Source: Escherichia coli
GTDB taxonomy: Bacteria; Pseudomonadota; Gammaproteobacteria; Enterobacterales; Enterobacteriaceae
Direction: 5' to 3' (one strand)
Assembly: GCF_030013205.1 (NCBI RefSeq)
Contig: NZ_CP122648.1
Length of the DNA: 64,000 nucleotides
How positions within the stretch are numbered: the stretch's first letter is position 1; every line of letters starts with the position of its first letter. Both the position numbers and the translations under genes were made by a program. A model generated the notes under the pieces. It made no database searches. It was not told the origin of the DNA and saw only the letters and a program-made list of their open reading frames with translations. Shown here one piece after another: positions 1 to 64,000 of this stretch.

Positions 1-703
1 GAATAATCGTTCCGCCCAGATGGCGTTCACGCAGCATCAGCCAGATAAGCCCCCAACCGGTGAGCGTTGCCAGTGAGAATAAACTCCCGGCAAACAGCGT
101 ATGGTGCGGATTCTGATTACCGGTTTCCGGCATGGTGGTGATAAATTTTTGCCCGGTATATTGCTGAATGCGCACGCCCATTTTTTCGCTTAGCGGGATA
201 TGTTCGTACCACGCCTGTTGCAGCTGCGCGCACCAGTCGCCGCGATGCAGAATGTCATCCAGAGTGGCGACAGGTTTTATCATCAAAAAATGGCGAATCG
301 GCGTGGTGGTTGGCGTGGTGATTTCTCCCTGATTAACAAACCCCAGCTTGGCGAAAAACTCCACCGCGTCTTCGCGGGCGCTACAGGTCACGCGCTTAAC
401 ACCTTCCTGACGCGCCACAGATTCGAGGGTCATCGCCATCAGCGTTCCTAACCCTTTGTCCTGCACGTCGGGATGAACGGCCATAAAGCGAATGGACGCT
501 TCATTGTCGGCATTAATATACAGTCGGCCTACCGCCACCAGATTACCCTGCTCGTCGACGACCATCTGGTGATGCGCCATCGCATCCCACGCGTCGCGTT
601 CCGAACCTTTCGGTTGATGCAGGGGCTTACGCAACATTTCCCAGCGAAACTGATAGTAACGCTCTAATTCTTCTTCTGTTTGTGGAACCCGAAGGTGATA
701 CAT
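1..703 (-). CDS. yiiD: Acetyltransferase/thioesterase YiiD (FabY), 5' portion only; gene runs off the window start
   Basis: Minus-strand reading frame open from ATG at 701-703 to position 1; translation begins [30 protein letters not shown], recognised as the YiiD N-terminus. Not in the supplied ORF track because no stop lies in the window. Confidence 0.8.
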
Positions 704-747
704 AGCGATACTCTCTCTTGTTTCCCGTGACAACCCTGGAAGCTGGC

Positions 748-1185
748 TCATACCTGCAACCAGAATGTCACGGGGCCATCATTGACCAGCGATACCTGCA
801 TATCCGCAGCGAAGCGTCCTGTTTGCGTGTTCATCTCTTGCTGACGGCAGCGTTCGACGAAATAGTCATATAACGCCTCTGCGCGATCCGGTGATGCACC
901 TTTGGAGAAACTTGGACGCATCCCCCGTTCGGTATCTGCGGCAAGGGTAAACTGGGAAACCACCAGTACACTGCCGCCCGCCTGTTGCACGTTGAGATTC
1001 ATCTTGCCTTCGGCATCGCTAAAGATGCGGTAGCCGAGCACACGCTCGCACAGACGGTTTGCTTTCTGTTCGTCGTCATCCTTTTCGACACCCAATAACA
1101 CCAAAAGTCCCGCGCCAATTTCGCCCGTCACTTCTCCCTCCACGGTGACGCTGGCACGGGTTACGCGTTGAATTAATGCAATCAT
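748..1185 (-). CDS. dtd: D-aminoacyl-tRNA deacylase
   Basis: 145-aa [20 protein letters not shown]...; length and sequence match Dtd as remembered. 4-nt overlap with yihY. Confidence 0.95.
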
Positions 1186-2054
1186 GGTTCGTCGTCTTCT
1201 TCTTGTTCAGCAGCTTGTTTTAATTTGCGGTATTCCCCGAGAGTGACAGTAATTTCCGCGCCAAGCAAGACGATACACCATGTCCAGTAGACCCAAACAA
1301 AGAGAATGGGGATCACCGCCAGCACGCCGTAAATGAGCTGATATGACGGGAACATGGTGATATAAAGCGCGAAACCTTTCTTTCCTGCTTCGAACAGGAG
1401 TGCAGCGACAAACGCGCCGACAATCGCGTCGCGGTTAGGTACGCGGATGGTAGGAACAATGCTGTACAGCAACCAGAAGGAGATCCACGACAACAGCAGC
1501 GGAAAAATACGCAGCACGTTGTCGATGACAGTATTGAGATCGCTCGCCCAGCGCAGGGAGAGCAAATAGGAACTGATCGCCAGACTGGCCCCTGCCAGCA
1601 GCGGCCCCAGCGTTAAAATCATCCAGTACACGGCGAACGAGTAAATTTTTGGTCGAGCTCGTTTACTGCGCCAGATGGTATTCAACGCGCTATCGATGGA
1701 GTACATCAACAATAACGCGGTGACGATCAGCCCGCACGCCCCAACGGCGGTCATCTTGTTGGAATTGGCAACAAATTGTTCGATATACCGCTGAATAACA
1801 TCGCCAGTAGCAGGCAGAAAGTTGGCAAAAATAAAGTGACGCAACTGAATGCTGACGTCGGAAAACATGGGAAAAGCGGCGAAAAGCGCAAAAACAACGG
1901 CAACCAGCGGCACTAATGAGAGCAACGACACATAGGCAAGGTTACCTGCCAAGGTAGTCATGTTGTCCTCATCAATGCGTTGCCAGAGTAGTTTTAGCCA
2001 GGCCCATAGTGGACGGGTACGGTGCCTGGCTTTGTCCTGAATGGTTTTTAGCAT
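1182..2054 (-). CDS. yihY: YihY/BrkB-family inner membrane protein
   Basis: 290-aa hydrophobic ORF; conserved position between yihX and dtd. Confidence 0.9.
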
Positions 2055-2647
2055 AACACCTTCGCGAAATAGCCCGGGATGGTGGTTTTATCTTTCACCA
2101 GAATGCTGGTAATGCCTAGCTGATTAGCTCCTTCTATATTATCGGCGTTATCGTCGAAAAAGACCGTATCGCTGGGTGAAAAACCTTCCGCCTGCAAAAC
2201 ATGCTGGTAAATTCGTGCTTCAGGTTTGCGCATCCCCAGATCTTGCGACAGATAGATATGGTCAGCAGCATCACGAATTTCCGGGTATTCTTCCGGCCAG
2301 AAGGTGGTATGCAGGCGGTTGGTATTGGAAAGCACCACCACGCGATGCCCCTGCTCACGCAGTTTATGCATGATGGCGATCACTTCCGGGCGCAGCGCAA
2401 CAAACACCGCCTGCCAGCCGTGAGAGAACTGCTCATAGCTTAGCGGTAGAGCCATCTCATGACACAGCGCCTCTGCGAACGCTTCGTCGCTAATTTCCCC
2501 ACGCTCATGCTGATGAAACGCCTCGCCCATGTGGAAACTCTTCTTAAGCGTAGCCAGTGGAACACGCGTTAAATCGCTCCAGGCACCCAGCACACGGTTA
2601 AAGTCGATATCGACAATCACATTACCTAAATCAAAGATATAGAGCAT
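2048..2647 (-). CDS. yihX: HAD-family alpha-D-glucose-1-phosphate phosphatase
   Basis: ORF 2048..2668 trimmed to the internal Met giving [15 protein letters not shown] (HAD motif DxD near N-terminus); 199 aa. Confidence 0.9.
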
Positions 2648-2745
2648 TTTTGCCTCCTTTCGCGCCACAAGAAATTAACTGTAGCGGGAAAGGATAGGTT
2701 TGGCTATGTGGTCAGGTATGAAGCAAGGTCAACGGTCACAAAATT

Positions 2746-3531
2746 CTACGCGTCTTCCTGGGGAAGGATGATTTCAATTTGGCTGTCTTGTAAGCGTGAT
2801 TTTAGCGCAGCGGGCGGCAGCTCGTCGGTAAAGAGCGCAGTGACCTGTGCCACGTTACCAATTTCAACCGCCGCCGAAGCATGATACTTAGTGTGATCGG
2901 CGACCAGCAGAATATTTCTCGCGTGCGCCATCATCGTTTTCACCACGTTAGCTTCGTTAACATCAAACTCCATCAACGCGCCATCGCTCTCAATCGCCCC
3001 AACGCTTGTTACCAGATAATCAGCACGAAAATCAGCCACAAAGGACGCCGCTGAAGGGCCAATGATCCCGCTATTATGAGAGCGCAACGTACCGCCGGGC
3101 ACCATCACTTCAAAGCGCGGGTTGTGGTAAAGAATATGCGCCACACGCAGGCTGTTGGTGATTATCCGCAAATGATTGTGGTTAAGTAACGCCCGGGCAA
3201 CATGTTCAACAGTCGTACCGATGGTGATAAATATTGTCGATCCATCAGGAATATAGTCTGCCACCGCTTCGGCAATCGCTTTTTTCTCTTCAGTTTGCGA
3301 AACCTCACGCTGCTCAAACGCCGTATTAACGACGCTGGAGGCCCGACCCGCGCCACCGTGATGGCGCGTGATCAGCCCTTGCTCGCTTAATTTACGAATA
3401 TCCCGGCGGACCGTCTGCGTGGAGACATCCAGCAGATTTGCCAGCTCATCAATATTCATATACCCACGCTCGGCGATCAGCATGAGGAGTTGGTCGTGCC
3501 GCGGGTTACCGGTTAGTTCGGTAAGGCTCAT
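2746..3531 (-). CDS. yihW: DeoR-family transcriptional repressor of sulfoquinovose catabolism (CsqR)
   Basis: ORF 2746..3555 trimmed to MSLTELTGNPRHDQLLMLI...; N-terminal HTH plus DeoR C-terminal sugar-binding domain; 261 aa. Confidence 0.9.
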   Translation of the reverse strand: MSLTELTGNPRHDQLLMLIAERGYMNIDELANLLDVSTQTVRRDIRKLSEQGLITRHHGGAGRASSVVNTAFEQREVSQTEEKKAIAEAVADYIPDGSTIFITIGTTVEHVARALLNHNHLRIITNSLRVAHILYHNPRFEVMVPGGTLRSHNSGIIGPSAASFVADFRADYLVTSVGAIESDGALMEFDVNEANVVKTMMAHARNILLVADHTKYHASAAVEIGNVAQVTALFTDELPPAALKSRLQDSQIEIILPQEDA

Positions 3532-3564
3532 GAAAATTCCTCGAAAAACCATCACCCTGACATT

Positions 3565-4461
3565 TTATACAAAAAGTGACAAAAAAGATCGGGTTTGATC
3601 ACAGTCAGGGATCCCGGCTCGTCCACCGGGACGCGTGCATTTCAACGCCGCTACACCGCTGGCGAAGCGGACTGACTCCGCTAAATCCCCATCTGTTGCC
3701 AGCGCCACCGCCAATGCGCCGTGAAAAACATCACCCGCACCGGTGGTATCTACCACATCAACTTTGAAGGCCGGTTGATGTTGACGCCCGCCATTTTCCA
3801 GCCAGTCACAGCCTGCGCTGCCCTGGGTCACATAGACATGACCATTTGTGAGCGTTTGTGCCTGTTTTAGCGCACTGGCCATCTCTTTCACGCCCGTTAA
3901 GCGTGCCAGACCCGGTTCTGAAAAGGCCGCGTGATCGCTTAATGCCACCAGCTCGCTGATGTCCTGCGGCGTAATGTCCCCGTCCAGAACGGTCATCACG
4001 CCCGCCTGCCGGGCCAGAGTGAAGGCTTTTTTAGCACCGTCGTGCCAGCGTACATCTGCCAGCACAACATCCCACTGAGAGAAATCAATTTCCTCCAACC
4101 ACTCTGCGTCAGGCAGCAGGTCCGGGCTGGGGTAGTTAATGATTATCCGCTCGCCTTTGGCATCCACCATGATGGCGGATTGCGAAGATTTCGCCTGGTT
4201 ATACCGTTTGGTGTAACGGGTGTTAACGCCCCAGGATTCCAGCTCTGCCAGCAGGCTGTTGCCCGTGTCGTCATCACCTACGCGACCAATAAAATCAACC
4301 TGCGCCCCCAGCCTTGCCGCCGCAACCGCTGCCGTCGCCGCTGGCCCGCCACCAACTTCCGTATAATTTCTCGCCACGTATTTACCGCTCTCCGTCGGTA
4401 ATCCTTCCACGTAATAAATACGATCCATCACGGTAATACCTACACAAGCAACACGAATCAT
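3565..4461 (-). CDS. yihV: 6-deoxy-6-sulfofructose kinase (PfkB-family sugar kinase)
   Basis: ORF 3565..4467 trimmed to MIRVACVGITVMD; PfkB motifs (GGGPAATAAVAAARLG, DTTGAGD). Confidence 0.9.
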   Translation of the reverse strand: MIRVACVGITVMDRIYYVEGLPTESGKYVARNYTEVGGGPAATAAVAAARLGAQVDFIGRVGDDDTGNSLLAELESWGVNTRYTKRYNQAKSSQSAIMVDAKGERIIINYPSPDLLPDAEWLEEIDFSQWDVVLADVRWHDGAKKAFTLARQAGVMTVLDGDITPQDISELVALSDHAAFSEPGLARLTGVKEMASALKQAQTLTNGHVYVTQGSAGCDWLENGGRQHQPAFKVDVVDTTGAGDVFHGALAVALATDGDLAESVRFASGVAALKCTRPGGRAGIPDCDQTRSFLSLFV

Positions 4462-4628
4462 GGTCATTCCTTAAGCATTTTGGGATGCGTTCATTTTAAT
4501 TTCACCAATTGTTTAAAAAGTGACGGCTGTCAATTTTTTGACGATAACTTACAAATACGATCAAAAACAGACAAGCAAAGCATGTCATAAATGACAAAAA
4601 GTGACATTACTGTATTCAGGAGAGGGTT

Positions 4629-5525
4629 ATGGCAGCAATCGCGTTTATCGGTTTAGGACAAATGGGTTCGCCAATGGCGAGCAATTTATTGCAGCAAGGG
4701 CATCAACTTCGCGTCTTTGATGTGAACGCCGAAGCTGTGCGGCATCTGGTAGACAAAGGTGCGACTCCCGCCGCCAACCCGGCGCAGGCCGCTAAAGATG
4801 CCGAATTTATCATTACCATGTTGCCGAATGGCGATCTGGTGCGCAGCGTGTTGTTCGGTGAAAACGGCGTTTGCGAAAGCTTATCTACCGATGCGCTGGT
4901 CATCGATATGTCGACCATCCATCCGCTGCAAACCGATAAATTGATTGCCGATATGCAAGCCAAAGGCTTCAGCATGATGGATGTTCCGGTAGGCCGTACT
5001 TCTGCAAATGCCATTACCGGTACTCTGTTACTGCTGGCTGGCGGCACCGCTGAACAAGTTGAACGCGCCACACCGATCCTGATGGCGATGGGCAGTGAGT
5101 TGATCAACGCGGGCGGCCCGGGCATGGGGATCCGCGTTAAGCTCATCAACAACTACATGAGCATCGCGCTCAATGCGCTTTCGGCAGAAGCCGCCGTTTT
5201 GTGCGAAGCCCTGAATCTTCCCTTCGATGTTGCCGTCAAGGTGATGAGCGGCACCGCCGCCGGTAAAGGCCACTTCACCACTTCCTGGCCAAACAAAGTC
5301 CTCAGCGGGGATCTTTCTCCCGCCTTCATGATCGATCTTGCCCATAAGGATCTTGGTATCGCCCTTGATGTCGCCAACCAGCTGCATGTGCCAATGCCGC
5401 TGGGGGCCGCCTCACGGGAGGTTTATAGCCAGGCGCGCGCAGCGGGTCGCGGTCGCCAGGACTGGTCCGCCATTCTGGAACAGGTCCGTGTCAGTGCCGG
5501 GATGACTGCCAAAGTAAAAATGTAA
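4629..5525 (+). CDS. yihU: 3-sulfolactaldehyde reductase (beta-hydroxyacid dehydrogenase family)
   Basis: 298-aa ORF; N-terminal Rossmann motif [14 protein letters not shown]; RBS aggagagg upstream. Confidence 0.9.
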
Positions 5526-5548
5526 CGACTGGATAAAGGAATAAATGA

Positions 5549-6427
5549 ATGAATAAGTACACCATCAACGACATTACACGCGCATCGGGCGGTTTTGCCA
5601 TGCTGGCGGTCGATCAACGCGAAGCCATGCGCATGATGTTTGCCGCGGCTGGGGCACCCGCTCCAGTAGCCGATAGCGTTTTAACTGATTTCAAAGTTAA
5701 CGCTGCAAAGGCCCTCTCGCCTTATGCCTCGGCGATTCTGGTGGATCAGCAATTCTGTTACCGCCAGGTGGTTGAGCAAAACGCGATTGCCAAAAGTTGC
5801 GCCATGATTGTCGCCGCCGATGAGTTCATTCCTGGCAACGGTATTCCGGTAGATAGCGTGGTCATTGACCGCAGAATCAATCCGCTACAAATCAAACAAG
5901 ACGGTGGCAAAGCCTTAAAACTGCTGGTGCTGTGGCGTAGTGATGAAGATGCGCAGCAACGTCTGGATATGGTGAAAGAGTTTAACGAACTGTGCCACTC
6001 ACACGGCCTGGTAAGCATTATTGAGCCAGTCGTCCGCCCACCACGTCGTGGCGATAAATTCGATCGCGAACAAGCGATCATTGATGCCGCCAAAGAACTG
6101 GGCGACAGTGGCGCTGACCTCTACAAAGTTGAAATGCCGCTTTACGGTAAAGGTCCGCAACAAGAGCTTCTCAGTGCTTCACAACGTCTGAATGACCATA
6201 TCAATATGCCGTGGGTGATACTTTCTTCCGGTGTCGACGAAAAACTGTTCCCGCGTGCCGTACGCGTGGCAATGACAGCGGGTGCATCGGGCTTCCTGGC
6301 TGGTCGTGCCGTCTGGGCATCGGTTGTCGGTTTACCAGACAACGAGCTGATGCTGCGTGACGTTTGCGCACCGAAATTACAACAACTTGGCGATATCGTC
6401 GACGAAATGATGGCTAAACGCCGTTAA
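5549..6427 (+). CDS. yihT: 6-deoxy-6-sulfofructose-1-phosphate aldolase
   Basis: 292-aa ORF immediately downstream of yihU; class I aldolase-like; conserved synteny. Confidence 0.9.
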
Positions 6428-6442
6428 GATGGGGATACAAAA

Positions 6443-7684
6443 ATGAAATGGTTTAACACCTTAAGTCACAACCGTTGGCTGGAACAGGAAACCGACCGCA
6501 TCTTTGATTTTGGTAAAAATTCCGTAGTACCGACCGGATTTGGCTGGTTAGGCAATAAAGGGCAAATCAAAGAAGAGATGGGCACCCATCTGTGGATCAC
6601 CGCTCGTATGTTGCACGTTTATTCCGTTGCTGCGGCGATGGGTCGACCTGGCGCTTACTCGTTGGTTGATCACGGTATCAAAGCCATGAACGGCGCACTG
6701 CGCGATAAAAAATATGGCGGTTGGTATGCCTGCGTGAATGACGAGGGCGTGGTGGATGCCTCCAAACAGGGCTATCAACACTTCTTTGCTCTGCTGGGTG
6801 CTGCCAGCGCCGTCACTACCGGTCACCCGGAAGCCCGTAAACTTCTCGATTACGCCATTGAAATTATTGAGAAATACTTCTGGAGCGAAGAAGAGCAGAT
6901 GTGCCTGGAGTCCTGGGACGAAGCCTTCAGCAAAACCGAAGAGTACCGCGGCGGCAATGCCAACATGCACGCGGTGGAAGCCTTCCTGATTGTCTATGAC
7001 GTCACCCATGACAAAAAATGGCTGGATCGCGCGATTCGCGTGGCTTCCGTGATTATCCACGACGTCGCCAGAAATAATCATTATCGCGTTAACGAGCACT
7101 TCGATACCCAGTGGAATCCGCTGCCGGATTACAACAAAGATAACCCGGCGCACCGCTTCCGCGCATTCGGTGGCACGCCGGGCCACTGGATCGAATGGGG
7201 CCGTTTAATGCTGCACATCCACGCGGCCCTGGAAGCCCGTTGTGAACAGCCGCCTGCCTGGCTGCTAGAAGATGCCAAAGGTCTATTTAACGCCACCGTG
7301 CGCGATGCCTGGGCACCCGATGGCGCGGACGGGATTGTTTATACCGTTGACTGGGAAGGCAAACCGGTGGTTCGCGAACGTGTGCGTTGGCCTATCGTCG
7401 AAGCGATGGGTACGGCTTACGCGCTCTACACCGTCACCGGCGATCGCCAGTATGAAACCTGGTATCAGACATGGTGGGACTACTGCATTAAGTACCTGAT
7501 GGACTATGAAAATGGTTCCTGGTGGCAGGAGCTGGATGCGGACAATAAAGTCACCACGAAAGTCTGGGACGGCAAACAGGATATTTATCACCTGCTGCAT
7601 TGCCTGGTGATCCCGCGTATCCCGTTAGCGCCAGGCCTGGCTCCGGCGGTTGCAGCGGGCCTGCTGGACATTAACGCGAAATAA
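6443..7684 (+). CDS. yihS: Sulfoquinovose isomerase (AGE/N-acyl-glucosamine epimerase fold)
   Basis: 413-aa ORF; recognised as YihS; synteny. Confidence 0.9.
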
Positions 7685-7742
7685 CTGAGCTGAAATAACG
7701 GCATATCAGGCTACATGCCGGGTATGTCGTTATTCAATAAAG

Positions 7743-8654
7743 GTGCCTCGTATGCAAATCACCAACATGCATTGCAGTGGACAAACCGTTTCACTTGCCG
7801 CGGGGGATTATCACGCGACTATCGTGACGGTTGGTGCTGGTCTGGCTGAATTAACTTTTCAGGGTTGTCATTTAGTCATCCCACACAAACCCGAAGAGAT
7901 GCCGCTGGCGCATCTGGGTAAAGTGCTTATTCCGTGGCCGAACCGGATCGCCAACGGCTGTTATCGCTATCAGGGGCAGGACTATCAGTTACCCATTAAT
8001 GAACATAGTTCAAAAGCCGCTATTCACGGGCTGCTTGCCTGGCGTGACTGGCAAATTAGCGAATTAACCGCCACCAGCGTTACCCTGACAGCTTTTCTGC
8101 CGCCCAGTTACGGCTATCCGTTTATGCTGGCTTCACAAGTTGTTTATTCGCTCAATGCACGCACGGGTCTTTCCGTTGAGATCGCAAGCCAGAATATTGG
8201 TACTGTGACCGCACCTTATGGTGTGGGTATTCATCCTTATTTAACCTGCAACTTAACATCTGTTGATGACTATCTTTTCCAGCTTCCGGCAGAACAGGTT
8301 TATGCCGTCGATGAGCACGCAAATCCGACAACGCTTCACCACGTTGATGAGTTGGATTTAAATTTCACGCAGGCGAAAAAAATAGCCGCGACAAAAATCG
8401 ACCACACCTTTAAAACCGCTAATGATCTGTGGGAAATGACCATTACCCATCCACAGCATTTGCTTTCGGTGAGCCTCTGTTCCGATCAACCCTGGGTGCA
8501 GGTTTATAGCGGTGAAAAATTACAGCGTCAGGGACTGGCAGTTGAACCTATGAGTTGCCCGCCTGATGCGTTTAATTCCGGCACCGATTTAATATTACTG
8601 CAACCCGGAAAAACACACCGCCTGTTTTTTAATATTTACGGACAGAGAAAATAA
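7743..8654 (+). CDS. yihR: Aldose 1-epimerase family protein (sulfoquinovose mutarotase)
   Basis: 303-aa ORF from a GTG at 7743; an alternative ATG start at 7752 (MQITNMHCSG) has a better-spaced RBS. Start uncertain. Confidence 0.85.
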   Translation: MPRMQITNMHCSGQTVSLAAGDYHATIVTVGAGLAELTFQGCHLVIPHKPEEMPLAHLGKVLIPWPNRIANGCYRYQGQDYQLPINEHSSKAAIHGLLAWRDWQISELTATSVTLTAFLPPSYGYPFMLASQVVYSLNARTGLSVEIASQNIGTVTAPYGVGIHPYLTCNLTSVDDYLFQLPAEQVYAVDEHANPTTLHHVDELDLNFTQAKKIAATKIDHTFKTANDLWEMTITHPQHLLSVSLCSDQPWVQVYSGEKLQRQGLAVEPMSCPPDAFNSGTDLILLQPGKTHRLFFNIYGQRK

Positions 8655-8858
8655 CTTGTATTGATTAGCAGTCAAAATCATTGAAGAACATTTCACTCGC
8701 TAAAGGCAACGTTATGTATCATCAATTTATTAAGTTAAAAACAGCTCAGCTTCTTTAAAGTTTATATATATCAGTTTTATGAGAATCATTTTACATAAGC
8801 CTGTAATAACAATAACAGGAAGGAAACAACCTCGTTCTCAACTCTATGGAGATTATTT

Positions 8859-10895
8859 ATGGATACGCCACGCCCACAGTTATTAGATTTTCAATTTCAT
8901 CAGAATAACGACAGTCTTACCCTACGTTTTCAGGGCCGTCTTATTTTAACCCATAGTAAAGATAATCCTTGTTTATGGATTGGCTCAGGTATAGCGGATA
9001 TCGATATGTTCCGCGGTAATTTCAGCATTAAAGATAAATTGCAGGAGAAGATTGCGCTCACCGACGCTACCGTCAGCCAGTCACCGGATGGCTGGTTAAT
9101 CCATTTCAGCCGTGGTTCTGACATTAGCGCCACGCTGCGTATCTCTGCCGACGAACAGGGCCGTTTATTGCTGGAACTACAAAACGACAACCTTAACCAC
9201 AACCGTATCTGGCTGCGCCTTGCCGCTCAACCAGAGGACCATATCTACGGCTGCGGTGAACAATTCTCCTACTTTGATCTGCGCGGCAAACCGTTCCCGC
9301 TATGGACCAGTGAACAAGGCGTTGGTCGCAACAAGCAAACCTATGTCACCTGGCAGGCCGACTGCAAAGAGAACGCGGGCGGCGACTATTACTGGACTTT
9401 CTTCCCACAGCCTACGTTTGTCAGCACGCAGAAGTATTACTGCCATGTTGATAACAGTTGCTACATGAACTTCGACTTTAGCGCCCCGGAATACCATGAA
9501 CTGGCGCTGTGGGAAGACAAAGCAACGCTGCGTTTTGAATGTGCTGATACATACATCTCCCTGCTGGAAAAATTAACTGCCCTGCTGGGACGCCAGCCAG
9601 AACTGCCCGACTGGATTTATGACGGGGTAACGCTCGGCATTCAGGGCGGGACGGAAGTGTGTCAGAAGAAACTGGACACCATGCGTAACGCGGGTGTGAA
9701 GGTTAACGGCATCTGGGCGCAGGACTGGTCCGGGATCCGTATGACCTCTTTTGGCAAACGCGTAATGTGGAACTGGAAGTGGAACAGCGAAAACTATCCG
9801 CAACTGGACTCACGTATTAAGCAGTGGAACAAAGAGGGCGTGCAGTTCCTGGCCTATATCAACCCGTATGTAGCCAGCGATAAAGATCTCTGCGAAGAGG
9901 CGGCAAAGCGCGGTTATCTGGCAAAAGATGCCTCTGGCGGCGACTATCTGGTGGAGTTTGGCGAGTTCTATGGCGGCGTTGTCGATCTCACCAATCCAGA
10001 AGCCTACGCCTGGTTCAAGGAAGTGATCAAAAAGAACATGATTGAACTTGGCTGCGGCGGCTGGATGGCTGACTTCGGCGAGTATCTGCCCACCGACACG
10101 TACCTGCATAACGGCGTCAGCGCGGAAATTATGCATAACGCCTGGCCCGCGCTGTGGGCGAAATGTAACTACGAAGCCCTTGAAGAAACGGGCAAGCTCG
10201 GCGAGATCCTCTTCTTTATGCGCGCCGGTTCTACCGGTAGCCAGAAATACTCCACCATGATGTGGGCGGGCGACCAGAACGTCGACTGGAGTCTCGACGA
10301 TGGCCTGGCGTCGGTTGTCCCGGCGGCGCTGTCGCTGGCAATGACCGGACATGGCCTGCATCACAGCGACATTGGCGGTTACACCACCCTGTTTGAGATG
10401 AAGCGCAGCAAAGAGCTGCTGCTGCGCTGGTGCGATTTCAGCGCCTTCACGCCGATGATGCGCACCCACGAAGGTAACCGTCCTGGCGACAACTGGCAGT
10501 TTGACGGCGACGCGGAAACCATCGCCCATTTCGCCCGTATGACCACCGTCTTCACCACCCTGAAACCTTATCTGAAAGAGGCCGTCGCGCTGAATGCGAA
10601 GTCCGGTCTGCCGGTCATGCGCCCGCTGTTCCTGCATTACGAAGACGATGCGCACACTTACACCCTGAAATATCAGTACCTGTTAGGTCGCGACATTCTG
10701 GTCGCTCCGGTGCATGAAGAAGGCCGTAGCGACTGGACGCTCTATCTGCCGGAGGATAACTGGGTTCACGTCTGGACGGGTGAAGCGTTCCGGGGCGGGG
10801 AAGTTACCGTTAATGCGCCCATCGGCAAGCCGCCGGTCTTTTATCGCGCCGATAGCGAATGGGCGGCACTGTTCGCGTCGTTAAAAAGCATCTAA
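8859..10895 (+). CDS. yihQ: Sulfoquinovosidase (glycoside hydrolase family 31)
   Basis: 678-aa ORF; GH31-like; preceded by a 204-bp AT-rich intergenic region. Confidence 0.9.
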   Translation: MDTPRPQLLDFQFHQNNDSLTLRFQGRLILTHSKDNPCLWIGSGIADIDMFRGNFSIKDKLQEKIALTDATVSQSPDGWLIHFSRGSDISATLRISADEQGRLLLELQNDNLNHNRIWLRLAAQPEDHIYGCGEQFSYFDLRGKPFPLWTSEQGVGRNKQTYVTWQADCKENAGGDYYWTFFPQPTFVSTQKYYCHVDNSCYMNFDFSAPEYHELALWEDKATLRFECADTYISLLEKLTALLGRQPELPDWIYDGVTLGIQGGTEVCQKKLDTMRNAGVKVNGIWAQDWSGIRMTSFGKRVMWNWKWNSENYPQLDSRIKQWNKEGVQFLAYINPYVASDKDLCEEAAKRGYLAKDASGGDYLVEFGEFYGGVVDLTNPEAYAWFKEVIKKNMIELGCGGWMADFGEYLPTDTYLHNGVSAEIMHNAWPALWAKCNYEALEETGKLGEILFFMRAGSTGSQKYSTMMWAGDQNVDWSLDDGLASVVPAALSLAMTGHGLHHSDIGGYTTLFEMKRSKELLLRWCDFSAFTPMMRTHEGNRPGDNWQFDGDAETIAHFARMTTVFTTLKPYLKEAVALNAKSGLPVMRPLFLHYEDDAHTYTLKYQYLLGRDILVAPVHEEGRSDWTLYLPEDNWVHVWTGEAFRGGEVTVNAPIGKPPVFYRADSEWAALFASLKSI

Positions 10896-10940
10896 TCACA
10901 TCCGCCCGTGGGGAAACTCATGGGCAAAGGGAGAACATCG

Positions 10941-12326
10941 ATGAGTCACATCACAACGGAAGATCCAGCAACTTTACGCCTGCCCTTTAAAGAGAAACTC
11001 TCTTACGGTATCGGCGATCTGGCCTCTAACATCCTGCTGGATATTGGTACGCTTTATCTTTTGAAGTTTTATACCGACGTTCTGGGGCTACCTGGTACCT
11101 ATGGCGGCATTATCTTTTTGATCTCGAAATTCTTTACCGCCTTTACCGATATGGGAACCGGCATCATGTTGGATTCCCGACGCAAGATCGGTCCAAAAGG
11201 TAAGTTCCGTCCTTTTATTCTGTATGCGTCATTCCCGGTCACCTTACTGGCGATCGCCAACTTTGTCGGCACACCGTTTGATGTCACCGGTAAAACGGTG
11301 ATGGCCACTATTCTGTTTATGCTTTACGGACTGTTTTTCAGCATGATGAACTGCTCCTACGGCGCAATGGTCCCCGCTATCACCAAAAACCCCAACGAAC
11401 GCGCCTCACTGGCGGCATGGCGTCAGGGCGGCGCTACGCTGGGCCTGCTGCTGTGCACGGTGGGATTCGTGCCGGTTATGAATCTTATCGAGGGGAATCA
11501 GCAACTTGGCTATATCTTCGCCGCCACGCTGTTTTCACTGTTCGGCCTGCTGTTTATGTGGATCTGCTACTCGGGCGTGAAAGAGCGTTATGTCGAAACC
11601 CAACCTGCTAATCCGGCGCAAAAGCCTGGCCTGTTGCAATCTTTCCGCGCAATTGCCGGTAACCGCCCGCTGTTCATTCTGTGTATTGCTAACCTCTGCA
11701 CCTTAGGGGCGTTTAACGTCAAGCTCGCCATTCAGGTTTATTACACCCAGTACGTGCTTAACGATCCCATCCTGTTGTCATATATGGGATTTTTCAGCAT
11801 GGGCTGTATTTTCATCGGCGTGTTCCTGATGCCTGGCGCAGTCAGACGTTTTGGTAAGAAGAAGGTCTATATCGGCGGCCTGCTGATTTGGGTGCTTGGC
11901 GATCTGCTCAACTATTTCTTTGGCGGCGGTTCGGTCAGCTTCGTGACGTTCTCCTGCCTGGCATTCTTCGGCTCAGCGTTTGTTAACAGCCTGAACTGGG
12001 CGCTGGTTTCCGACACCGTGGAATATGGCGAATGGCGCACCGGCGTGCGTTCGGAAGGGACGGTCTACACCGGTTTCACCTTCTTTCGCAAAGTTTCTCA
12101 GGCGCTGGCTGGTTTCTTCCCCGGCTGGATGCTGACGCAAATCGGCTATGTGCCGAACGTCGCACAGGCTGACCACACCATTGAAGGGTTGCGCCAGCTG
12201 ATCTTCATCTACCCAAGCGCACTGGCAGTAGTCACCATTGTGGCGATGGGTTGCTTCTACAGTCTGAACGAGAAGATGTACGTCCGCATTGTTGAAGAGA
12301 TAGAAGCCCGTAAACGCACGGCGTAA
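10941..12326 (+). CDS. yihP: GPH-family sugar:cation symporter-like transporter (sulfoglycolysis-associated)
   Basis: ORF 10908..12326 trimmed to MSHITTEDPATLRL (RBS agggag 8 nt upstream); 461 aa; paralogous to yihO. Confidence 0.9.
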   Translation: MSHITTEDPATLRLPFKEKLSYGIGDLASNILLDIGTLYLLKFYTDVLGLPGTYGGIIFLISKFFTAFTDMGTGIMLDSRRKIGPKGKFRPFILYASFPVTLLAIANFVGTPFDVTGKTVMATILFMLYGLFFSMMNCSYGAMVPAITKNPNERASLAAWRQGGATLGLLLCTVGFVPVMNLIEGNQQLGYIFAATLFSLFGLLFMWICYSGVKERYVETQPANPAQKPGLLQSFRAIAGNRPLFILCIANLCTLGAFNVKLAIQVYYTQYVLNDPILLSYMGFFSMGCIFIGVFLMPGAVRRFGKKKVYIGGLLIWVLGDLLNYFFGGGSVSFVTFSCLAFFGSAFVNSLNWALVSDTVEYGEWRTGVRSEGTVYTGFTFFRKVSQALAGFFPGWMLTQIGYVPNVAQADHTIEGLRQLIFIYPSALAVVTIVAMGCFYSLNEKMYVRIVEEIEARKRTA

Positions 12327-12368
12327 TTATAATAAACAACGCCCTGCGGGGCGTTATAAGGAGTGATT

Positions 12369-13772
12369 ATGTCTGACCATAATCCACTGACATTAAGACT
12401 GAATCTGCGGGAAAAAATCACCTATGGTATGGGCGACGTCGGTTCGAATTTAATGCTCTGCATCGGTACTCTGTATCTCCTCAAATTTTATACCGATGAA
12501 TTAGGGATGCCTGCTTACTATGGCGGGATTATCTTTCTGGTGGCGAAGTTTTTTACCGCGTTTACCGATATGCTCACCGGATTTTTACTCGACTCGCGGA
12601 AAAATATTGGGCCTAAAGGCAAATTTCGTCCCTTTATTTTATATGCAGCGGTTCCGGCGGCGTTAATTGCAACGCTCCAGTTTATCGCCACCACCTTTAG
12701 TTTGCCGGTTAAAACGACGATTGCCACCGCACTGTTTATGATGTTTGGACTTTCATACAGTCTGATGAACTGCTCGTATGGTGCGATGATCCCGGCAATT
12801 ACCAAAAACCCGAATGAGCGCGCGCAGCTCGCGGCTTACCGCCAGGGTGGTGCAACCATAGGGCTATTGATTTGTACCGTGGCGTTTATTCCGTTGCAGT
12901 CGCTTTTTTCTGACTCCACCGTCGGTTATGCCTGCGCGGCACTGATGTTCTCCATTGGTGGCTTTATTTTTATGATGCTGTGCTACAGAGGCGTCAAAGA
13001 GCATTATGTGGACACGACGCCAACCGGACATAAAGCCAGTATTCTCAAATCTTTTTGCGCGATATTTCGTAATCCGCCATTGCTGGTTTTGTGCATTGCT
13101 AACCTGTGTACCCTGGCGGCATTTAATATCAAACTGGCGATTCAGGTCTATTACACCCAGTATGTGCTGAATGATATTAATTTATTGTCGTGGATGGGAT
13201 TTTTCAGTATGGGATGTATCCTCGTCGGCGTATTACTGGTGCCATTAACTGTAAAATGTTTTGGTAAAAAACAGGTTTATTTAGCTGGCATGGTGCTATG
13301 GGCGGTTGGTGATATCCTGAATTATTTCTGGGGAAGTAACTCTTTCACTTTCGTCATGTTCTCTTGTGTCGCCTTTTTTGGCACGGCCTTTGTAAACAGC
13401 CTGAACTGGGCACTGGTGCCAGATACCGTAGATTACGGTGAATGGAAAACCGGTATTCGTGCCGAAGGTTCTGTTTATACCGGTTATACCTTCTTTCGTA
13501 AAATTTCTGCCGCACTTGCTGGCTTCTTGCCAGGCATTATGCTGACGCAAATCGGTTATGTTCCCAACATCGCGCAAAGTGATGCGACATTACAGGGTTT
13601 GCGTCAGCTCATTTTTATCTGGCCTTGTGCACTGGCAATTATTGCTGCATTGACGATGGGATTCTTTTACACACTCAATGAAAAACGGTTTGCATTGATT
13701 ATTGAGGAAATCAACCAACGCAAAAATAAAGAGATGGCGACAGAAGAAAAAACGGCTTCCGTAACGTTATAA
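12369..13772 (+). CDS. yihO: GPH-family transporter (sulfoquinovose importer)
   Basis: ORF 12363..13772 trimmed to MSDHNPLTLRL (RBS aaggag upstream); 467 aa. Confidence 0.9.
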   Translation: MSDHNPLTLRLNLREKITYGMGDVGSNLMLCIGTLYLLKFYTDELGMPAYYGGIIFLVAKFFTAFTDMLTGFLLDSRKNIGPKGKFRPFILYAAVPAALIATLQFIATTFSLPVKTTIATALFMMFGLSYSLMNCSYGAMIPAITKNPNERAQLAAYRQGGATIGLLICTVAFIPLQSLFSDSTVGYACAALMFSIGGFIFMMLCYRGVKEHYVDTTPTGHKASILKSFCAIFRNPPLLVLCIANLCTLAAFNIKLAIQVYYTQYVLNDINLLSWMGFFSMGCILVGVLLVPLTVKCFGKKQVYLAGMVLWAVGDILNYFWGSNSFTFVMFSCVAFFGTAFVNSLNWALVPDTVDYGEWKTGIRAEGSVYTGYTFFRKISAALAGFLPGIMLTQIGYVPNIAQSDATLQGLRQLIFIWPCALAIIAALTMGFFYTLNEKRFALIIEEINQRKNKEMATEEKTASVTL

Positions 13773-13839
13773 ATGTCAATAGCCGCTATTTCCATCCTGG
13801 TGGGTGGCGGCCTCCCTACGTTTAAAAAATGGACTTATT

Positions 13840-14532
13840 ATGAAAAAGATTCATGCAATAATTTTATTATCTTCTCTGACCTCTGCCTCGGTATTTGCTG
13901 GCGCATACGTCGAAAACAGGGAGGCATATAATCTCGCCTCCGATCAGGGCGAGGTTATGCTACGTGTGGGTTATAACTTCGATATGGGCGCGGGTATTAT
14001 GTTAACCAATACCTATAACTATCAGCGAGAAGATGAACTAAAACATGGATATAACGAAATCGAAGGTTGGTATCCTTTATTTAAACCAACCGATAAATTA
14101 ACCATCCAGCCCGGTGGCTTAATTAATGATAAGAGTATCGGTTCGGGTGGTGCTGTTTATCTGGATGTTAACTACAAATTTACTCCGTGGTTTAACCTGA
14201 CAGTGCGTAATCGCTATAACCATAATAATTACAGTTCTACAGATTTGAGCGGGGAACTGGATAATAATGACACCTATGAAGTTGGCACCTACTGGAATTT
14301 TAAAATCACCGAGAAATTCTCCTATACATTTGAACCACATTACTTCATGCGAGTAAATGACTTTAATAGCAGCAATGGAAAAGATCATCACTGGGAAATC
14401 ACTAACACCTTCCGTTATCGCATTAATGAACACTGGCTGCCTTATTTCGAATTACGCTGGTTAGATCGTAATGTCGAACCGTACCACCGCGAGCAAAACC
14501 AGATTCGTATCGGGACGAAGTATTTCTTCTGA
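13840..14532 (+). CDS. ompL: Outer membrane porin L
   Basis: ORF 13804..14532 trimmed to MKKIHAIILLSSLTSASVFA (signal peptide); 230 aa; aromatic C-terminus ...KYFF typical of beta-barrel OMPs. Confidence 0.9.
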   Translation: MKKIHAIILLSSLTSASVFAGAYVENREAYNLASDQGEVMLRVGYNFDMGAGIMLTNTYNYQREDELKHGYNEIEGWYPLFKPTDKLTIQPGGLINDKSIGSGGAVYLDVNYKFTPWFNLTVRNRYNHNNYSSTDLSGELDNNDTYEVGTYWNFKITEKFSYTFEPHYFMRVNDFNSSNGKDHHWEITNTFRYRINEHWLPYFELRWLDRNVEPYHREQNQIRIGTKYFF

Positions 14533-14540
14533 TGTGAAAC

Positions 14541-14620
<80 letters not shown>

Positions 14621-14624
14621 TAAT

Positions 14625-15305
14625 TGTGCACAGAAAACCCCCAGCTAGGCTGGGGGTTCCGGAAAGCTTTCAGCTTTGAGCCAGTTATTAAAACCCCTTT
14701 TGATTTGTTAAAACACCTTGCGGTCTGGCAACTGCAAGTGTCAAACAAGAAATCAAAAGGGGGTCCCAATGGGGAACGAAAAGAGCTTAGCGCACACCCG
14801 ATGGAACTGTAAATATCACATGGTTTTTGCGCCAAAATACCGAAGACAGGTGTTCTACAGAGAGAAGCGTAGAGCAATAGGCAGTATTTTGAGAAAGCTG
14901 TGTGAGTGGAAAAGCGTACGGATTCTGGAAGCTGAATGCTGTGCAGATCATATCCATATGCTTGTGGAGATCCCGCCTAAAATGAGCGTATCCGGGTTTA
15001 TGGGATATCTGAAAGGGAAAAGCAGTCTGATGCTTTACGAGCAGTTTGGTGATTTGAAATTCAAATACAGGAACAGGGAGTTCTGGTGCAGAGGGTACTA
15101 CGTCGATACAGTGGGTAAGAACACGGCGAAGATACAGGATTACATAAAGCACCAGCTTGAAGAGGATAAAATGGGAGAGCAGTTATCGATTCCCTATCCG
15201 GGCAGCCCGTTTACGGGCCGTAAGTAACGAAGTTGGATGCAAATGTCAGATCGTGTGCGCCTGTTAGGGCGCGGCTGGTAAGAGAGCCTTATAGGCGCAT
15301 TTGAA
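14625..15305 (+). mobile_element. IS200-family (IS200/IS605) insertion element; ends approximate
   Basis: Contains a 152-aa tnpA ORF nearly identical to Salmonella IS200 TnpA as remembered; perfect hairpin cccccag-ctagg-ctggggg at about 14640-14658 upstream of tnpA; K-12 has no such element between ompL and yihN. Exact left and right ends not determinable without an empty-site comparison. Confidence 0.7.
14769..15227 (+). CDS. tnpA: IS200 transposase TnpA (HUH Y1 transposase)
   Basis: MGNEKSLAHTRWNCKYHMVFAPKYRRQVFY...HIHMLVEIPPK...; HUH motif (HIH) and the catalytic-Tyr region recognised; RBS aaagggg upstream. Confidence 0.9.
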   Translation: MGNEKSLAHTRWNCKYHMVFAPKYRRQVFYREKRRAIGSILRKLCEWKSVRILEAECCADHIHMLVEIPPKMSVSGFMGYLKGKSSLMLYEQFGDLKFKYRNREFWCRGYYVDTVGKNTAKIQDYIKHQLEEDKMGEQLSIPYPGSPFTGRK

Positions 15306-15307
15306 AA

Positions 15308-15334
15308 ACCTCCGGCTATGCCGGAGGATATTTA
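15308..15334 (-). terminator. Putative intrinsic terminator of yihN (could alternatively be the IS200 right-end hairpin)
   Basis: Minus-strand hairpin cctccggcatagccggagg followed by ttttt, directly 3' of the yihN stop. Confidence 0.45.
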
Positions 15335-16600
15335 TTAAGCTTCAGCCGCCAGCATCTCTTTCTTACGTTGGCTAATACGCTTAACCAGCATTACGGAAAC
15401 CACCGCACCACAGAATGCGAAGCAGGCCATAATGCCAAACACGATTTTGTAGCCAATAATCCCCGGATTTAAATCCAGAATGTAGCCATACAGACTGAAG
15501 CAGAACATCGCCGGGGCGTAACCAATAAAGCTACCCAACGCCATCGCCGCGCCTGTTTTATTTTCAGCAATTTTTGCTTCGCCGATAGGTGCAAAAAATA
15601 CGGCTCGCTGTGTAAAGACTATCGCGCCAAAGCCCAGCGTACATGCCATCCCTAAATATACCGGCATACTTTCGTGCGGCAGCATAATCAACAGTACGAG
15701 CGCAGCGGTACTGATGATAAAGGTGTAGCATAGATATTTACTCGGCGATTTCAGGATCTTATCTGAAATCATGCCACCAATCGGTCCACCAATCATTTTC
15801 AGACAGTATTGGTTAATGATGCCGTAAGCCCCCACCAGCGCAACGGGCAATAGATAGATGTTTTTCAGGAATGGAATGAAGAATGTCAGGCCACAGTAAA
15901 CCGCGTAAACGAAGAAGACGTTGAAAGCGATAAGCCAGATAGTTTTGTCTTTCAGCACCGAGGTCATACTGGTGTTTTTCGATGCTCCGTCTTCTTTTTT
16001 CACCTCAACGGACGGTGCCTCTTCTTTGTCATTCAGAACAAAGAAAATGATAATGCCTACGGCAATCACAATAAGGGAATAGAACCAGATGCCTGCTTTA
16101 AAACCCAATAAGCCACTGCCAAACCAGGTAAATACTGCCAACGCAGAAAATGCCACCACGGTATCGACAATGCCACGCCCTGTTTCGAAGAAGCCAAACA
16201 ACCGACCTTGTTGTTCGCTATTGCCCAATCGACTTACCGACTTGAGCAAGACCGGCCAGTTCATCATGTCGCAAGTAACGCCAAATAGCGCCCAGACAAA
16301 GAGGATGCCCCAATACCCCGGCATTGTCGTCAAATAAACACCCAGTAATCCTGTCGCAATGAGTGAGAATGACATGGTGTATCTGCGCGGTAGTTTATCG
16401 GCAAAATAAATAGACAGAAAAAAGCCCACTGTCGTGACAAATGAGTTTACCGACATAGCATTACCAATTTGACCATTGGTCAAATGGAAATATTCCTGCA
16501 TCGGGATATAAAACGCATCTTTCAGCGACGGTAATTTATAAATTGTACCGCCACACAATGTTAATAGACTAAATAACGCCCATTTCTTTTTCGTGAGCAT
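15335..16600 (-). CDS. yihN: MFS transporter
   Basis: 421-aa ORF, polytopic hydrophobic; synteny with yihM/yihL. Confidence 0.9.
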   Translation of the reverse strand: MLTKKKWALFSLLTLCGGTIYKLPSLKDAFYIPMQEYFHLTNGQIGNAMSVNSFVTTVGFFLSIYFADKLPRRYTMSFSLIATGLLGVYLTTMPGYWGILFVWALFGVTCDMMNWPVLLKSVSRLGNSEQQGRLFGFFETGRGIVDTVVAFSALAVFTWFGSGLLGFKAGIWFYSLIVIAVGIIIFFVLNDKEEAPSVEVKKEDGASKNTSMTSVLKDKTIWLIAFNVFFVYAVYCGLTFFIPFLKNIYLLPVALVGAYGIINQYCLKMIGGPIGGMISDKILKSPSKYLCYTFIISTAALVLLIMLPHESMPVYLGMACTLGFGAIVFTQRAVFFAPIGEAKIAENKTGAAMALGSFIGYAPAMFCFSLYGYILDLNPGIIGYKIVFGIMACFAFCGAVVSVMLVKRISQRKKEMLAAEA

Positions 16601-16701
16601 AACATCCCCTAAGCGATTTTTAAAATCACTGTTTTAAAGGCAATAAGATACCGACCATTCATATCGAATGGTTTTATTAACTGCGTATGAGTTAAAACTT
16701 A

Positions 16702-17682
16702 TTAGTGGTTCAGAAGATGGTTTGCCTCTTGTTTGATTTGTTGTAGTACGTTACGCACATGATTTATCTGATTAATTGCATCTTCTTTTTCTTTACGTAA
16801 CCGCGCATCCAGTAAATGATTTTCTGGCAATGGTGTTTCACTCATCTGGCGATAAGGGATCCACGGATTATCATCTTCGTCTTCAAAGCGGAACGCCGGC
16901 GCATAGTAATCAACCTCTTCTTCCAGGCCATATGCCGTCACCTGCGGCTCATCATCACCCAGGCATATAAGGTGCGTTAATAACGCTTTGAACGGCATAT
17001 CACCCTGACCTGAAATACAGGCTTTATGACCCAGGCCACCCTCTTCTTTAACGATCAAGGCATCTTTGATATGGACCTGGGTAATATGCGGTGCCATCGT
17101 TTTTAAAGCGTCGATGGGATGCTCATTTGCATTGATCATGTTCGCAAAATCAAACAGTAAGGAAAGAGATTCCATCTCACTTTCTTTGACCAGCGACACC
17201 AGCTCATGGCTTTTTAAATCTTCATGCTGTTCGATCGTAAAAGTCAGGCCGCTGTCCTGATACGTTTCCCGTACATAGGCAATGTCGTTAGCGATGATCG
17301 ATAATACGTCGCGCAAATTACCTTCATAACGTGGATAAAAACGTACGGACGATGCCCCAGTTTTCAACGCAATGGCGACGGCTTCGTCAATAGATGCCTT
17401 ATCTGAAGCGCTGGTTTCAATATGAATATCAAGGTTCAGACGGCGGGCTTTATCCCCAAAGGCAGAGAGTTCTTTATCGTCCATATTACCAAGAGAAAAA
17501 CGCTCGCCATCCAGAACATGGATTTTGACGCCACGTAGATTATTTTCACTTGCGATATCAAGTAAATCAGCAGGCAACACTCTTTCCAGCCGCATATTTA
17601 AATGAAAGGCATAAGCATGTAAATAAAGAGGAAGAGTGTCGACACGTTGTAGAATCTTTCTTGCGTTATTTATTGTCACCAT
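16702..17682 (-). CDS. yihM: Sugar phosphate isomerase/epimerase (xylose-isomerase-like TIM barrel)
   Basis: 326-aa ORF; recognised as YihM. Confidence 0.88.
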   Translation of the reverse strand: MVTINNARKILQRVDTLPLYLHAYAFHLNMRLERVLPADLLDIASENNLRGVKIHVLDGERFSLGNMDDKELSAFGDKARRLNLDIHIETSASDKASIDEAVAIALKTGASSVRFYPRYEGNLRDVLSIIANDIAYVRETYQDSGLTFTIEQHEDLKSHELVSLVKESEMESLSLLFDFANMINANEHPIDALKTMAPHITQVHIKDALIVKEEGGLGHKACISGQGDMPFKALLTHLICLGDDEPQVTAYGLEEEVDYYAPAFRFEDEDDNPWIPYRQMSETPLPENHLLDARLRKEKEDAINQINHVRNVLQQIKQEANHLLNH

Positions 17683-17689
17683 AAAACAC

Positions 17690-18400
17690 CTACAGATTAA
17701 TGATGAGGTCTACGGCCTCAAATCGCCAATATTCAATATCTATCTGGACAATATTGCCTTGCTGGTCGGCGCGATGCTTTTCAATTAAGATCGCTGGCAT
17801 ACCCACAGAACCGCCAAGATACTTGCTGATATCGCCCGGCATTCTGACGGGTTTGAAAATCAATTTTTTTACTACCGTCTCTTTTTGGTAGCACTTTTCC
17901 CAGACTGCAGAAAATGAGTGGTTTTCAAGTTGTTCAATAAAACCCGGAGCAACTTCAGGATTAATATATGTTTCGTGATAGAAAACTTTATGTCCTTCCA
18001 GCGCCCCCCAGCCGGTGATGCGATAGAGTTCAGTTGATGGTGTCACTGCAATCAGTGGCGCGAGCGTCTCGGGAATATCGCTGGTACGGTTTTTCTCGGT
18101 AAACCCCCAGGAAGGCTCTCGTCCTTGCTCAATTGCGGCCCGCTGAAAGCTCGCTGACAGCTCCGGACTGTAATTAAATCGCGGCTGGGTCACGAACCAC
18201 CCCTTACGATCCTTACGGAAGATTTTGGATTCTGCCTCGAGGTTCAACAACGCCTGGCGCAGCGTCATACGTTTAATGCCCAGCAGTTCTCCCAGCTCTC
18301 TTTCTGAAGGGAGTTTTCCACCCGGCGTGGTGATGCCATCTTTCAACCACCGATCCAGTTTCTCTTTTGCATTTTCTACGGTGGATTGATTCTCCGCCAT
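17690..18400 (-). CDS. yihL: GntR-family transcriptional regulator
   Basis: 236-aa ORF; N-terminal GntR wHTH (ERELGELLGIKRMTLRQAL), UTRA-like C-terminus. Confidence 0.9.
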   Translation of the reverse strand: MAENQSTVENAKEKLDRWLKDGITTPGGKLPSERELGELLGIKRMTLRQALLNLEAESKIFRKDRKGWFVTQPRFNYSPELSASFQRAAIEQGREPSWGFTEKNRTSDIPETLAPLIAVTPSTELYRITGWGALEGHKVFYHETYINPEVAPGFIEQLENHSFSAVWEKCYQKETVVKKLIFKPVRMPGDISKYLGGSVGMPAILIEKHRADQQGNIVQIDIEYWRFEAVDLIINL

Positions 18401-18565
18401 TGTTTAATCCTTTTGGTTTAAACCAGACGAAGCATCTTACGCTTACGCCAAAAAAGAAAGCAATTAACGGTGTATGACTTTGCAGATAATTGTGACAAAG
18501 CTCTCTATTGACGTAATCACAGACTTATAAGGGAGATACTCGCATTGGTGTGCGCTCACGACAGG

Positions 18566-18600
18566 TAAAAAAAACCTGCCAGCAATGGCAGGTTTTTTAT
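18566..18600 (-). terminator. Intrinsic terminator downstream of typA
   Basis: Hairpin cctgccagcaatggcagg flanked by an A-run and a T-run (can act on either strand). Confidence 0.6.
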
Positions 18601-18615
18601 GACTGAAAAACGAAA

Positions 18616-20439
18616 TTAATCGTCTTTCGGTGCGCGGTTGGCGCGGCGACGATCGTTTTCCGTCAGGTGACGTTTACGAATACGGATAGAGGTTGGAGTC
18701 ACTTCTACCAGTTCGTCATCATCGATGAACTCCAGAGCTTGTTCCAGAGTCATGCGGATAGGCGGAACCAGAACAACGGCTTCGTCAGTACCGGAAGCAC
18801 GCATGTTGGTCAGTTTCTTACCGGTCAGGCAGTTTACAGTCAGGTCGTTAGAGCGGCTGTGAATACCGATAATCTGACCTTCGTAAACTTCTGCACCGTG
18901 ACCGAGGAACAGCTTACCGCGATCCTGCAGACCGAACAGCGCGAACGCTACCGCTTTACCCTGACCGTTAGAGATCAGTACGCCGTTCTGACGCTGACCC
19001 ACTTCACCCGGACGTACGTCGTCGTAGTGGCTGAAGGTGGAGTACAGCAGACCAGTACCGGAAGTCATGGTCATGAACTCAGAACGGAAGCCAATCAGAC
19101 CACGGCTTGGGATCACGTAGTCGAGACGTACGCGGCCTTTACCGTCTGGATTCATGTTTTTCAGGTCGCCTTTACGTTCGCCCAGCGCCTGCATCACAGA
19201 ACCCTGATGCTGTTCTTCAACGTCCAGCGTCACGTTTTCATACGGCTCTTGTTTACGACCGTCGATTTCACGGAAGATTACTTTCGGACGGGATACCGCC
19301 AGTTCGAAACCTTCACGACGCATGTTTTCGATCAGAACAGACAGGTGCAGTTCGCCACGACCAGAAACGCGGAACGCATCGGCGTCTTCGGTTTCTTCTA
19401 CGCGCAGCGCAACGTTGTGTACCAGTTCTTTGTTCAGACGATCCAGGATCTGACGAGACGTTACGAACTTACCTTCTTTACCGCAGAACGGCGAGGTGTT
19501 AACGCAGAAGAACATAGAAACGGTCGGCTCATCAACGGAGAGTGCCGGCAGCGCTTCAACGTTTTGCGTGTCGCAAACGGTGTCAGAAATGTTCAGTTCG
19601 CCCAGGCCCGTGATCGCCACGATATCGCCAGCTTCCGCCAGATCGGTTTCGATACGTTCCAGACCGAGGTGGCCCAGCACTTTACCGACTTTCGCGTTGC
19701 GGGTTTTGCCTTCGCTATCGATGATAGTAACCTGCTGGTTCGGCTTCACTTTACCGCGCTTGATGCGGCCAATGCCGATAACGCCAACATAGCTGTTGTA
19801 ATCGAGCTGAGAAATCTGCATCTGGAACGGACCGTCAAGGTCAACGTCCGGCGCAGGAACGTGGTCAACAATCGCCTGATACAGCGGGGTCATGTCTTCC
19901 GCCATATCTTCGTGGTCCAGACCCGCGATACCGTTCAGCGCAGAAGCGTAAACGATCGGGAAGTCCAGCTGCTCGTCGGTCGCGTCGAGGTTAACGAACA
20001 GATCGAATACCTGATCCACAACCCAATCAGGACGCGCGCCAGGGCGGTCAACTTTGTTGATAACAACAATCGGCTTCAGGCCGTAAGCAAACGCTTTTTT
20101 GGTTACGAAGCGCGTTTGCGGCATCGGGCCGTCAAATGCGTCAACCACCAGCAGCACTGAGTCTACCATGGACATTACACGTTCAACTTCACCACCGAAG
20201 TCGGCGTGCCCCGGGGTATCAACGATGTTGATACGGTAATCATTCCATTTGATAGCGGTGTTTTTCGCGAGGATGGTAATCCCACGCTCTTTCTCCAAAT
20301 CGTTGGAGTCCATCACGCGCTCTTGGGTTTCGGCACGAGAGTCGAACGTACCGGATTGTTGGAGCAGCTTGTCTACCAGGGTGGTTTTACCATGGTCTAC
20401 GTGCGCGATGATGGCGATATTACGCAATTTTTCGATCAC
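18616..20439 (-). CDS. typA: Ribosome-associated translational GTPase BipA/TypA
   Basis: 607-aa [26 protein letters not shown]...; G1 AHVDHGKTT and G3 DTPGH motifs. Confidence 0.95.
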
Positions 20440-20587
20440 AACTTTGCCTCAGGCATTAGAAATAGCGCGTTATTGTACACGGATTAATCGCACTACAAAA
20501 CAGGATCACAAACATCCTCCGCAAACAAGTATTGCAGAGTCCCTTTGTGATCGCTTTCACGGAGCATAAAAAGGGTTATCCAAAGGT

Positions 20588-20640
20588 CATTGCACCAATA
20601 TGGTGCTTAATGTTTCCATTGAAGCACTATATTGGTGCAA
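20588..20640 (+). promoter_or_regulatory. Tandem NtrC (NRI) binding sites / enhancer upstream of glnA
   Basis: tgcaccaatatggtgc (20591-20606) and gcactatattggtgc (20624-20638), both fitting the NtrC TGCACC-N5-GGTGCA dyad. Confidence 0.65.
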
Positions 20641-20712
20641 CATTCACATCGTGGTGCAGCCCTGTTGCACGATGGTGCGCATGATAACGCCTTTTAGGGG
20701 CAATTTAAAAGT

Positions 20713-20728
20713 TGGCACAGATTTCGCT
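20713..20728 (+). promoter_or_regulatory. Sigma-54 promoter glnAp2
   Basis: tggcacagatttcgct: GG and GC at the -24/-12 spacing, about 85 nt upstream of the glnA ATG. Confidence 0.7.
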
Positions 20729-20811
20729 TTATCTTTTTTACGGCGACACGGCCAAAATAATTGCAGATTTCGTTACCACGACGACCATGACCAATCCAGG
20801 AGAGTTAAAGT

Positions 20812-22221
20812 ATGTCCGCTGAACACGTACTGACGATGCTGAACGAGCACGAAGTGAAGTTTGTTGATTTGCGCTTCACCGATACCAAAGGTAAAGAACA
20901 GCACGTCACTATCCCTGCTCATCAGGTGAATGCTGAATTCTTCGAAGAAGGCAAAATGTTTGACGGCTCCTCGATTGGCGGCTGGAAAGGCATTAACGAA
21001 TCCGACATGGTGCTGATGCCAGACGCATCCACCGCAGTGATTGATCCGTTCTTCGCCGATTCTACCCTGATTATCCGTTGCGACATCCTTGAACCTGGTA
21101 CCCTGCAAGGCTATGACCGTGACCCGCGCTCCATCGCGAAGCGCGCTGAAGATTACCTGCGTTCCACTGGCATTGCCGACACCGTACTGTTCGGGCCAGA
21201 ACCTGAATTCTTCCTGTTCGATGACATCCGTTTCGGATCTTCTATCTCCGGTTCCCACGTTGCTATCGACGATATCGAAGGCGCATGGAACTCCTCCACC
21301 CAATATGAAGGTGGTAACAAAGGTCACCGTCCGGCAGTGAAAGGCGGTTACTTCCCGGTTCCGCCGGTAGACTCTGCTCAGGATATTCGTTCTGAAATGT
21401 GTCTGGTGATGGAACAGATGGGTCTGGTGGTTGAAGCCCATCACCACGAAGTAGCGACTGCTGGTCAGAACGAAGTGGCTACCCGCTTCAATACCATGAC
21501 CAAAAAAGCTGACGAAATTCAGATCTACAAATATGTTGTGCACAACGTAGCGCACCGCTTCGGTAAAACCGCGACCTTTATGCCAAAACCGATGTTCGGT
21601 GATAACGGCTCCGGTATGCACTGCCACATGTCGCTGTCTAAAAACGGCGTCAACCTGTTCGCAGGCGACAAATACGCAGGTCTGTCTGAGCAGGCGCTGT
21701 ACTATATTGGCGGCGTAATCAAACACGCGAAAGCGATTAATGCCCTGGCAAACCCGACCACCAACTCTTACAAGCGTCTGGTCCCGGGCTACGAAGCACC
21801 GGTAATGCTGGCTTACTCTGCACGCAACCGTTCTGCGTCTATCCGTATTCCGGTGGTTTCTTCTCCGAAAGCACGTCGTATCGAAGTACGTTTCCCGGAT
21901 CCGGCGGCTAACCCGTACCTGTGCTTTGCTGCCCTGCTGATGGCCGGTCTTGATGGTATCAAGAACAAGATCCATCCGGGCGAAGCCATGGACAAAAACC
22001 TGTATGACCTGCCGCCGGAAGAAGCGAAAGAGATCCCACAGGTTGCTGGTTCTCTGGAAGAAGCACTGAACGAACTGGATCTGGACCGCGAGTTCCTGAA
22101 AGCCGGTGGCGTGTTCACTGATGAAGCGATCGATGCGTACATCGCTCTGCGTCGCGAAGAAGATGACCGCGTGCGTATGACTCCGCATCCGGTAGAGTTT
22201 GAGCTGTACTACAGCGTCTAA
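20812..22221 (+). CDS. glnA: Glutamine synthetase
   Basis: 469-aa [34 protein letters not shown]...; adenylylation site region NLYDLP present. Confidence 0.97.
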
Positions 22222-22306
22222 TAGTTGAAGTTGTACTACCCGGCGCAACAACGCCGGGATTTAGTTGCCGTGGAAACTTTCAGCCCATCTCTGCATGGGC
22301 TTTTTT
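22222..22306 (+). ncRNA. glnZ: glnA 3'UTR, likely source of the 3'UTR-derived sRNA GlnZ
   Basis: About 85 nt between the glnA stop and an intrinsic terminator (agcccat-ctctgc-atgggct + tttttt, 22282-22306); a GlnZ sRNA processed from the glnA 3'UTR is established in enterics. Exact 5' end not determinable from sequence. Confidence 0.4.
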
Positions 22307-22355
22307 CTCCGTCAATTCTCTGATGCTTCGCGCTTTTTATCCGTAAAAAGCTATA

Positions 22356-22375
22356 ATGCACTAAAATGGTGCAAC
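22356..22375 (+). promoter_or_regulatory. NtrC operator at the glnL promoter
   Basis: tgcactaaaatggtgcaa, an NtrC dyad overlapping a tataat-like -10 upstream of glnL. Confidence 0.55.
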
Positions 22376-22394
22376 CTGTTCAGGAGACTGCTTT

Positions 22395-23444
22395 ATGGCA
22401 ACAGGCACGCAGCCCGATGCTGGGCAGATCCTCAACTCGCTGATTAACAGTATTTTGTTAATCGATGACAACCTGGCGATCCATTACGCCAACCCCGCCG
22501 CGCAACAACTGCTCGCCCAAAGCTCCCGCAAATTGTTTGGTACACCGTTACCGGAACTGTTGAGCTACTTCTCATTAAATATCGAGCTGATGCAAGAAAG
22601 TCTGGAGGCGGGGCAAGGTTTTACTGATAACGAAGTGACGCTGGTCATCGACGGGCGTTCGCATATCCTTTCTGTGACGGCCCAGCGTATGCCGGACGGC
22701 ATGATCCTGCTGGAGATGGCACCGATGGATAACCAGCGCCGCTTAAGTCAGGAACAGCTACAGCACGCCCAGCAGGTTGCTGCCCGTGATTTAGTGCGCG
22801 GCCTGGCACATGAGATTAAAAATCCGCTTGGCGGTTTACGTGGCGCGGCGCAGCTGCTCAGCAAAGCATTACCTGACCCGTCACTACTCGAATATACCAA
22901 AGTGATTATCGAACAGGCGGACCGGCTGCGAAATCTGGTCGACCGTCTGTTGGGACCGCAACTGCCCGGTACGCGCGTTACCGAAAGTATTCATAAAGTG
23001 GCTGAACGCGTGGTGACGCTGGTGTCGATGGAACTGCCGGACAACGTGCGGTTGATTCGTGATTACGACCCCAGCCTGCCGGAACTGGCGCACGACCCGG
23101 ATCAAATTGAGCAAGTGCTCCTGAATATTGTGCGCAATGCGCTACAGGCGCTGGGGCCAGAGGGTGGTGAAATCATTCTGCGTACCCGCACAGCTTTTCA
23201 ACTGACCTTACACGGCGAGCGTTATCGGCTGGCGGCGCGAATTGATGTGGAAGATAACGGGCCAGGTATTCCGCTTCATTTGCAGGATACACTGTTTTAC
23301 CCGATGGTCAGCGGCCGCGAAGGTGGCACCGGGCTTGGCTTATCCATCGCCCGTAATTTGATTGATCAGCATTCAGGCAAAATTGAATTTACCAGTTGGC
23401 CAGGTCATACCGAGTTCTCGGTTTACCTGCCTATCAGGAAATAA
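22395..23444 (+). CDS. glnL: Nitrogen regulation sensor histidine kinase NtrB (NRII)
   Basis: 349-aa ORF; H-box HEIKNPLGG, and N, G1, G2 boxes. Confidence 0.95.
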
Positions 23445-23455
23445 AGGTGACGTTT

Positions 23456-24865
23456 ATGCAACGAGGGATAGTCTGGGTAGTCGATGACGATAGTTCCATC
23501 CGTTGGGTGCTTGAACGTGCGCTCGCTGGAGCGGGTTTAACCTGTACAACATTTGAGAACGGCGCGGAGGTACTGGAGGCGCTGGCGAGCAAAACGCCGG
23601 ATGTGCTGCTTTCAGATATCCGTATGCCGGGAATGGACGGGCTGGCGCTGCTCAAGCAGATTAAACAGCGCCATCCGATGCTTCCGGTCATCATTATGAC
23701 CGCACATTCCGATCTGGATGCTGCCGTCAGCGCCTATCAACAAGGGGCGTTTGATTATCTGCCCAAACCGTTTGATATCGACGAAGCCGTGGCGCTGGTT
23801 GAGCGCGCCATCAGCCATTATCAGGAACAGCAGCAGCCGCGTAATGTTCAGCTTAACGGCCCAACGACCGATATCATCGGCGAAGCGCCAGCCATGCAGG
23901 ACGTGTTCCGTATTATCGGTCGGCTTTCGCGTTCTTCTATTAGCGTGCTGATTAACGGCGAATCCGGCACCGGTAAAGAACTGGTCGCTCATGCCCTGCA
24001 TCGCCACAGTCCGCGAGCCAAAGCGCCATTTATCGCGCTGAATATGGCGGCTATCCCGAAGGATTTGATCGAATCAGAACTGTTTGGTCACGAGAAAGGC
24101 GCGTTTACCGGCGCGAATACCATTCGTCAGGGGCGTTTTGAACAGGCCGATGGTGGCACATTATTCCTCGATGAAATTGGCGATATGCCGCTGGATGTGC
24201 AGACCCGTTTGCTGCGCGTGCTGGCAGACGGTCAGTTTTATCGCGTTGGCGGCTATGCGCCGGTGAAAGTGGATGTGCGGATTATCGCTGCCACTCACCA
24301 GAATCTTGAACAGCGGGTGCAGGAAGGCAAGTTCCGTGAGGATCTGTTCCACCGCCTGAACGTCATCCGCGTTCATCTGCCGCCGCTGCGCGAACGTCGG
24401 GAAGATATTCCCCGTCTGGCACGCCATTTTTTACAGGTTGCCGCGCGCGAACTGGGAGTAGAAGCGAAGTTACTGCATCCGGAAACCGAAGCCGCGCTGA
24501 CGCGTCTGGCTTGGCCAGGCAACGTGCGCCAGCTGGAAAACACCTGCCGCTGGCTAACGGTAATGGCTGCCGGACAGGAAGTGTTGATTCAGGATTTGCC
24601 TGGCGAACTGTTTGAATCAACGGTTGCGGAGAGTACTTCGCAAATGCAACCGGACAGTTGGGCGACGCTGTTAGCGCAGTGGGCAGACAGGGCGCTGCGT
24701 TCCGGTCATCAAAATCTGCTTTCCGAAGCGCAGCCTGAGCTGGAGCGGACGTTACTGACGACCGCGTTGCGACATACGCAAGGGCATAAACAGGAAGCGG
24801 CGCGGCTACTCGGCTGGGGGCGTAACACTCTGACGCGGAAGTTAAAAGAGCTGGGGATGGAGTGA
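23456..24865 (+). CDS. glnG: Nitrogen regulation response regulator NtrC (NRI), sigma-54 activator
   Basis: ORF 23396..24865 trimmed to [20 protein letters not shown]; receiver domain, AAA+ ([14 protein letters not shown]) and C-terminal HTH; 469 aa. Confidence 0.95.
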
Positions 24866-24976
24866 TTCACGGCTTGTGTGTAAAGATTGATTATTGAGCG
24901 CAAATTGCTGGTATTTTGCGCTTTACTGTTCCGATAAGTTCAGTATGATCTTGCCCGGAAAACGGGGAGAGTCATT

Positions 24977-25087
24977 ATGCTGGAATCAATAATTAATCTG
25001 GTATCGAGTGGCGCAGTTGACAGCCACACACCGCAAACTGCTGTTGCTGCCGTGCTGTGTGCCGCGATGATTGGTCTGTTTAGTTGA
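24977..25087 (+). CDS. yshB: Small membrane protein YshB (36 aa)
   Basis: ATG at 24977 preceded by ggggaga; MLESIINLVSSGAVDSHTPQTAVAAVLCAAMIGLFS; recognised as the small protein annotated between glnG and hemN in K-12. Too short for the ORF track. Confidence 0.65.
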   Translation: MLESIINLVSSGAVDSHTPQTAVAAVLCAAMIGLFS

Positions 25088-25121
25088 GTTTCAGATTGCT
25101 GATGAAATGCTCTTTGTTCAT

Positions 25122-25209
25122 GCCGGATGCGGCGTGAACGCCTTATCCGGTCTACAAAAGCAATATTTTCAACAGGTTTTGTAGGCCTGATAAGCGTAGC
25201 GCATCAGGC
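25122..25209. repeat. BIME (pair of REP palindromic units)
   Basis: gccggatgcggcgtgaacgccttatccggtctac ... gtaggcctgataagcgtagcgcatcaggc. Confidence 0.7.
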
Positions 25210-25276
25210 AATCTTGTTCTCAGCACATTGATGGCGCTTTCGTTTTCTACTTTGTAAACGAAGCGCCATTCACTAT

Positions 25277-26650
25277 TTAAATCACCCGTGAGAACTGCTG
25301 CATCCGCGCTTTCTGGCGCAGATAGGTATCAAAGCACATGCAAATGTTGCGGATCAGCAAGCGACCTTTCGCCGTCACCTGAATCCCCTTCTCATCCACA
25401 TCCACCAGCCCATCTTTTGCTAACGGGGCGAGCAGCTTGAGATCTTCCGCAAAGTAATCAGCAAAGTGTAAATCCCACTGTTGCTCAATGGGGGCGTAAT
25501 CCAGACGGAAGTTGCAGATGAGCGACTTAATCACATCGCGGCGAATACAGTCATCACGCGTTAGCGCAATACCACGCCACAGCGCATTGCCTTGTTCATC
25601 CACTTGCTGATAGTAGTGCTTCAACTCTTTCTGGTTCTGCGCGTAGCAGTCGCCAATCATACTGATGGCGGAAACGCCCATCCCCAGCAGATCGGTATCG
25701 CCCTGAGTGGTGTAGCCCTGGAAGTTACGGTGCAGCACGCCTTCACGCTGGGCCACCGCCAGCTCGTCATCAGGACGGGCAAAGTGATCCATACCGATAA
25801 ACTGATAGCCCGATTGCGTCAGGAAGGCGATGGTTTCCTGCAGGATATCGAGTTTTTGCTGCGGACTCGGCAGGTCAGCATCTTTGATTTTGCGCTGAGC
25901 AGCAAAAATGGTCGGCAGATGCGCGTAGTTAAAGACACTCAGACGATCGGGGTTCAGCTCCGCCACACGTTTCAGGGTAAAGGCGAAACTCTCCGGCGTC
26001 TGTTTCGGCAGGCCGTAAATCAGGTCGATGTTGGTGGAGGTAAAGCCAATCTCACGCGCATGGTTAAGCAGTGCAAAGATGAATTCTTCATCCTGCTCGC
26101 GGTTAACCAGACGTTGCACTTCTTTGTTGAAGTCCTGCACGCCCATGCTCAGGCGATTAAAGCCCTCGGCGCGTAAATGATCGAGCACATCCAGTTCGAT
26201 TTCGCGCGGATCGACTTCGATCGAAATCTCCGCATCGGCATTGAACTGGAAGTTTTCGCGCAGCAGCTTCATCAGACGGCTGATTTGCGCTTTGTTCAGA
26301 TACGTCGGCGTACCACCGCCCCAGTGCAGCTGGCTCACCTTGCGCCCGGCAAAAAGCGGTGCACGATGGACGATTTCTTGCTCCAGCGCGTCCAGATACT
26401 GATCGGCCTTGTGCTGCTGGCGAGTAACTATCTTATTGCAACCGCAGAAGTAACAAAGCTTATGGCAGAACGGAATATGTACGTAGAGAGATAATGGACG
26501 CTCAGGATAGCGCGCCACGGCTTGTAAAAACGCCTGTTCGCCGAAGTCTTCTGAAAACTCCAGCGCGGTCGGGTACGAGGTGTATCGTGGCCCGGAATAG
26601 TTGTATTTCTGGATCAGGGCCAGATCCCAGTCGATTTGCTGTACAGACAT
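25277..26650 (-). CDS. hemN: Oxygen-independent coproporphyrinogen III oxidase (radical SAM)
   Basis: ORF 25277..26656 trimmed to MSVQQIDWDLALIQKYNYSG; radical-SAM Cys motif CHKLCYFCGC. Confidence 0.95.
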   Translation of the reverse strand: MSVQQIDWDLALIQKYNYSGPRYTSYPTALEFSEDFGEQAFLQAVARYPERPLSLYVHIPFCHKLCYFCGCNKIVTRQQHKADQYLDALEQEIVHRAPLFAGRKVSQLHWGGGTPTYLNKAQISRLMKLLRENFQFNADAEISIEVDPREIELDVLDHLRAEGFNRLSMGVQDFNKEVQRLVNREQDEEFIFALLNHAREIGFTSTNIDLIYGLPKQTPESFAFTLKRVAELNPDRLSVFNYAHLPTIFAAQRKIKDADLPSPQQKLDILQETIAFLTQSGYQFIGMDHFARPDDELAVAQREGVLHRNFQGYTTQGDTDLLGMGVSAISMIGDCYAQNQKELKHYYQQVDEQGNALWRGIALTRDDCIRRDVIKSLICNFRLDYAPIEQQWDLHFADYFAEDLKLLAPLAKDGLVDVDEKGIQVTAKGRLLIRNICMCFDTYLRQKARMQQFSRVI

Positions 26651-26838
26651 GCTCACTCCTTCCGATGGCGTCTCTGGCGGCTACGGCGTACCGGCGGATG
26701 CCCGTTTCGGGTCATCAGCCGGTTGCGCAGCCACTTTTGTCGCCGCGACAACCGCTGTAGTTTAACGAATAACCACACCAGATAACATATAACCGGAAGG
26801 GTTATCAGCAGAACGGGAAGGCCCACGGCGGCAATCCG

Positions 26839-27348
26839 TTAGTTGCCCCGCAGCAGACGCATCATGTCTTCTTGCTTCTCGTCTTCTTCCTCTTCTTCGT
26901 CATCGTCATAAGAGAGGCCGAGCTTCTGCATCAACTCATCAATACGATCCAGCTTGGCATCCACCCAGGATTGCTCTTCGGCGCTCAGGGTTTCGCCTGC
27001 TTCCAGACGTTCCAGCAGCGCATCCAGACGCTCATCCGTTTCCAGTAACTCCAACTCCGCCTGCGGTGAAAGCATAGGTTTCTCACTCTTCGGTTTGTGC
27101 TGTTTGGTGACTTTTTCAGTCACGCCCAATGGAATAGGGGTTTTACTGCCAATACGTGGATCTTTCGGTGCGTTCTGACCTTTGCTGCCTGACGTGGTGT
27201 TACCGCCCGCTGCGCGGCTGCCCGGCGCATGACCACGACGTTTTTTCTGACGCTTACGGTCACGAGCTTCCTGATCCAGCTCCTCGCGTGTTTTTCGACG
27301 CGCTTTTGCATGACCTTTGCTGCGTGAGTTTGAAGATGATGGTTTCAT
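26839..27348 (-). CDS. yihI: Der GTPase-activating protein YihI
   Basis: ORF 26839..27411 trimmed to [24 protein letters not shown]; highly basic N-terminus, acidic C-terminus; 169 aa. Confidence 0.9.
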
Positions 27349-27413
27349 AATGGTTCGTCTTTTAGCCGTTTTATTCAGTATAGATTTGCGGCGGAATCTA
27401 ACAGAAAGCAAGC

Positions 27414-27659
27414 AAAGAAAAAAGGCGACAGATTACTCTGTCGCCTTTTTTCCTGACTCATAACCCTTAACGGGTCTTACAATCCTTGCAGGCCGCCAAC
27501 ACACCCTGTTTTTCCATTAGCCGGAACAATCCGTGTTGATTCCATTTCCGTTTAATTACGTCTCCGGACGTTTGTCTTCCTGACAATCCTCTGTCTTCGC
27601 CTCCTGGCGCTCCTGACCCTCATCCTGAGTCATTGTTCCTGTTAGCGTCCTCGCTCTAT
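27414..27659 (-). ncRNA. csrC: CsrC small RNA (CsrA-sequestering)
   Basis: Minus strand reads ATAGAGCGAGGACGCTAACAGGAACAATGACTCAGGATGAGGGTCAGGAGCGCCAGGAGG..., with many GGA motifs, ending in the hairpin ggcgacagagtaatctgtcgcc + U-run; matches CsrC as remembered and its known yihA-yihI intergenic location. Confidence 0.85.
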
Positions 27660-27929
27660 GGGTGCTACTTTACGCCTTTGCTTTAAACAAACAATCAACC
27701 GCCATCAGTATTTGCACATTTTCAGAGTTTTATATAAAAGCAATTAACTGATTTATATAGCTTATTTGACATGCATCGCAGAATTTTCTCTGCTATTTCG
27801 CATAAAGACTATCGGCAATGTCTCACAAAGCGTATGGCTTTTACTTACAACGCTCACGCCGAAAAATCCGCCTTTTATTATGGTTCAGGTATAATCGCCG
27901 CAAAGCTTTGACTGACGGAGACGACCGCT

Positions 27930-28562
27930 TTGACTAATTTGAATTATCAACAGACGCATTTTGTGATGAGTGCGCCTGATATTCGCCACCTACCTTCCGA
28001 TACCGGAATTGAAGTGGCTTTTGCAGGCCGTTCCAACGCAGGTAAATCCAGCGCGCTGAACACGCTGACTAACCAGAAAAGCCTGGCTCGTACCTCAAAA
28101 ACCCCAGGGCGCACCCAGCTTATCAACCTGTTTGAAGTGGCTGACGGCAAGCGTCTGGTTGACCTGCCCGGCTATGGCTACGCGGAAGTCCCGGAAGAGA
28201 TGAAGCGCAAATGGCAGCGCGCGCTCGGCGAATACCTCGAAAAACGTCAGAGCCTGCAAGGTCTGGTGGTGCTAATGGATATTCGCCATCCGCTGAAAGA
28301 TTTGGATCAGCAGATGATTGAGTGGGCGGTAGACAGCAATATCGCCGTTCTGGTGCTGCTAACCAAAGCGGACAAACTGGCAAGCGGCGCACGTAAAGCG
28401 CAATTGAATATGGTGCGTGAAGCGGTGCTGGCGTTTAACGGTGATGTGCAGGTTGAAACCTTCTCTTCACTGAAGAAACAAGGCGTGGACAAGCTGCGGC
28501 AGAAACTGGATACCTGGTTTAGCGAGATGCAGCCTGTAGAAGAAACGCAGGACGGCGAATAA
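27930..28562 (+). CDS. engB: Ribosome biogenesis GTPase EngB (YihA/YsxC)
   Basis: 210-aa ORF starting at a TTG; [22 protein letters not shown]...; G1 GRSNAGKSS. Confidence 0.93.
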
Positions 28563-28582
28563 TTTTCTTGCCTTAATGCTTG

Positions 28583-28662
28583 TGCCGGATGTGGCGTATC
28601 CGGCCCGTAAATTCAATAGATTACACTTCTACCGTTGGCCTGATAAACAGGGCGCATCAGGC
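28583..28662. repeat. REP/BIME element
   Basis: gccggatgtggcgtatccggc ... ggcctgataaacagggcgcatcaggc. Confidence 0.6.
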
Positions 28663-28685
28663 ATTACGGATCTTTTCTTTCGCCC

Positions 28686-28796
28686 AATAAAAAACGCCCC
28701 AGTCATTACTGACTGGGGCGGCTAAAATATTCAGCCAAATCCGATTACGTGAAGTAAAAGGTCTGAAAGATAGAACATCTTACCTCTGTACCCTAC
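28686..28796 (-). ncRNA. spf: Spot 42 small RNA
   Basis: Minus strand reads GTAGGGTACAGAGGTAAGATGTTCTATCTTTCAGACC...GCCGCCCCAGTCAGTAATGACTGGGGCGTTTTTTATTGGGCG, matching Spot 42 including its terminator; immediately 3' of polA as in K-12. Confidence 0.9.
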
Positions 28797-28943
28797 GCGA
28801 CTAACTTTACTCTTTTTTGTTCAGTTCAGAAAGCATTTTTTGTAATTTTTTTTCAGTTGTTGCATAGGAATTTCTAATAGCCATCACAAAACGTGACAGC
28901 TTATGTTGCTTACTTACGAAAAAAGGGCATGTTCAGGCGAATC

Positions 28944-31730
28944 TTAGTGCGCCTGATCCCAGTTTTCGCCACTCCCCACTTCCACCAGCAGCGGCACATC
29001 CAGACGGGTACAGTTTTCCATCAGTTGATGAATCTGCTTCGCGACGGCATCGACATCATCTTTATGAACTTCAAATACCAGTTCATCGTGTACCTGCATG
29101 ATCATACGCACACGCGGTTGCTCAGCCTGTAGCCACGCATCAACGGCAATCATCGCCCGTTTGATAATGTCGGCGGCGGTTCCCTGCATTGGCGCGTTAA
29201 TGGCTGCACGTTCAGCCGCTGCACGACGAGCCCCATTGCTGGATTTGATATCCGGCAGATACAGACGGCGTCCGTCCAGCGTTTCAACGTAGCCCTGCTC
29301 TTTCGCCTGAGCACGGGTGCGTTCCATATACTCCAGCACGCCAGGGTAGCGTTCGAAGTAAAGGTCCATGTACTTCTGCGCTTCTTTACGTGGAATGTTC
29401 AATTGCCGCGCCAGACCGAAAGCACTCATGCCATAAATCAGACCAAAGTTGATCGCTTTCGCGCTACGGCGTTGCTCGCTGGTTACGGTTTCCAGTGGCA
29501 AACCAAACACTTCTGCCGCCGTAGCCCGGTGGATATCTTTTCCTTCCGCGAATGCGGTCAGCAAGCCTTTGTCACGCGAGAGATGCGCCATAATGCGCAG
29601 TTCAATCTGCGAGTAGTCCGCCGAGACAATCACATAATCCTCTGGCGCAATAAACGCCTGGCGGATACGACGACCTTCTTCGTTACGCACCGGAATGTTT
29701 TGCAGGTTAGGATCGGTTGACGATAAACGTCCCGTTGCAGTTACTGCCTGGTGATAAGAGGTATGCACACGCCCGGTTTTCGGGTTGATCATCAGCGGCA
29801 GCTTGTCGGTGTAAGTCGATTTCAGCTTCGCCAGACCACGATACTCCAGAATCACTTTTGGCAACGGATAGTCCAGCGCCAGTTCTTCCAGTACCTCTTC
29901 CGACGTTGACGGCGCGCCACCTGGCGTTTTCTTCAGCGGTTTAATGCCCTGTTTTTCAAACAGAATGGTTTGTAACTGCTTGGTGGAAGAAAGGTTAAAC
30001 TCCTCACCTGCAATTTCATGCGCTTTCTTTTCCAGCTCAGCCAGACGAAGAGTGAGCTCTTCAGAATGATTGTGCAGCACTTTCGGATCGATCTTCACAC
30101 CGTTACGTTCAATGCGTGAAAGCACCGGCACTAGCGGCATTTCGATATTCTCGAAGACGTTCAACGGACCTTTGTGTTTTTGCAGATCCGGCCACATTTT
30201 CAGATGCAGCTGCAAGGTGACATCTGCATCTTCGGCGGCGTAACGTCCGGCCTCTTCCAGGGCAATCTGGTTAAAGGTCAGTTGATTTTTACCTTTACCA
30301 GCAATCTCTTCAAAAGTGATGGTTTTGTGCTTCAACCAACGTTCCGCGAGGCTGTCCATATCGTGACGCCCGGCAACGCTATTGAGAATGTAGGACTCCA
30401 GCATGGTATCAAATGCAATCCCACGCAGCTCAATGCCGTAATTCGCCAGAATACCGCGATCGTATTTCAGGTTTTGCCCAACCTTCAGCGCCTTTTCATC
30501 TTCCAGCAGCGGTTTTAGCAACTCGAGTGCACGCTCGCGAGAGATTTGATCGGGCGCATCAAGATAATCATGAGCAACCGGAATATATGCCGCTACGCCT
30601 GGCTCGATAGCAAAAGAAAGCCCGACCAGGTTAGCAGAGATGTTATCAAGGCTGTCGGTTTCGGTATCAAATGCAAATACCGGCGCTTTTTCCAGCTTCG
30701 CAATCCACGCTTTCAGTGTTTCTTCATCAAGGATGGTGACGTAGTTGTCATAAGAAATCACCGTTGCCGTCACCTCTGGCGCTTCGTCTGCAACACTGGT
30801 TTCCTGCGGCCTGGCTGCGGGTTTCGCCCCTTTAGCCTGTAACCATTTGCCCGCTTCGACATCAGCAGTCCAGCGTTTGAACTCATACTTTTTGAACAGC
30901 CCCAACAACTCTTCCGCTGCCGGTTGCTGCACTTCCAGTTGTTCGCAGGTCAGCTCCAGTTCAACGTCGGTTTTAATCGTCGCCAGCTGGTATGAGAGAT
31001 AAGCAACTTCTTTGTTTTGCTCGAGCTTCGCTGCCATTGTTTTCGCGCCACGGAAGCTCAACCCGGCAATTTTTTCTGGCTCGGCATACAGCGTATCCAG
31101 TCCGCCAAGACCTTGCAGCAATGCCTGCGCGGTTTTTTCACCGACGCCCGGTACGCCAGGGATGTTATCGGAGGAGTCACCCATCAGCGCCAGGAAATCG
31201 ATGATCAGTTCTGGCGGCACGCCGTACTTATTCACCACCTCTTCCGGGCCGAGGATGGTATTCGTCATGGTGTTGATAAGCGTAATATTTGGCGTCACCA
31301 GCTGCGCCATATCTTTATCGCCAGTGCTGATCAGCACCGGACGCCCGGCTTTTTCGGCTTCGCGCGCCAGAGTACCGATAACGTCGTCCGCTTCTACGCC
31401 AGAAACCGCCAGCAGCGGCAGTCCCATCGCTTTAACCATCGCGTGCAGAGGTTCGATTTGTGCTCGCAGATCGTCCGGCATTGGCGGGCGATGTGATTTG
31501 TAATGTTCAAACAGTTCATCACGAAAGGTTTTTCCCTTGGCGTCAAAGACCACCGCTGCATGCGTCGGTTTATATTGCATGATCAGACTGCGCAGCATGT
31601 TGAGGACACCATACATCGCACCGGTCGGCTCGCCTGCGCTGTTAGTCAGCGGGGGAAACGCGTGATATGCGCGATAAAGATAAGATGAACCATCTACAAG
31701 GATAAGTGGATTTTGGTGGATCTGAACCAT
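28944..31730 (-). CDS. polA: DNA polymerase I
   Basis: 928-aa [28 protein letters not shown]...; 5'-3' exonuclease, 3'-5' exonuclease and polymerase domains. Confidence 0.97.
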
Positions 31731-32093
31731 AATGTCCGTGCCTGTTTATCAGATTATGGGTAAAGGATGCCACAGACAGGATGAAAACATGAGTTTTTCA
31801 CCGCTTTTCGTGAAAATCTTTTGTAGATCTTCTGGATCGCTCGCAAATCGTCATGTGGATAACTTTGTGCATAAATTATTTACATCGCTTTTAATTTATT
31901 ATCATGCTTTTTACAGCATGATGTTTGTCTTTGTTTTTCATGAAGTTAAAAATAAGACCATCCCTAGTAATTGAGATAATGGGATTTTTTCTAATGTGGA
32001 TAGATATGAATTATTTTTCTCCTTAAGGATCATCCGTTATTTGGGTCGTTTTCTGCTAAAATCTGCGCCTTGCGCTTCTTTAGCGCACTGTCT

Positions 32094-33026
32094 ATGGCTA
32101 ACTTTTTGAATAAATTCATTATGACGAGAATACTCGCTGCGATAACCCTTTTGCTGAGTATCGTATTGACCATTTTGGTCACTATTTTTTGCTCCGTCCC
32201 GATCATCATTGCCGGGATTGTAAAACTATTGCTTCCTGTGCCAGTCATTTGGCGAAAGGTTTCGCGTTTTTGTGATTTTATGATGTATTGCTGGTGCGAA
32301 GGTCTGGCGGTATTACTGCATCTGAACCCACACCTGCAATGGGAAGTTCACGGGCTGGAAGGGTTAAGTAAGAAGAACTGGTATCTGCTTATTTGTAACC
32401 ACCGTAGTTGGGCAGATATTGTCGTACTGTGCGTGCTGTTTCGTAAGCACATTCCGATGAATAAATATTTCCTCAAGCAGCAGCTGGCCTGGGTGCCTTT
32501 TCTTGGCCTGGCGTGCTGGGCGCTGGATATGCCGTTTATGAAGCGTTATTCCCGCGCTTATTTATTACGTCATCCGGAGCGACGTGGTAAAGATGTCGAA
32601 ACCACTCGGCGTTCTTGTGAAAAGTTTCGCCTGCATCCCACCACCATTGTCAATTTCGTTGAAGGCTCCCGTTTCACGCAAGAAAAACATCTGCAAACCC
32701 ACTCCACTTTTCAAAACTTGTTGCCACCAAAGGCGGCAGGCATTGCGATGGCGCTAAATGTACTGGGTAAACAATTCGATAAACTGCTTAATGTTACGCT
32801 GTGTTATCCGGACAATAACCGTCAGCCGTTCTTCGATATGTTAAGCGGTAAACTGACGCGAATTGTCGTACATGTGGATTTGCAGCCTATTTCCGATGAG
32901 TTACATGGCGACTACATCAATGACAAAAGCTTTAAGCGCCATTTTCAGCAATGGCTGAACTCACTGTGGCAGGAAAAAGACCGACTTCTGACGTCGTTGA
33001 TGTCATCACAGCGTCAGAATAAGTAA
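32094..33026 (+). CDS. yihG: PlsC-family acyltransferase YihG
   Basis: ORF 32070..33026 trimmed to [17 protein letters not shown]; acyltransferase H(X4)D motif region (NHRSWADIV); 310 aa. Confidence 0.88.
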
Positions 33027-33031
33027 GTTTT

Positions 33032-33062
33032 ACTCGCCTCTGAATGAGCAGAGGCGAGTGAG
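33032..33062 (+). terminator. Intrinsic terminator between convergent yihG and yihF
   Basis: Hairpin actcgcctctg-aatgag-cagaggcgagt followed by T-rich sequence. Confidence 0.5.
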
Positions 33063-33066
33063 TATT

Positions 33067-34497
33067 TTAATGAACAAAACGTCCGGCACGAGACATAAAT
33101 TCTTCTTCGCTCATTTCCTGTCCGTTAAAAACAACTTTACCCGGTGTATAACGCAGTTGCAGCGAGGCGGTATTGTTGTCAATCGTGATTAACTGAAACA
33201 TCTGACCTAATGTCATCATCCCGCTGATTTGTTTATCAGCCCGCTTTTGCGCTTTTTCAGCATCCATTCCTTCAGATAAATTAAGCTGTTTTGCGGTTTC
33301 TGTGACGACATTAAGCGGTAACTTCACATCAAAATTGAGCGATTTAATATCTTTGTTTGTGGATGATGAGGATTTGGCTGGGTCGGCAATACTGATATCC
33401 AGATTGGCATTTAGTTCGCCGAGTGCATTCTTCCATCTTACCGGTTGTTTAATGGTCGGCTCACTTTTTTGTAATAACGGTAAATACTCTTTGAACAATG
33501 CAGCATTCACTTCTTGCAGAGCAACTTCATCGTTTGCTAACTCAGGGTGTGCAGCAAGCTGCTTCTGCATCGCAATGTTATACTGGATGATAAATTGGCG
33601 CACCGCTGAAGGATCAATAGATTCAGCAATCAATGACCACTCACCACTACCGAGTTGCTGATTCCCTTTTGTTAACTTATCAAGTTCGTAGGTCAGATTG
33701 ACATTGATATAATCTTTGTCTTTAACGCGATCCAGCCTGGTTTTTGCAACGAAAGCATCGATTTGGGCAACGTCTTCCCCGTGATTGATAATGTTAATCT
33801 GATTAAATTTCGACTCGCTTTCACCAACCGGAAATTTCTTTTCTTCTAATCGCGCCAGAGAATCAATGGTAAAACTTTTTGCCGTTACTTTGTTCATTGG
33901 TGATAATTGCAGAACAATATCTTCGACTTTGCCTTCAATATCCAGGTTAGACAATGAACTACCATCACCATTAAAAGTAAACTGGCCCTCACCAAAAGAA
34001 AACTTTCCATACTCTGCAGGGGCAACATCTAATGTCGTAGAGAATGAGCCACCAAACGCGAATCGCAATGTCGCTTCCACGGGCGATTTATTTTTCGCGG
34101 CGATAAATAGCGGTTGTGTCAGTTCATTATTCACTAAGTTCACTTTTGCCGCTGCCAGTGCGGGGATGACATTACCACGCATTAACATTGTGATGGGCAA
34201 CGGACCGTGCTCAACATCCACATCAAATGCAACTTTCTGGCCTGGCTTGATATTGAGATCGGGTGCACCGTTATCAAATGTTATTTGCATTTGAAAATGA
34301 GAATTAAAAAAGCCTTTGTCAAAGTTTTTATAACTTAACGTCATATCGTAGGCATGTTCACCTTTCTTTTTAGCATCGTTAAAATCTTTAATGAACTTTT
34401 CGACACCAGGCTGAATTTGCGTACCTGTGTACCATGTGCCACCACCCCAGATTACGGCAAACGCAACAATAACACCTGTAGCTGACTTACGTATCAT
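33067..34497 (-). CDS. yihF: DUF945-family secreted/periplasmic protein YihF
   Basis: ORF 33067..34539 trimmed to MIRKSATGVIVAFAVIWGGG (signal-anchor-like); about 476 aa. Confidence 0.85.
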   Translation of the reverse strand: MIRKSATGVIVAFAVIWGGGTWYTGTQIQPGVEKFIKDFNDAKKKGEHAYDMTLSYKNFDKGFFNSHFQMQITFDNGAPDLNIKPGQKVAFDVDVEHGPLPITMLMRGNVIPALAAAKVNLVNNELTQPLFIAAKNKSPVEATLRFAFGGSFSTTLDVAPAEYGKFSFGEGQFTFNGDGSSLSNLDIEGKVEDIVLQLSPMNKVTAKSFTIDSLARLEEKKFPVGESESKFNQINIINHGEDVAQIDAFVAKTRLDRVKDKDYINVNLTYELDKLTKGNQQLGSGEWSLIAESIDPSAVRQFIIQYNIAMQKQLAAHPELANDEVALQEVNAALFKEYLPLLQKSEPTIKQPVRWKNALGELNANLDISIADPAKSSSSTNKDIKSLNFDVKLPLNVVTETAKQLNLSEGMDAEKAQKRADKQISGMMTLGQMFQLITIDNNTASLQLRYTPGKVVFNGQEMSEEEFMSRAGRFVH

Positions 34498-34595
34498 ATA
34501 AATATTCCCTGATAAAACAGCAAAACTTTGAATATCCACTTATGCTGAAATAATGTCCAGCGGCAGGATGCATTATCAGAATGTATTTATATTTA

Positions 34596-34630
34596 TAAAA
34601 TAATAAAAAAAGCCCGTGAATATTCACGGG
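34596..34630 (-). terminator. Intrinsic terminator of dsbA
   Basis: Minus-strand hairpin agcccgtgaatattcacgggct followed by a U-run, 3' of the dsbA stop. Confidence 0.6.
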
Positions 34631-34651
34631 CTTTATGTAATTTACATTGAA

Positions 34652-35278
34652 TTATTTTTTCTCGGACAGATATTTCACTGTATCAGCATACTGCTGAACA
34701 AAAACATCCATATTGCTGGTATCCATACCCTGCGGATTCAGCTGATATTTACCGTTAACAAACATCGCCGGAACACCACGCAATTGCACGTCAGCTGCAG
34801 CTTTTTCCTGCTGAGCGACCAGAGATTTCACCACGAAGCTGTTCCACGCCGCGTCGTACTCTTCACCTTTAATACCTGCGTTGATAAATACATCGCGGAT
34901 ATCAGATGCTGAACGAATAGTCTGGGTTTTCTGTACGCCTTCAAACAGCGGAACAGTCACTTTGTCTTCCACGCCCAGCGCCATCGCCACAGCCCATGCC
35001 TGAGTCAGATCTTTGCCCAGATCACCACCCATGAAGTTGACGTGGTATTTAGTCATCTTCACGCCTTCCGGCAGTTTTTTCTTCACGTTATCAGAAATAT
35101 GCAGAACTTCTTCAAACTGATAGCAGTGCGGGCAGAAGAAAGAGAAAAACTCCAGCACTTGCGGCGCGCCAGCTACCGGTTTTTCCAGGGTAGTGTACTG
35201 TTTACCATCTTCATACTGCGCCGCCGATGCGCTAAACGCTAAAACTAAACCAGCCAGCGCCAGCCAAATCTTTTTCAT
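34652..35278 (-). CDS. dsbA: Periplasmic thiol:disulfide oxidoreductase DsbA
   Basis: 208-aa [38 protein letters not shown]...; active site CPHC. Confidence 0.97.
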
Positions 35279-35294
35279 GATCTACTCTCTCCGA

Positions 35295-36281
35295 TTAATA
35301 CATAGGTGTTAATTGCAAAGGGGGTTCTTGTAGAACTTTTGCCTGTTCTATAAAAGTCGCCGTCTGTCGCAGCCAGTAATCTTCCCCGGTTAACCACGGG
35401 AAATTTTTCGGGAACGCGGGATCAGCCCAACGCCGCATTAGCCAGGCAAGATAATAAACCAAACGCATGGCGCGTAAAGGTTCAATCAGTCCGATTTCAG
35501 CGGTGTCGAACTCGCTAAATTCTTCATAAGCTTCAATAATAGTTTCCAGTTGCATCCGCTGCTCGGCTTTATCGCCATTGAGCAACATCCACAAATCCTG
35601 AACGGCTGGACCATTACGTGCATCATCCAGATCAACAAACATTGGACCATCGCGCCAGAGAATATTCCCGGCGTGGCAGTCTCCATGTAGCCGCAGAACG
35701 GTGAAATCTTCCCGCCAGTGTGCTGTAACGGCGGCGATCAGCTCATCTGTCGCTTTCAGGAATGCCGCTTTCAACCCGGAAGGTATCAGTGTAGCGTCCT
35801 CAAACAGCTTGCGTGGCTCAATGAGATATTCATTCAGACCGATGGTCGGGCGATGGATAAAAAGCTGTTTGCGCCCCGTCTGGTGCATACGCCCTAAATA
35901 ACGCCCAACCGCTTCCATTTGATCGATATTATCAGCTTCGAACTGGCGACCACCGACGCTTGGAAAAACAGCGAAATAAAATCCCTGATGATTCAATAAA
36001 GTCTGACCGTTAAAGGCCACAGGTGCTGCGACCGGAACTTCATCGTTAACCAGCTGCAACGCAAATTGATGTTCTTCGAGGATTTGATCGGCTGTCCAAC
36101 GTTCAGGACGATAAAATTTGACGACAAAACGTCGACGATCTTCGTCCTGAAATTGATAGACACGGTTTTCATAGCTGTTAAGCGGGGTAAGACCGGAATC
36201 CACCCGGATCCCTTGCTCAAACAGAGCATCCATGATGGTATCCGGGTGTAGTGTCTGGAAAGTAAAAGCGCTGTTGTTCAT
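35295..36281 (-). CDS. srkA: Stress response Ser/Thr kinase SrkA (YihE/RdoA)
   Basis: 328-aa ORF; kinase-fold motifs (HGDCHAGNILW, DLDD). Confidence 0.93.
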   Translation of the reverse strand: MNNSAFTFQTLHPDTIMDALFEQGIRVDSGLTPLNSYENRVYQFQDEDRRRFVVKFYRPERWTADQILEEHQFALQLVNDEVPVAAPVAFNGQTLLNHQGFYFAVFPSVGGRQFEADNIDQMEAVGRYLGRMHQTGRKQLFIHRPTIGLNEYLIEPRKLFEDATLIPSGLKAAFLKATDELIAAVTAHWREDFTVLRLHGDCHAGNILWRDGPMFVDLDDARNGPAVQDLWMLLNGDKAEQRMQLETIIEAYEEFSEFDTAEIGLIEPLRAMRLVYYLAWLMRRWADPAFPKNFPWLTGEDYWLRQTATFIEQAKVLQEPPLQLTPMY

Positions 36282-36346
36282 CCCATCATCCGGAAAACAT
36301 TACGAATGATGAAGGATATCATTTCACGATGATTTTGGTGGCACCG

Positions 36347-36361
36347 CTTACAAGCTTTTAC
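36347..36361 (-). promoter_or_regulatory. Candidate CpxR box upstream of srkA-dsbA
   Basis: Minus strand reads GTAAA-agctt-GTAAG, resembling the CpxR tandem GTAAA(N5)GTAAA consensus; dsbA is a known Cpx regulon member. Assignment by motif only. Confidence 0.35.
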
Positions 36362-36627
36362 TCTTTAATTACGCCGCGAGCGCGTAACAGCGCCGTTTTG
36401 AAGTCTTCTTCATAATCTTTCTGCAAACCCGGGATCACCGCATCTTTCGCGGAATCACGCATTTTCAGGTGATAGATCAGAATGTCATCCGTCAAATCCG
36501 CCAGTTCGCCGTCAAAACCTGACTCTTTCGCCAGTTTCTGCAAAAATTGCAGCAGGTTAAGGTCTGGCTCTTTTTGCCAGGCTGGCTGGAGGAGTTCAAT
36601 AACTTCATTCAGACGTTTACATTTCAT
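36358..36627 (-). CDS. yihD: DUF1040-family protein YihD
   Basis: ORF 36358..36657 trimmed to [23 protein letters not shown]; 89 aa. Confidence 0.88.
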
Positions 36628-36696
36628 AGTAATGCTCCTTACTCTTGAGACAGACACGTTAGCAGGGTCAATCCCACAATAAAAGAGGCGATATCG

Positions 36697-37281
36697 GTGA
36701 ATCTGATGACGACGATAACAGGCGTTGTGCTGGCGGGCGGTAAAGCCAGACGAATGGGCGGCGTAGATAAAGGATTGCTGGAATTAAATGGCAAACCGCT
36801 GTGGCAACATGTCGCTGACGCGCTTATGACGCAGCTCTCTCACGTCGTGGTTAATGCTAATCGTCATCAGGAAATCTATCAGGCAAGCGGTCTGAAAGTG
36901 ATTGAAGATTCACTGGCGGATTACCCAGGCCCTCTGGCAGGAATGCTTTCAGTAATGCAGCAGGAAGCTGGTGAGTGGTTTTTGTTTTGTCCGTGCGATA
37001 CGCCTTACATTCCCCCAGATTTAGCCGCCCGGCTTAATCATCAGCGCAAAGATGCGCCTGTCGTGTGGGTCCATGACGGTGAACGCGATCACCCGACTAT
37101 TGCTCTGGTAAACCGCGCTATTGAGCCTTTATTACTGGAATATCTGCAAGCAGGAGAACGCCGGGTAATGGCATTTATGCGTCTGGCTGGCGGTCATGCG
37201 GTTGATTTCAGCGATCATAAAGATGCATTTGTTAACGTGAATACGCCAGAGGAGCTTGCCCGATGGCAGGAAAAACGATGA
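36697..37281 (+). CDS. mobA: Molybdenum cofactor guanylyltransferase
   Basis: 194-aa ORF; N-terminal [11 protein letters not shown] nucleotide-binding motif. Confidence 0.95.
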
Positions 37282-37790
37282 TACCGTTACTCGCCTTTGC
37301 CGCGTGGAGTGGTACCGGAAAAACTACGCTTTTGAAAAAACTGATCCCGGCATTATGCGCCAGAGGGATCCGTCCAGGGCTGATTAAGCATACGCACCAT
37401 GATATGGATGTTGATAAGCCAGGCAAAGATAGCTATGAGCTGCGCAAGGCTGGCGCGGCACAAACCATCGTTGCCAGCCAGCAACGATGGGCCTTGATGA
37501 CGGAAACACCAGACGAAGAAGAGCTGGATCTACAGTTTCTCGCAAGTCGAATGGATACCTCAAAGCTGGATTTGATTCTGGTCGAAGGGTTTAAGCATGA
37601 AGAGATCGCAAAGATTGTGCTGTTTCGCGATAGAGCCGGACATCGACCTGAAGAATTAGTGATAGACAGGCATGTTATTGCTGTAGCCAGTGATGTGCCG
37701 CTTAATCTTGATGTCGCATTACTGGATATTAATGATGTTGAGGGGCTGGCTGATTTTGTGGTGGAGTGGATGCAAAAGCAGAACGGATAA
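37278..37790 (+). CDS. mobB: Molybdopterin-guanine dinucleotide biosynthesis adapter MobB
   Basis: ATG overlapping the mobA stop (ATGA); [22 protein letters not shown] (P-loop); about 170 aa. Confidence 0.9.
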
Positions 37791-37797
37791 GCAAGAG

Positions 37798-37833
37798 TAG
37801 GCTGGATAAGACGCGCCAGCGTCGCATCCGGCA
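37798..37833. repeat. REP element
   Basis: taggctggataagacgcgccagcgtcgcatccggca. Confidence 0.5.
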
Positions 37834-37844
37834 TTTTTTTTGCA

Positions 37845-37880
37845 CCAACGCAAAAAGGCCATCCTGACGGATGGCCTTTC
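37845..37880 (-). terminator. rRNA operon terminator (T1-like) 3' of the 5S gene
   Basis: Minus-strand hairpin ggccatccgtcaggatggcc followed by U-rich sequence. Confidence 0.6.
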
Positions 37881-37890
37881 GCTTAATTTG

Positions 37891-38010
37891 ATGCCTGGCA
37901 GTTCCCTACTCTCGCATGGGGAGACCCCACACTACCATCGGCGCTACGGCGTTTCACTTCTGAGTTCGGCATGGGGTCAGGTGGGACCACCGCGCTAAGG
38001 CCGCCAGGCA
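37891..38010 (-). rRNA. rrfA: 5S ribosomal RNA
   Basis: Minus strand reads TGCCTGGCGGCC...GGAACTGCCAGGCAT over 120 nt, matching E. coli 5S rRNA with at most one mismatch to my recollection. Confidence 0.95.
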
Positions 38011-38102
38011 AATTCTGTTTCATCAGACCGCTTCTGCGTTCTGATTTAATCTGTATCAGGCTGAAAATCTTCTCTCATCCGCCAAAACATCTTCGGCGTT
38101 GT

Positions 38103-41007
<2,905 letters not shown>

Positions 41008-41190
41008 TCACAACCCGAAGATGTTTCTTTCGATTCATCATCGTGTTGCGAAAATTTGAGAGACTCACGAACAACTTTCGTTGTTCAGTGTTTCAATTTT
41101 CAGCTTGATCCAGATTTTTAAAGAGCAAAACTTCGCAGTGAACCTTTGCAGGTACACTCTGAAGTATTTTTTATTTAATCACTACAGAGA

Positions 41191-41266
41191 TGGTGGAGCT
41201 ATGCGGGATCGAACCGCAGACCTCCTGCGTGCAAAGCAGGCGCTCTCCCAGCTGAGCTATAGCCCC
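41191..41266 (-). tRNA. alaT: tRNA-Ala (anticodon UGC), rRNA spacer
   Basis: Minus strand reads GGGGCTATAGCTCAGCTGGGAGAGCGCCTGCTTTGCACGCAGGAGGTCTGCGGTTCGATCCCGCATAGCTCCACCA. Confidence 0.95.
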
Positions 41267-41308
41267 ATAACATGTAGTTAAAACCTCTTCAAATTTGCCG
41301 TGCAAATT

Positions 41309-41385
<77 letters not shown>

Positions 41386-41453
41386 GTAGAGGTTTTACTG
41401 CTCATTTTCATCAGACAATCTGTGTGAGCACTTCAAAGAACGCTTCTTTAAGG

Positions 41454-42995
<1,542 letters not shown>

Positions 42996-43125
42996 AAAAG
43001 TTTGATGCTCAAAGAATTAAACTTCGTAATGAATTACGTGTTCACTCTTGAGACTTGGTATTCATTTTTCGTCTTGCGACGTTAAGAATCCGTATCTTCG
43101 AGTGCCCACACAGATTGTCTGATAA

Positions 43126-43139
43126 ATTGTTAAAGAGCA
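43126..43139 (-). promoter_or_regulatory. rrn leader boxA antitermination element
   Basis: Minus strand reads TGCTCTTTAACAATTT in the 16S leader. Confidence 0.6.
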
Positions 43140-43169
43140 GTGCCGCTTCGCTTTTTCTCAGCGGCGCGG

Positions 43170-43210
43170 GGTGTGCATAATACGCTTTCCCGCTACAGAG
43201 TCAAGCATTT
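43170..43210 (-). promoter_or_regulatory. rRNA promoter P2
   Basis: Minus strand: -35 TTGACT (43199-43204), 16-bp spacer, -10 TATTAT (43177-43182). Confidence 0.6.
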
Positions 43211-43289
43211 TTTTTGCTTTTCCCTGTTGAGATTCTCAGGAGAACCCCGCTGACCCGGCGGCGTGTTTGCCGTTGTTCCGTGTCAGTGG

Positions 43290-43345
43290 TGGCGCATTAT
43301 AGGGAGTTATTCCGGCCTGACAAGAGGAAATTTAAAATAATTTTC
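43290..43345 (-). promoter_or_regulatory. rRNA promoter P1 with UP element
   Basis: Minus strand reads AGAAAATTATTTTAAATTTCCTCTTGTCAGGCCGGAATAACTCCCTATAATGCGCCACCACTG: AT-rich UP element, -35 TTGTCA, 16-bp spacer, -10 TATAAT. Confidence 0.7.
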
Positions 43346-43373
43346 TGACCGCGCATTTTTTTATTCTTTATGC

Positions 43374-43919
43374 TTATTTCAGCGTCGGTTTGTCGGTTAA
43401 ATGGGCGATTTCTCGGGCGAAATTCGCCACCTGCTCCCAATCGGTATAGACAACTTCTTTGCGCGTATCCGTTTCACCGCCTGACATCTTCATAATCAGC
43501 TTGATCATAAAACGGTCGTACCAGCGATAACGTGGGTAACGCAGCGCCCCGGCAATGACCGCGCAGCGATCGGGACGCCATTGCGAGTTCATCAGAAACT
43601 TCCGCGCGTAGCTGTTGGTCTGTGGAGTACGCTTCTCCGGTTTGCGCGCCACCAGGTTTACGGAATAAAAGGCGCTCGGCATCGAATTCAGTCGCGTCGC
43701 ATGTTTTTTGACAAATTCCTGGAACGCAGAGTGGTAGTGACCATAGCGAATAGAAGCACCAATGACCACACGGTCATAGTTTTCCCATTGTGGTTCTTCA
43801 ATGCGGTGCACATTGGCGACATCCGTCTGGATCCCCAGTTCTTTCAGTTCCGAAGCCAAGTAGGAGGCAATCTCGCGCGTTTGTCCGTCCCTTGTTGAGA
43901 AAAGAATTAATGTTTTCAC
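43374..43919 (-). CDS. hemG: Protoporphyrinogen IX dehydrogenase (flavodoxin-like, menaquinone-dependent)
   Basis: 181-aa [32 protein letters not shown]...; sits directly upstream of the rRNA operon as in K-12 rrnA. Confidence 0.95.
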
Positions 43920-43930
43920 GTATTACTCCA

Positions 43931-45382
43931 TCATTCACGCCAGAAAGTCGGGGTAAAGAGCACCAGCAATGTAAAGACCTCAAGACGACCAAACAGCATG
44001 TTGGCAATCAGGATCCATTTAGCCACCGGGTTCATACTGGTAAAGTTATCAGCAACCACGCCAAGCCCTGGCCCCAGGTTATTCAATGTCGCAACAACTG
44101 AGGCAAAGGCAGAAAAGTCATCCACGCCCGTGGCGATAATCGCCAGCATACTGACAATAAACACCAATGCATAGGCGGAGAAAAATCCCCAAACGGCTTC
44201 GAGGATACGTTCCGGCAGTGCGCGATTCCCCAGCTTAATGCTATAGACGGCGTTCGGATGCACCAGTCGTTTCAGCTCACGGTTCCCCTGCTTAAACAGC
44301 AGCAGGATGCGGATCACTTTCAGGCCACCGCCCGTTGACCCGGCACAACCGCCGATAAAAGCTGAACATAAGAGCAGTACCGGCAAAAAGAGCGGCCAGC
44401 GGGCAATGCTGTCAGTCGTAAACCCGGCGGTTGTCGCCATCGACACCACCTGGAAAAACGCCTGGTTAATTGTCATCAGCGCCGAACTATAGACATTATG
44501 AAACCACAGCACGAGGGTACAAATAATCACCAGCGTAAACTGTACGCCGATAAACATGCGAAATTCCGGATCGCGCCAATAAACCTTCAGACTACGCCCA
44601 CTTAACAGCGAAAAGTGCAGACCGTAGTTACAGCCGGAGATCAACAGGAAGATAGCAATGATAGTGTTAATTGTCGGGCTGTCGAAATAACCGATACTGG
44701 CATCATGTGTCGAGAAGCCGCCAATAGCGATAGTCGCAAAGCTATGGCCGATGGCATCAAAGGCATCCATTCCGGCAAACCACAACGCCAGCGCACAGGC
44801 GACGGTCAGCAAGACATAAATCAACCACAGGGTTTTCGCCGTTTCCGCAATTCGCGGGCGCATTTTGTTATCTTTCAGCGGGCCGGGCATTTCTGCGCGA
44901 TAGAGCTGCATCCCACCCACGCCGAGGATAGGCAGTATCGCAACCGCCAACACGATGATCCCCATCCCGCCAAACCATTGCAGCATCTGGCGATAAAAGA
45001 GGATGGCGTGAGGGAGCGAATCCAGCCCCACCAGCGTAGTGGCCCCCGTGGTGGTCAGGCCAGAGAAAGATTCAAAAAACGCATCGGTAATCGTGAGGTT
45101 CGGGCTTTCCGAGAAGATAAAAGGGAGCGCACCGACGCTACCCAGCACGGTCCAGAACAGCACCACTATCAGAAACCCCTCACGGGATTTCAGTTCGCCC
45201 TTCTCTTTACGGTTCGGCCACCACAGCATAGAGCCAATGGCGAGGGCGACAAAAAAGGTCTGGGTAAAAGCGCGGCCCGCTCCATCCCGGTAGATGAGTG
45301 CTACCAGTCCAGGGATAATCATGGTCCCTGAAAATAAGATGACCAGTAGTCCAACGATTCGGGTAATGGCGCGAAAATGCAT
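43931..45382 (-). CDS. trkH: Trk potassium uptake protein TrkH
   Basis: 483-aa polytopic ORF, MHFRAITRIVGLLVILFSGTM.... Confidence 0.95.
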   Translation of the reverse strand: MHFRAITRIVGLLVILFSGTMIIPGLVALIYRDGAGRAFTQTFFVALAIGSMLWWPNRKEKGELKSREGFLIVVLFWTVLGSVGALPFIFSESPNLTITDAFFESFSGLTTTGATTLVGLDSLPHAILFYRQMLQWFGGMGIIVLAVAILPILGVGGMQLYRAEMPGPLKDNKMRPRIAETAKTLWLIYVLLTVACALALWFAGMDAFDAIGHSFATIAIGGFSTHDASIGYFDSPTINTIIAIFLLISGCNYGLHFSLLSGRSLKVYWRDPEFRMFIGVQFTLVIICTLVLWFHNVYSSALMTINQAFFQVVSMATTAGFTTDSIARWPLFLPVLLLCSAFIGGCAGSTGGGLKVIRILLLFKQGNRELKRLVHPNAVYSIKLGNRALPERILEAVWGFFSAYALVFIVSMLAIIATGVDDFSAFASVVATLNNLGPGLGVVADNFTSMNPVAKWILIANMLFGRLEVFTLLVLFTPTFWRE

Positions 45383-45420
45383 CTCTGCCGCTTCCTTAGT
45401 TCTGCAAAACGAAGTGGGGA

Positions 45421-46038
45421 TTATTCTTCAATCGCTAACAATTGCAATGAACCACGGCTAAAATCCGCCAGCTTTGCGGAAAATTCAGCCACTTTCGCCG
45501 CCGGAAGCGCCACCCGCAGCAGAACGAATGCCTGATAATCACTGTTGATAATTTTGCCGTCACACTGCCCCAGCAACGCTTCAATGCCGGTTAACTGACT
45601 ATATTCACATTGCAAAGTATATTCGGTTAATGGCGTCTTGCGTTGGGTCGTTAGCTGGCGCAGCGCCTGATTCACGCCGCCACCATACGCTTTCACTAAC
45701 CCACCGGTGCCAAGCAATATGCCACCGTAGTAGCGCACTACCACAGCGGTAATTTCCCCGACGCCGCTGCCCATTAGCTGGGCGAGCATCGGTTTACCTG
45801 CCGTTCCCGCCGGCTCCCCATCGTCAGAGAAACCCAGCTGTTGAGAATCATCCGGCGCACCCGCCACCCACGCCACGCAATGGTGGCGGGCATCGGGGTG
45901 TTCTGCTCGCACCGATTCAACAAACGCTTTCGCCGCCTCAACGCCATCGGTATGCGCCAACATCGTTATGAAGCGGCTCTTTTTGATCTCTTCAACGACC
46001 GTGACTGGTGCCGCAGGAATTAACCAGCTTTCCATCAC
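45421..46038 (-). CDS. yigZ: IMPACT-family protein YigZ
   Basis: About 204-aa ORF; start codon overlaps the pepQ stop. Confidence 0.9.
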
Positions 46039-47366
46039 GCCAGTTTCAGATCCCGGGTCATGTTTTCCACGTTGTTTTCGTGGATCACCACGTTGTCTTC
46101 GATACGAATGCCGCCGAACGGTTTCAGTGCTTCAATTTTCTGCCAGTTAAAGTGTTTACTGAACTGCCCTTCACGCCACGGTGCCAGTAGCGATTCGATG
46201 AAGTAGATACCCGGCTCGATGGTTAACACCATGCCCGGCTGGAGAATACGGGTGCAGCGCAGGTACGGATATTTTGCCGGTGCCGCGAGGTGCGTACCGC
46301 TATCATCCTGCATAAAACCGGCTACGTCATGCACCTGCAGGCCCAGCGGATGGCCGATACCGTGCGGCATAAACGGTCCGGTGAGATCGTTTTCGACCAT
46401 CGCTTCTTCACTCATATCGGTGATGATTTGATGTTTACGCAGCAATTTGGCGATGCGCTGATGGAACTGGATGTGGTAATCCACATAGCTGACGCCAGCT
46501 TTCATGGTGGCGATCAGCGCAAGTTGTTCATCATTTACGTCTTTCACCAGCTGTGCGTAGTCGTTGTCGCTTTTTGCCGACCAGGTACGGGTCAGGTCAG
46601 CCGCATAGCCGTTATATTCGGCCCCGGCATCCAGCAGGAAGCTACGCATCTCTTCCGGTGCCTGGTGGTCCAGTTTGGTGTAATGCAGCACCGCAGCGTG
46701 TTCGTTAAGCGCCACAATGTTGCTGTAAGGTACGTCGGTATCACGATGACCGGTCGCGGTCAGATAGGCAATGTTGATATCGAACTCGCTCATGCCAGAA
46801 CGGAACGCTTCTTCTGCCGCGCGATGACCGTTGACCGCCATTTTCTGCGCTTCACGCATACAGGCCAGTTCGTACTCGGTTTTGAAGGAGCGATAGTAAT
46901 GCAGGTAGTCGATCACCCCTTTCGGGTTGATGTTGCTGGCCTCAATACCCAGTTGCAGCGCACGTTCCGGCACCGGACCGATATAACCGATATTGCCGCG
47001 CGCAGCAGGCAACAGACTACCAATGCCATCGGCTTTCGGCAGCGCGATCACTTCCACATCTTCAGTCCAGAAGGAGGTCGGCAGCGGTTCGACGTTGTGC
47101 CAGTAATCAACCGGCAGATAGAACCACAGTTTCGGCTTATTCACGCCATCCACCAGCAGCCAGCAGTTTGGCACCTGAGTTACCGGCACCCACGCTTTAA
47201 ATTGCGGGTTCACTTTAAACGGATAGGGATGATCGTCGAGAAAAACGTTGAACAGTTCGCCGGAGTGAATAAGTAACGCATCCAGCTTGAAGCGCGCCAG
47301 CGCATCGCGAGTCCGTTCTTGTAAGGTAGCTATATGATTTTTATAGAGTGAGGCCAGTGATTCCAT
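46035..47366 (-). CDS. pepQ: Xaa-Pro dipeptidase (prolidase)
   Basis: 443-aa [29 protein letters not shown]...; M24B metal-ligand region [13 protein letters not shown]. Confidence 0.95.
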
Positions 47367-47513
47367 TTTTTACCCTTCTGTTTTTTTGACCTTAAGTCTC
47401 CGCATCTTAGCACATCGTTCATCCAGAGCGTGATTTCTGCCGAGCGTGATCAGATCGGCATTTCTTTAATCTTTTATTTGCATATTTTTAACACAAAACA
47501 CACACTTCGATGC

Positions 47514-47530
47514 ATCTGGTACGACCAGAT
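47514..47530 (+). promoter_or_regulatory. FadR operator in the fadBA promoter
   Basis: atctggtacgaccagat, a perfect palindrome fitting the FadR ANCTGGTCNGACCTNNT consensus, about 26 nt upstream of the fadB ATG. Confidence 0.65.
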
Positions 47531-47555
47531 CACCTTGCGGATTCAGGAGACTGAC

Positions 47556-49745
47556 ATGCTTTACAAAGGCGACACCCTGTACCTTGACTGGCTGGAAGAT
47601 GGCATTGCCGAACTGGTATTTGATGCCCCAGGTTCAGTTAATAAACTCGACACTGCCACCGTCGCCAGCCTCGGCGAGGCCATCGGCGTGCTGGAACAGC
47701 AATCAGATCTAAAAGGGCTGCTGCTGCGTTCGAACAAAGCAGCCTTTATCGTCGGTGCTGATATCACCGAATTTTTGTCCCTGTTCCTCGTTCCTGAAGA
47801 ACAGTTAAGCCAGTGGCTACATTTTGCCAATAGCGTGTTTAATCGCCTGGAAGATCTGCCGGTGCCGACCATTGCTGCCGTCAACGGCTATGCGCTGGGC
47901 GGTGGCTGCGAATGCGTGCTGGCGACCGATTATCGTCTGGCGACGCCGGATCTGCGCATCGGTCTGCCGGAAACCAAACTGGGCATCATGCCGGGCTTTG
48001 GCGGTTCTGTACGTATGCCACGTATGCTGGGCGCTGACAGTGCGCTGGAAATCATTGCCGCCGGTAAAGATGTCGGCGCGGATCAAGCGCTGAAAATCGG
48101 TCTGGTGGATGGCGTAGTCAAAGCAGAAAAACTGATTGAAGGGGCGATGGCGATTTTACGCCAGGCCATTAACGGCGACCTCGACTGGAAAGCGAAACGT
48201 CAGCCGAAGCTGGAACCGCTAAAACTGAGCAAGATTGAAGCCACCATGAGCTTCACCATCGCTAAAGGGATGGTCGCGCAAACGGCGGGGAAACATTATC
48301 CGGCCCCCATCACCGCAGTAAAAACCATTGAAGCGGCGGCCCGTTTTGGTCGTGAAGAAGCATTAAATCTGGAAAACAAAAGCTTTGTCCCGCTGGCGCA
48401 CACCAACGAAGCCCGCGCACTGGTCGGCATTTTCCTTAACGATCAATATGTAAAAGGCAAAGCGAAGAAACTCACCAAAGACGTTGAAACACCGAAACGG
48501 GCCGCTGTGCTGGGCGCAGGCATTATGGGCGGCGGCATCGCTTACCAGTCTGCGTGGAAAGGCGTGCCGGTTGTCATGAAAGATATCAACGACAAGTCGT
48601 TAACCCTCGGCATGACCGAAGCCGCGAAACTGCTGAACAAGCAGCTTGAGCGCGGCAAGATCGATGGTCTGAAACTGGCTGGCGTGATCTCCACGATCCA
48701 CCCAACGCTCGATTACTCTGGTTTTGACCGCGTAGATGTTGTGGTAGAAGCGGTTGTCGAAAACCCGAAAGTGAAAAAAGCCGTACTGGCAGAAACCGAA
48801 CAAAAAGTACGCCCGAATACCGTGCTTGCGTCTAACACTTCAACCATTCCTATCAGCGAACTGGCCAACGCGCTGGAGCGTCCGGAAAACTTCTGCGGGA
48901 TGCACTTCTTTAACCCGGTCCACCGAATGCCGTTGGTGGAAATTATTCGCGGCGAGAAAAGCTCCGACGAAACCATCGCGAAAGTTGTCGCCTGGGCGAG
49001 CAAGATGGGCAAAACGCCGATTGTGGTTAACGACTGCCCCGGATTCTTCGTTAACCGCGTGCTGTTCCCCTACTTCGCGGGTTTCAGCCAGCTGCTGCGC
49101 GACGGCGCGGATTTCCGCAAGATCGATAAAGTGATGGAAAAACAGTTTGGCTGGCCGATGGGGCCGGCATATCTGCTGGACGTTGTGGGGATTGATACCG
49201 CGCATCACGCTCAGGCGGTGATGGCAGCAGGCTTCCCGCAGCGGATGCAGAAAGATTACCGCGATGCCATCGACGCGCTGTTTGATGCCAACCGCTTTGG
49301 TCAGAAGAACGGCCTCGGTTTCTGGCGTTATAAAGAAGACAGTAAAGGCAAGCCGAAGAAAGAAGAAGATGCCGTCGTTGACGACCTGCTGGCAGAAGTG
49401 AGCCAGCCGAAGCGCGATTTCAGCGAAGAAGAGATTATCGCCCGCATGATGATCCCGATGGTCAACGAAGTGGTGCGCTGTCTGGAAGAAGGCATTATCG
49501 CCACTCCGGCAGAAGCGGATATGGCGCTGGTCTACGGCCTGGGCTTCCCTCCGTTCCACGGTGGTGCGTTCCGCTGGCTGGACACCCTCGGTAGCGCAAA
49601 ATACCTCGATATGGCACAGCAATATCAGCACCTCGGCCCGCTGTATGAAGTGCCGGAAGGTCTGCGTAATAAAGCGCGTCATAACGAACCGTACTATCCC
49701 CCGGTTGAGCCAGCCCGTCCGGTTGGCGACCTGAAAACGGCTTAA
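47556..49745 (+). CDS. fadB: Fatty acid oxidation complex alpha subunit (enoyl-CoA hydratase / 3-hydroxyacyl-CoA dehydrogenase)
   Basis: ORF 47430..49745 trimmed to [23 protein letters not shown] (RBS aggag 7 nt upstream); 729 aa. Confidence 0.95.
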
Positions 49746-50918
<1,173 letters not shown>

Positions 50919-50924
50919 CCACTT

Positions 50925-51035
50925 GCCGAATGCGGCGTGAACGCCTTATCCGGTCTACCGATCCGGCACCAATGTAGGCCTGATAAGACGCGCCAGCGTC
51001 GCATCAGGCATCGTGTGCCGAATGCCGGATGCGAC
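50925..51035. repeat. BIME cluster (three REP units)
   Basis: gccgaatgcggcgtgaacgccttatccggtctac, gtaggcctgataagacgcgccagcgtcgcatcaggc, gccgaatgccggatgcgac. Confidence 0.7.
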
Positions 51036-51078
51036 ATAGATCTAAATGCCACTGTATAAAGTTTTAGTTGCCGTTCTT

Positions 51079-51103
51079 CCCGCCTGTCAGGGGCGGGTTT
51101 TTT
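51079..51103 (+). terminator. Intrinsic terminator downstream of fadBA
   Basis: cccgcc-tgtcag-gggcggg followed by tttttt. Confidence 0.6.
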
Positions 51104-51108
51104 ATATC

Positions 51109-51810
51109 TCAGATAAATGCAAACGCATCGCCAAACAGGCGATCTTCCCGCGCATTACGCTCACTGCAAAACAGGTCACGGGCAATTTTCGCCATCTCAA
51201 AACGTCCGGCAATATAGATATCATGCTCTGCCAGCGTACCATGATCCTGCAATACCGCCGTTAACACGGTGCCAGTACGCCCACGCCAGCCCGCTTCCGG
51301 TTGTTCAACCACCGGCACCACTTGCAAACCTGGATGCTTAAGCGAAAGCGCCTCAAGCTCGGAGAGATCATAAAGATGCTGCTCTTCACGCCCGCCCCAG
51401 TAAATGGTGATATCACGGTTTGGGTTACGCGCCAGCGCCGTCAGCAAAATCGAGCGCGCATAAGAGAACCCGGTGCCGCCCGCGATGAGAATCATTGGAC
51501 GTTCTTCATCATCGCGCAGCCATGCCTCACCGTGCGGAATATCGACCACGATTTGATGATCTTTAAGAATGCGGTCCATGACTGCTTTCGCGTAAAGGTT
51601 GATTTCAGAAGCGCCAATATGCAGCTCGATAAACCCTTTTTCATCCGGCGTCGAGGCCATTGAGAACGGACGTTTGTCGCGCTCATCCATCACTACCATC
51701 AAATACTGACCAGCACGAAAAGAAAAGGCCGCGTCTGGCACGATGCGGACACGATATACGGTATCCGTGATAGCTTCTACCGAGGTCACTTTACAGCTTA
51801 AGGTTGTCAT
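51109..51810 (-). CDS. fre: NAD(P)H-flavin reductase
   Basis: ORF 51109..51843 trimmed to [23 protein letters not shown]; 233 aa. Confidence 0.93.
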
Positions 51811-51855
51811 GCGCTTTCTCTGTCGGATCGATAAATAGGGCAAAACAAACGCGCA

Positions 51856-53349
51856 TCAGGCGCTTTTACCGTTGTTAAAAATAGCCAGTTCATCCCAGAT
51901 GGCGTCAATATGCGCGACAACATCTGGATCTTTTTTGATGGGACGTCCCCATTCACGCTGGGTTTCCCCCGGCCATTTATTCGTGGCATCCAGCCCCATT
52001 TTTGAACCCAGCCCGGAGACAGGCGAGGCAAAATCCAGATAATCAATAGGCGTATTTTCTACCAGAACAGTATCCCGCGCCGGGTCCATACGGGTAGTAA
52101 TCGCCCAAATCACATCGTTCCAGTCGCGTGCGTTGACGTCATCATCGCAAACGATCACAAACTTAGTGTACATAAACTGGCGTAAGAACGACCAGACGCC
52201 CATCATGACGCGCTTCGCGTGTCCGGCGTACTGTTTTTTGATCGTCACTACCGCCAGACGATAAGAACAGCCTTCCGGCGGCAGGTAAAAATCGACAATT
52301 TCCGGGAACTGTTTTTGCAGAATCGGCACAAACACTTCGTTCAACGCCACGCCCAGTACCGCAGGCTCATCAGGCGGACGCCCGGTATAGGTGGAATGGT
52401 AAATCGCATCTTCACGCTGGGTAATATGCGTCACGGTGAATACCGGGAAACTATCAACTTCGTTATAGTAACCGGTGTGGTCGCCATACGGCCCTTCCGG
52501 CGCAGTTTCGCCTTGTTCGATATACCCTTCCAGCACAATCTCCGCACTGGCGGGCACTTCGAGATCATTGGAAATACACTTTACTACTTCGGTTTTGGTG
52601 CCGCGTAGCAATCCGGCAAACGCATACTCTGAAAGCGTATCCGGAACGGGGGTGACTGCACCGAGAATCGTGGCGGGATCGGCACCCAGCGCCACAGAAA
52701 CCGGGAAACGTTCGCCCGGATGCGCCACACACCACTCCTGATAATCCAGCGCGCCGCCGCGATGCGACAGCCAGCGCATAATCAGTTTGTTTTTACCAAT
52801 CAGCTGCTGGCGATAAATGCCCAGATTCTGCCGCTCTTTATGCGGGCCGCGCGTCACTGTCAGCCCCCAGGTAATCAGCGGCGCGGCATCTTCCGGCCAG
52901 CAGGTCATAATGGGGATACGGTGAAGATCGACGTCATCGCCGGAGATAATTTTTTGCTGACACGGCGCACCACGCAGTCGCTTTGTCGGCATGTTCAATA
53001 CTTGCTTGAACTGCGGCAGTTTATCAAACAGGTCGCGGAAACCTTTTGGCGGCTCCGGCTCTTTCAGAAACGCCAATAATTTACCAACTTCACGCAGCGC
53101 CGAAACATCTTCCTGCCCCATGCCCATCGCCACGCGCTTTGGCGTACCGAACAGGTTGCACAGCACCGGCATTGAGTAGCCTTTAGGGTTTTCGAACAAC
53201 AGCGCAGGCCCACCGGCACGCAAAGTGCGGTCAGCAATTTCAGTGATTTCCAGATGCGGATCCACCGGGAGCGTGATACGTTTTAGCTCACCCTGCTGTT
53301 CAAGCAGCGTCAGGAAGTCGCGTAAATCGTTATATTTCATGGCGTCCAT
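51856..53349 (-). CDS. ubiD: 3-octaprenyl-4-hydroxybenzoate decarboxylase
   Basis: 497-aa [28 protein letters not shown].... Confidence 0.95.
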
Positions 53350-53470
53350 TGTAGCCTCTTAATCTGCGCCCATTATACGGCGTTCATCTTTGCGATGCTG
53401 TAAATTTGTTAAATTAGCGTGAACTCTGACGGTATAACGCAAACCGGGGAATATAATTAACTTAGCGTAA

Positions 53471-54783
<1,313 letters not shown>

Positions 54784-54824
54784 CCTGTACTCCATATGAC
54801 AACCGCCCTGACGGGCGGTTGAAT

Positions 54825-55601
54825 TTATTCTTCAGTTTTTTCGCTTTCTGCTTCAGCGTCGTTTTCCTCTTCCCGATTTCGCCCTTTACCAACGTAAAAG
54901 CGTGAGAAGAAGACACCGATTTCAAACAGGCAATACATCGGGATCGCCAGCAGCGTTTGCGAGAAGACATCCGGCGGCGTCAGCAGCATCCCGACAACAA
55001 ATGCGCCAACCAGCACATACGGACGTTTTTTGCGTAAGTCTTCTGGCGAGGTAATTCCCATCCAGCACAGCAGCACTATTGCCACAGGCACTTCAAAGGA
55101 GACACCAAACGCCATAAACAGCGCCATAACGAAGCTTAAATAGCTCGCGATGTCGGTGGATACCTGTACCCCTTCCGGCGCGGTATTGGCAAGGAAGCCA
55201 AATGCCAGCGGAAAGACCACAAAGTAGGCGAACGCCATGCCGATATAAAACAACAGAGAGCTGGAAACCAGCAGCGGCACCACCAGGCGACGTTCATGCT
55301 TATACAGCGCTGGGGCGATAAACGCCCACACCTGATAGAGAATCACCGGCGCTGACAGAATCAGCGACACCATAAAGGTCAGCTTGATCGGCGTAAAGAA
55401 CGGCGAGGCCACGTCGGTGGCGATCATCGTTGAACCTTGCGGCAACTGCTTGATCAATGGCGCGGATACCAGGTGATAGATGTCATTGGCGAAATAGACC
55501 AGACACAGGAATATCACGATCACCGCGATAATGCAGTTCAGCAGACGCTTACGCAGCTCAATCAGATGCGTGATAAGCGGTTGAGTATCTTCTACAGACA
55601 T
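54825..55601 (-). CDS. tatC: Twin-arginine translocase subunit TatC
   Basis: 258-aa polytopic [24 protein letters not shown].... Confidence 0.95.
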
Positions 55602-55603
55602 GT

Positions 55604-56119
55604 TTACGGTTTATCACTCGACGAAGGGGAAGGTGCAGCGGTTTTCGGTTCAGCGTCCGCAGCAGGTTTTACCACCGGCTCTGGCGTGGTTTCTGGCTTC
55701 TGTTCCGGCGAACTGGCCTGCGTTTGTGCAGCAGCAGGCGTTACGCCTTCATGCGCAGTTTCATTGTCTTTCACCACCGGGTTGTGGATGGTGTGCGCTT
55801 CATCGCTCGCCTTTTCAGGATCGTTTGCAACGTAGGAACGCTTCATCGACTCCGCGGCCTGGCGTAGTTCATCCATCGACGCTTTCAGTTCGGGCGTCAG
55901 GTTAGTGAGGCTCGCCTTTTCAACCTTTTTCAGACTGTCCTGAAACTCCTGGAGTTTTAACTCCTGGGTCAGTTCGTTCTGCACCGTTGTCGCCAGTGAA
56001 CGCAACGCGCGAATCCAGCCCGCGACCGTTTTTACCGCCACAGGCAGTCGTTGCGGCCCCAGAACGACGAGGCCGATGATGAACACCAATAGCAGTTCGC
56101 TAAAACCGATATCAAACAC
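55604..56119 (-). CDS. tatB: Twin-arginine translocase subunit TatB
   Basis: 171-aa [29 protein letters not shown].... Confidence 0.95.
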
Positions 56120-56122
56120 GGA

Positions 56123-56392
56123 TTACACCTGCTCTTTATCGTGGCGCTTCGCGTCTTCTGTTTTAGCCTGTTCCTGATTCGTATCCGCCTGCTTATCGGC
56201 GATAGTTTTCGCAGTAAAATCAGCATCCTGACTGGTTTTATCCTGCTTTGGTTCATCATCGCTCATTGCTTTTTTAAAGCCTTTGATCGACGCACCAAGA
56301 TCGGAACCGATGGAGCCGAGCTTTTTGGTGCCAAAAAGCAGTACAACGATGACGGCAATAATCAATAACTGCCAAATACTGATACCACCCAT
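56123..56392 (-). CDS. tatA: Twin-arginine translocase subunit TatA
   Basis: ORF 56123..56434 trimmed to [25 protein letters not shown]; 89 aa. Confidence 0.93.
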
Positions 56393-56470
56393 ACATGTTC
56401 CTCTGTGGTAGATGATGATTAAACAAGACCGCATTATACGTTACACGGCCCGCCTTGAGCGATGAAAAAA

Positions 56471-58713
<2,243 letters not shown>

Positions 58714-58726
58714 TTCCGGTCTCCTG

Positions 58727-59482
58727 TCAGAACTTATAACCACGATGCAACGCCACAACCCCTGCCGTCAGATTGTAGTAGTCGACACTTTCGAATCCGG
58801 CATCCTGCATCATGGCTTTCAGGGTATCCTGATCGGGATGCATACGGATGGATTCTGCCAGATAACGATAGCTGTCGGCGTCGTTCGCGACCAGTGAGCC
58901 AATACGCGGCAGCACATGGAAGGAGTATGCATCATAGGCTTTGCTCAGCGGCTCGATAATCGGCTTCGAGAACTCAAGCACCAGCAGGCGGCCGCCGGGT
59001 TTCAGCACGCGATACATTGAACGCAGTGCTTTATCTTTGTCGGTGACGTTACGCAGACCAAACGAAATGGTGATGCAATCAAAGGTGTTATCCGGGAACG
59101 GCAGCGCCTCAGCGTTCGCTTGAACATACTCAACGTTGCCAATCACACCGATATTACGCAGCTTCTCGCGTCCCATTTTGAGCATGGATTCATTGATATC
59201 AGCAAGGACCACTTTGCCAGTTTCTCCGACCAGGCGGGAGAATTTCGCTGTCAGGTCGCCGGTGCCACCAGCCAGATCCAGCACGGTCTGCCCGCGGCGT
59301 ACGCCGCTGCAATCAATCGTGAATCGCTTCCACAAACGATGAATACCGAATGACATCAAATCATTCATGACATCGTATTTTGATGCCACGGAATGGAAAA
59401 CGTGAGCGACCATATCCGCTTTTTGTTCCTTCGCGACGGTCTGAAAACCAAAGTGCGTCGTTTCTTGTGACTTATCCACCAT
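58727..59482 (-). CDS. ubiE: Ubiquinone/menaquinone C-methyltransferase
   Basis: 251-aa ORF; SAM-binding motif [10 protein letters not shown]. Confidence 0.95.
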
Positions 59483-59576
59483 CTCAATGCCTGCTCATCA
59501 AAAAATTGTTCCAGAAGTGTAACAGATTGGGCGTCGATGCCCTAGATTTCTACCCGGCTTAACTACCCCCAATGGG

Positions 59577-61004
59577 CTAGCGCGACTGCTGATTATATTC
59601 ATCATCGCGTTGATAAGCTTCATCATTCGGCTGCTCCGGAACCGACCGCAGTCGATACTCTTCATCCTGGCTCACCGCCTGTTCAGCCAAATCCGGATTA
59701 ATCTCGCGTTTAATTTCTACCCCTAAACCGCGAAACGCTTCTGCCTGCGCCAGCACATTTCCGCGACCTGAAGAGAGTTTTTTCATTGCCTGGCGGTAGT
59801 TATCCTGCGCTTTGTCGAGACTTTGACCAATCGCGGACATGTCATCGATGAACAAACGCATCTTGTCGTACAGCTTGCTGGCACGATCGGCGATTTGCTG
59901 GGCGTTGCGGCTTTGATGCTCATAACGCCACAGGTTGGCGATAGTGCGCAGCGCCACCAGCAGCGTAGTCGGGCTAACCAGCATGATATTGTTTTTCAAC
60001 GCTTCGGTGATCAGCTCCGGCTGGCGGTCAAGCGCCAGTAAAAAAGCGGGTTCAACGGGAATAAACATCAGCACGTAATCCAGGGTTCGCAGCCCCGGCA
60101 GCTGTTGATAATCTTTGCGTCCCAGCAAACGGATATGGTTACGCACCGACGCGATATGTTCCTGTAGCGCGCTTTCGCGGGTGTAGTCATCTTCGGCGTT
60201 GAAATAGCGTTCATAGGCGACCAGCGTCATTTTGGCGTCGATCACCACATCTTTTCCCTGCGGCAACCGCACGATGACATCCGGCTGCATCCGCGAGCGG
60301 GCGTCATTTTCGATGCTGACCTGGGTTTCATATTCATACCCTTCACGCAGACCGGAAGCCTCCAGCACCCGCGTCAATACTACCTCGCCCCAGTTGCCCT
60401 GGGTTTTATTGTCGCCTTTCAGCGCGCGCGTCAGGTTGATCGCTTCCTGGGCCATTTGCGCGTTGAGCTGCTGGAGATTGCGAATTTCGTGGGTCAGGGT
60501 ATGGCGTTCTTGTGCTTCTTTACCAAAGCTGTCCTGAACCTGACGGCGGAAACCGTCCAGTTGTTCACGTAGCGGCGACAACAGGCTGTTCAGACTCTGA
60601 CGGTTTTGCTCATCAACCCGGCGATTGCTGTGCTCAAAAATACGGTTGGCGAGGTTTTCAAACTGCTCACTGAGGCGCTGCTCGCTGTTAATCATCTGGC
60701 GAATTTTATCGTCAGCATGTTGCTGTGCGGCTTCCATCCGCGTGGTTACTTCACGCAGATCGGCCTCCAGAGAGGTGTTAATACTTTGCAGGCTGCGCAC
60801 TTCGTTATTGAGTAACTCGCACTCAGCGCGCCAGTGCTCGCTTTGGGTAATTTGTTGTTTTGCCGCGCTTAACTCCGCGACCATCTCTTCACGTTCAGCT
60901 AATTGCTCGGCTTTTTGCTGCGCATGTTGATAACTGGCAAACAGCCAGCCAATTGCCACACCCACCAACGCAATAACTGCGTAAACCATGATTGAGAAAT
61001 CCAC
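59577..61004 (-). CDS. rmuC: DNA recombination protein RmuC
   Basis: 475-aa ORF with N-terminal TM segment and long coiled-coil region. Confidence 0.9.
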   Translation of the reverse strand: MDFSIMVYAVIALVGVAIGWLFASYQHAQQKAEQLAEREEMVAELSAAKQQITQSEHWRAECELLNNEVRSLQSINTSLEADLREVTTRMEAAQQHADDKIRQMINSEQRLSEQFENLANRIFEHSNRRVDEQNRQSLNSLLSPLREQLDGFRRQVQDSFGKEAQERHTLTHEIRNLQQLNAQMAQEAINLTRALKGDNKTQGNWGEVVLTRVLEASGLREGYEYETQVSIENDARSRMQPDVIVRLPQGKDVVIDAKMTLVAYERYFNAEDDYTRESALQEHIASVRNHIRLLGRKDYQQLPGLRTLDYVLMFIPVEPAFLLALDRQPELITEALKNNIMLVSPTTLLVALRTIANLWRYEHQSRNAQQIADRASKLYDKMRLFIDDMSAIGQSLDKAQDNYRQAMKKLSSGRGNVLAQAEAFRGLGVEIKREINPDLAEQAVSQDEEYRLRSVPEQPNDEAYQRDDEYNQQSR

Positions 61005-61106
61005 AACGCCTCCTGACGCAACAACTTACCCGCACAAAATAGAATTGTGCTGTACAAACGTCCAGTTGGAAAGGCATTTCCTGCGAGGCGCTACGCAAAA
61101 ATACAA

Positions 61107-61127
61107 AAGGCCGAACGCGTCGGCCTT
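61107..61127 (-). terminator. Intrinsic terminator of udp
   Basis: Minus-strand hairpin aaggccga-cgcgt-tcggcctt followed by T-rich sequence, 3' of the udp stop. Confidence 0.5.
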
Positions 61128-61144
61128 CAGACAGGAGAAGAGGA

Positions 61145-61906
61145 TTACAGCAGACGACGCGCCGCTTCCACCACGATTTTCACCGCTTGGCTTTCAGTTT
61201 GTTTCATCGTCTCAGCATTCGGGATCTCTTGCTGGGTGCGGTTAACGATAACGCCCGCCACCATACCCGCACGCAGGCCCTGACTTGCACACATGGTCAG
61301 CAGGGTTGCAGATTCCATTTCATAGTTCATTACGCCCATCGCCTGCCACTCTTCCATAGAACCTTTAAAGTGACGAACTACGCGACCAGAGTAAGTATCG
61401 TAACGTTCCTGACCTGGGTAGAAGGTATCAGAAGAAGCCGTCACGCCAACGTGAGTCGTCGCGCCAATGGATTTCGCCGCTTCAACCAGAGCAGTCGTAC
61501 ATTCGAAATCAGCGACAGCCGGGAATTCCAGCGGTGCGAAGTGCAAGCTCGCGCCATCCAGACGAACAGACGCCGTGGTAACCAGAACATCGCCAACATT
61601 AATATGCGGCTGAATAGCGCCCGTTGTACCGATACGCAGGAAGGTGCGAATGCCCAGCTGTGCCAGCTCTTCAACAGCAATAGAGGTAGACGGGCCGCCG
61701 ATACCGGTAGAGCAGACGATAACAGGTTTACCATCCAGCTCTGCACGCCAGGTGGTGAATTCGCGGTGAGATGCCAGCTTAACCGGCTTATCCATCAGCG
61801 CGGCGATCTTTTCCACACGATCCGGGTCGCCAGGGACGATGGCAAGCGTAGCCCCTTGTAAATCGTTTTTAGTGAGGCCGAGATGAAAAACATCAGACTT
61901 GGACAT
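61145..61906 (-). CDS. udp: Uridine phosphorylase
   Basis: ORF 61145..61912 trimmed to [31 protein letters not shown]; 253 aa. Confidence 0.95.
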
Positions 61907-61978
61907 ATACAACTCCTCTGTGAATCGGTTTAGTCAGAAGAAGCAAAAAGACACTTTACCGAAGGGTTTAACATTTTT

Positions 61979-62047
61979 TCGTGATGCTCATCACCATGAC
62001 GCAAATGCGTTGCATAAATTTACCCATCAAAAGTGATGCAAATCACA
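61979..62047 (-). promoter_or_regulatory. udp promoter region with tandem CRP sites (CytR-type architecture)
   Basis: Two CRP-like dyads, tcGTGATgctcaTCACc (61979-61996) and aaGTGATgcaaaTCACAt (62031-62047), centres about 52 bp apart, matching the known -41.5/-93.5 arrangement of the udp promoter. Confidence 0.55.
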
Positions 62048-62167
62048 TAAATCACTCTTCATTCTGCAGGACTGCATAAAAGATGAGCCGATTCAGGCAA
62101 TGTGATTTGTTGCATGCTGACTATAGTTAACATTGCGCAACATTTTTATAAGGGTACGGAGAATACC

Positions 62168-62980
62168 ATGGCAACAACACAACAATCTGGATTTGCACCT
62201 GTTGCATCGCCTCTCGCTTCGACCATCGTTCAGACCCCGGACGACGCGATTGCGGCGGGCTTCACCTCTATCCCCTCACAAGGGGATAACATGCCTGCTT
62301 ACCATGCCAGACCAAAGCAGAGCGATGGCCCACTGCCAGTGGTCATTGTAGTGCAGGAAATTTTTGGCGTGCATGAACATATCCGCGACATTTGTCGCCG
62401 TCTGGCGCTGGAGGGGTATCTGGCTATCGCACCTGAACTTTACTTCCGCGAAGGCGATCCGAATGATTTTGCCGATATCCCCACGTTGCTTAGCGGTCTG
62501 GTAGCAAAAGTGCCTGACTCGCAGGTGCTGGCCGATCTCGATCATGTCGCCAGTTGGGCTTCCCGCAACGGCGGCGATGTTCATCGTTTAATGATCACCG
62601 GATTCTGCTGGGGTGGACGTATCACCTGGCTGTATGCTGCGCATAACCCGCAACTGAAAGCGGCGGTGGCATGGTACGGCAAACTGACGGGCGATAAGTC
62701 GCTGAATTCACCGAAACAACCTGTTGATATCGCAACCGATCTTAACGCGCCGGTTCTCGGCTTATATGGCGGTCAGGATAACAGCATTCCGCAGGAGAGC
62801 GTTGAAACCATGCGCCAGGCGCTGCGGGCTGCTAATGCGAAAGCAGAGATTATCGTCTACCCGGATGCCGGGCATGCATTCAACGCCGATTATCGCCCGA
62901 GCTATCATGCCGAATCTGCGAAAGATGGCTGGCAGCGAATGCTGGAGTGGTTTAAGCAGTATGGAGGGAAGCGGAGTTAG
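62168..62980 (+). CDS. ysgA: Dienelactone hydrolase-family protein (carboxymethylenebutenolidase homologue)
   Basis: ORF 62102..62980 trimmed to MATTQQSGFAPVASPLAS (RBS ggag upstream); alpha/beta hydrolase with nucleophile elbow GFCWGG; 271 aa. Confidence 0.9.
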   Translation: MATTQQSGFAPVASPLASTIVQTPDDAIAAGFTSIPSQGDNMPAYHARPKQSDGPLPVVIVVQEIFGVHEHIRDICRRLALEGYLAIAPELYFREGDPNDFADIPTLLSGLVAKVPDSQVLADLDHVASWASRNGGDVHRLMITGFCWGGRITWLYAAHNPQLKAAVAWYGKLTGDKSLNSPKQPVDIATDLNAPVLGLYGGQDNSIPQESVETMRQALRAANAKAEIIVYPDAGHAFNADYRPSYHAESAKDGWQRMLEWFKQYGGKRS

Positions 62981-63371
62981 TTTCCTCTTAGTCTATATTT
63001 GAGATGGTGAGTGAACGAGTGCGTTTTGCTGCCATCTCTGTCCCCCAAAAAATAATCAGTATGAATTGATTGGAGAGCACGACTCCGCTATTTGACCTTA
63101 AGAAAGTCGGCAAGTAATAGTCATAAGTGAGTCTCTTCACTGGCAGACACCTTAGAGATTTACCATCAACTCCCATTCTCAAACAAACATTAATTATTAT
63201 CAACACATTCACATTAATTATAAATTATCTCAGACCTTCCTGATAAAAAGATATTAAAGTGAAACATTTTGTTTTTCACATTTTAGTTCATCCCTTTTAG
63301 GCGTAAATAAAGGTAAAAAATAACAATACTATTTTTCTTTCACAAAAGAATTAACAAAAGGTTTTTCAAGG

Positions 63372-64000
63372 ATGAGTGATATTATTTACCTGAACATAAC
63401 CGGAGAACAACAAGGATGTATTTCCTCTCGTTGTGGAACGAGCGCATCAATAGGTAATCGCTGGCAGATTGGCCATGAAGATGAAATCTTCGCGTTCTCG
63501 CTCTCTAATAGTATTACGAATACAGGCAAAGGGTCACAATTGCATGGCCTTAGTTTCTGTAAATTGATTGACAAAAGCTCCCCGTTACTTATTAACGCTA
63601 TTAACAATAACGAGCAGTTGTTCATGGAGTTTGACTTCTATCGGATCAATAGATTTGGTCGATGGGAGAAATATTACAACATTCAACTTCGCGGCGCGCT
63701 CTTATCAGCAATCAATCACCTGTTTACTGAGAACAATCTGGATACAGAAACCATCACTGTCAGTTATGAATATATACTCTCCAGGCATCTGATTGCTAAT
63801 ACTGAATTTAGTTATTTGGCATTTCCCGATAACTACAACCGTCTGTTTATACCACGGCCAAAAACTAAAGATGATAATGGCCTCAAAACACTCAATAGTA
63901 AAGCGGTTGGCAGACTGCTTGCTGCTGGCGGCATATACAATGGGAATATCGAAGGATTCAGGGAAACAGCAAACAAGTTGGGAGGAGATGCACCTGCTGG
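63372..64000 (+). CDS. Hcp-like (type VI secretion tube protein family) ORF with C-terminal extension; 3' end beyond the window
   Basis: ATG at 63372, open to the window end (at least 209 codons, checked codon by codon). N-terminus MSDIIYLNITGEQQGCISSRCGTSASIGNRWQIGHEDE... and internal LSFCKLIDKSSPLLINAINNNEQLFMEFDFYRINRFGRWEKYY match Hcp hallmarks (GHEDE, KxIDKSSPxL, FxFYRIN). An Hcp domain is normally complete by about 150-160 aa; this ORF continues (…IPRPKTKDDNGLKTLNSKAVGRLLAAGGIYNGNIEGFRETANKLGGDAPA…). Low-GC relative to flanking core genes. Not in the ORF track because no stop lies in the window. Confidence 0.7.
   Translation, partial: MSDIIYLNITGEQQGCISSRCGTSASIGNRWQIGHEDEIFAFSLSNSITNTGKGSQLHGLSFCKLIDKSSPLLINAINNNEQLFMEFDFYRINRFGRWEKYYNIQLRGALLSAINHLFTENNLDTETITVSYEYILSRHLIANTEFSYLAFPDNYNRLFIPRPKTKDDNGLKTLNSKAVGRLLAAGGIYNGNIEGFRETANKLGGDAPA

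What the first reader, a model, noticed from the sequence alone, without database searches (positions are those of the whole stretch)
61979..62047. udp promoter with tandem CRP dyads 52 bp apart
Two GTGAT-N6-TCAC-type dyads with the spacing characteristic of CytR-regulated promoters (CRP at -41.5 and -93.5, CytR bridging between them) lie in the udp-ysgA divergent spacer.
Basis: partly seen in the sequence, partly recalled or inferred. Interest (0 to 1): 0.2.

Follow-up and report, generated by a model that had tools for sequence, protein, structure and literature searches.

The report
Known udp promoter: CRP–CytR–CRP module

Summary
Confirmed, and already known. The window is E. coli; udp lies on the minus strand (ATG at 61906) and ysgA diverges from 62168. 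Two CRP dyads sit at 61980-61995 and 62032-62047, with centres exactly 52 bp apart. A CRP matrix built from independent ChIP-seq sites ranks them 3rd and 1st of about 64,000 window positions. A pair that strong at that spacing is expected about 5e-6 times per window by chance. Between them, the window matches exactly the published 32-bp udp CytR operator. The 261-bp spacer differs from K-12 MG1655 at three bases, none in a CRP pentamer or the operator. A fully conserved TAAAGT -10 hexamer starts 29.5 bp from the proximal centre, which puts the sites at -41.5 and -93.5. A published RNA-seq start cluster ends 1 nt from that predicted +1. In 78 of 80 other Enterobacterales udp loci the best CRP pair is 52-53 bp apart although the intervening sequence diverges. 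CRP ChIP-seq in ETEC H10407 reports both sites. Mechanism, from the K-12 literature: CRP at -41.5 activates; CytR bridging both CRPs represses; cytidine induces. The only mildly new hint is possible shared use of the distal site by ysgA.

The parts
61145..61906 (-). udp coding sequence for uridine phosphorylase. The ATG is at 61906-61904 and the stop codon is included.
   Evidence: The ORF is. It is annotated as udp in the 100%-identical strain K_EC180 and in K-12.
61913..61918 (-). Shine-Dalgarno sequence GAGGAG of udp, 6 nt upstream of the ATG.
   Evidence: Read directly from the sequence. This purine-rich block is moderately conserved in the anchored alignment.
61946..61951 (-). udp transcription start region. 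Position 61946 is the +1 implied by the -10 hexamer. Positions 61947-61951 are the published start cluster, mapped from K-12.
   Evidence: PMC4681348 Table S2 lists FWD_(III)-4014409, spanning 4014409-4014413, and marks it as overlapping RegulonDB. Converting U00096.2 to U00096.3 adds 1977 bp; that offset is from my own knowledge. TTTG at 61947-61944 is 77-99% conserved.
61953..61958 (-). -10 hexamer TAAAGT of the udp promoter. No -35 element is recognisable, as expected for an activator-dependent class II promoter.
   Evidence: Five of its six positions are 99-100% conserved across 75 Enterobacterales promoters. Its first base lies 29.5 bp from the proximal CRP centre. The consensus sigma-70 scan found no complete promoter in the spacer.
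61980..61995 (.). Proximal CRP site (CRP-1), GGTGATGAGCATCACG in udp orientation, centre 61987.5, about -41.5. The 22-bp site is 61977-61998. This is the activating site.
   Evidence: It scores 13.6 bits and ranks 3rd in the window. The K-12 allele differs only in the N6 spacer (T instead of C) and scores 13.1 bits. The site is listed under the ysgA/udp CRP ChIP-seq peak in ETEC H10407. Its pentamers are 93-100% conserved.
61992..62023 (-). CytR operator (CytO). The left octamer TATGCAAC is at 62016-62009, the 3-bp spacer GCA at 62008-62006, and the right octamer TTTGCGTC at 62005-61998.
   Evidence: It matches exactly the 32-bp natural udp operator used in the NMR study 10.1101/2021.02.28.433298. 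The octamers match the SELEX consensus AATGCAAC/GTTGCATT at 7 of 8 and 5 of 8 positions. ATGCAA and the TTT of the right half are 88-97% conserved.
62032..62047 (.). Distal CRP site (CRP-2), TGTGATTTGCATCACT in udp orientation, centre 62039.5, about -93.5. The 22-bp site is 62029-62050. It is the stronger CRP site and the second anchor of the CRP-CytR-CRP repression complex.
   Evidence: It scores 16.7 bits and ranks 1st in the window. It is identical to K-12. A one-base variant is listed under the ysgA/udp ChIP-seq peak in H10407. TGTGA and TCAC are 89-100% conserved.
62168..62980 (+). ysgA, a dienelactone hydrolase family gene. It is the divergent neighbour and bounds the spacer.
   Evidence: Pfam DLH, E 1e-77; annotation.

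Best explanation
The region is the E. coli udp promoter (udpP), a CytR-regulon promoter dependent on cAMP-CRP.

Shown here:
- Two strong CRP dyads lie exactly 52 bp apart.
- The published udp CytR operator lies between them and abuts the proximal site.
- A conserved TAAAGT -10 hexamer with no -35 element places the dyads at about -41.5 and -93.5.

Inferred from the K-12 literature:
- When cAMP is high, CRP at -41.5 recruits RNA polymerase as a class II activator and turns udp on.
- CytR binds its weak operator and contacts both flanking CRP dimers. The resulting CRP-CytR-CRP complex masks CRP's activating surface. This is anti-activation, and it represses udp.
- Cytidine binding to CytR breaks the CytR-CRP cooperativity, so CRP activation resumes.

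The 52-bp spacing is five helical turns. It keeps both CRP dimers on one face of the DNA at the distance CytR can bridge.
For: - Position and strength of the dyads.
- Identity with K-12 udpP apart from 3 SNPs outside the CRP pentamers and the operator.
- Exact match to the published CytR operator.
- CRP ChIP-seq peak with both sites in ETEC H10407 (PMC4287617).
- PMC3454398 states that udp belongs to the CytR regulon. It says one CRP site activates and two take part in repression. It also gives the CRP-to-CRP gap as a conserved 30-31 bp.
- My own footprint of 80 Enterobacterales udp loci: the best CRP pair is at 52 bp in 73 loci and at 53 bp in 5.
- Conservation peaks fall exactly on both CRP sites, on ATGCAA and TTT of CytO, and on TAAAGT. 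The N6 spacers and most inter-site bases vary.
- The published start cluster ends 1 nt from the predicted +1.
- cytR is present in 5425 of 5426 complete E. coli genomes, and so is this promoter module.
Against: Nothing contradicts it. The limits are:
- No binding or expression data exist for this particular strain.
- The published start cluster (61951-61947) would put the sites at -36.5 to -40.5 and -88.5 to -92.5, not exactly -41.5 and -93.5. It is a 'class III' leading-edge call of limited precision.
- The U00096.2-to-U00096.3 offset (1977 bp) comes from my memory.
- The C/T polymorphism in the proximal N6 spacer could slightly change CRP affinity. The matrix gives +0.5 bit.
- cytR and crp are not in the window.
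Confidence: 0.94

Rival explanations
1. The two dyads are chance matches to a loose palindrome and have no function.
For: Loose IUPAC matches (up to 2 mismatches) are as common in the window as in shuffled sequence, 25 against 25.5.
Against: With an independent matrix the dyads rank 1st and 3rd in the window. The chance expectation for such a pair at 52 bp is about 5e-6. The pentamers and the spacing are conserved across 78 of 80 Enterobacterales loci. CRP ChIP-seq occupancy is reported in H10407.
Confidence: 0.01
2. This is a tandem-CRP synergistic activation module without CytR. Both CRP dimers would contact RNA polymerase, and the spacing would be conserved for activation only.
For: CRP sites near -41.5 and -93.5 can activate synergistically at synthetic and some natural promoters (established knowledge). 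In distant Enterobacterales and Vibrionales the CytR boxes are not clearly conserved, whereas the CRP spacing is (PMC3454398; divergent inter-site sequences in Yersinia and Serratia).
Against: The window carries the exact CytR operator that was characterised biophysically. ATGCAA is conserved between the sites. PMC3454398 reports that only one CRP site acts in udp activation and that udp is experimentally CytR-regulated. cytR is near-universal in E. coli.
Confidence: 0.03
3. The distal dyad also, or instead, serves the divergent ysgA promoter as a class I-type CRP site about 94 bp upstream of a ysgA start. The module would then be bidirectional.
For: A conserved TATAGT (62122-62127, + strand) precedes ysgA. 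The distal CRP centre lies 94.5 bp from a +1 placed 7 nt after it. That distance is modal (32 loci, plus or minus 1 in 12 more), while the CRP-to-ysgA ATG distance varies from 104.5 to 140.5 (the printed values are 1 too small because the regex matched CTATAG). PhyloScan and ChIP-seq tables list ysgA beside udp for this CRP region.
Against: No ysgA start site was found in the data I could reach, and Table S2 shows no reverse-strand start in the spacer. The consensus scan found no ysgA promoter. The constant distance may only reflect few indels among close relatives. Listing ysgA in those tables follows from adjacency alone. One paper lists ysgA under the FNR regulon, not under CRP.
Confidence: 0.15
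4. The dyads are FNR sites rather than CRP sites, given that ysgA is listed in an FNR regulon compilation.
For: ysgA appears under FNR in the regulon table of PMC2710865. FNR and CRP recognise related palindromes (established knowledge).
Against: Both dyads have the CRP-type GTGA-N6-TCAC core, not the FNR-type TTGAT-N4-ATCAA. Both are reported under a CRP ChIP-seq peak. They score in the range of genuine CRP sites, whose median is 13.0 bits.
Confidence: 0.02

Closest known systems
E. coli K-12 udp promoter (udpP; Brikun et al. 1996, Gavigan et al. 1999, as cited in PMC3454398 and PMC9422980)
   Same: It sits between the same genes in a 261-bp spacer of the same length. The distal CRP site, the CytR operator, the -10 hexamer, the leader and the Shine-Dalgarno sequence are identical. 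The CRP spacing is the same 52 bp.
   Different: There are three substitutions relative to MG1655. In udp orientation they are: A for G just upstream of the distal site (62056); A for G between the distal site and CytO (62027); C for T in the N6 spacer of the proximal CRP site (61986). This exact allele is rare: 32 of 5425 records are at least 99% identical over the 116-bp core.
deoP2 promoter of the deoCABD operon
   Same: It has the CRP-CytR-CRP architecture, with CRP sites near -40 and -90 flanking a CytR site, and it works by anti-activation (PMC5957442; PMC3454398).
   Different: The CytR octamers have 0-bp spacing at deoP2 and 3-bp spacing at udp (10.1101/2021.02.28.433298). The operon and flanking sequence are different.
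Other CytR-regulon promoters (cdd, nupG, tsx-p2, ppiA, rpoH, cytR)
   Same: They are CRP-dependent promoters in which CytR binds next to or between CRP dimers (PMC3454398).
   Different: At nupG, tsx and cdd both CRP sites take part in activation, whereas at udp, deoP and cytR only one does. cytR has a single CRP site. The CytR half-site spacing ranges from 0 to 9 bp and the repeats are direct at cdd and cytR.

Membership tests
CytR-regulon promoter (CRP-CytR-CRP module) | Two CRP binding sites about 52-53 bp apart centre to centre, that is, on the same DNA face | tested here: met
   The centres are 61987.5 and 62039.5, 52 bp apart. The sites score 13.6 and 16.7 bits and rank 3rd and 1st in the window.
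CytR-regulon promoter (CRP-CytR-CRP module) | A CytR operator (octamer repeats related to GTTGCATT/AATGCAAC) between the CRP sites and within about 5 nt of at least one of them | tested here: met
   The window matches exactly the published 32-bp udp operator. The octamers are TATGCAAC (7 of 8) and TTTGCGTC (5 of 8), 3 bp apart. The right octamer ends at 61998, the edge of the 22-bp proximal CRP site. The proximity criterion is from PMC3454398.
CytR-regulon promoter (CRP-CytR-CRP module) | The proximal CRP site is centred near -41.5 from the transcription start (class II position) | tested here: met
   The conserved -10 hexamer TAAAGT starts 29.5 bp from the centre, which gives +1 at 61946. The published start cluster maps to 61951-61947, 1-5 nt away. 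The exact base is not verified, and no start-site data exist for this strain.
CytR-regulon promoter (CRP-CytR-CRP module) | CRP occupies the sites in vivo or in vitro | not testable with these tools
   Literature only. A CRP ChIP-seq peak with both sites is reported at ysgA/udp in ETEC H10407 (PMC4287617). There are no data for this strain.
CytR-regulon promoter (CRP-CytR-CRP module) | Repression depends on CytR and is relieved by cytidine; activation depends on cAMP-CRP | not testable with these tools
   This is reported for K-12 udp in papers cited by PMC3454398 and by 10.64898/2025.12.22.696124. The primary papers are not held.
CytR-regulon promoter (CRP-CytR-CRP module) | The genome encodes CytR | tested here: inconclusive
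   cytR is not in the window; in K-12 it lies about 107 kb from udp. It is present in 5425 of 5426 complete E. coli genomes, so it is almost certainly present here.
Orthologue of the K-12 udp promoter | Same flanking genes and collinear sequence with K-12 udpP | tested here: met
   Over the 319 aligned columns there are no internal gaps and only 3 substitutions. The alignment covers the whole 261-bp spacer between ysgA and udp.

The most novel reading that the evidence does not exclude
The distal CRP site may be used in both directions. As well as anchoring CytR repression of udp at -93.5, it lies about 94 bp (nine helical turns) upstream of a putative ysgA start defined by a conserved TATAGT. 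CRP, and possibly CytR, could therefore also control the uncharacterised dienelactone hydrolase gene ysgA from the same site.
Probability: 0.12. Interest if true: 0.25.

Novelty: already known. Interest (0 to 1): 0.06.

Why it matters
It matters little as a discovery. udpP is one of the classic model promoters for combinatorial control, in which an activator (CRP) is turned into a co-repressor by CytR. The value here is as a positive control: a reader working from raw sequence recovered a real, experimentally characterised module at the right coordinates. The check also shows that the module is intact in this swine-associated E. coli lineage despite three SNPs. It also shows that the 52-bp CRP spacing and the -10 geometry hold across Enterobacterales. 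The possible link to ysgA is a small, testable addition.

Tried and rejected
- The simple IUPAC count of TGTGA-N6-TCACA with up to 2 mismatches was not informative: 25 observed, 25.5 expected. I replaced it with a matrix built from ChIP-seq sites.
- The consensus sigma-70 and terminator scan of the spacer found nothing. This fits an activator-dependent promoter but gives no positive evidence.
- The primary udp papers are not in the held library: Brikun 1996 (PMC177846), Gavigan 1999 (JBC) and Pedersen & Valentin-Hansen 1997 (PMC1169813).
- Genome-wide start-site tables gave nothing for udp. They were cut before this locus, absent, or not held: Thomason 2015, Kim 2012, Ettwiller 2016, Conway 2014, Cho 2014 and Shigella M90T. 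Only PMC4681348 Table S2 gave a start cluster.
- One literature search with numeric terms returned irrelevant papers.
- The weak third CRP-like half-site at 62101-62116 scores 5.4 bits and ranks 86th. I did not count it as part of the module.
- The script printed distances 1 bp too small because the regex matched CTATAG rather than ACTATAG. I corrected this by hand.

Full report
**What is there.** The window is Escherichia coli. The 501 bases around the finding are 100% identical to several swine strains (K_EC180, O139:H1, ETEC) and are found in 5425 of 5426 complete E. coli genomes. udp (uridine phosphorylase) is on the minus strand at 61145-61906. ysgA (dienelactone hydrolase family, Pfam DLH, E 1e-77) starts at 62168 on the plus strand. 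The divergent spacer, 61907-62167, is 261 bp, the same length as in K-12 MG1655.

**The observation.** CGTGATGCTCATCACC is at 61980-61995 and AGTGATGCAAATCACA is at 62032-62047, with centres 52 bp apart.

A loose IUPAC count does not separate them from chance, with 25 matches against 25.5 expected. I therefore built a symmetric weight matrix from 105 CRP sites found by ChIP-seq in ETEC H10407 (PMC4287617 Table 1), leaving out the two udp sites.
- The distal dyad scores 16.7 bits and is the best of 63,985 window positions.
- The proximal dyad scores 13.6 bits and is third.
- The median of the training sites is 13.0 bits.
- The second-ranked hit lies about 258 bp upstream of the 469-aa ORF that I take to be glnA from its position. 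From memory, this fits the known glnAp1 CRP site.
- In 300 dinucleotide-preserving shuffles, one contained a pair of at least 10 bits spaced 51-54 bp.
- The expected number of pairs as strong as the observed one at 52 bp is about 5e-6 per window.

**Identity with the characterised promoter.** The spacer aligns with K-12 without gaps and with three substitutions. None falls in a CRP pentamer, the CytR operator, the -10 hexamer or the leader. One, C for T at 61986, lies in the N6 spacer of the proximal CRP site and changes its matrix score by +0.5 bit.

The natural udp CytR operator used for NMR work is 5'-GTAAATTTATGCAACGCATTTGCGTCATGGTG-3' (bioRxiv 10.1101/2021.02.28.433298). It matches the minus strand at 62023-61992 exactly.
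- The left octamer TATGCAAC (62016-62009) matches the SELEX consensus at 7 of 8 positions.
- The right octamer TTTGCGTC (62005-61998) matches at 5 of 8.
- The two are 3 bp apart, as that paper states for udp.
- The right octamer abuts the 22-bp proximal CRP site. This satisfies the proximity rule quoted in PMC3454398.

Haycocks et al. (PMC4287617) list one CRP ChIP-seq peak at ysgA/udp in H10407 with both sites.

**Position relative to the start.** No consensus sigma-70 promoter is found in the spacer, as expected for a CRP-dependent class II promoter. I made an ungapped alignment, anchored on the CRP pair, of 75 distinct Enterobacterales udp promoters. In it, the hexamer TAAAGT (61958-61953) is 99-100% conserved at five of six positions. 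Its first base is 29.5 bp from the proximal CRP centre. If the hexamer occupies -12 to -7, then +1 is 61946 and the CRP centres are at -41.5 and -93.5.

The one start-site table I could reach lists FWD_(III)-4014409, spanning 4014409-4014413 in U00096.2, and flags it as overlapping a RegulonDB start site (PMC4681348 Table S2). Adding the 1977-bp offset between U00096.2 and U00096.3 and applying the K-12-to-window map places it at 61951-61947. The offset is from my own knowledge; the U00096.3 record length is. The cluster's downstream edge is 1 nt from the predicted +1. It is a 'leading-edge' call of limited precision. The placement is consistent to within 1-5 nt, but the exact base is unverified.

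**Conservation elsewhere.** A scan of one genome per species with the Udp protein returned 80 loci from Escherichia to Yersinia, Serratia, Rahnella and Erwinia.
- The best-scoring CRP pair upstream of udp is 52 bp apart in 73 loci and 53 bp apart in 5 (Yersinia).
- The two remaining loci are exceptions: one has its best pair at 36 bp and one has no pair.
- The proximal centre lies 78.5-81.5 bp from the ATG in 66 loci.
- Information content peaks on TGTGA and TCAC of both sites, on ATGCAA and TTT of the CytR operator, on TAAAGT, and on TTTGCT at the start.
- The N6 spacers and most inter-site positions are free to vary.

This reproduces the statement in PMC3454398 that the udp CRP-to-CRP gap is a conserved 30-31 bp, while CytR boxes are clear only in close relatives of E. 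coli.

**Mechanism.** The anatomy above is shown here. The following steps are inferred from the literature on K-12. cAMP-CRP at the proximal site activates transcription. CytR binds cooperatively between the two CRP dimers and blocks activation. Cytidine releases CytR from the complex (PMC3454398; 10.64898/2025.12.22.696124). cytR is outside the window, about 107 kb away in K-12, but is present in 5425 of 5426 complete E. coli genomes. The 116-bp promoter core is present in the same number of genomes at 90% identity or more, although this exact allele is rare.

**Rivals.**
- Chance is excluded by the matrix statistics, the conservation and the ChIP-seq data.
- A CytR-free tandem-CRP activator is unlikely, given the exact operator match and the literature.
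- FNR sites are unlikely, because the cores are CRP-type.
- A bidirectional role for the distal site is not excluded. A conserved TATAGT (62122-62127) precedes ysgA. The distal CRP centre lies 94.5 bp from a +1 placed 7 nt after it. That distance is modal across loci even though the ysgA leader length varies (with values corrected by +1). No ysgA start site or expression data support it, and the constant distance may only reflect few indels among close relatives.

**Verdict.** This is the textbook udp CRP-CytR-CRP promoter, so it is already known and of low interest. Its main value is as a positive control for the scan.

Noticed in passing
window 62981-64000 (continues beyond the window end): A low-GC stretch (31-40% GC) lies between ysgA and metE and is absent from K-12. 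An ORF starting at 63372 runs off the window and matches T6SS Hcp (PF05638, E 9e-15). In the identical strain K_EC180 it is annotated as a 378-aa tssD, that is, an Hcp with a long C-terminal extension. Two small hypothetical ORFs follow it before metE. This looks like an orphan Hcp-toxin islet.
   Followed up: partly
window 20546-20561: The second-best CRP matrix hit in the window is TGTGATCGCTTTCACG (14.1 bits). It lies about 258 bp upstream of the 469-aa ORF at 20812-22221, which is glnA by position. It also falls inside an Rfam ES222 sRNA match on the opposite strand (20521-20628). It fits the known glnAp1 CRP site (from memory) and serves as an internal check of the matrix.
   Followed up: partly
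window 62073-62127: Conserved blocks lie between the distal CRP site and ysgA across Enterobacteriaceae. They are TGCATAAAAGAT (62073-62084), GGCAATGTG (62096-62104) and CTATAGT, which contains a TATAGT -10 candidate at 62122-62127. The distal CRP centre is about 94.5 bp from a putative ysgA +1, and this distance is modal across loci. No -35 element or mapped start is known.
   Followed up: partly
window 62099-62116: On the minus strand, CATGCAACAAATCACA joins a CytR-octamer-like CATGCAAC (7 of 8 to AATGCAAC) to a CRP half-site TGTGA, about 160 bp upstream of the udp start. As a whole CRP site it scores only 5.4 bits. The CACA of the half-site is conserved, but the octamer is not well conserved outside Escherichia.
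   Followed up: partly
window 14636-14759, 27406-27659, 28688-28806, 37893-42995, 58108-58359: Rfam gathering-score matches are as follows: STnc490; CsrC; Spot 42; a complete rrn operon (16S, two tRNAs, 23S, 5S, with a StyR-44 match in the spacer); and the 'Erse' sRNA, which overlaps the start of the ORF at 58108-58758. All fit the K-12 gene order around rrnA and ubiE-ubiB.
   Followed up: no
window 61986, 62027, 62056: The udp-ysgA spacer differs from K-12 MG1655 at these three positions. Over the 116-bp promoter core, only 32 of 5425 E. coli records are at least 99% identical to the window.
   Followed up: yes

Follow-up and report, generated by a model that had tools for sequence, protein, structure and literature searches.

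An AT-rich synteny break downstream of ysgA in Escherichia coli: probable left end of a small accessory islet with a putative Hcp-toxin effector and immunity genes

Described systems closest to the ysgA-metE locus

Among the described systems, those closest to the locus presented here are the specialised Hcp effectors (Hcp-ETs) of Enterobacteriaceae (Ma et al. 2017, Virulence 8:1189), as summarised in reviews (PMC6730261, PMC6099711). A specialised Hcp effector is recognised by a C-terminal extension of more than 60 aa past the Hcp core of ~160 aa (PMC8262886). One of them, Hcp-ET3-4 of UPEC UTI89 (UTI89_C0121), is antibacterial in experiments according to the reviews (PMC6730261). Its "ET3" part is the IMT domain Pyocin_S (PF06958), an inner-membrane translocation domain that is reportedly tied exclusively to systems delivering nucleases into the cytoplasm (PMC9040868).

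The locus described in our study is a short islet between ysgA and metE, which begins near the end of the window, i.e., of the whole 64,000-nucleotide stretch of E. coli DNA that was analysed. Its Hcp-ET resembles Hcp-ET3-4 in the N-terminal Hcp domain (67% identity over 171 aa) and in carrying a C-terminal extension, here a putative toxin. Both loci are orphans inserted between a pair of core genes, aroP/pdhR in UTI89 and ysgA/metE here, well away from the T6SS cluster, and in both of them one cognate immunity gene is followed by further, duplicated ones. On the other hand, the toxin part of Hcp-ET3-4 consists of Pyocin_S and Col-Pyo_DNase, neither of which occurs in the islet protein, and the putative immunity proteins of the islet are small and winged-helix-like, not of the colicin/pyocin type.

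Nuclease bacteriocins (S-type pyocins, E-type colicins and klebicins) show a different kind of likeness, since the C-terminal domain of the islet protein is also found on many proteins with a pyocin/cloacin translocation domain, and a small cytoplasmic immunity gene lies directly downstream in the bacteriocins as well. However, the islet domain falls outside the five Pfam-covered nuclease classes of Sharp et al. 2017 (PMC5536347). It is predicted to be all-alpha and has no solved homologue, whereas HNH nucleases have the beta-beta-alpha-Me fold, and its carrier here would be Hcp and not a diffusible bacteriocin. With the Rhs, PAAR and CdiA systems the islet shares a conserved delivery scaffold whose C-terminal toxin tip varies, a recombination breakpoint within the toxin gene (identity between alleles falls after aa ~290), and a cognate immunity gene directly downstream, accompanied by an orphan immunity gene that matches another allele. 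It differs from these systems in its small scaffold, a tube protein of only ~150 aa, in its total length of 2.3 kb, and in that this copy has no orphan toxin fragments.

The chromosomal site itself has been recorded as "GR 29" (metE..ysgA), a 16-kb genomic region common to ExPEC model strains (PMC12928451). The site is identical to that of GR 29 as found in ExPEC/APEC, but in the lineage of the window it holds a 2.3-kb Hcp-ET islet that abuts ysgA and lacks metabolic genes. In the literature searched for ysgA, metE and Hcp and for CFT073 or UTI89 locus tags, nothing was found except the table entry for this 16-kb region.

Boundaries and content of the islet

We consider it quite probable that the AT-rich DNA behind ysgA is the left end of an accessory islet of 2.28 kb, which replaces the terminator spacer between ysgA and metE and would constitute a self-contained T6SS effector-immunity module. 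In K-12 MG1655 the two genes are convergent and 39 bp apart, an arrangement that the earlier, sequence-only reading of this DNA had given correctly, and the 39-bp spacer is a hairpin. Base-by-base comparison with K-12 places the end of homology nine bases before the end of ysgA (Table 1), so that the left boundary expected just 3' of this gene by the sequence-only reading was placed correctly to within nine bases. The final three codons with the stop of ysgA (62972-62980) are part of the inserted segment, and the protein ends in GGKRS* in the window vs GGKKSL* in K-12. An independent check with the segment 62801-63170 gave the same picture, as in the 4,397 genomes without this junction the match ends at query position 164-171.

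Table 1. Positions of the features at the ysgA-metE locus, numbered along the window
Feature	Position	Strand	Remarks
ysgA	62168..62980	+	dienelactone hydrolase family; from the sequence and the RefSeq annotation of the identical locus
Islet left junction	62971..62972		62971 is the last K-12-homologous base, 62972 the first novel base
AT-rich islet leader, non-coding	62981..63371		391 bp, 33.0% GC
IS1 target CATCCCTTT	63289..63297		9 bp, duplicated by 768-bp IS1 in other genomes
hcp-ET (annotated tssD), first 209 codons	63372..64000	+	runs past the window end; about 40% GC
Islet right junction	off-window, virtual position ~65251 (L001 22271/22272)		at the metE stop codon

The remainder of the islet was read from genome locus L001, which is 100% identical to the window over 62981-64000 and differs from it by indels upstream of ysgA; the other identity comparison covers 62801-63170. 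There, K-12 homology returns about 1.25 kb beyond the window end, one codon ahead of the metE stop. The expectation that the insertion had taken the place of metE holds in so far as metE is displaced, but its stop codon still follows about 1,250 bp past the end of the window. The sequence-only reading had named a few hundred bp as the distance at which metE would speak against it; the distance found is longer, but close.

The islet comprises 2,280 bp with 38.5% GC (51% in the window, 51-55% in the flanks) and stands in place of 54 bp of K-12, the 39-bp hairpin spacer included, with the last codons or stop codons of both ysgA and metE changed at its junctions. It consists of a 391-bp spacer, the hcp-ET gene for 377 aa, an overlapping 85-aa candidate immunity gene and an 81-aa orphan candidate immunity gene, beyond which a perfect 12-bp hairpin precedes the metE stop outside the window. 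RefSeq annotates tssD and two small ORFs at the identical locus and nothing else; this annotation contains no integrase or other mobility gene and no tRNA target within the islet, and Rfam finds no RNA family in the spacer or the islet. Flanking direct repeats, for which the sequence-only reading had proposed to look, did not appear, as the search for direct or inverted repeats at the borders returned only short chance matches in two copies. The locus thus has the deviant composition and patchy strain distribution of a classical genomic island, but not its mobility gene, tRNA or repeats, and both junctions fall at stop codons of protein genes. The accessory island supposed earlier is therefore an accessory insert indeed, but not a large one. 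We regard it as an ordinary accessory islet, belonging to the known type of specialised Hcp effectors.

Across the rest of the 64 kb, none of 1,250 overlapping windows of 391 bp has a GC content as low as that of the leader (minimum 33.5%, mean 51%, sd 4.9%). As to the H-NS silencing suggested by the sequence-only reading, AT-richness is what was observed, and the silencing itself is conjecture. RefSeq places no gene in the leader at the identical locus, and its sole ORF (74 aa, GTG start, minus strand, 62988-63212) lies in a region missing in E. coli 536. In the alignments, made with E. coli 536, AHM8C160RI, E2348/69 and K-12, the B2-type islet of E. coli 536 shares roughly the last 200 bp of the leader only (~63170-63371), in diverged form. 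The sequence-only reading was accurate in describing about 390 bp of AT-rich, non-coding DNA followed by a low-GC plus-strand gene; that this gene would encode a T6SS Hcp-toxin fusion, with immunity genes behind it, was not foreseen there. The leader is presumably the promoter and regulatory region of hcp-ET. Sigma-70-like hexamers number 15 on both strands vs 7 expected, which gives no indication of function. In at least 14 other genomes a 768-bp IS1 sits at CATCCCTTT, 75 bp upstream of the hcp-ET start codon; it is absent from this site in the window.

The complete hcp-ET product of 377 aa begins with the Hcp domain (aa 1 to ~150), continues with a linker that holds a Gly/Ala-rich hydrophobic stretch (aa 220-236), and ends, beyond the window, with the predicted all-alpha toxin domain (aa ~250-377). 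The Hcp/TssD assignment follows from Pfam PF05638 (aa 6-135, E = 1e-14) and from TIGR03344, with a score of 124.9 bits vs a curated cut-off of 58.9, and the extension of ~215 aa is of the length expected for a specialised effector. The ORF is intact in genomes identical to the window. Its exact product occurs on at least 1,000 contigs and served as the query for a cluster that counts 1,511 member sequences at 90% identity. The list of Hcp-ETs assembled by Ma et al. in 2017 reportedly has more than 350 entries. Accessions of the present protein do not occur in the supplements of PMC11148199.

The C-terminal domain and the small downstream genes

The putative toxin domain of ~130 aa gave no match in NCBIfam, in PDB sequences (phmmer/hmmsearch) or among PDB folds, and in the protein, partial and full, as well as in 36 aligned homologues, Pfam matches were confined to the Hcp domain even at E <= 10. 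As the domain lacks any family or structure match, its biochemical activity can be judged only from the company it keeps. A total of 462 cluster representatives (50% identity) match it at E <= 1e-3, and in most of the best 150 carriers, ranging from 130 to 5,200 aa, the match sits at the C-terminal end. The carriers include Hcp, PAAR and Rhs proteins, with a VgrG and an Eag-type chaperone adjoining the PAAR carrier, and giant proteins of 5,000 aa; Pyocin_S was present in seven of the 32 carriers scanned, others had WXG100 or the eCIS core domain, and S-type pyocin and colicin-like proteins appear among the AFDB matches. The domain is accordingly reused by other delivery systems and behaves, as judged from these carriers, like a polymorphic toxin module. 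Residues H288, R304, D319, H325, E326, E329, W352 and H356 (numbering of the 377-aa protein) are invariant, and the conserved residues are all present in the islet protein.

The domain belongs to none of the five named Hcp-ET domain families, and the putative toxin is of a class outside those described. The names "HNH endonuclease" and "colicin", which NCBI applies to fragments of the protein, were rejected as unsupported, as neither HNH or colicin-DNase profiles nor the beta-beta-alpha-Me fold were recovered. Likewise, a "pyocin S3" or colicin-DNase type as in Hcp-ET3-4 was discarded, since the similarity ends with the Hcp domain. By analogy with its neighbours in domain architecture, the activity would most likely be that of a metal-dependent nuclease or another hydrolase. 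More tentatively, the domain could stand for a toxin superfamily that is so far uncharacterised, novel in fold and perhaps in activity, and common to T6SS effectors (Hcp, PAAR, Rhs), pyocin-like bacteriocins, probably T7SS and eCIS cargo and cyanobacterial toxin-antitoxin-like pairs, and neutralised by a single family of small winged-helix-like immunity proteins; this wider reading is possible, though we would not yet favour it.

Directly behind the toxin domain, the 85-aa ORF overlaps the hcp-ET stop (ATGA, off-window in L001), which is the position of a cognate immunity gene. It is homologous (24-29% identity) to ORFs lying directly downstream of PAAR-toxin and Rhs-toxin genes in unrelated genomes, which are of equal length and share a common motif, and its product also matches the N-terminal part of the HicB-like proteins that accompany stand-alone toxin homologues in cyanobacteria. 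A small homologous ORF thus follows the toxin domain in the PAAR, Rhs and stand-alone contexts. Inspection of the 85-aa sequence revealed no signal-peptide-like hydrophobic segment at the N-terminus. The 81-aa second gene is a paralogue of the first. In another locus (L007), the toxin allele is near-identical up to residue ~290 and then diverges, and it is followed by a different cognate immunity gene, whose product is 88% identical to the 81-aa orphan protein of the islet. Position and conservation fit the assignment of both small ORFs as immunity genes. Databases call these winged-helix-like proteins "MarR regulators" or "hypothetical". The MarR-family name, given by some sources to both, is not borne out by profile searches: the sole hit was EarA-like and non-significant (E = 0.21), and NCBIfam gave none.

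According to the model that we propose, the AT-rich leader would drive hcp-ET, whose product joins the Hcp tube domain covalently, via the linker, to the C-terminal toxin domain. The fusion would presumably enter the Hcp tube of a T6SS encoded elsewhere on the chromosome, with one fusion subunit per ring beside ordinary Hcp subunits, as a published structural argument suggests, and be fired into neighbouring bacteria, where the toxin domain would act in the cytoplasm. The translationally coupled 85-aa protein would shield the producer, while its 81-aa paralogue may guard against the alternative toxin allele that circulates at the same locus in other E. coli. As for the machinery, E. coli AR_0067, a strain distinct from that of the window but 100% identical to it over 62981-64000, carries at aspV a complete T6SS cluster (tssA, B, C, E, F, G, J, K, M, dotU/tssL, a ClpV-like AAA ATPase, two hcp, vgrG and rhs). 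One of the AR_0067 Hcp proteins is 38% identical to the Hcp domain of the fusion. A complete T6SS was thus seen in at least one islet-identical genome; the window itself shows none for its own genome.

Distribution, origin and possible role of the module

The accessory nature proposed by the sequence-only reading is borne out by the patchy distribution among 5,426 complete E. coli genomes. The islet is carried by 848 of them (about one in six), the exact ysgA junction of the window by 365, and a K-12-like junction by 3,537 (65%). The islet is present in a group with at least 99% identity, in B2 strains such as 536, CFT073 and UTI89, in O145:H28 and in IAI39, with fragments in Shigella. Between ysgA and metE, a further and larger island (at least 8 kb) with metabolic genes (fdrA, arcC, cytosine permease, tkt, ptsG-like and hxlB) occurs in B2 strains, and the Hcp-ET islet of E. 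coli 536 sits at the metE-proximal end of the variable region. In E2348/69, the short spacer is kept beside metE, behind a 3' remnant of ysgA. As a recombination hotspot, the ysgA-metE interval shows at least four states, among them empty, islet, metabolic-island and combined forms.

Such a distribution could also arise if the islet were ancestral to E. coli and lost in K-12-like genomes, in which case the break would be a K-12 deletion and the window the retained state. The presence of the islet in these distant lineages would agree with this, as would the divergence of the B2 copy (5-10% in the leader and Hcp region), which is comparable to that of ysgA itself between lineages (91-95% identity) and expected under long residence, and no mobility gene or repeat accounts for repeated site-specific insertion. 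Nevertheless, we find this explanation rather unlikely. The GC content of the islet departs from that of its flanks, most genomes carry the short spacer, which contains a bidirectional hairpin of its own, this spacer survives in E2348/69, and the altered last or stop codons of ysgA and metE are expected from a replacement event. Furthermore, relatives in other Enterobacteriaceae occupy unrelated chromosomal sites and a conjugative plasmid, with a small downstream ORF each time. An acquired islet in place of the spacer remains our preferred reading.

Another explanation, which we hold to be improbable, is that the module is mainly a defensive immunity locus or a silent relic, with hcp-ET unexpressed or unsecreted and selection acting on the two immunity genes against either toxin allele. 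Degraded copies would suit such a role. In L005 the frameshifted tssD still precedes a small ORF whose product shares its protein accession with the cognate immunity protein of L007, and only fragments of the toxin gene, 142-229 aa long, are left in UTI89, APEC O1 and Shigella. Since many genomes have degraded copies or IS1 between the leader and the gene, the module is often dispensable. The match of the orphan immunity gene to the alternative allele points in the same direction, and so does the leader, as very AT-rich DNA is known to be bound by H-NS. Against this, the 377-aa ORF is intact in window-identical genomes, its product is abundant in the sequence clusters, the conserved toxin residues are complete, and at least one such genome has a complete T6SS.

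Finally, the pair could act inside the producer as a toxin-antitoxin or abortive-infection module with the Hcp fusion being incidental, as the ~136-aa stand-alone homologues of filamentous cyanobacteria are followed by an overlapping gene in a type II-like layout, whose product joins an immunity-like N-terminal part to a HicB-like antitoxin C-terminal part, and as the winged-helix-like immunity proteins bear the MarR name in some sources, but this is highly improbable given a toxin covalently fused to a full Hcp domain above the curated TssD threshold and close to that of the reportedly antibacterial Hcp-ET3-4, and other carriers with delivery domains (PAAR with VgrG and an Eag-type chaperone, Rhs, Pyocin_S).

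If the wider reading of the toxin domain as a new superfamily is true, about one in six E. coli, including the well-studied strain 536, would bear an unstudied interbacterial weapon at ysgA-metE, and so would CFT073 and UTI89, judged from single protein matches. The module would probably aid strain-against-strain competition in the gut, also in clinically isolated, human-associated strains. With regard to annotation, "TssD" at this site would be an effector and not a structural tube gene, and the two "hypothetical/MarR" ORFs would be immunity genes. Genomes with toxin A, immunity A and orphan immunity B, set against those with toxin B and immunity B, would offer a natural experiment on immunity specificity. 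As the toxin domain is widespread, yet has no family, solved structure or known activity, it may serve as a cheap and well-defined target for toxin and immunity biochemistry.

The ysgA–metE junction

The DNA that follows ysgA is very probably a type VI secretion system (T6SS) effector-immunity islet of the Hcp-ET type, standing in place of the ysgA–metE spacer. The sequence-only reading had described an AT-rich, non-coding stretch and then a low-GC plus-strand gene at a position where K-12 carries convergent metE, and each of these points was borne out. In K-12 MG1655, ysgA and metE are convergent and separated by 39 bp, which form a G+C-rich hairpin. RefSeq records with the sequence of the window annotate no gene in the AT-rich spacer, and an Rfam search of it gave no match. 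Its sole ORF (74 codons, GTG start, minus strand) falls within a stretch of the spacer that the copy of E. coli 536 does not have. The GC content of the spacer is lower than that of all 1,250 overlapping 391-bp windows compared elsewhere in the window (minimum 33.5%; 50.8% for the window as a whole), and silencing of this leader by H-NS would be plausible from composition alone. Other low-GC patches, at ~8500-8900, 16350-16650, 31650-32050 and 34250-34500, reach 34-37% in 391-bp windows, all above the spacer.

Features at the ysgA–metE junction (window coordinates)
Feature	Position	Strand	Properties	Basis
ysgA	62168-62980	+		sequence, RefSeq annotation
Novel segment (islet)	62972 to virtual 65251			
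AT-rich spacer (leader)	62981-63371		391 bp, 33.0% GC	composition
IS1 target in other genomes	63289-63297		75 bp upstream of the hcp-ET start codon	compare genome locus L011, 1818-2594
hcp-ET	from 63372, past the window end	+	~40% GC	sequence, composition

The left boundary had been expected just 3' of ysgA. Base-by-base comparison with K-12 places the last homologous base at 62971, at the 3' end of the gene and nine bases short of its last base, and as a consequence YsgA ends in GGKRS (stop) instead of the K-12 GGKKSL (stop). The sequence beyond the window was taken from E. coli AR_0067, which, like many other genomes, shows 100% identity over 62981-64000. There, K-12 homology picks up again one codon before the metE stop, which is TGA in AR_0067 versus TAA in K-12. 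The novel segment thus amounts to 2,280 bp in place of 54 bp of K-12, meaning that metE was moved by 2.3 kb and not lost: it is absent where K-12 has it, as anticipated, but present beyond the islet, with its stop ~1,250 bp past the window end, as judged from AR_0067. GC content of the islet is 38.5%, versus 55% for both ysgA and metE. Integrase, transposase or tRNA genes were not found among the annotated features of the islet, and the search for flanking direct repeats proposed earlier returned nothing meaningful at its flanks; a perfect 12-bp hairpin lies immediately before metE, in place of the K-12 terminator.

States of the site among E. coli genomes

Among 5,426 complete E. coli genomes, the K-12-type junction is present in 3,537, the left kilobase of the islet in 848 at ≥ 90% identity (258 at ≥ 99%), and its right part in 857. 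An ancestral islet that was lost in K-12 would be an unlikely history. The exact ysgA-to-spacer junction of the window occurs in 365 genomes. The remaining carriers, such as E. coli 536, have a larger island of metabolic genes (fdrA, arcC, cytosine permease, LysR, transketolase (tkt), a PTS gene and hxlB; also at loci L004 and L008; B2 strains), with the islet adjoining hxlB at the end that faces metE, and only the last ~200 bp of the leader are in common with the window. In 536 the Hcp-ET islet lies between this metabolic island and metE. The larger island is probably the 16-kb region that appears as 'GR 29, metE..ysgA' for ExPEC strains in PMC12928451. E2348/69 carries the metabolic island without the Hcp-ET islet, and its metE-side border (L003 7950-8085) consists of a ~45-bp remnant or duplicate of the ysgA 3' end and a K-12-type hairpin spacer, which suggests that the metabolic island may have inserted into the end of ysgA with duplication. 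With K-12-type, islet, metabolic-island and combined arrangements, the site has at least four states and is a hotspot.

Degraded copies of the islet are common, among them a frameshifted tssD and, in UTI89, APEC O1 and Shigella, fragments of 142-229 aa. A 768-bp IS1 with a 9-bp target duplication (CATCCCTTT) cuts hcp-ET off from most of the AT-rich leader in at least 14 complete genomes whose sequence is otherwise 100% identical. Relatives in other Enterobacteriaceae occupy unrelated sites, namely the interval between an MFS/LysR pair and mnmE, the neighbourhood of ggt in Salmonella, and a conjugative plasmid, and in two of them (L015/L016 and L018) a small ORF overlaps the toxin stop codon. 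One relative, of 342 aa and sharing the toxin domain, is encoded on a conjugative-plasmid-like contig (L018 4001-5905, Logan contig SRR30193479_126), directly after traI and a DsbA-like gene; downstream of it lie an 86-aa ORF, a Colicin_immun-family gene and an EcoRII-type restriction-modification system.

The Hcp fusion and its probable secretion machinery

The islet consists of three genes in a single orientation: hcp-ET, which encodes a 377-aa protein annotated as TssD, an 85-aa ORF that begins at an ATG overlapping the stop of TssD (ATGA), and an 81-aa ORF 60% identical to it. The N-terminal ~150 residues of the 377-aa protein form an Hcp domain (PF05638; TIGR03344 score 124.9 bits against a cut-off of 58.9), 67% identical to that of UTI89 Hcp-ET3-4, which belongs to the 'Hcp with extended toxin' effectors of Ma et al. 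2017, according to the reviews PMC6730261 and PMC6099711. Hcp-ET3-4 has an equivalent orphan position (aroP/pdhR in UTI89) and repeated immunity genes downstream, whereas its C-terminal part, Pyocin_S with Col-Pyo_DNase, is unrelated to that of the window protein. A Gly/Ala-rich hydrophobic stretch, LLIAGASIVAGVVLGRM, lies off-window at aa 220-236 (AR_0067 locus L001, ~21049-21099; mean Kyte-Doolittle 2.0), just before the toxin domain, and many unrelated carriers have a comparable stretch ahead of the domain. Since the window-type protein is without Pyocin_S, this stretch could interact with the membrane or aid translocation.

The T6SS cluster of AR_0067 is complete and lies at aspV, ~0.93 Mb away from the islet; it comprises tssA, B, C, E, F, G, J, K and M, dotU/tssL, a ClpV-like AAA ATPase, tagH, vasI, two hcp genes, vgrG and an Rhs effector. 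The cluster lies outside the window, so for the window's own genome the machinery rests on identity to strains like AR_0067. The Hcp domain of the fusion shares 38% identity with one of the Hcp proteins of the cluster, and it has been argued on structural grounds that an Hcp ring can take no more than one extended subunit, together with five ordinary ones (PMC13323088), which suggests that the fusion may be loaded as a single extended subunit among ordinary Hcp. The islet is probably active in the window's lineage. Elsewhere in AR_0067, a small island by tRNA-Thr (thrW; L009 13815-20285) holds an AbiEi/AbiEii toxin-antitoxin pair, a 1,069-aa 'RNA-directed DNA polymerase' and an integrase remnant, and looks like a defence islet.

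Putative toxin domain and immunity genes

Residues ~250-377 have no match in Pfam, NCBIfam or PDB sequences. When 1.84 billion cluster representatives were searched exhaustively, the domain had 462 relatives at E ≤ 1e-3; the match is C-terminal in most of the best 150 of them, in carriers of 130 to 5,200 aa that include Hcp, PAAR and Rhs proteins. Among 32 further carriers scanned, seven contain Pyocin_S and others LysM, WXG100 or an eCIS core domain. In AFDB50, the fold ends many proteins from Pseudomonas, Serratia, Salmonella and Klebsiella that are named 'S-type pyocin' or 'pyocin/cloacin translocation domain'. Across an alignment of 36 diverse copies, the invariant residues are H288, R304, D319, H325, E326, E329, W352 and H356 of the full protein (pattern H, R, D, H-E-x-x-E, W, H).

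The small ORF directly 3' of the toxin domain is kept across delivery systems. It encodes 79 aa in a VgrG-chaperone-PAAR-toxin operon and 91 aa after an Rhs toxin (29% and 24% identical to the 85-aa protein, with the same conserved positions), while the partner of a stand-alone cyanobacterial toxin, with a HicB-like domain, resembles it over its N-terminal 80 residues. Because of this recurrent pairing, its main evidence, the 85-aa ORF is predicted to encode the cognate immunity protein; the name 'MarR family regulator' that some sources give it is probably wrong in view of the same pairing. In Pfam it has only an insignificant EarA-like match. Right-hand islet parts 80-90% identical to the window type occur in ~114 genomes. 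A second allele at the ysgA–metE site, e.g. in strain AHM8C160RI, encodes a 382-aa protein that is nearly identical to the window-type protein through residue ~290 and divergent after it. The cognate immunity protein of this allele shares 88% identity with the second, orphan immunity protein of the window-type islet, which therefore comprises toxin A, immunity A and orphan immunity B, the typical pattern of polymorphic toxin loci. That the islet is kept mainly for immunity seems improbable.

Filamentous cyanobacteria commonly have the toxin domain as a stand-alone protein of ~136 aa (~90 similar proteins; e.g. L014 3001-3893, Microcoleus vaginatus); the partner gene overlaps the toxin gene and ends in the HicB-like antitoxin domain, a toxin-antitoxin-like use of the pair. 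For the islet pair, such an intracellular role is very hard to credit. Pyocin_S is the inner-membrane translocation domain and is reported to be tied exclusively to systems that bring nucleases into the cytoplasm (PMC9040868), and on inspection the islet immunity proteins lack a hydrophobic, signal-peptide-like segment at the N-terminus. We infer from the Pyocin_S carriers, the signal-less immunity proteins and the cyanobacterial pairs that the target would be cytoplasmic, most likely nucleic acid. A nuclease is a tentative assignment of nearly even probability, and the domain is not among the five Pfam-covered classes of nuclease bacteriocins (PMC5536347).

Systems of this kind are known, and hundreds of RefSeq genomes already have the genes annotated, as TssD and hypothetical proteins, so that the break in synteny is in itself ordinary. 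The accessible literature and libraries contain no description of the toxin domain or its immunity family, which belong neither to the five published Hcp-ET clans nor to the known nuclease-bacteriocin classes; a more interesting reading is that the domain may represent a new toxin fold or activity.

Follow-up and report, generated by a model that had tools for sequence, protein, structure and literature searches.

A probably fortuitous inverted repeat overlaps a conserved, promoter-like block upstream of an orphan hcp-ET gene in Escherichia coli

Sigma-70 core promoters combine a −35 element (TTGACA), a 17-nt spacer and a −10 element (TATAAT), and CRP sites follow the form TGTGA-N6-TCACA (consensus AAATGTGATCTAGATCACATTT). 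Among the regulators whose described sites come closest to the sequence examined here, the LacI-family protein Cra (FruR) has operators of the type RSTGAAWCSNTHHW (PMC5829826) or gcTGAAtCGaTTCAgc, and the central CG is the most informative part of its in vivo motif (PMC5888115). The OmpR boxes of ompC and ompF consist of tandem 10-bp half-sites, such as those of the ompC C1 site TTTACATTTTGAAACATCTA (PMC2586830), and a T6SS of Yersinia pseudotuberculosis is under positive control by OmpR (PMC3686713). Repression by H-NS has been reported for the T6SS cluster of EHEC (PMC13141884). T6SS effectors of the ‘Hcp-ET’ type have been reviewed (PMC6730261). How orphan Hcp-toxin cassettes are activated is poorly understood in E. 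coli, whose T6SS genes are largely silent in vitro. A palindrome upstream of such a cassette, if it were a conserved operator, would have offered a handle on how these cassettes are switched on.

The window analysed here, a 64,000-nucleotide stretch of E. coli DNA, ends with the rmuC-udp-ysgA chromosomal region, an A+T-rich stretch and the 5′ part of an hcp-ET gene. The left neighbour, ysgA (dienelactone hydrolase family), was annotated at 62168–62980 on the + strand, and hcp-ET (tssD) occupies 63372–64000 on the same strand, where it is cut by the window end. Positions 62950–64000 were 100% identical to strain CFSAN018748, in which the RefSeq annotation of the identical locus (L001, 9423–10556) gives a tssD gene of 377 aa in full, with two small ORFs between it and metE. 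Residues 6–135 of the product were covered by Pfam T6SS_HCP (E = 3e-14), and NCBIfam TIGR03344 also matched; on these domain matches, the product is an Hcp with a C-terminal extension, encoded by an orphan hcp-ET toxin gene. The islet between ysgA and metE measures 2.27 kb. K-12 has 39 nt there, which form a terminator hairpin, and the islet was absent from both K-12 and EDL933.

The ysgA-flanked and hxlB-flanked E. coli contexts were homologous from near 63184 onwards, and therefore about 188 nt of upstream DNA (63184–63371, + strand, 76% A+T) travel with the gene. This upstream region was also alignable in Citrobacter, in Salmonella and at a second E. coli locus. It was carried by 848 of 5,426 complete E. 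coli genomes, 387 of them at ≥ 95% identity and 461 at about 72%, and outside this locus the 5,426 genomes yielded no paralogous copies. The module started at the same point in the four genomes of the 72% class that were inspected (Nissle, 3-72, A3 and clone D i2), and the left flank was hxlB, not ysgA, in the three of them whose flank was fetched.

The left neighbours of the hcp-ET module thus differed, with ysgA in the window (62981–63183 being the intervening DNA) versus an hxlB-ptsG-tkt sugar-utilisation island in the Nissle-type genomes (L002, 8714–9000). Related modules adjoined a GFO/IDH/MocA oxidoreductase gene in other E. coli and Salmonella loci, one of which (L018) had ggt on the far side. 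Decay of the cassette was frequent among E. coli carriers. At the same locus in other E. coli (L002, L004, L005 and L008), the Nissle 1917 cassette contained an internal stop; an O145 strain carried an IS3 insertion, UTAK-1 a frameshift together with an internal stop, and CFSAN061768 an IS1 element in place of the gene, with only remnants of the immunity genes left.

Within the travelling DNA, the sequence reads GTGAAA (63259–63264), CATTTTGTT (63265–63273) and TTTCAC (63274–63279), which together form the perfect dyad GTGAAA-N9-TTTCAC (63259–63279). This matches the 6-bp inverted repeat with a 9-nt spacer described in the original prediction. The dyad is centred at −103 relative to the hcp-ET ATG (63372), from which it is separated by 92 nt, and its placement about 100 bp upstream of an Hcp-like gene was likewise correct. 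The chance expectation was evaluated for any perfect 6-bp inverted repeat with a spacer of 0–15 nt in the 392-nt ysgA/hcp intergenic region, using 2000 dinucleotide-preserving shuffles. An exact-pattern test, which gave 0 expected occurrences, was set aside as post hoc, since the word had been chosen after being seen. At least one such repeat occurred in 88%–89% of the shuffles, and the observed number was four against an expected 3.0. When at least two G/C per arm were required, 58% of the shuffles still held one or more repeats. Across the 64-kb window, 412 repeats of this kind were counted (6.4 per kb). The GC content was 33% in the intergenic region and 24% in the 194 nt travelling with the gene. 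The caveat attached to the original prediction, that a short palindrome can arise by chance in DNA this AT-rich, was therefore borne out by the shuffles; the sequence and position of the repeat were confirmed, but an excess over chance was not. The dyad is present in the sequence, yet by itself it is no evidence of anything.

To compare the arms among related loci, the window was aligned with the Nissle-type lineage and five Citrobacter species from a scan of representative genomes, together with the Salmonella locus and two loci at another chromosomal site adjoining the GFO/IDH/MocA oxidoreductase gene. All six complementary pairs were present only in the near-identical E. coli lineage of the window; the nine other loci retained two to four of the six. 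At a column conservation of 0.67, the right arm (63274–63279, + strand) was level with the regional mean (0.69) and was outscored by 96 of the 184 hexamer windows. Its column read TCCCAT in the Nissle-type E. coli lineage, TCTGCT, TTTCCT, TCTTCT or ATTTCG in Citrobacter, and TATTAT or TTTTAT in Salmonella and the paralogous E. coli loci. The right arm was missing from the 72%-identity class, that is, from 461 of the 848 module-carrying E. coli genomes. The left arm (63259–63264, + strand) had a conservation of 0.93 against the same mean, a value exceeded by just 4 of the 184 hexamer windows. Across orthologues it read GTGAAA, TTGAAA (C. sedlakii and Salmonella P13), ATGAAA or GTGTAA; its TG was the same in all 10 alignable loci, and none of the next three A's was kept in fewer than nine. 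The original prediction had suggested a regulator binding site and had tied this to conservation of the dyad in homologous loci. The palindromic-operator reading is unsupported, because the dyad symmetry was absent from the orthologous loci. Judged from this alignment, the perfect dyad is very probably a lineage-specific coincidence with no functional palindrome.

A genuine palindromic operator, recently evolved within the ysgA-flanked E. coli lineage and recognised there by a dimeric regulator, is a highly improbable reading of the dyad. Both arms were intact in all five sampled members of this lineage, one of which had a substitution in the spacer, and the right arm with its flank reads TCACATTT, a perfect right half-site by the CRP consensus. 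However, over the full 1,051-bp query the five sequences shared 95%–100% identity with the window and are too similar for this conservation to be meaningful, the dyad lies within chance expectation, and the symmetry was absent from every lineage divergent enough to inform. The half-sites are also 7 bp too far apart for CRP. The locus resembles a CRP site in having the words GTGA and TCACA flanked by A-/T-runs, but the distance from the G of GTGA (63259) to the T of TCACA (63276) is 17 nt rather than the 10 nt of the consensus, and the right half was unconserved, with no TCACA half in the orthologues. A CRP site was rejected on these grounds.

No part of the upstream region is better conserved than the stretch containing the left arm and the spacer, and the dyad therefore overlaps a real, non-palindromic cis-element. 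In this respect the suggestion of a regulator site was partly right, as to the presence of an element but not as to its palindromic nature. Among the 22-column windows of the 188-nt upstream region, 63255–63276 on the + strand (TAAAGTGAAACATTTTGTTTTT; consensus TAAAGTGAAACATTTTATTTnT) was the best conserved, with a mean of 0.88 (column-permutation P = 1e-4). Identity to the window was 77%–95% inside this block versus 42%–68% outside it. The dyad spacer (63265–63273, + strand) is a conserved T-rich stretch with the consensus CATTTTATT and a column conservation of 0.88. The core of the block, AAAKTGAAACRTTTT, occurred once per locus and only upstream of hcp-ET. The block was kept wherever this hcp-ET subfamily occurred, namely in E. 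coli (at two chromosomal sites), five Citrobacter species and Salmonella. The upstream regions of four more distant hcp-ET loci (57%–68% protein identity) were not alignable; therefore, by the alignments, the block is confined to one subfamily, with Hcp domains about 73% or more identical to that of the window. Two further conserved blocks were found in alignments A2 and A3, at 63231–63243 (CAGACCTTCCTGA; consensus CAGAttTTCCTCA, CAGAnnTTCCTCA) and at 63299–63308 (AGGCGTAAAT), both on the + strand. The latter lay at a fixed distance from the TATAC block described below, and both could be promoter or regulator elements.

The 22-nt block may be the −35/core promoter region of hcp-ET, a tentative assignment that we place somewhat short of even odds. 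The block would then form the core of a promoter carried with the gene, comprising an A-tract, a −35-like hexamer (G/T)TGAAA supplied by the left arm, and the T-rich spacer. A weak −10 element would follow 16–17 nt downstream, as TTTAGT in the window (63282–63287, + strand, 17 nt after GTGAAA) and as TATAC(G/A) in most orthologues. The predicted transcription start would lie near 63294, and the leader would span about 78 nt. The right arm TTTCAC would fall in the 3′ part of the promoter spacer, where the sequence is free to vary, and this position could explain its variability; in the E. coli lineage of the window it merely happens to complement the putative −35 hexamer. A weak promoter in foreign DNA of 76% A+T might be kept low, for example by H-NS.

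Several features of the alignment were consistent with this promoter. In a simple sigma-70 weight matrix built from published position frequencies, GTGAAA-17-TTTAGT scored 5.3 bits and ranked fifth among 875 candidates on the + strand. The candidate anchored on the left arm ranked 1–14 among about 900 + strand candidates in nine of the 10 alignable loci (3.8–7.5 bits), and no indel separated the left arm from the TATAC block in nine of 10. At the candidate −10 site, TATATAC(G/A) was conserved in seven of nine orthologues, which gives the arrangement (G/T)TGAAA-16-TATAC(G/A); the window has CATTTTAG there (63279–63286) and Nissle has TATTTAAA. In a distant orthologue whose upstream region was otherwise unalignable, the aligned position was its best + strand promoter match (CTGAAA-16-TAAAAT, 10.2 bits). 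Compared with TTGACA, (G/T)TGAAA agrees at four to five of six positions (four for GTGAAA, and five for TTGAAA in two loci). The −10 candidates TTTAGT (spacer 17), TTAAAT (Nissle) and TATAC(G/A) (spacer 16) each agree at four of six with one key position missing, namely the A at position 2 in the window and the T at position 6 in the orthologues. The consensus promoter scan did not list the site at the left arm. Promoter-like matches were plentiful in such A+T-rich DNA, with six sites against 1.7 expected in that scan. The block resembles a sigma-70 core promoter in its −35-like hexamer, its 16–17-nt spacing fixed across orthologues, its location about 110 nt upstream of the start codon and its 76% A+T, but differs in its poor −10 candidate and unusually conserved spacer. 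A plain promoter would not be expected to conserve its spacer to this degree (0.88), which suggests that something else binds at this position. Promoters of the sigma-54, sigma-28 and sigma-E types were rejected in a by-eye check against their consensus sequences, which found neither GG-N10-GC nor GCCGATAA, nor a correctly spaced TCAAA. A literature search for start-site data for Nissle and CFT073 gave nothing usable, and EDL933, the EHEC strain with published Cappable-seq tables, is one of the strains lacking the islet.

Another + strand candidate, TTATCA-18-TAAATT (8.3 bits), lies upstream of the dyad and shares alignment columns with TTGAAT-18-TACATT of C. youngae (11.1 bits). Transcription from such an upstream promoter would place the dyad in the hcp-ET leader, where a hairpin could affect translation or stability. 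This would require a stable and conserved stem, but the dyad offers six A/T-rich pairs around a 9-nt loop, with a folding energy of −3.4 kcal/mol (DNA energy parameters; z = −1.4), its pairing partner was not conserved, and the consensus fold of nine orthologues reached −1.1 kcal/mol with almost no covariation. A regulatory leader hairpin is thus very unlikely. An Rfam search gave no match, and no terminator-like sites were scored in 62900–63500; an intrinsic terminator or structured RNA element was rejected, as there was no stable, conserved stem-loop. Elsewhere in the intergenic DNA, in its lineage-specific part just past the ysgA stop, a 7-bp inverted repeat GAGATGG … CCATCTC with a 24-nt loop was noted at 63001–63038; it was not scored as a terminator.

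The block could also be read on the opposite strand, as the −10 region of a divergent minus-strand promoter, with the left arm at or just after the leftward start. On the minus strand of the block, TAAAAT, which agrees with the −10 consensus at five of six positions, was found in most orthologues, namely Nissle, Citrobacter NCU1, Salmonella P13, Ec_P16 and P18, with scores of 7.6–11.4 bits. The window, however, has the hexamer CAAAAT and no −35 element at 15–19 nt, and the −35 positions were not conserved in sequence. Moreover, the roughly 75 nt of the module remaining leftward contained no conserved ORF, RNA family or structure, and the same surplus of promoter-like sites in A+T-rich DNA (six against 1.7) applies to these matches. 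A divergent promoter is accordingly improbable.

Conservation beyond background across the block, including the spacer, would also be expected of a transcription-factor operator, either instead of or besides a −35 element, with only the left arm in the site. Response regulators of the OmpR type and LacI-family proteins such as Cra, which binds chiefly to a single half-site, were considered. The decamer GAAACATTTT resembles the half-site GAAACATCTA of the ompC C1 OmpR site (PMC2586830), and OmpR is attractive as a candidate given its role as a T6SS activator in Y. pseudotuberculosis (PMC3686713). However, the second 10-bp half-site was not conserved (GTTTTTCACA, ATTTCCCATA and ATTTATTATA), the second decamer of the window, GTTTTTCACA, does not fit the (G/T)xxACA core, and the ACA cores of the window are 14 nt apart rather than 10; the shared 7-mer is weak evidence. 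The likeness to the OmpR boxes of ompC and ompF is therefore limited to one decamer, with no conserved second half-site in the 10-bp register, and an OmpR site was rejected because only this one half-site-like decamer fits. For Cra, AGTGAAACATTTTG matched the consensus RSTGAAWCSNTHHW (PMC5829826) at 12 of 14 positions, and the C. youngae version at 14 of 14. The left half of the Cra/FruR operator, TGAAAC, is present and conserved, but every E. coli locus has CA where the in vivo motif (PMC5888115) has its central CG, and the right half TTCA is lacking, with TTTT(G/A) in its place in the E. coli loci. Sites with at most two mismatches numbered 186 in the window versus 150 ± 12 expected, and a Cra site was rejected since matches of such quality occur at about the chance rate. 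Taken together, an operator of this kind appears unlikely. We regard it as similarly doubtful that the block is the operator of a regulator functionally travelling with the hcp-ET subfamily, for which the palindrome would still be irrelevant.

The remainder of the cassette lies beyond the window end. The C-terminal end of Hcp-ET (about aa 250–377) gave no Pfam, NCBIfam or PDB sequence match. In Lonsdalea, a region 71% identical to aa 140–377 was fused to a non-Hcp N-terminus (L031, 4958–6004), and the linker (aa 165–245) was shared with Citrobacter FP75, where it precedes a different toxin end. By this domain shuffling, the C-terminal end looks like an uncharacterised polymorphic-toxin domain. 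The toxin gene is followed by two tandem paralogous small ORFs of 85 and 81 aa (L001, 10553–10810 and 10885–11130). NCBI gives the name ‘MarR family transcriptional regulator’ to their family, which is widespread among the Enterobacterales and lacks a Pfam domain. In Lonsdalea, a homologue follows the protein with the same toxin end, with an overlapping start; in Citrobacter cassettes with another toxin end, a homologue comes last, after other small ORFs; and in Cronobacter, homologues occur alone, as a pair. The small protein tracks the toxin across different N-termini and is therefore best read as an immunity protein. Judging from these contexts, the two small ORFs are best read as a cognate and an orphan immunity gene, and the NCBI name is probably misleading for this family. 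A cassette-encoded regulator binding the block was, by inference, rejected on the same grounds, as the small protein tracks the toxin in Lonsdalea.

Overall, we assign a probability of about 0.6 to the best explanation of the locus, a chance dyad lying over a promoter-like conserved block. If the block were instead bound by a regulator travelling with the subfamily, this regulator would link expression of the orphan toxin cassettes of E. coli, Citrobacter and Salmonella with either the main T6SS cluster or an envelope or metabolic signal. A search for the promoter and any regulator of hcp-ET should mutate the 22-nt block, or employ it as bait, rather than the palindrome.

Follow-up and report, generated by a model that had tools for sequence, protein, structure and literature searches.

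Specialised Hcp effectors, in which a type VI secretion system (T6SS) tube protein is fused to a C-terminal toxin, are an established class that is still thinly characterised. In E. coli the described members are Hcp-ET1 to Hcp-ET5 of Ma et al. (2017, Virulence 8:1189), and two reviews describe Hcp-ET1 as a predicted HNH DNase joined to a YhhZ-like Hcp (PMC6730261, PMC6099711), with its delivery reported as T6SS2-dependent (PMC6730261). Published length criteria for the class are a C-terminal extension of >60 aa (PMC8262886) or of at least 120 aa (PMC11148199).

Two further systems bear on the locus described here. Pse3/Psi3 of Pantoea agglomerans pv. betae is an experimentally validated T6SS effector-immunity pair: Pse3 secretion is T6SS-dependent, prey lacking both pse3 and psi3 are killed, and Psi3 neutralises Pse3 (10.1101/2023.07.16.549128). 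The C-terminal domain of Pse3 has no assigned activity, and a homolog of it forms the C-terminus of a Ralstonia PAAR protein (10.1101/2023.07.16.549128). The second system comprises the S-type pyocins and colicin-like bacteriocins, in which the presence of Pyocin_S is characteristic of toxins that have to enter the cytoplasm and that have so far been nucleases (PMC9040868).

The gene under study begins close to the right edge of the window, by which we mean the whole 64,000-nucleotide stretch of E. coli DNA analysed. An ATG at 63372 on the + strand begins a frame of 209 codons that is uninterrupted up to the window edge (63372..64000), and its translation represents the 5' part, codons 1-209 of 377, of a putative specialised Hcp effector gene. 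The initial annotation had recognised conserved Hcp blocks in the first ~150 residues and expected profile searches to place this region among the Hcp proteins, which they did. All three motifs are present (GHEDE at residues 34-38, KLIDKSSPLL at 64-73 and FDFYRIN at 87-93), and residues 1-147 (63372..63812, + strand) form an Hcp/TssD tube-protein domain that matches TIGR03344 with E 7e-37 and a score of 126.9 bits, where the curated cut-off is 58.9. The N-terminus also matches PF05638 (T6SS_HCP) with E 1e-14 and the PDB chains of solved Hcp structures with E 8.5e-15. About 62 residues of the C-terminal extension lie inside the window.

The genes upstream belong to the E. coli core (ubiB, ubiJ, ubiE, rmuC, udp and ysgA). 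The last of these, ysgA, encodes a protein of the dienelactone hydrolase family and was taken from the ORF listing at 62168..62980 on the + strand, where it forms the left edge of the island; in the swine isolate K_EC180 it is annotated at the matching place (segment L093 14168-14980, to which 48000 is added to give the window position). Between ysgA and the Hcp gene, the GC content drops to 33-34% at 62981..63371, compared with 52-58% in the flanks. This AT-rich stretch, the left arm of the island, is enriched in sigma-70-like sites (as consensus matches only), is missing from K-12 and from O104:H4 C227-11, and is the probable promoter region of the Hcp-toxin operon. No T6SS gene had been noticed elsewhere in the window, and none was found in its collinear annotated counterpart, so the Hcp-toxin gene is an orphan.

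The remaining 168 codons, two small immunity-type genes and metE lie past the window edge and were placed from matching genomes, so that what is said of the protein beyond residue 209 is inferred from genomes that match the overlapping 10 kb exactly. Many complete E. coli genomes share the final 1 kb of the window at 100% identity. The gene of strain 7/2, annotated tssD, has 1,134 bp and encodes 377 aa (segment L001 12373-13506), and the order there is the 377-aa ORF, an 85-aa ORF, an 81-aa ORF and then the convergent metE. Strain 7/2 reaches only ~98.4% identity with the window over 13 kb, and closer genomes were therefore sought with the terminal 10 kb. Among the matches listed for 54001-64000, the best are all 100% identical and all come from swine isolates (porcine ETEC, O139:H1 and K_EC180). 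K_EC180, which is 100% identical to window positions 54001-64000, has an intact ORF of 377 aa (segment L093 15372-16505) followed by the same two downstream proteins, with both immunity genes intact. The frame had been judged to stay open beyond the canonical end of Hcp proteins, and in K_EC180 it continues for 168 codons past 64000 rather than stopping within 10-20 codons of it. The resulting extension past residue 147 is 230 aa long and exceeds the published length criteria for specialised Hcp effectors.

An experimentally validated effector of this toxin type is found in Pantoea. The toxin is 79% identical to that of 348-aa P. agglomerans proteins, which appear in the same supplementary PIX table of Carobbi et al. 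as Pse3 (WP_064704874.1) and Psi3, each with a 90-aa ORF at -4 (10.1101/2023.07.16.549128; Cell Rep 2024). One of these 90-aa partners, WP_062759404.1, is the very partner extracted here from P. agglomerans and falls into one immunity family with the E. coli ORFs. The Pse3-type assignment is made by way of the 348-aa proteins that the table places beside WP_064704874.1. A search of the AlphaFold database (AFDB) also found a Ralstonia PAAR protein of the kind to which the Pse3 C-terminus is related. Pse3 shares with the window protein its toxin family, an adaptor segment, a winged-helix immunity family and orphan status. The two differ in delivery: Pse3 uses PIX, which binds VgrG, and is a cargo effector, whereas in E. 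coli the toxin is attached to Hcp itself, which makes a specialised effector of it. The E. coli island also carries two tandem immunity paralogs, unlike Pse3/Psi3.

Based on these homologies, the toxin type is that of a validated antibacterial T6SS toxin, of which the E. coli gene would be the Hcp-fused version. The suggestion that the extension could be new can accordingly be kept in part: no library model fits it, but its toxin type already occurs in the PIX effectors of Pantoea and in Pse3.

Taken together, we consider it likely that the locus encodes an Hcp effector with a Pse3-type toxin and a pair of immunity proteins, that it sits on a horizontally acquired island, and that it is decaying in the swine lineage. 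In the mechanism we propose, the Hcp fusion would be loaded, together with the Hcp tube or into it, by the distant aspV-linked T6SS, much as for Hcp-ET1, and fired into neighbouring bacteria. There the toxin, presumably a cytoplasm-acting hydrolase, would act through a His/Glu/Arg active site drawn from R256, H288, R304, D319, H325, E326, E329, R332 and H356, while sister cells would be protected by the immunity proteins.

The boundaries of the island are clear from genomes in which it is missing. In K-12 the stop codons of ysgA and metE lie only 39 bp apart, and the same site is empty in O104:H4 C227-11. Where present, the insert is ~2.2 kb long with a GC content of 33-44% between flanks of 52-58%; AT-rich DNA beside core genes had been pointed out from the window, together with the idea of an orphan effector island, and the two are here joined in a low-GC insert between ysgA and metE. 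Horizontal acquisition of this 2.2-kb island forms part of our best explanation. Out of 5,426 complete E. coli genomes, 848 carry the island, in every case on the chromosome, with CFT073, 536, Nissle 1917 and APEC strains among the carriers, and its gene is already annotated tssD in hundreds of genomes. A literature search returned no paper on this Hcp fusion or on the ysgA-metE island as a T6SS locus, and neither the exact protein accessions nor DUF8093 turned up in it. One paper does list a larger metE-ysgA genomic region in B2 strains, and says nothing more of it.

A T6SS that might deliver the protein was sought elsewhere in the genome, as the initial annotation had advised, with different outcomes in the two reference strains. 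Strain 7/2 has a complete cluster at tRNA-Asp (aspV), ~4.1 Mb from the gene in record coordinates, and the two Hcp proteins encoded there share 38% and 30% identity with the Hcp domain of the effector. In K_EC180 the aspV cluster, the sole T6SS locus inspected there, is eroded: tagH contains an internal stop, a 7.0-kb deletion has removed tssM, tssA and vasI entirely, along with most of VasL and the 3' end of tssH, and the hcp/vgrG end has been replaced by an Rhs fragment and an IS. The effector itself has also changed, since K_EC180 differs from the strain 7/2 allele by M301I, E326Q and T376K. The M301I/E326Q allele is present in 18 of 727 genomes, all of them from swine. Position 326 is Glu in 330 of the 331 family members and position 301 is Met in 326 of them. 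The substitution of near-invariant residues, together with the broken aspV cluster, suggests that the weapon is probably inactive in the swine lineage.

It may be argued to the contrary that the effector is fully functional in this lineage, with Q326 and I301 being tolerated and another T6SS cluster delivering it. The intact 377-aa ORF and the two intact immunity genes of K_EC180 would fit such a proposal, as would the fact that inspection of its T6SS covered the aspV locus when E. coli can carry more than one T6SS (PMC6730261). We nevertheless judge it unlikely, although it is the strongest of the alternatives that we weighed. Tolerance of both changes is hard to square with the near invariance of the two positions across the family. 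The Hcp domain is closest to that of Hcp-ET1, for which T6SS2-dependent delivery has been reported, and the aspV cluster of K_EC180 is without tssM and tssA. Five of the 18 swine genomes moreover carry the allele under the label 'hypothetical protein' rather than tssD, and one of these five, P15-25, has an IS3 insertion at the locus. We therefore retain the view that the weapon is probably inactive in the swine ETEC/O139:H1 lineage, where the sequences suggest that the island is kept mainly as an immunity locus.

Decay of the toxin gene is also seen outside swine isolates. In CFT073 the gene has a stop at W98 and both immunity genes are intact, and the W98-stop allele has exact matches in 257 of 846 carriers, one of them Nissle 1917. 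In Shigella the copies of the gene are joined to IS1, and one genome keeps just the part of the island with the second immunity gene. A weapon in decay is expected to lose its toxin repeatedly while immunity is kept, which is the pattern seen here, and we hypothesise that the swine allele is a further inactive form. E. coli thus offers a natural series of weapon decay with immunity retained, made up of the nonsense allele in B2 strains (Nissle 1917 and CFT073 among them), the active-site-like E326Q allele of swine strains with a broken T6SS, and the immunity-only remnants. Within this series the window copy itself is ordinary and probably defunct.

A cognate immunity gene had been expected downstream, and two ORFs of that type directly follow the toxin: the 85-aa ORF overlaps the toxin stop codon by 4 nt, and the 81-aa ORF next to it is a paralog with 60% identity. 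Full-length matches to the same family, with E ~1e-10, are the 79-80-aa ORFs directly after the PAAR-linked toxin and a Pseudomonas indica toxin. To quantify the coupling, the family profile was run on 2,247 ORFs from 79 genome loci, giving 76 scored cases. The family abuts the toxin stop at 46 of these 76 loci, across phyla, and apart from two slightly offset ORFs that also matched, the profile found nothing else among the 2,247. The remaining loci are mostly of the pyocin type, and 28 of 31 carry a second small family; no kinship could be detected between the two immunity families.

The immunity proteins are predicted to be winged helices. The AlphaFold model (pLDDT 92) has the topology H-H-H-beta-beta-H, the family profile matches PadR-like PDB structures with E 6.5e-6, and there are weak Pfam matches to PadR, HTH_45 and MarR among the members. 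Members of the family have no N-terminal hydrophobic segment, which indicates that the immunity proteins are cytoplasmic and implies that the toxin acts in the cytoplasm.

The resemblance to transcription factors raises a further alternative, in which the small ORFs are ordinary MarR/PadR regulators or the pair is an intracellular toxin-antitoxin module. NCBI and UniProt do name the ORFs MarR family transcriptional regulators, in agreement with the profile match to PadR/MarR structures, and in Microcoleus the toxin domain stands alone as a protein of 136 aa whose partner is a winged helix fused to a HicB-like antitoxin domain. Against this, the family follows the toxin directly, in many cases with an overlap of the stop codon, and the carriers are ones built for export (Hcp, PAAR beside VgrG, Rhs and PIX); the ORFs consist of a single 80-90-aa domain that is always coupled to the toxin gene, unlike PadR/MarR proteins. 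Psi3, the Pantoea ortholog of the immunity ORFs, acts as an immunity protein and guarded prey against T6SS-delivered Pse3. We regard the regulator or toxin-antitoxin proposal as quite improbable. By their coupling to the toxin and their likeness to Psi3, the small ORFs are instead predicted to be cognate immunity proteins.

Of the described Hcp effectors, Hcp-ET1 is the nearest to the window protein, and both belong to the specialised Hcp effector class of Enterobacteriaceae. We located Hcp-ET1 in C227-11 as AAF13_RS24950, a yhhZ-like gene beside yrhA at the locus yhhY-yrhA. Residues 1-228 of the window protein, comprising the Hcp domain and the adaptor, are 73% identical to it; the alignment ends after residue 228 and the toxins are unrelated. 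Each is an orphan gene on a small island between core genes with an immunity gene next to it. The loci differ (ysgA-metE for the window protein, yhhY-yrhA for Hcp-ET1), as do the immunity families, which are the 85-aa winged helix and YrhA, respectively. The same carrier with a swapped C-terminal toxin corresponds to the modular pattern of a polymorphic toxin.

It could still be supposed that the window protein is an allele of the characterised Hcp-ET1 HNH DNase, in view of the identity over the first 228 residues and of the names 'HNH endonuclease' and 'colicin' that NCBI gives to fragments. This is highly improbable. Nothing aligns past residue 228 and the locus is a separate one. Hcp-ET1 gives weak HNH and Col-Pyo_DNase signals, whereas the window protein gives no HNH signal at E <= 10, and its toxin model is all-helical, without the beta-beta-alpha-Me element. 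The HNH endonuclease and colicin database names were considered in their own right and are unsupported by profiles or by the AlphaFold model; they probably derive from the shared linker. The idea of a plain structural Hcp with a long, non-functional tail, to which the annotation as just 'tube protein TssD' might lead, is refuted by a 230-aa extension that has a confident fold, recurs across phyla as the C-terminal module of toxin carriers and is coupled to immunity genes.

When the C-terminal domain was compared with the five described Hcp-ET toxin families, by Pfam, NCBIfam and alignment to Hcp-ET1, no match was found. We accordingly place the window protein, by homology, in the Hcp-ET class but outside the five described clans, to which it would add a sixth toxin type. 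We also considered T6EC4 (Geller et al. 2024), a Citrobacter koseri Hcp with an unannotated C-terminus; its toxin is Tox-REase-5-like, so it is not the same.

The segment that joins carrier and toxin is conserved in its own right. This adaptor or linker module spans residues 172-236, and its start, residues 172-209, lies in the window at 63885..64000 on the + strand, where it was delimited by conserved columns across carriers. The columns from K172 to G234 are near-invariant in a set of eight proteins whose N-termini are of three unrelated kinds and whose toxins are of two, and the module is common to Hcp, PIX and DUF8093 carriers, including Hcp-ET1. Residues 171-236 match phrog_31266 and phrog_14497, both families of unknown function, with E ~1e-15. 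A Gly/Ala-rich, transmembrane-like stretch at residues 218-236, just past the window, is the only one in the protein. In Pse3 and Pse4, deletion of the region equivalent to the adaptor left secretion unaffected (10.1101/2023.07.16.549128). The adaptor could act after delivery, for example in crossing the inner membrane of the target cell. When the linker alone was used in a word-indexed search, the matches were mostly short fragments, from which little could be learnt about other toxins attached to it.

The toxin domain proper (residues ~237-377) is ~140 aa long and all-helical. Structure prediction had been recommended for the extension, and the AlphaFold model of the toxin proved confident (pLDDT 89). 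Beyond T6SS_HCP, Pfam gave no match to the protein even at E <= 10; NCBIfam and PADLOC gave none to the toxin, and PHROGs matched the linker only. The toxin matched no solved fold, and comparison with the bacteriocin nuclease folds HNH, colicin D, E3 and E5 found no likeness by sequence or by structure. In an informal inspection by eye, the family consensus did not fit HEPN, HD, Fic or metallopeptidase motifs. Among 331 unique sequences, nine residues are essentially invariant (R256, H288, R304, D319, H325, E326, E329, R332 and H356), and this set of Arg, His, Glu and Asp residues points to an enzyme active site.

Our best guess at the activity, which we offer tentatively and hold at somewhat below an even chance, is a nuclease that cleaves phosphodiester bonds. 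It is prompted by the bacteriocin context of many homologs, by the Arg/His/Glu core and by the co-residence of the toxin with a Colicin_D module in Salmonella; it is weakened by the acidic character of the domain (median pI 5.2), unlike the classical basic colicin nucleases, and by the lack of a nuclease fold. A bolder proposal, possible but in our view doubtful, is that of a catalytic toxin whose fold has no solved relative and whose target lies outside the activities known for T6SS and bacteriocin toxins, so that it would not be a conventional DNase, RNase, NADase, lipase or cell-wall hydrolase. Such a toxin would use four or more routes of delivery (Hcp, PIX, PAAR/Rhs and S-type bacteriocins), form a toxin-antitoxin-like pair in cyanobacteria and be neutralised by a repurposed PadR-like winged helix, and its active site would be marked by the natural E326Q allele. 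With no assigned activity and no structural relative, but a confident model and a sharp conserved core, the domain is a tractable target in the search for a new mechanism. The interest of the locus lies in this toxin fold and in the natural inactivation series, not in its architecture.

The toxin family extends far beyond E. coli. Searches with residues 237-377 returned homologs from Enterobacterales to Pseudomonas, and reference genomes, when scanned, yielded further members in cyanobacteria, Planctomycetota, Bacteroidota and Acidobacteriota, so that the domain spans five phyla or more. Among 1.84 billion representative proteins, a profile search found the domain in 788 representative clusters, nearly always at the extreme C-terminus of carriers that range from 130 to >5,000 aa. 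The carriers include Hcp and PIX proteins, PAAR proteins encoded beside VgrG and a DcrB adaptor, YD/Rhs-repeat proteins, LysM-containing proteins and S-type pyocin or colicin-like proteins.

In the last of these, the same ~140-aa domain occupies the cytotoxic position after Pyocin_S or Cloacin domains, in the S-type pyocins and colicin-like proteins directly after Pyocin_S. These carriers are 500-1,035 aa long, occur in Pseudomonas, Serratia, Salmonella, Klebsiella and Pantoea, and are each followed by a small ORF of immunity size. They are diffusible bacteriocins, whereas the window protein is of a T6SS substrate class, and the toxin of the pyocin branch is only ~44-48% identical and is paired with the second, unrelated immunity family at the 28 of 31 loci mentioned above. 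The domain links three literatures that were until now unconnected, those on the Hcp-ET effectors of E. coli, on Pantoea Pse3 as a PIX effector and on the S-type pyocin or colicin-like bacteriocins. Many AFDB homologs of the toxin are annotated as S-type pyocins. In one such arrangement, protein P0048 (PF06958), the toxin domain directly follows Pyocin_S, and in a Salmonella protein of 1,035 aa a Cloacin and a Pyocin_S domain precede it.

The Hcp carrier of the studied gene is found at a second chromosomal position in E. coli. Hcp-ET1, the yhhZ-like Hcp effector with an unrelated toxin, forms an island with yrhA between yhhY and ggt in O104:H4 C227-11 (L006, an extracted stretch with its own coordinates, 34886-36555), and it has the Hcp domain and adaptor (residues 1-228) in common with the studied gene at 73% identity. 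The same carrier, armed with different toxins, thus occupies two or more chromosomal docking sites in E. coli.

The toxin domain and adaptor also occur on other carriers and outside E. coli. A third N-terminal carrier, to which the precomputed annotation assigns PF26362 (named DUF8093 in the AlphaFold database), bears the same adaptor and toxin (protein matches P0250 and P0060 and relatives; adaptor alignment A3) in Cronobacter, Citrobacter, Atlantibacter and Enterobacter. Our own Pfam scan of P0250 gave no match despite the precomputed PF26362, a discrepancy that presumably stems from differing library versions. In Salmonella enterica MYZS01000015.1 (L010, 1-9108) the studied toxin lies at the end of a 1,035-aa protein with Cloacin and Pyocin_S domains, within a bacteriocin array that also holds an 85-aa ORF, a 293-aa protein with Pyocin_S and Colicin_D domains and two Colicin_immun genes, beside a Phage_GPA-family replication gene and an antiterminator Q gene. 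The cyanobacterium Microcoleus has the toxin domain alone, as an ORF of about 136 aa (L040, 4992-5884; sister loci L035-L042), and in the 160-aa protein that follows, the winged-helix immunity domain is joined with an antitoxin domain resembling HicB (phrog_497, E 2e-11). This pair looks like a toxin-antitoxin system.

A variant of the island is present in O145:H28 RM12761 (L012, 3001-4384; also L018), where a 382-aa Hcp fusion, fragments of which are labelled "colicin" by NCBI, carries a toxin about 77% identical to the studied one and is followed by only one immunity gene, of 81 aa, which overlaps the toxin stop by 11 nt. This variant accounts for the class of matches at about 90% identity.

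At ysgA-metE itself, the CFT073 copy of the toxin gene has a stop at W98 with both immunity genes intact (L011, 16001-17708). This 98-nt allele is matched exactly in 257 of the 846 carrier genomes; Nissle 1917 is one of them, as is the type strain of E. coli. Between ysgA and the toxin gene, B2 strains have a stretch of about 14 kb with genes of metabolism (fdrA, arcC, cytosine permease, tkt, ptsG and hxlB; CFT073, L011, 1-16000). The locus has also been hit repeatedly by IS insertions (nucleotide matches H1-H14, H42 and H67; protein match P0014): IS1 lies inside the matched 1 kb or upstream of it in 14 genomes (H1-H14), IS3 has inserted in O139:H1 P15-25 and strain 95-3192, and in Shigella sonnei a single ORF joins the toxin domain to IS1 orfB. 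In CFSAN061768 (H70) the match is confined to the island's final 500 bp, which contain the second immunity gene, there annotated as MarR family; the toxin gene is absent, and what is left is an immunity-only remnant.

In K_EC180, the swine-lineage strain identical to the last 10 kb of the window, the aspV-linked T6SS cluster is eroded (L095, NZ_CP062203.1 3,954,000-3,972,000, compared with L003 from strain 7/2). A 7.0-kb deletion has removed tssM, tssA and vasI entirely, together with most of VasL and the 3' end of tssH. An internal stop interrupts tagH, and the hcp/vgrG end has given way to a truncated Rhs gene together with an ISAs1 pseudogene.

Window positions 2955-49969, which take in an rrn operon as well as the sulfoquinovose (yih) genes, are collinear with strain 7/2 (L092) at about 98-99% identity, the alignment being split into separate blocks. 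Copies of IS1397 and IS200C are present in strain 7/2 across the matching region.
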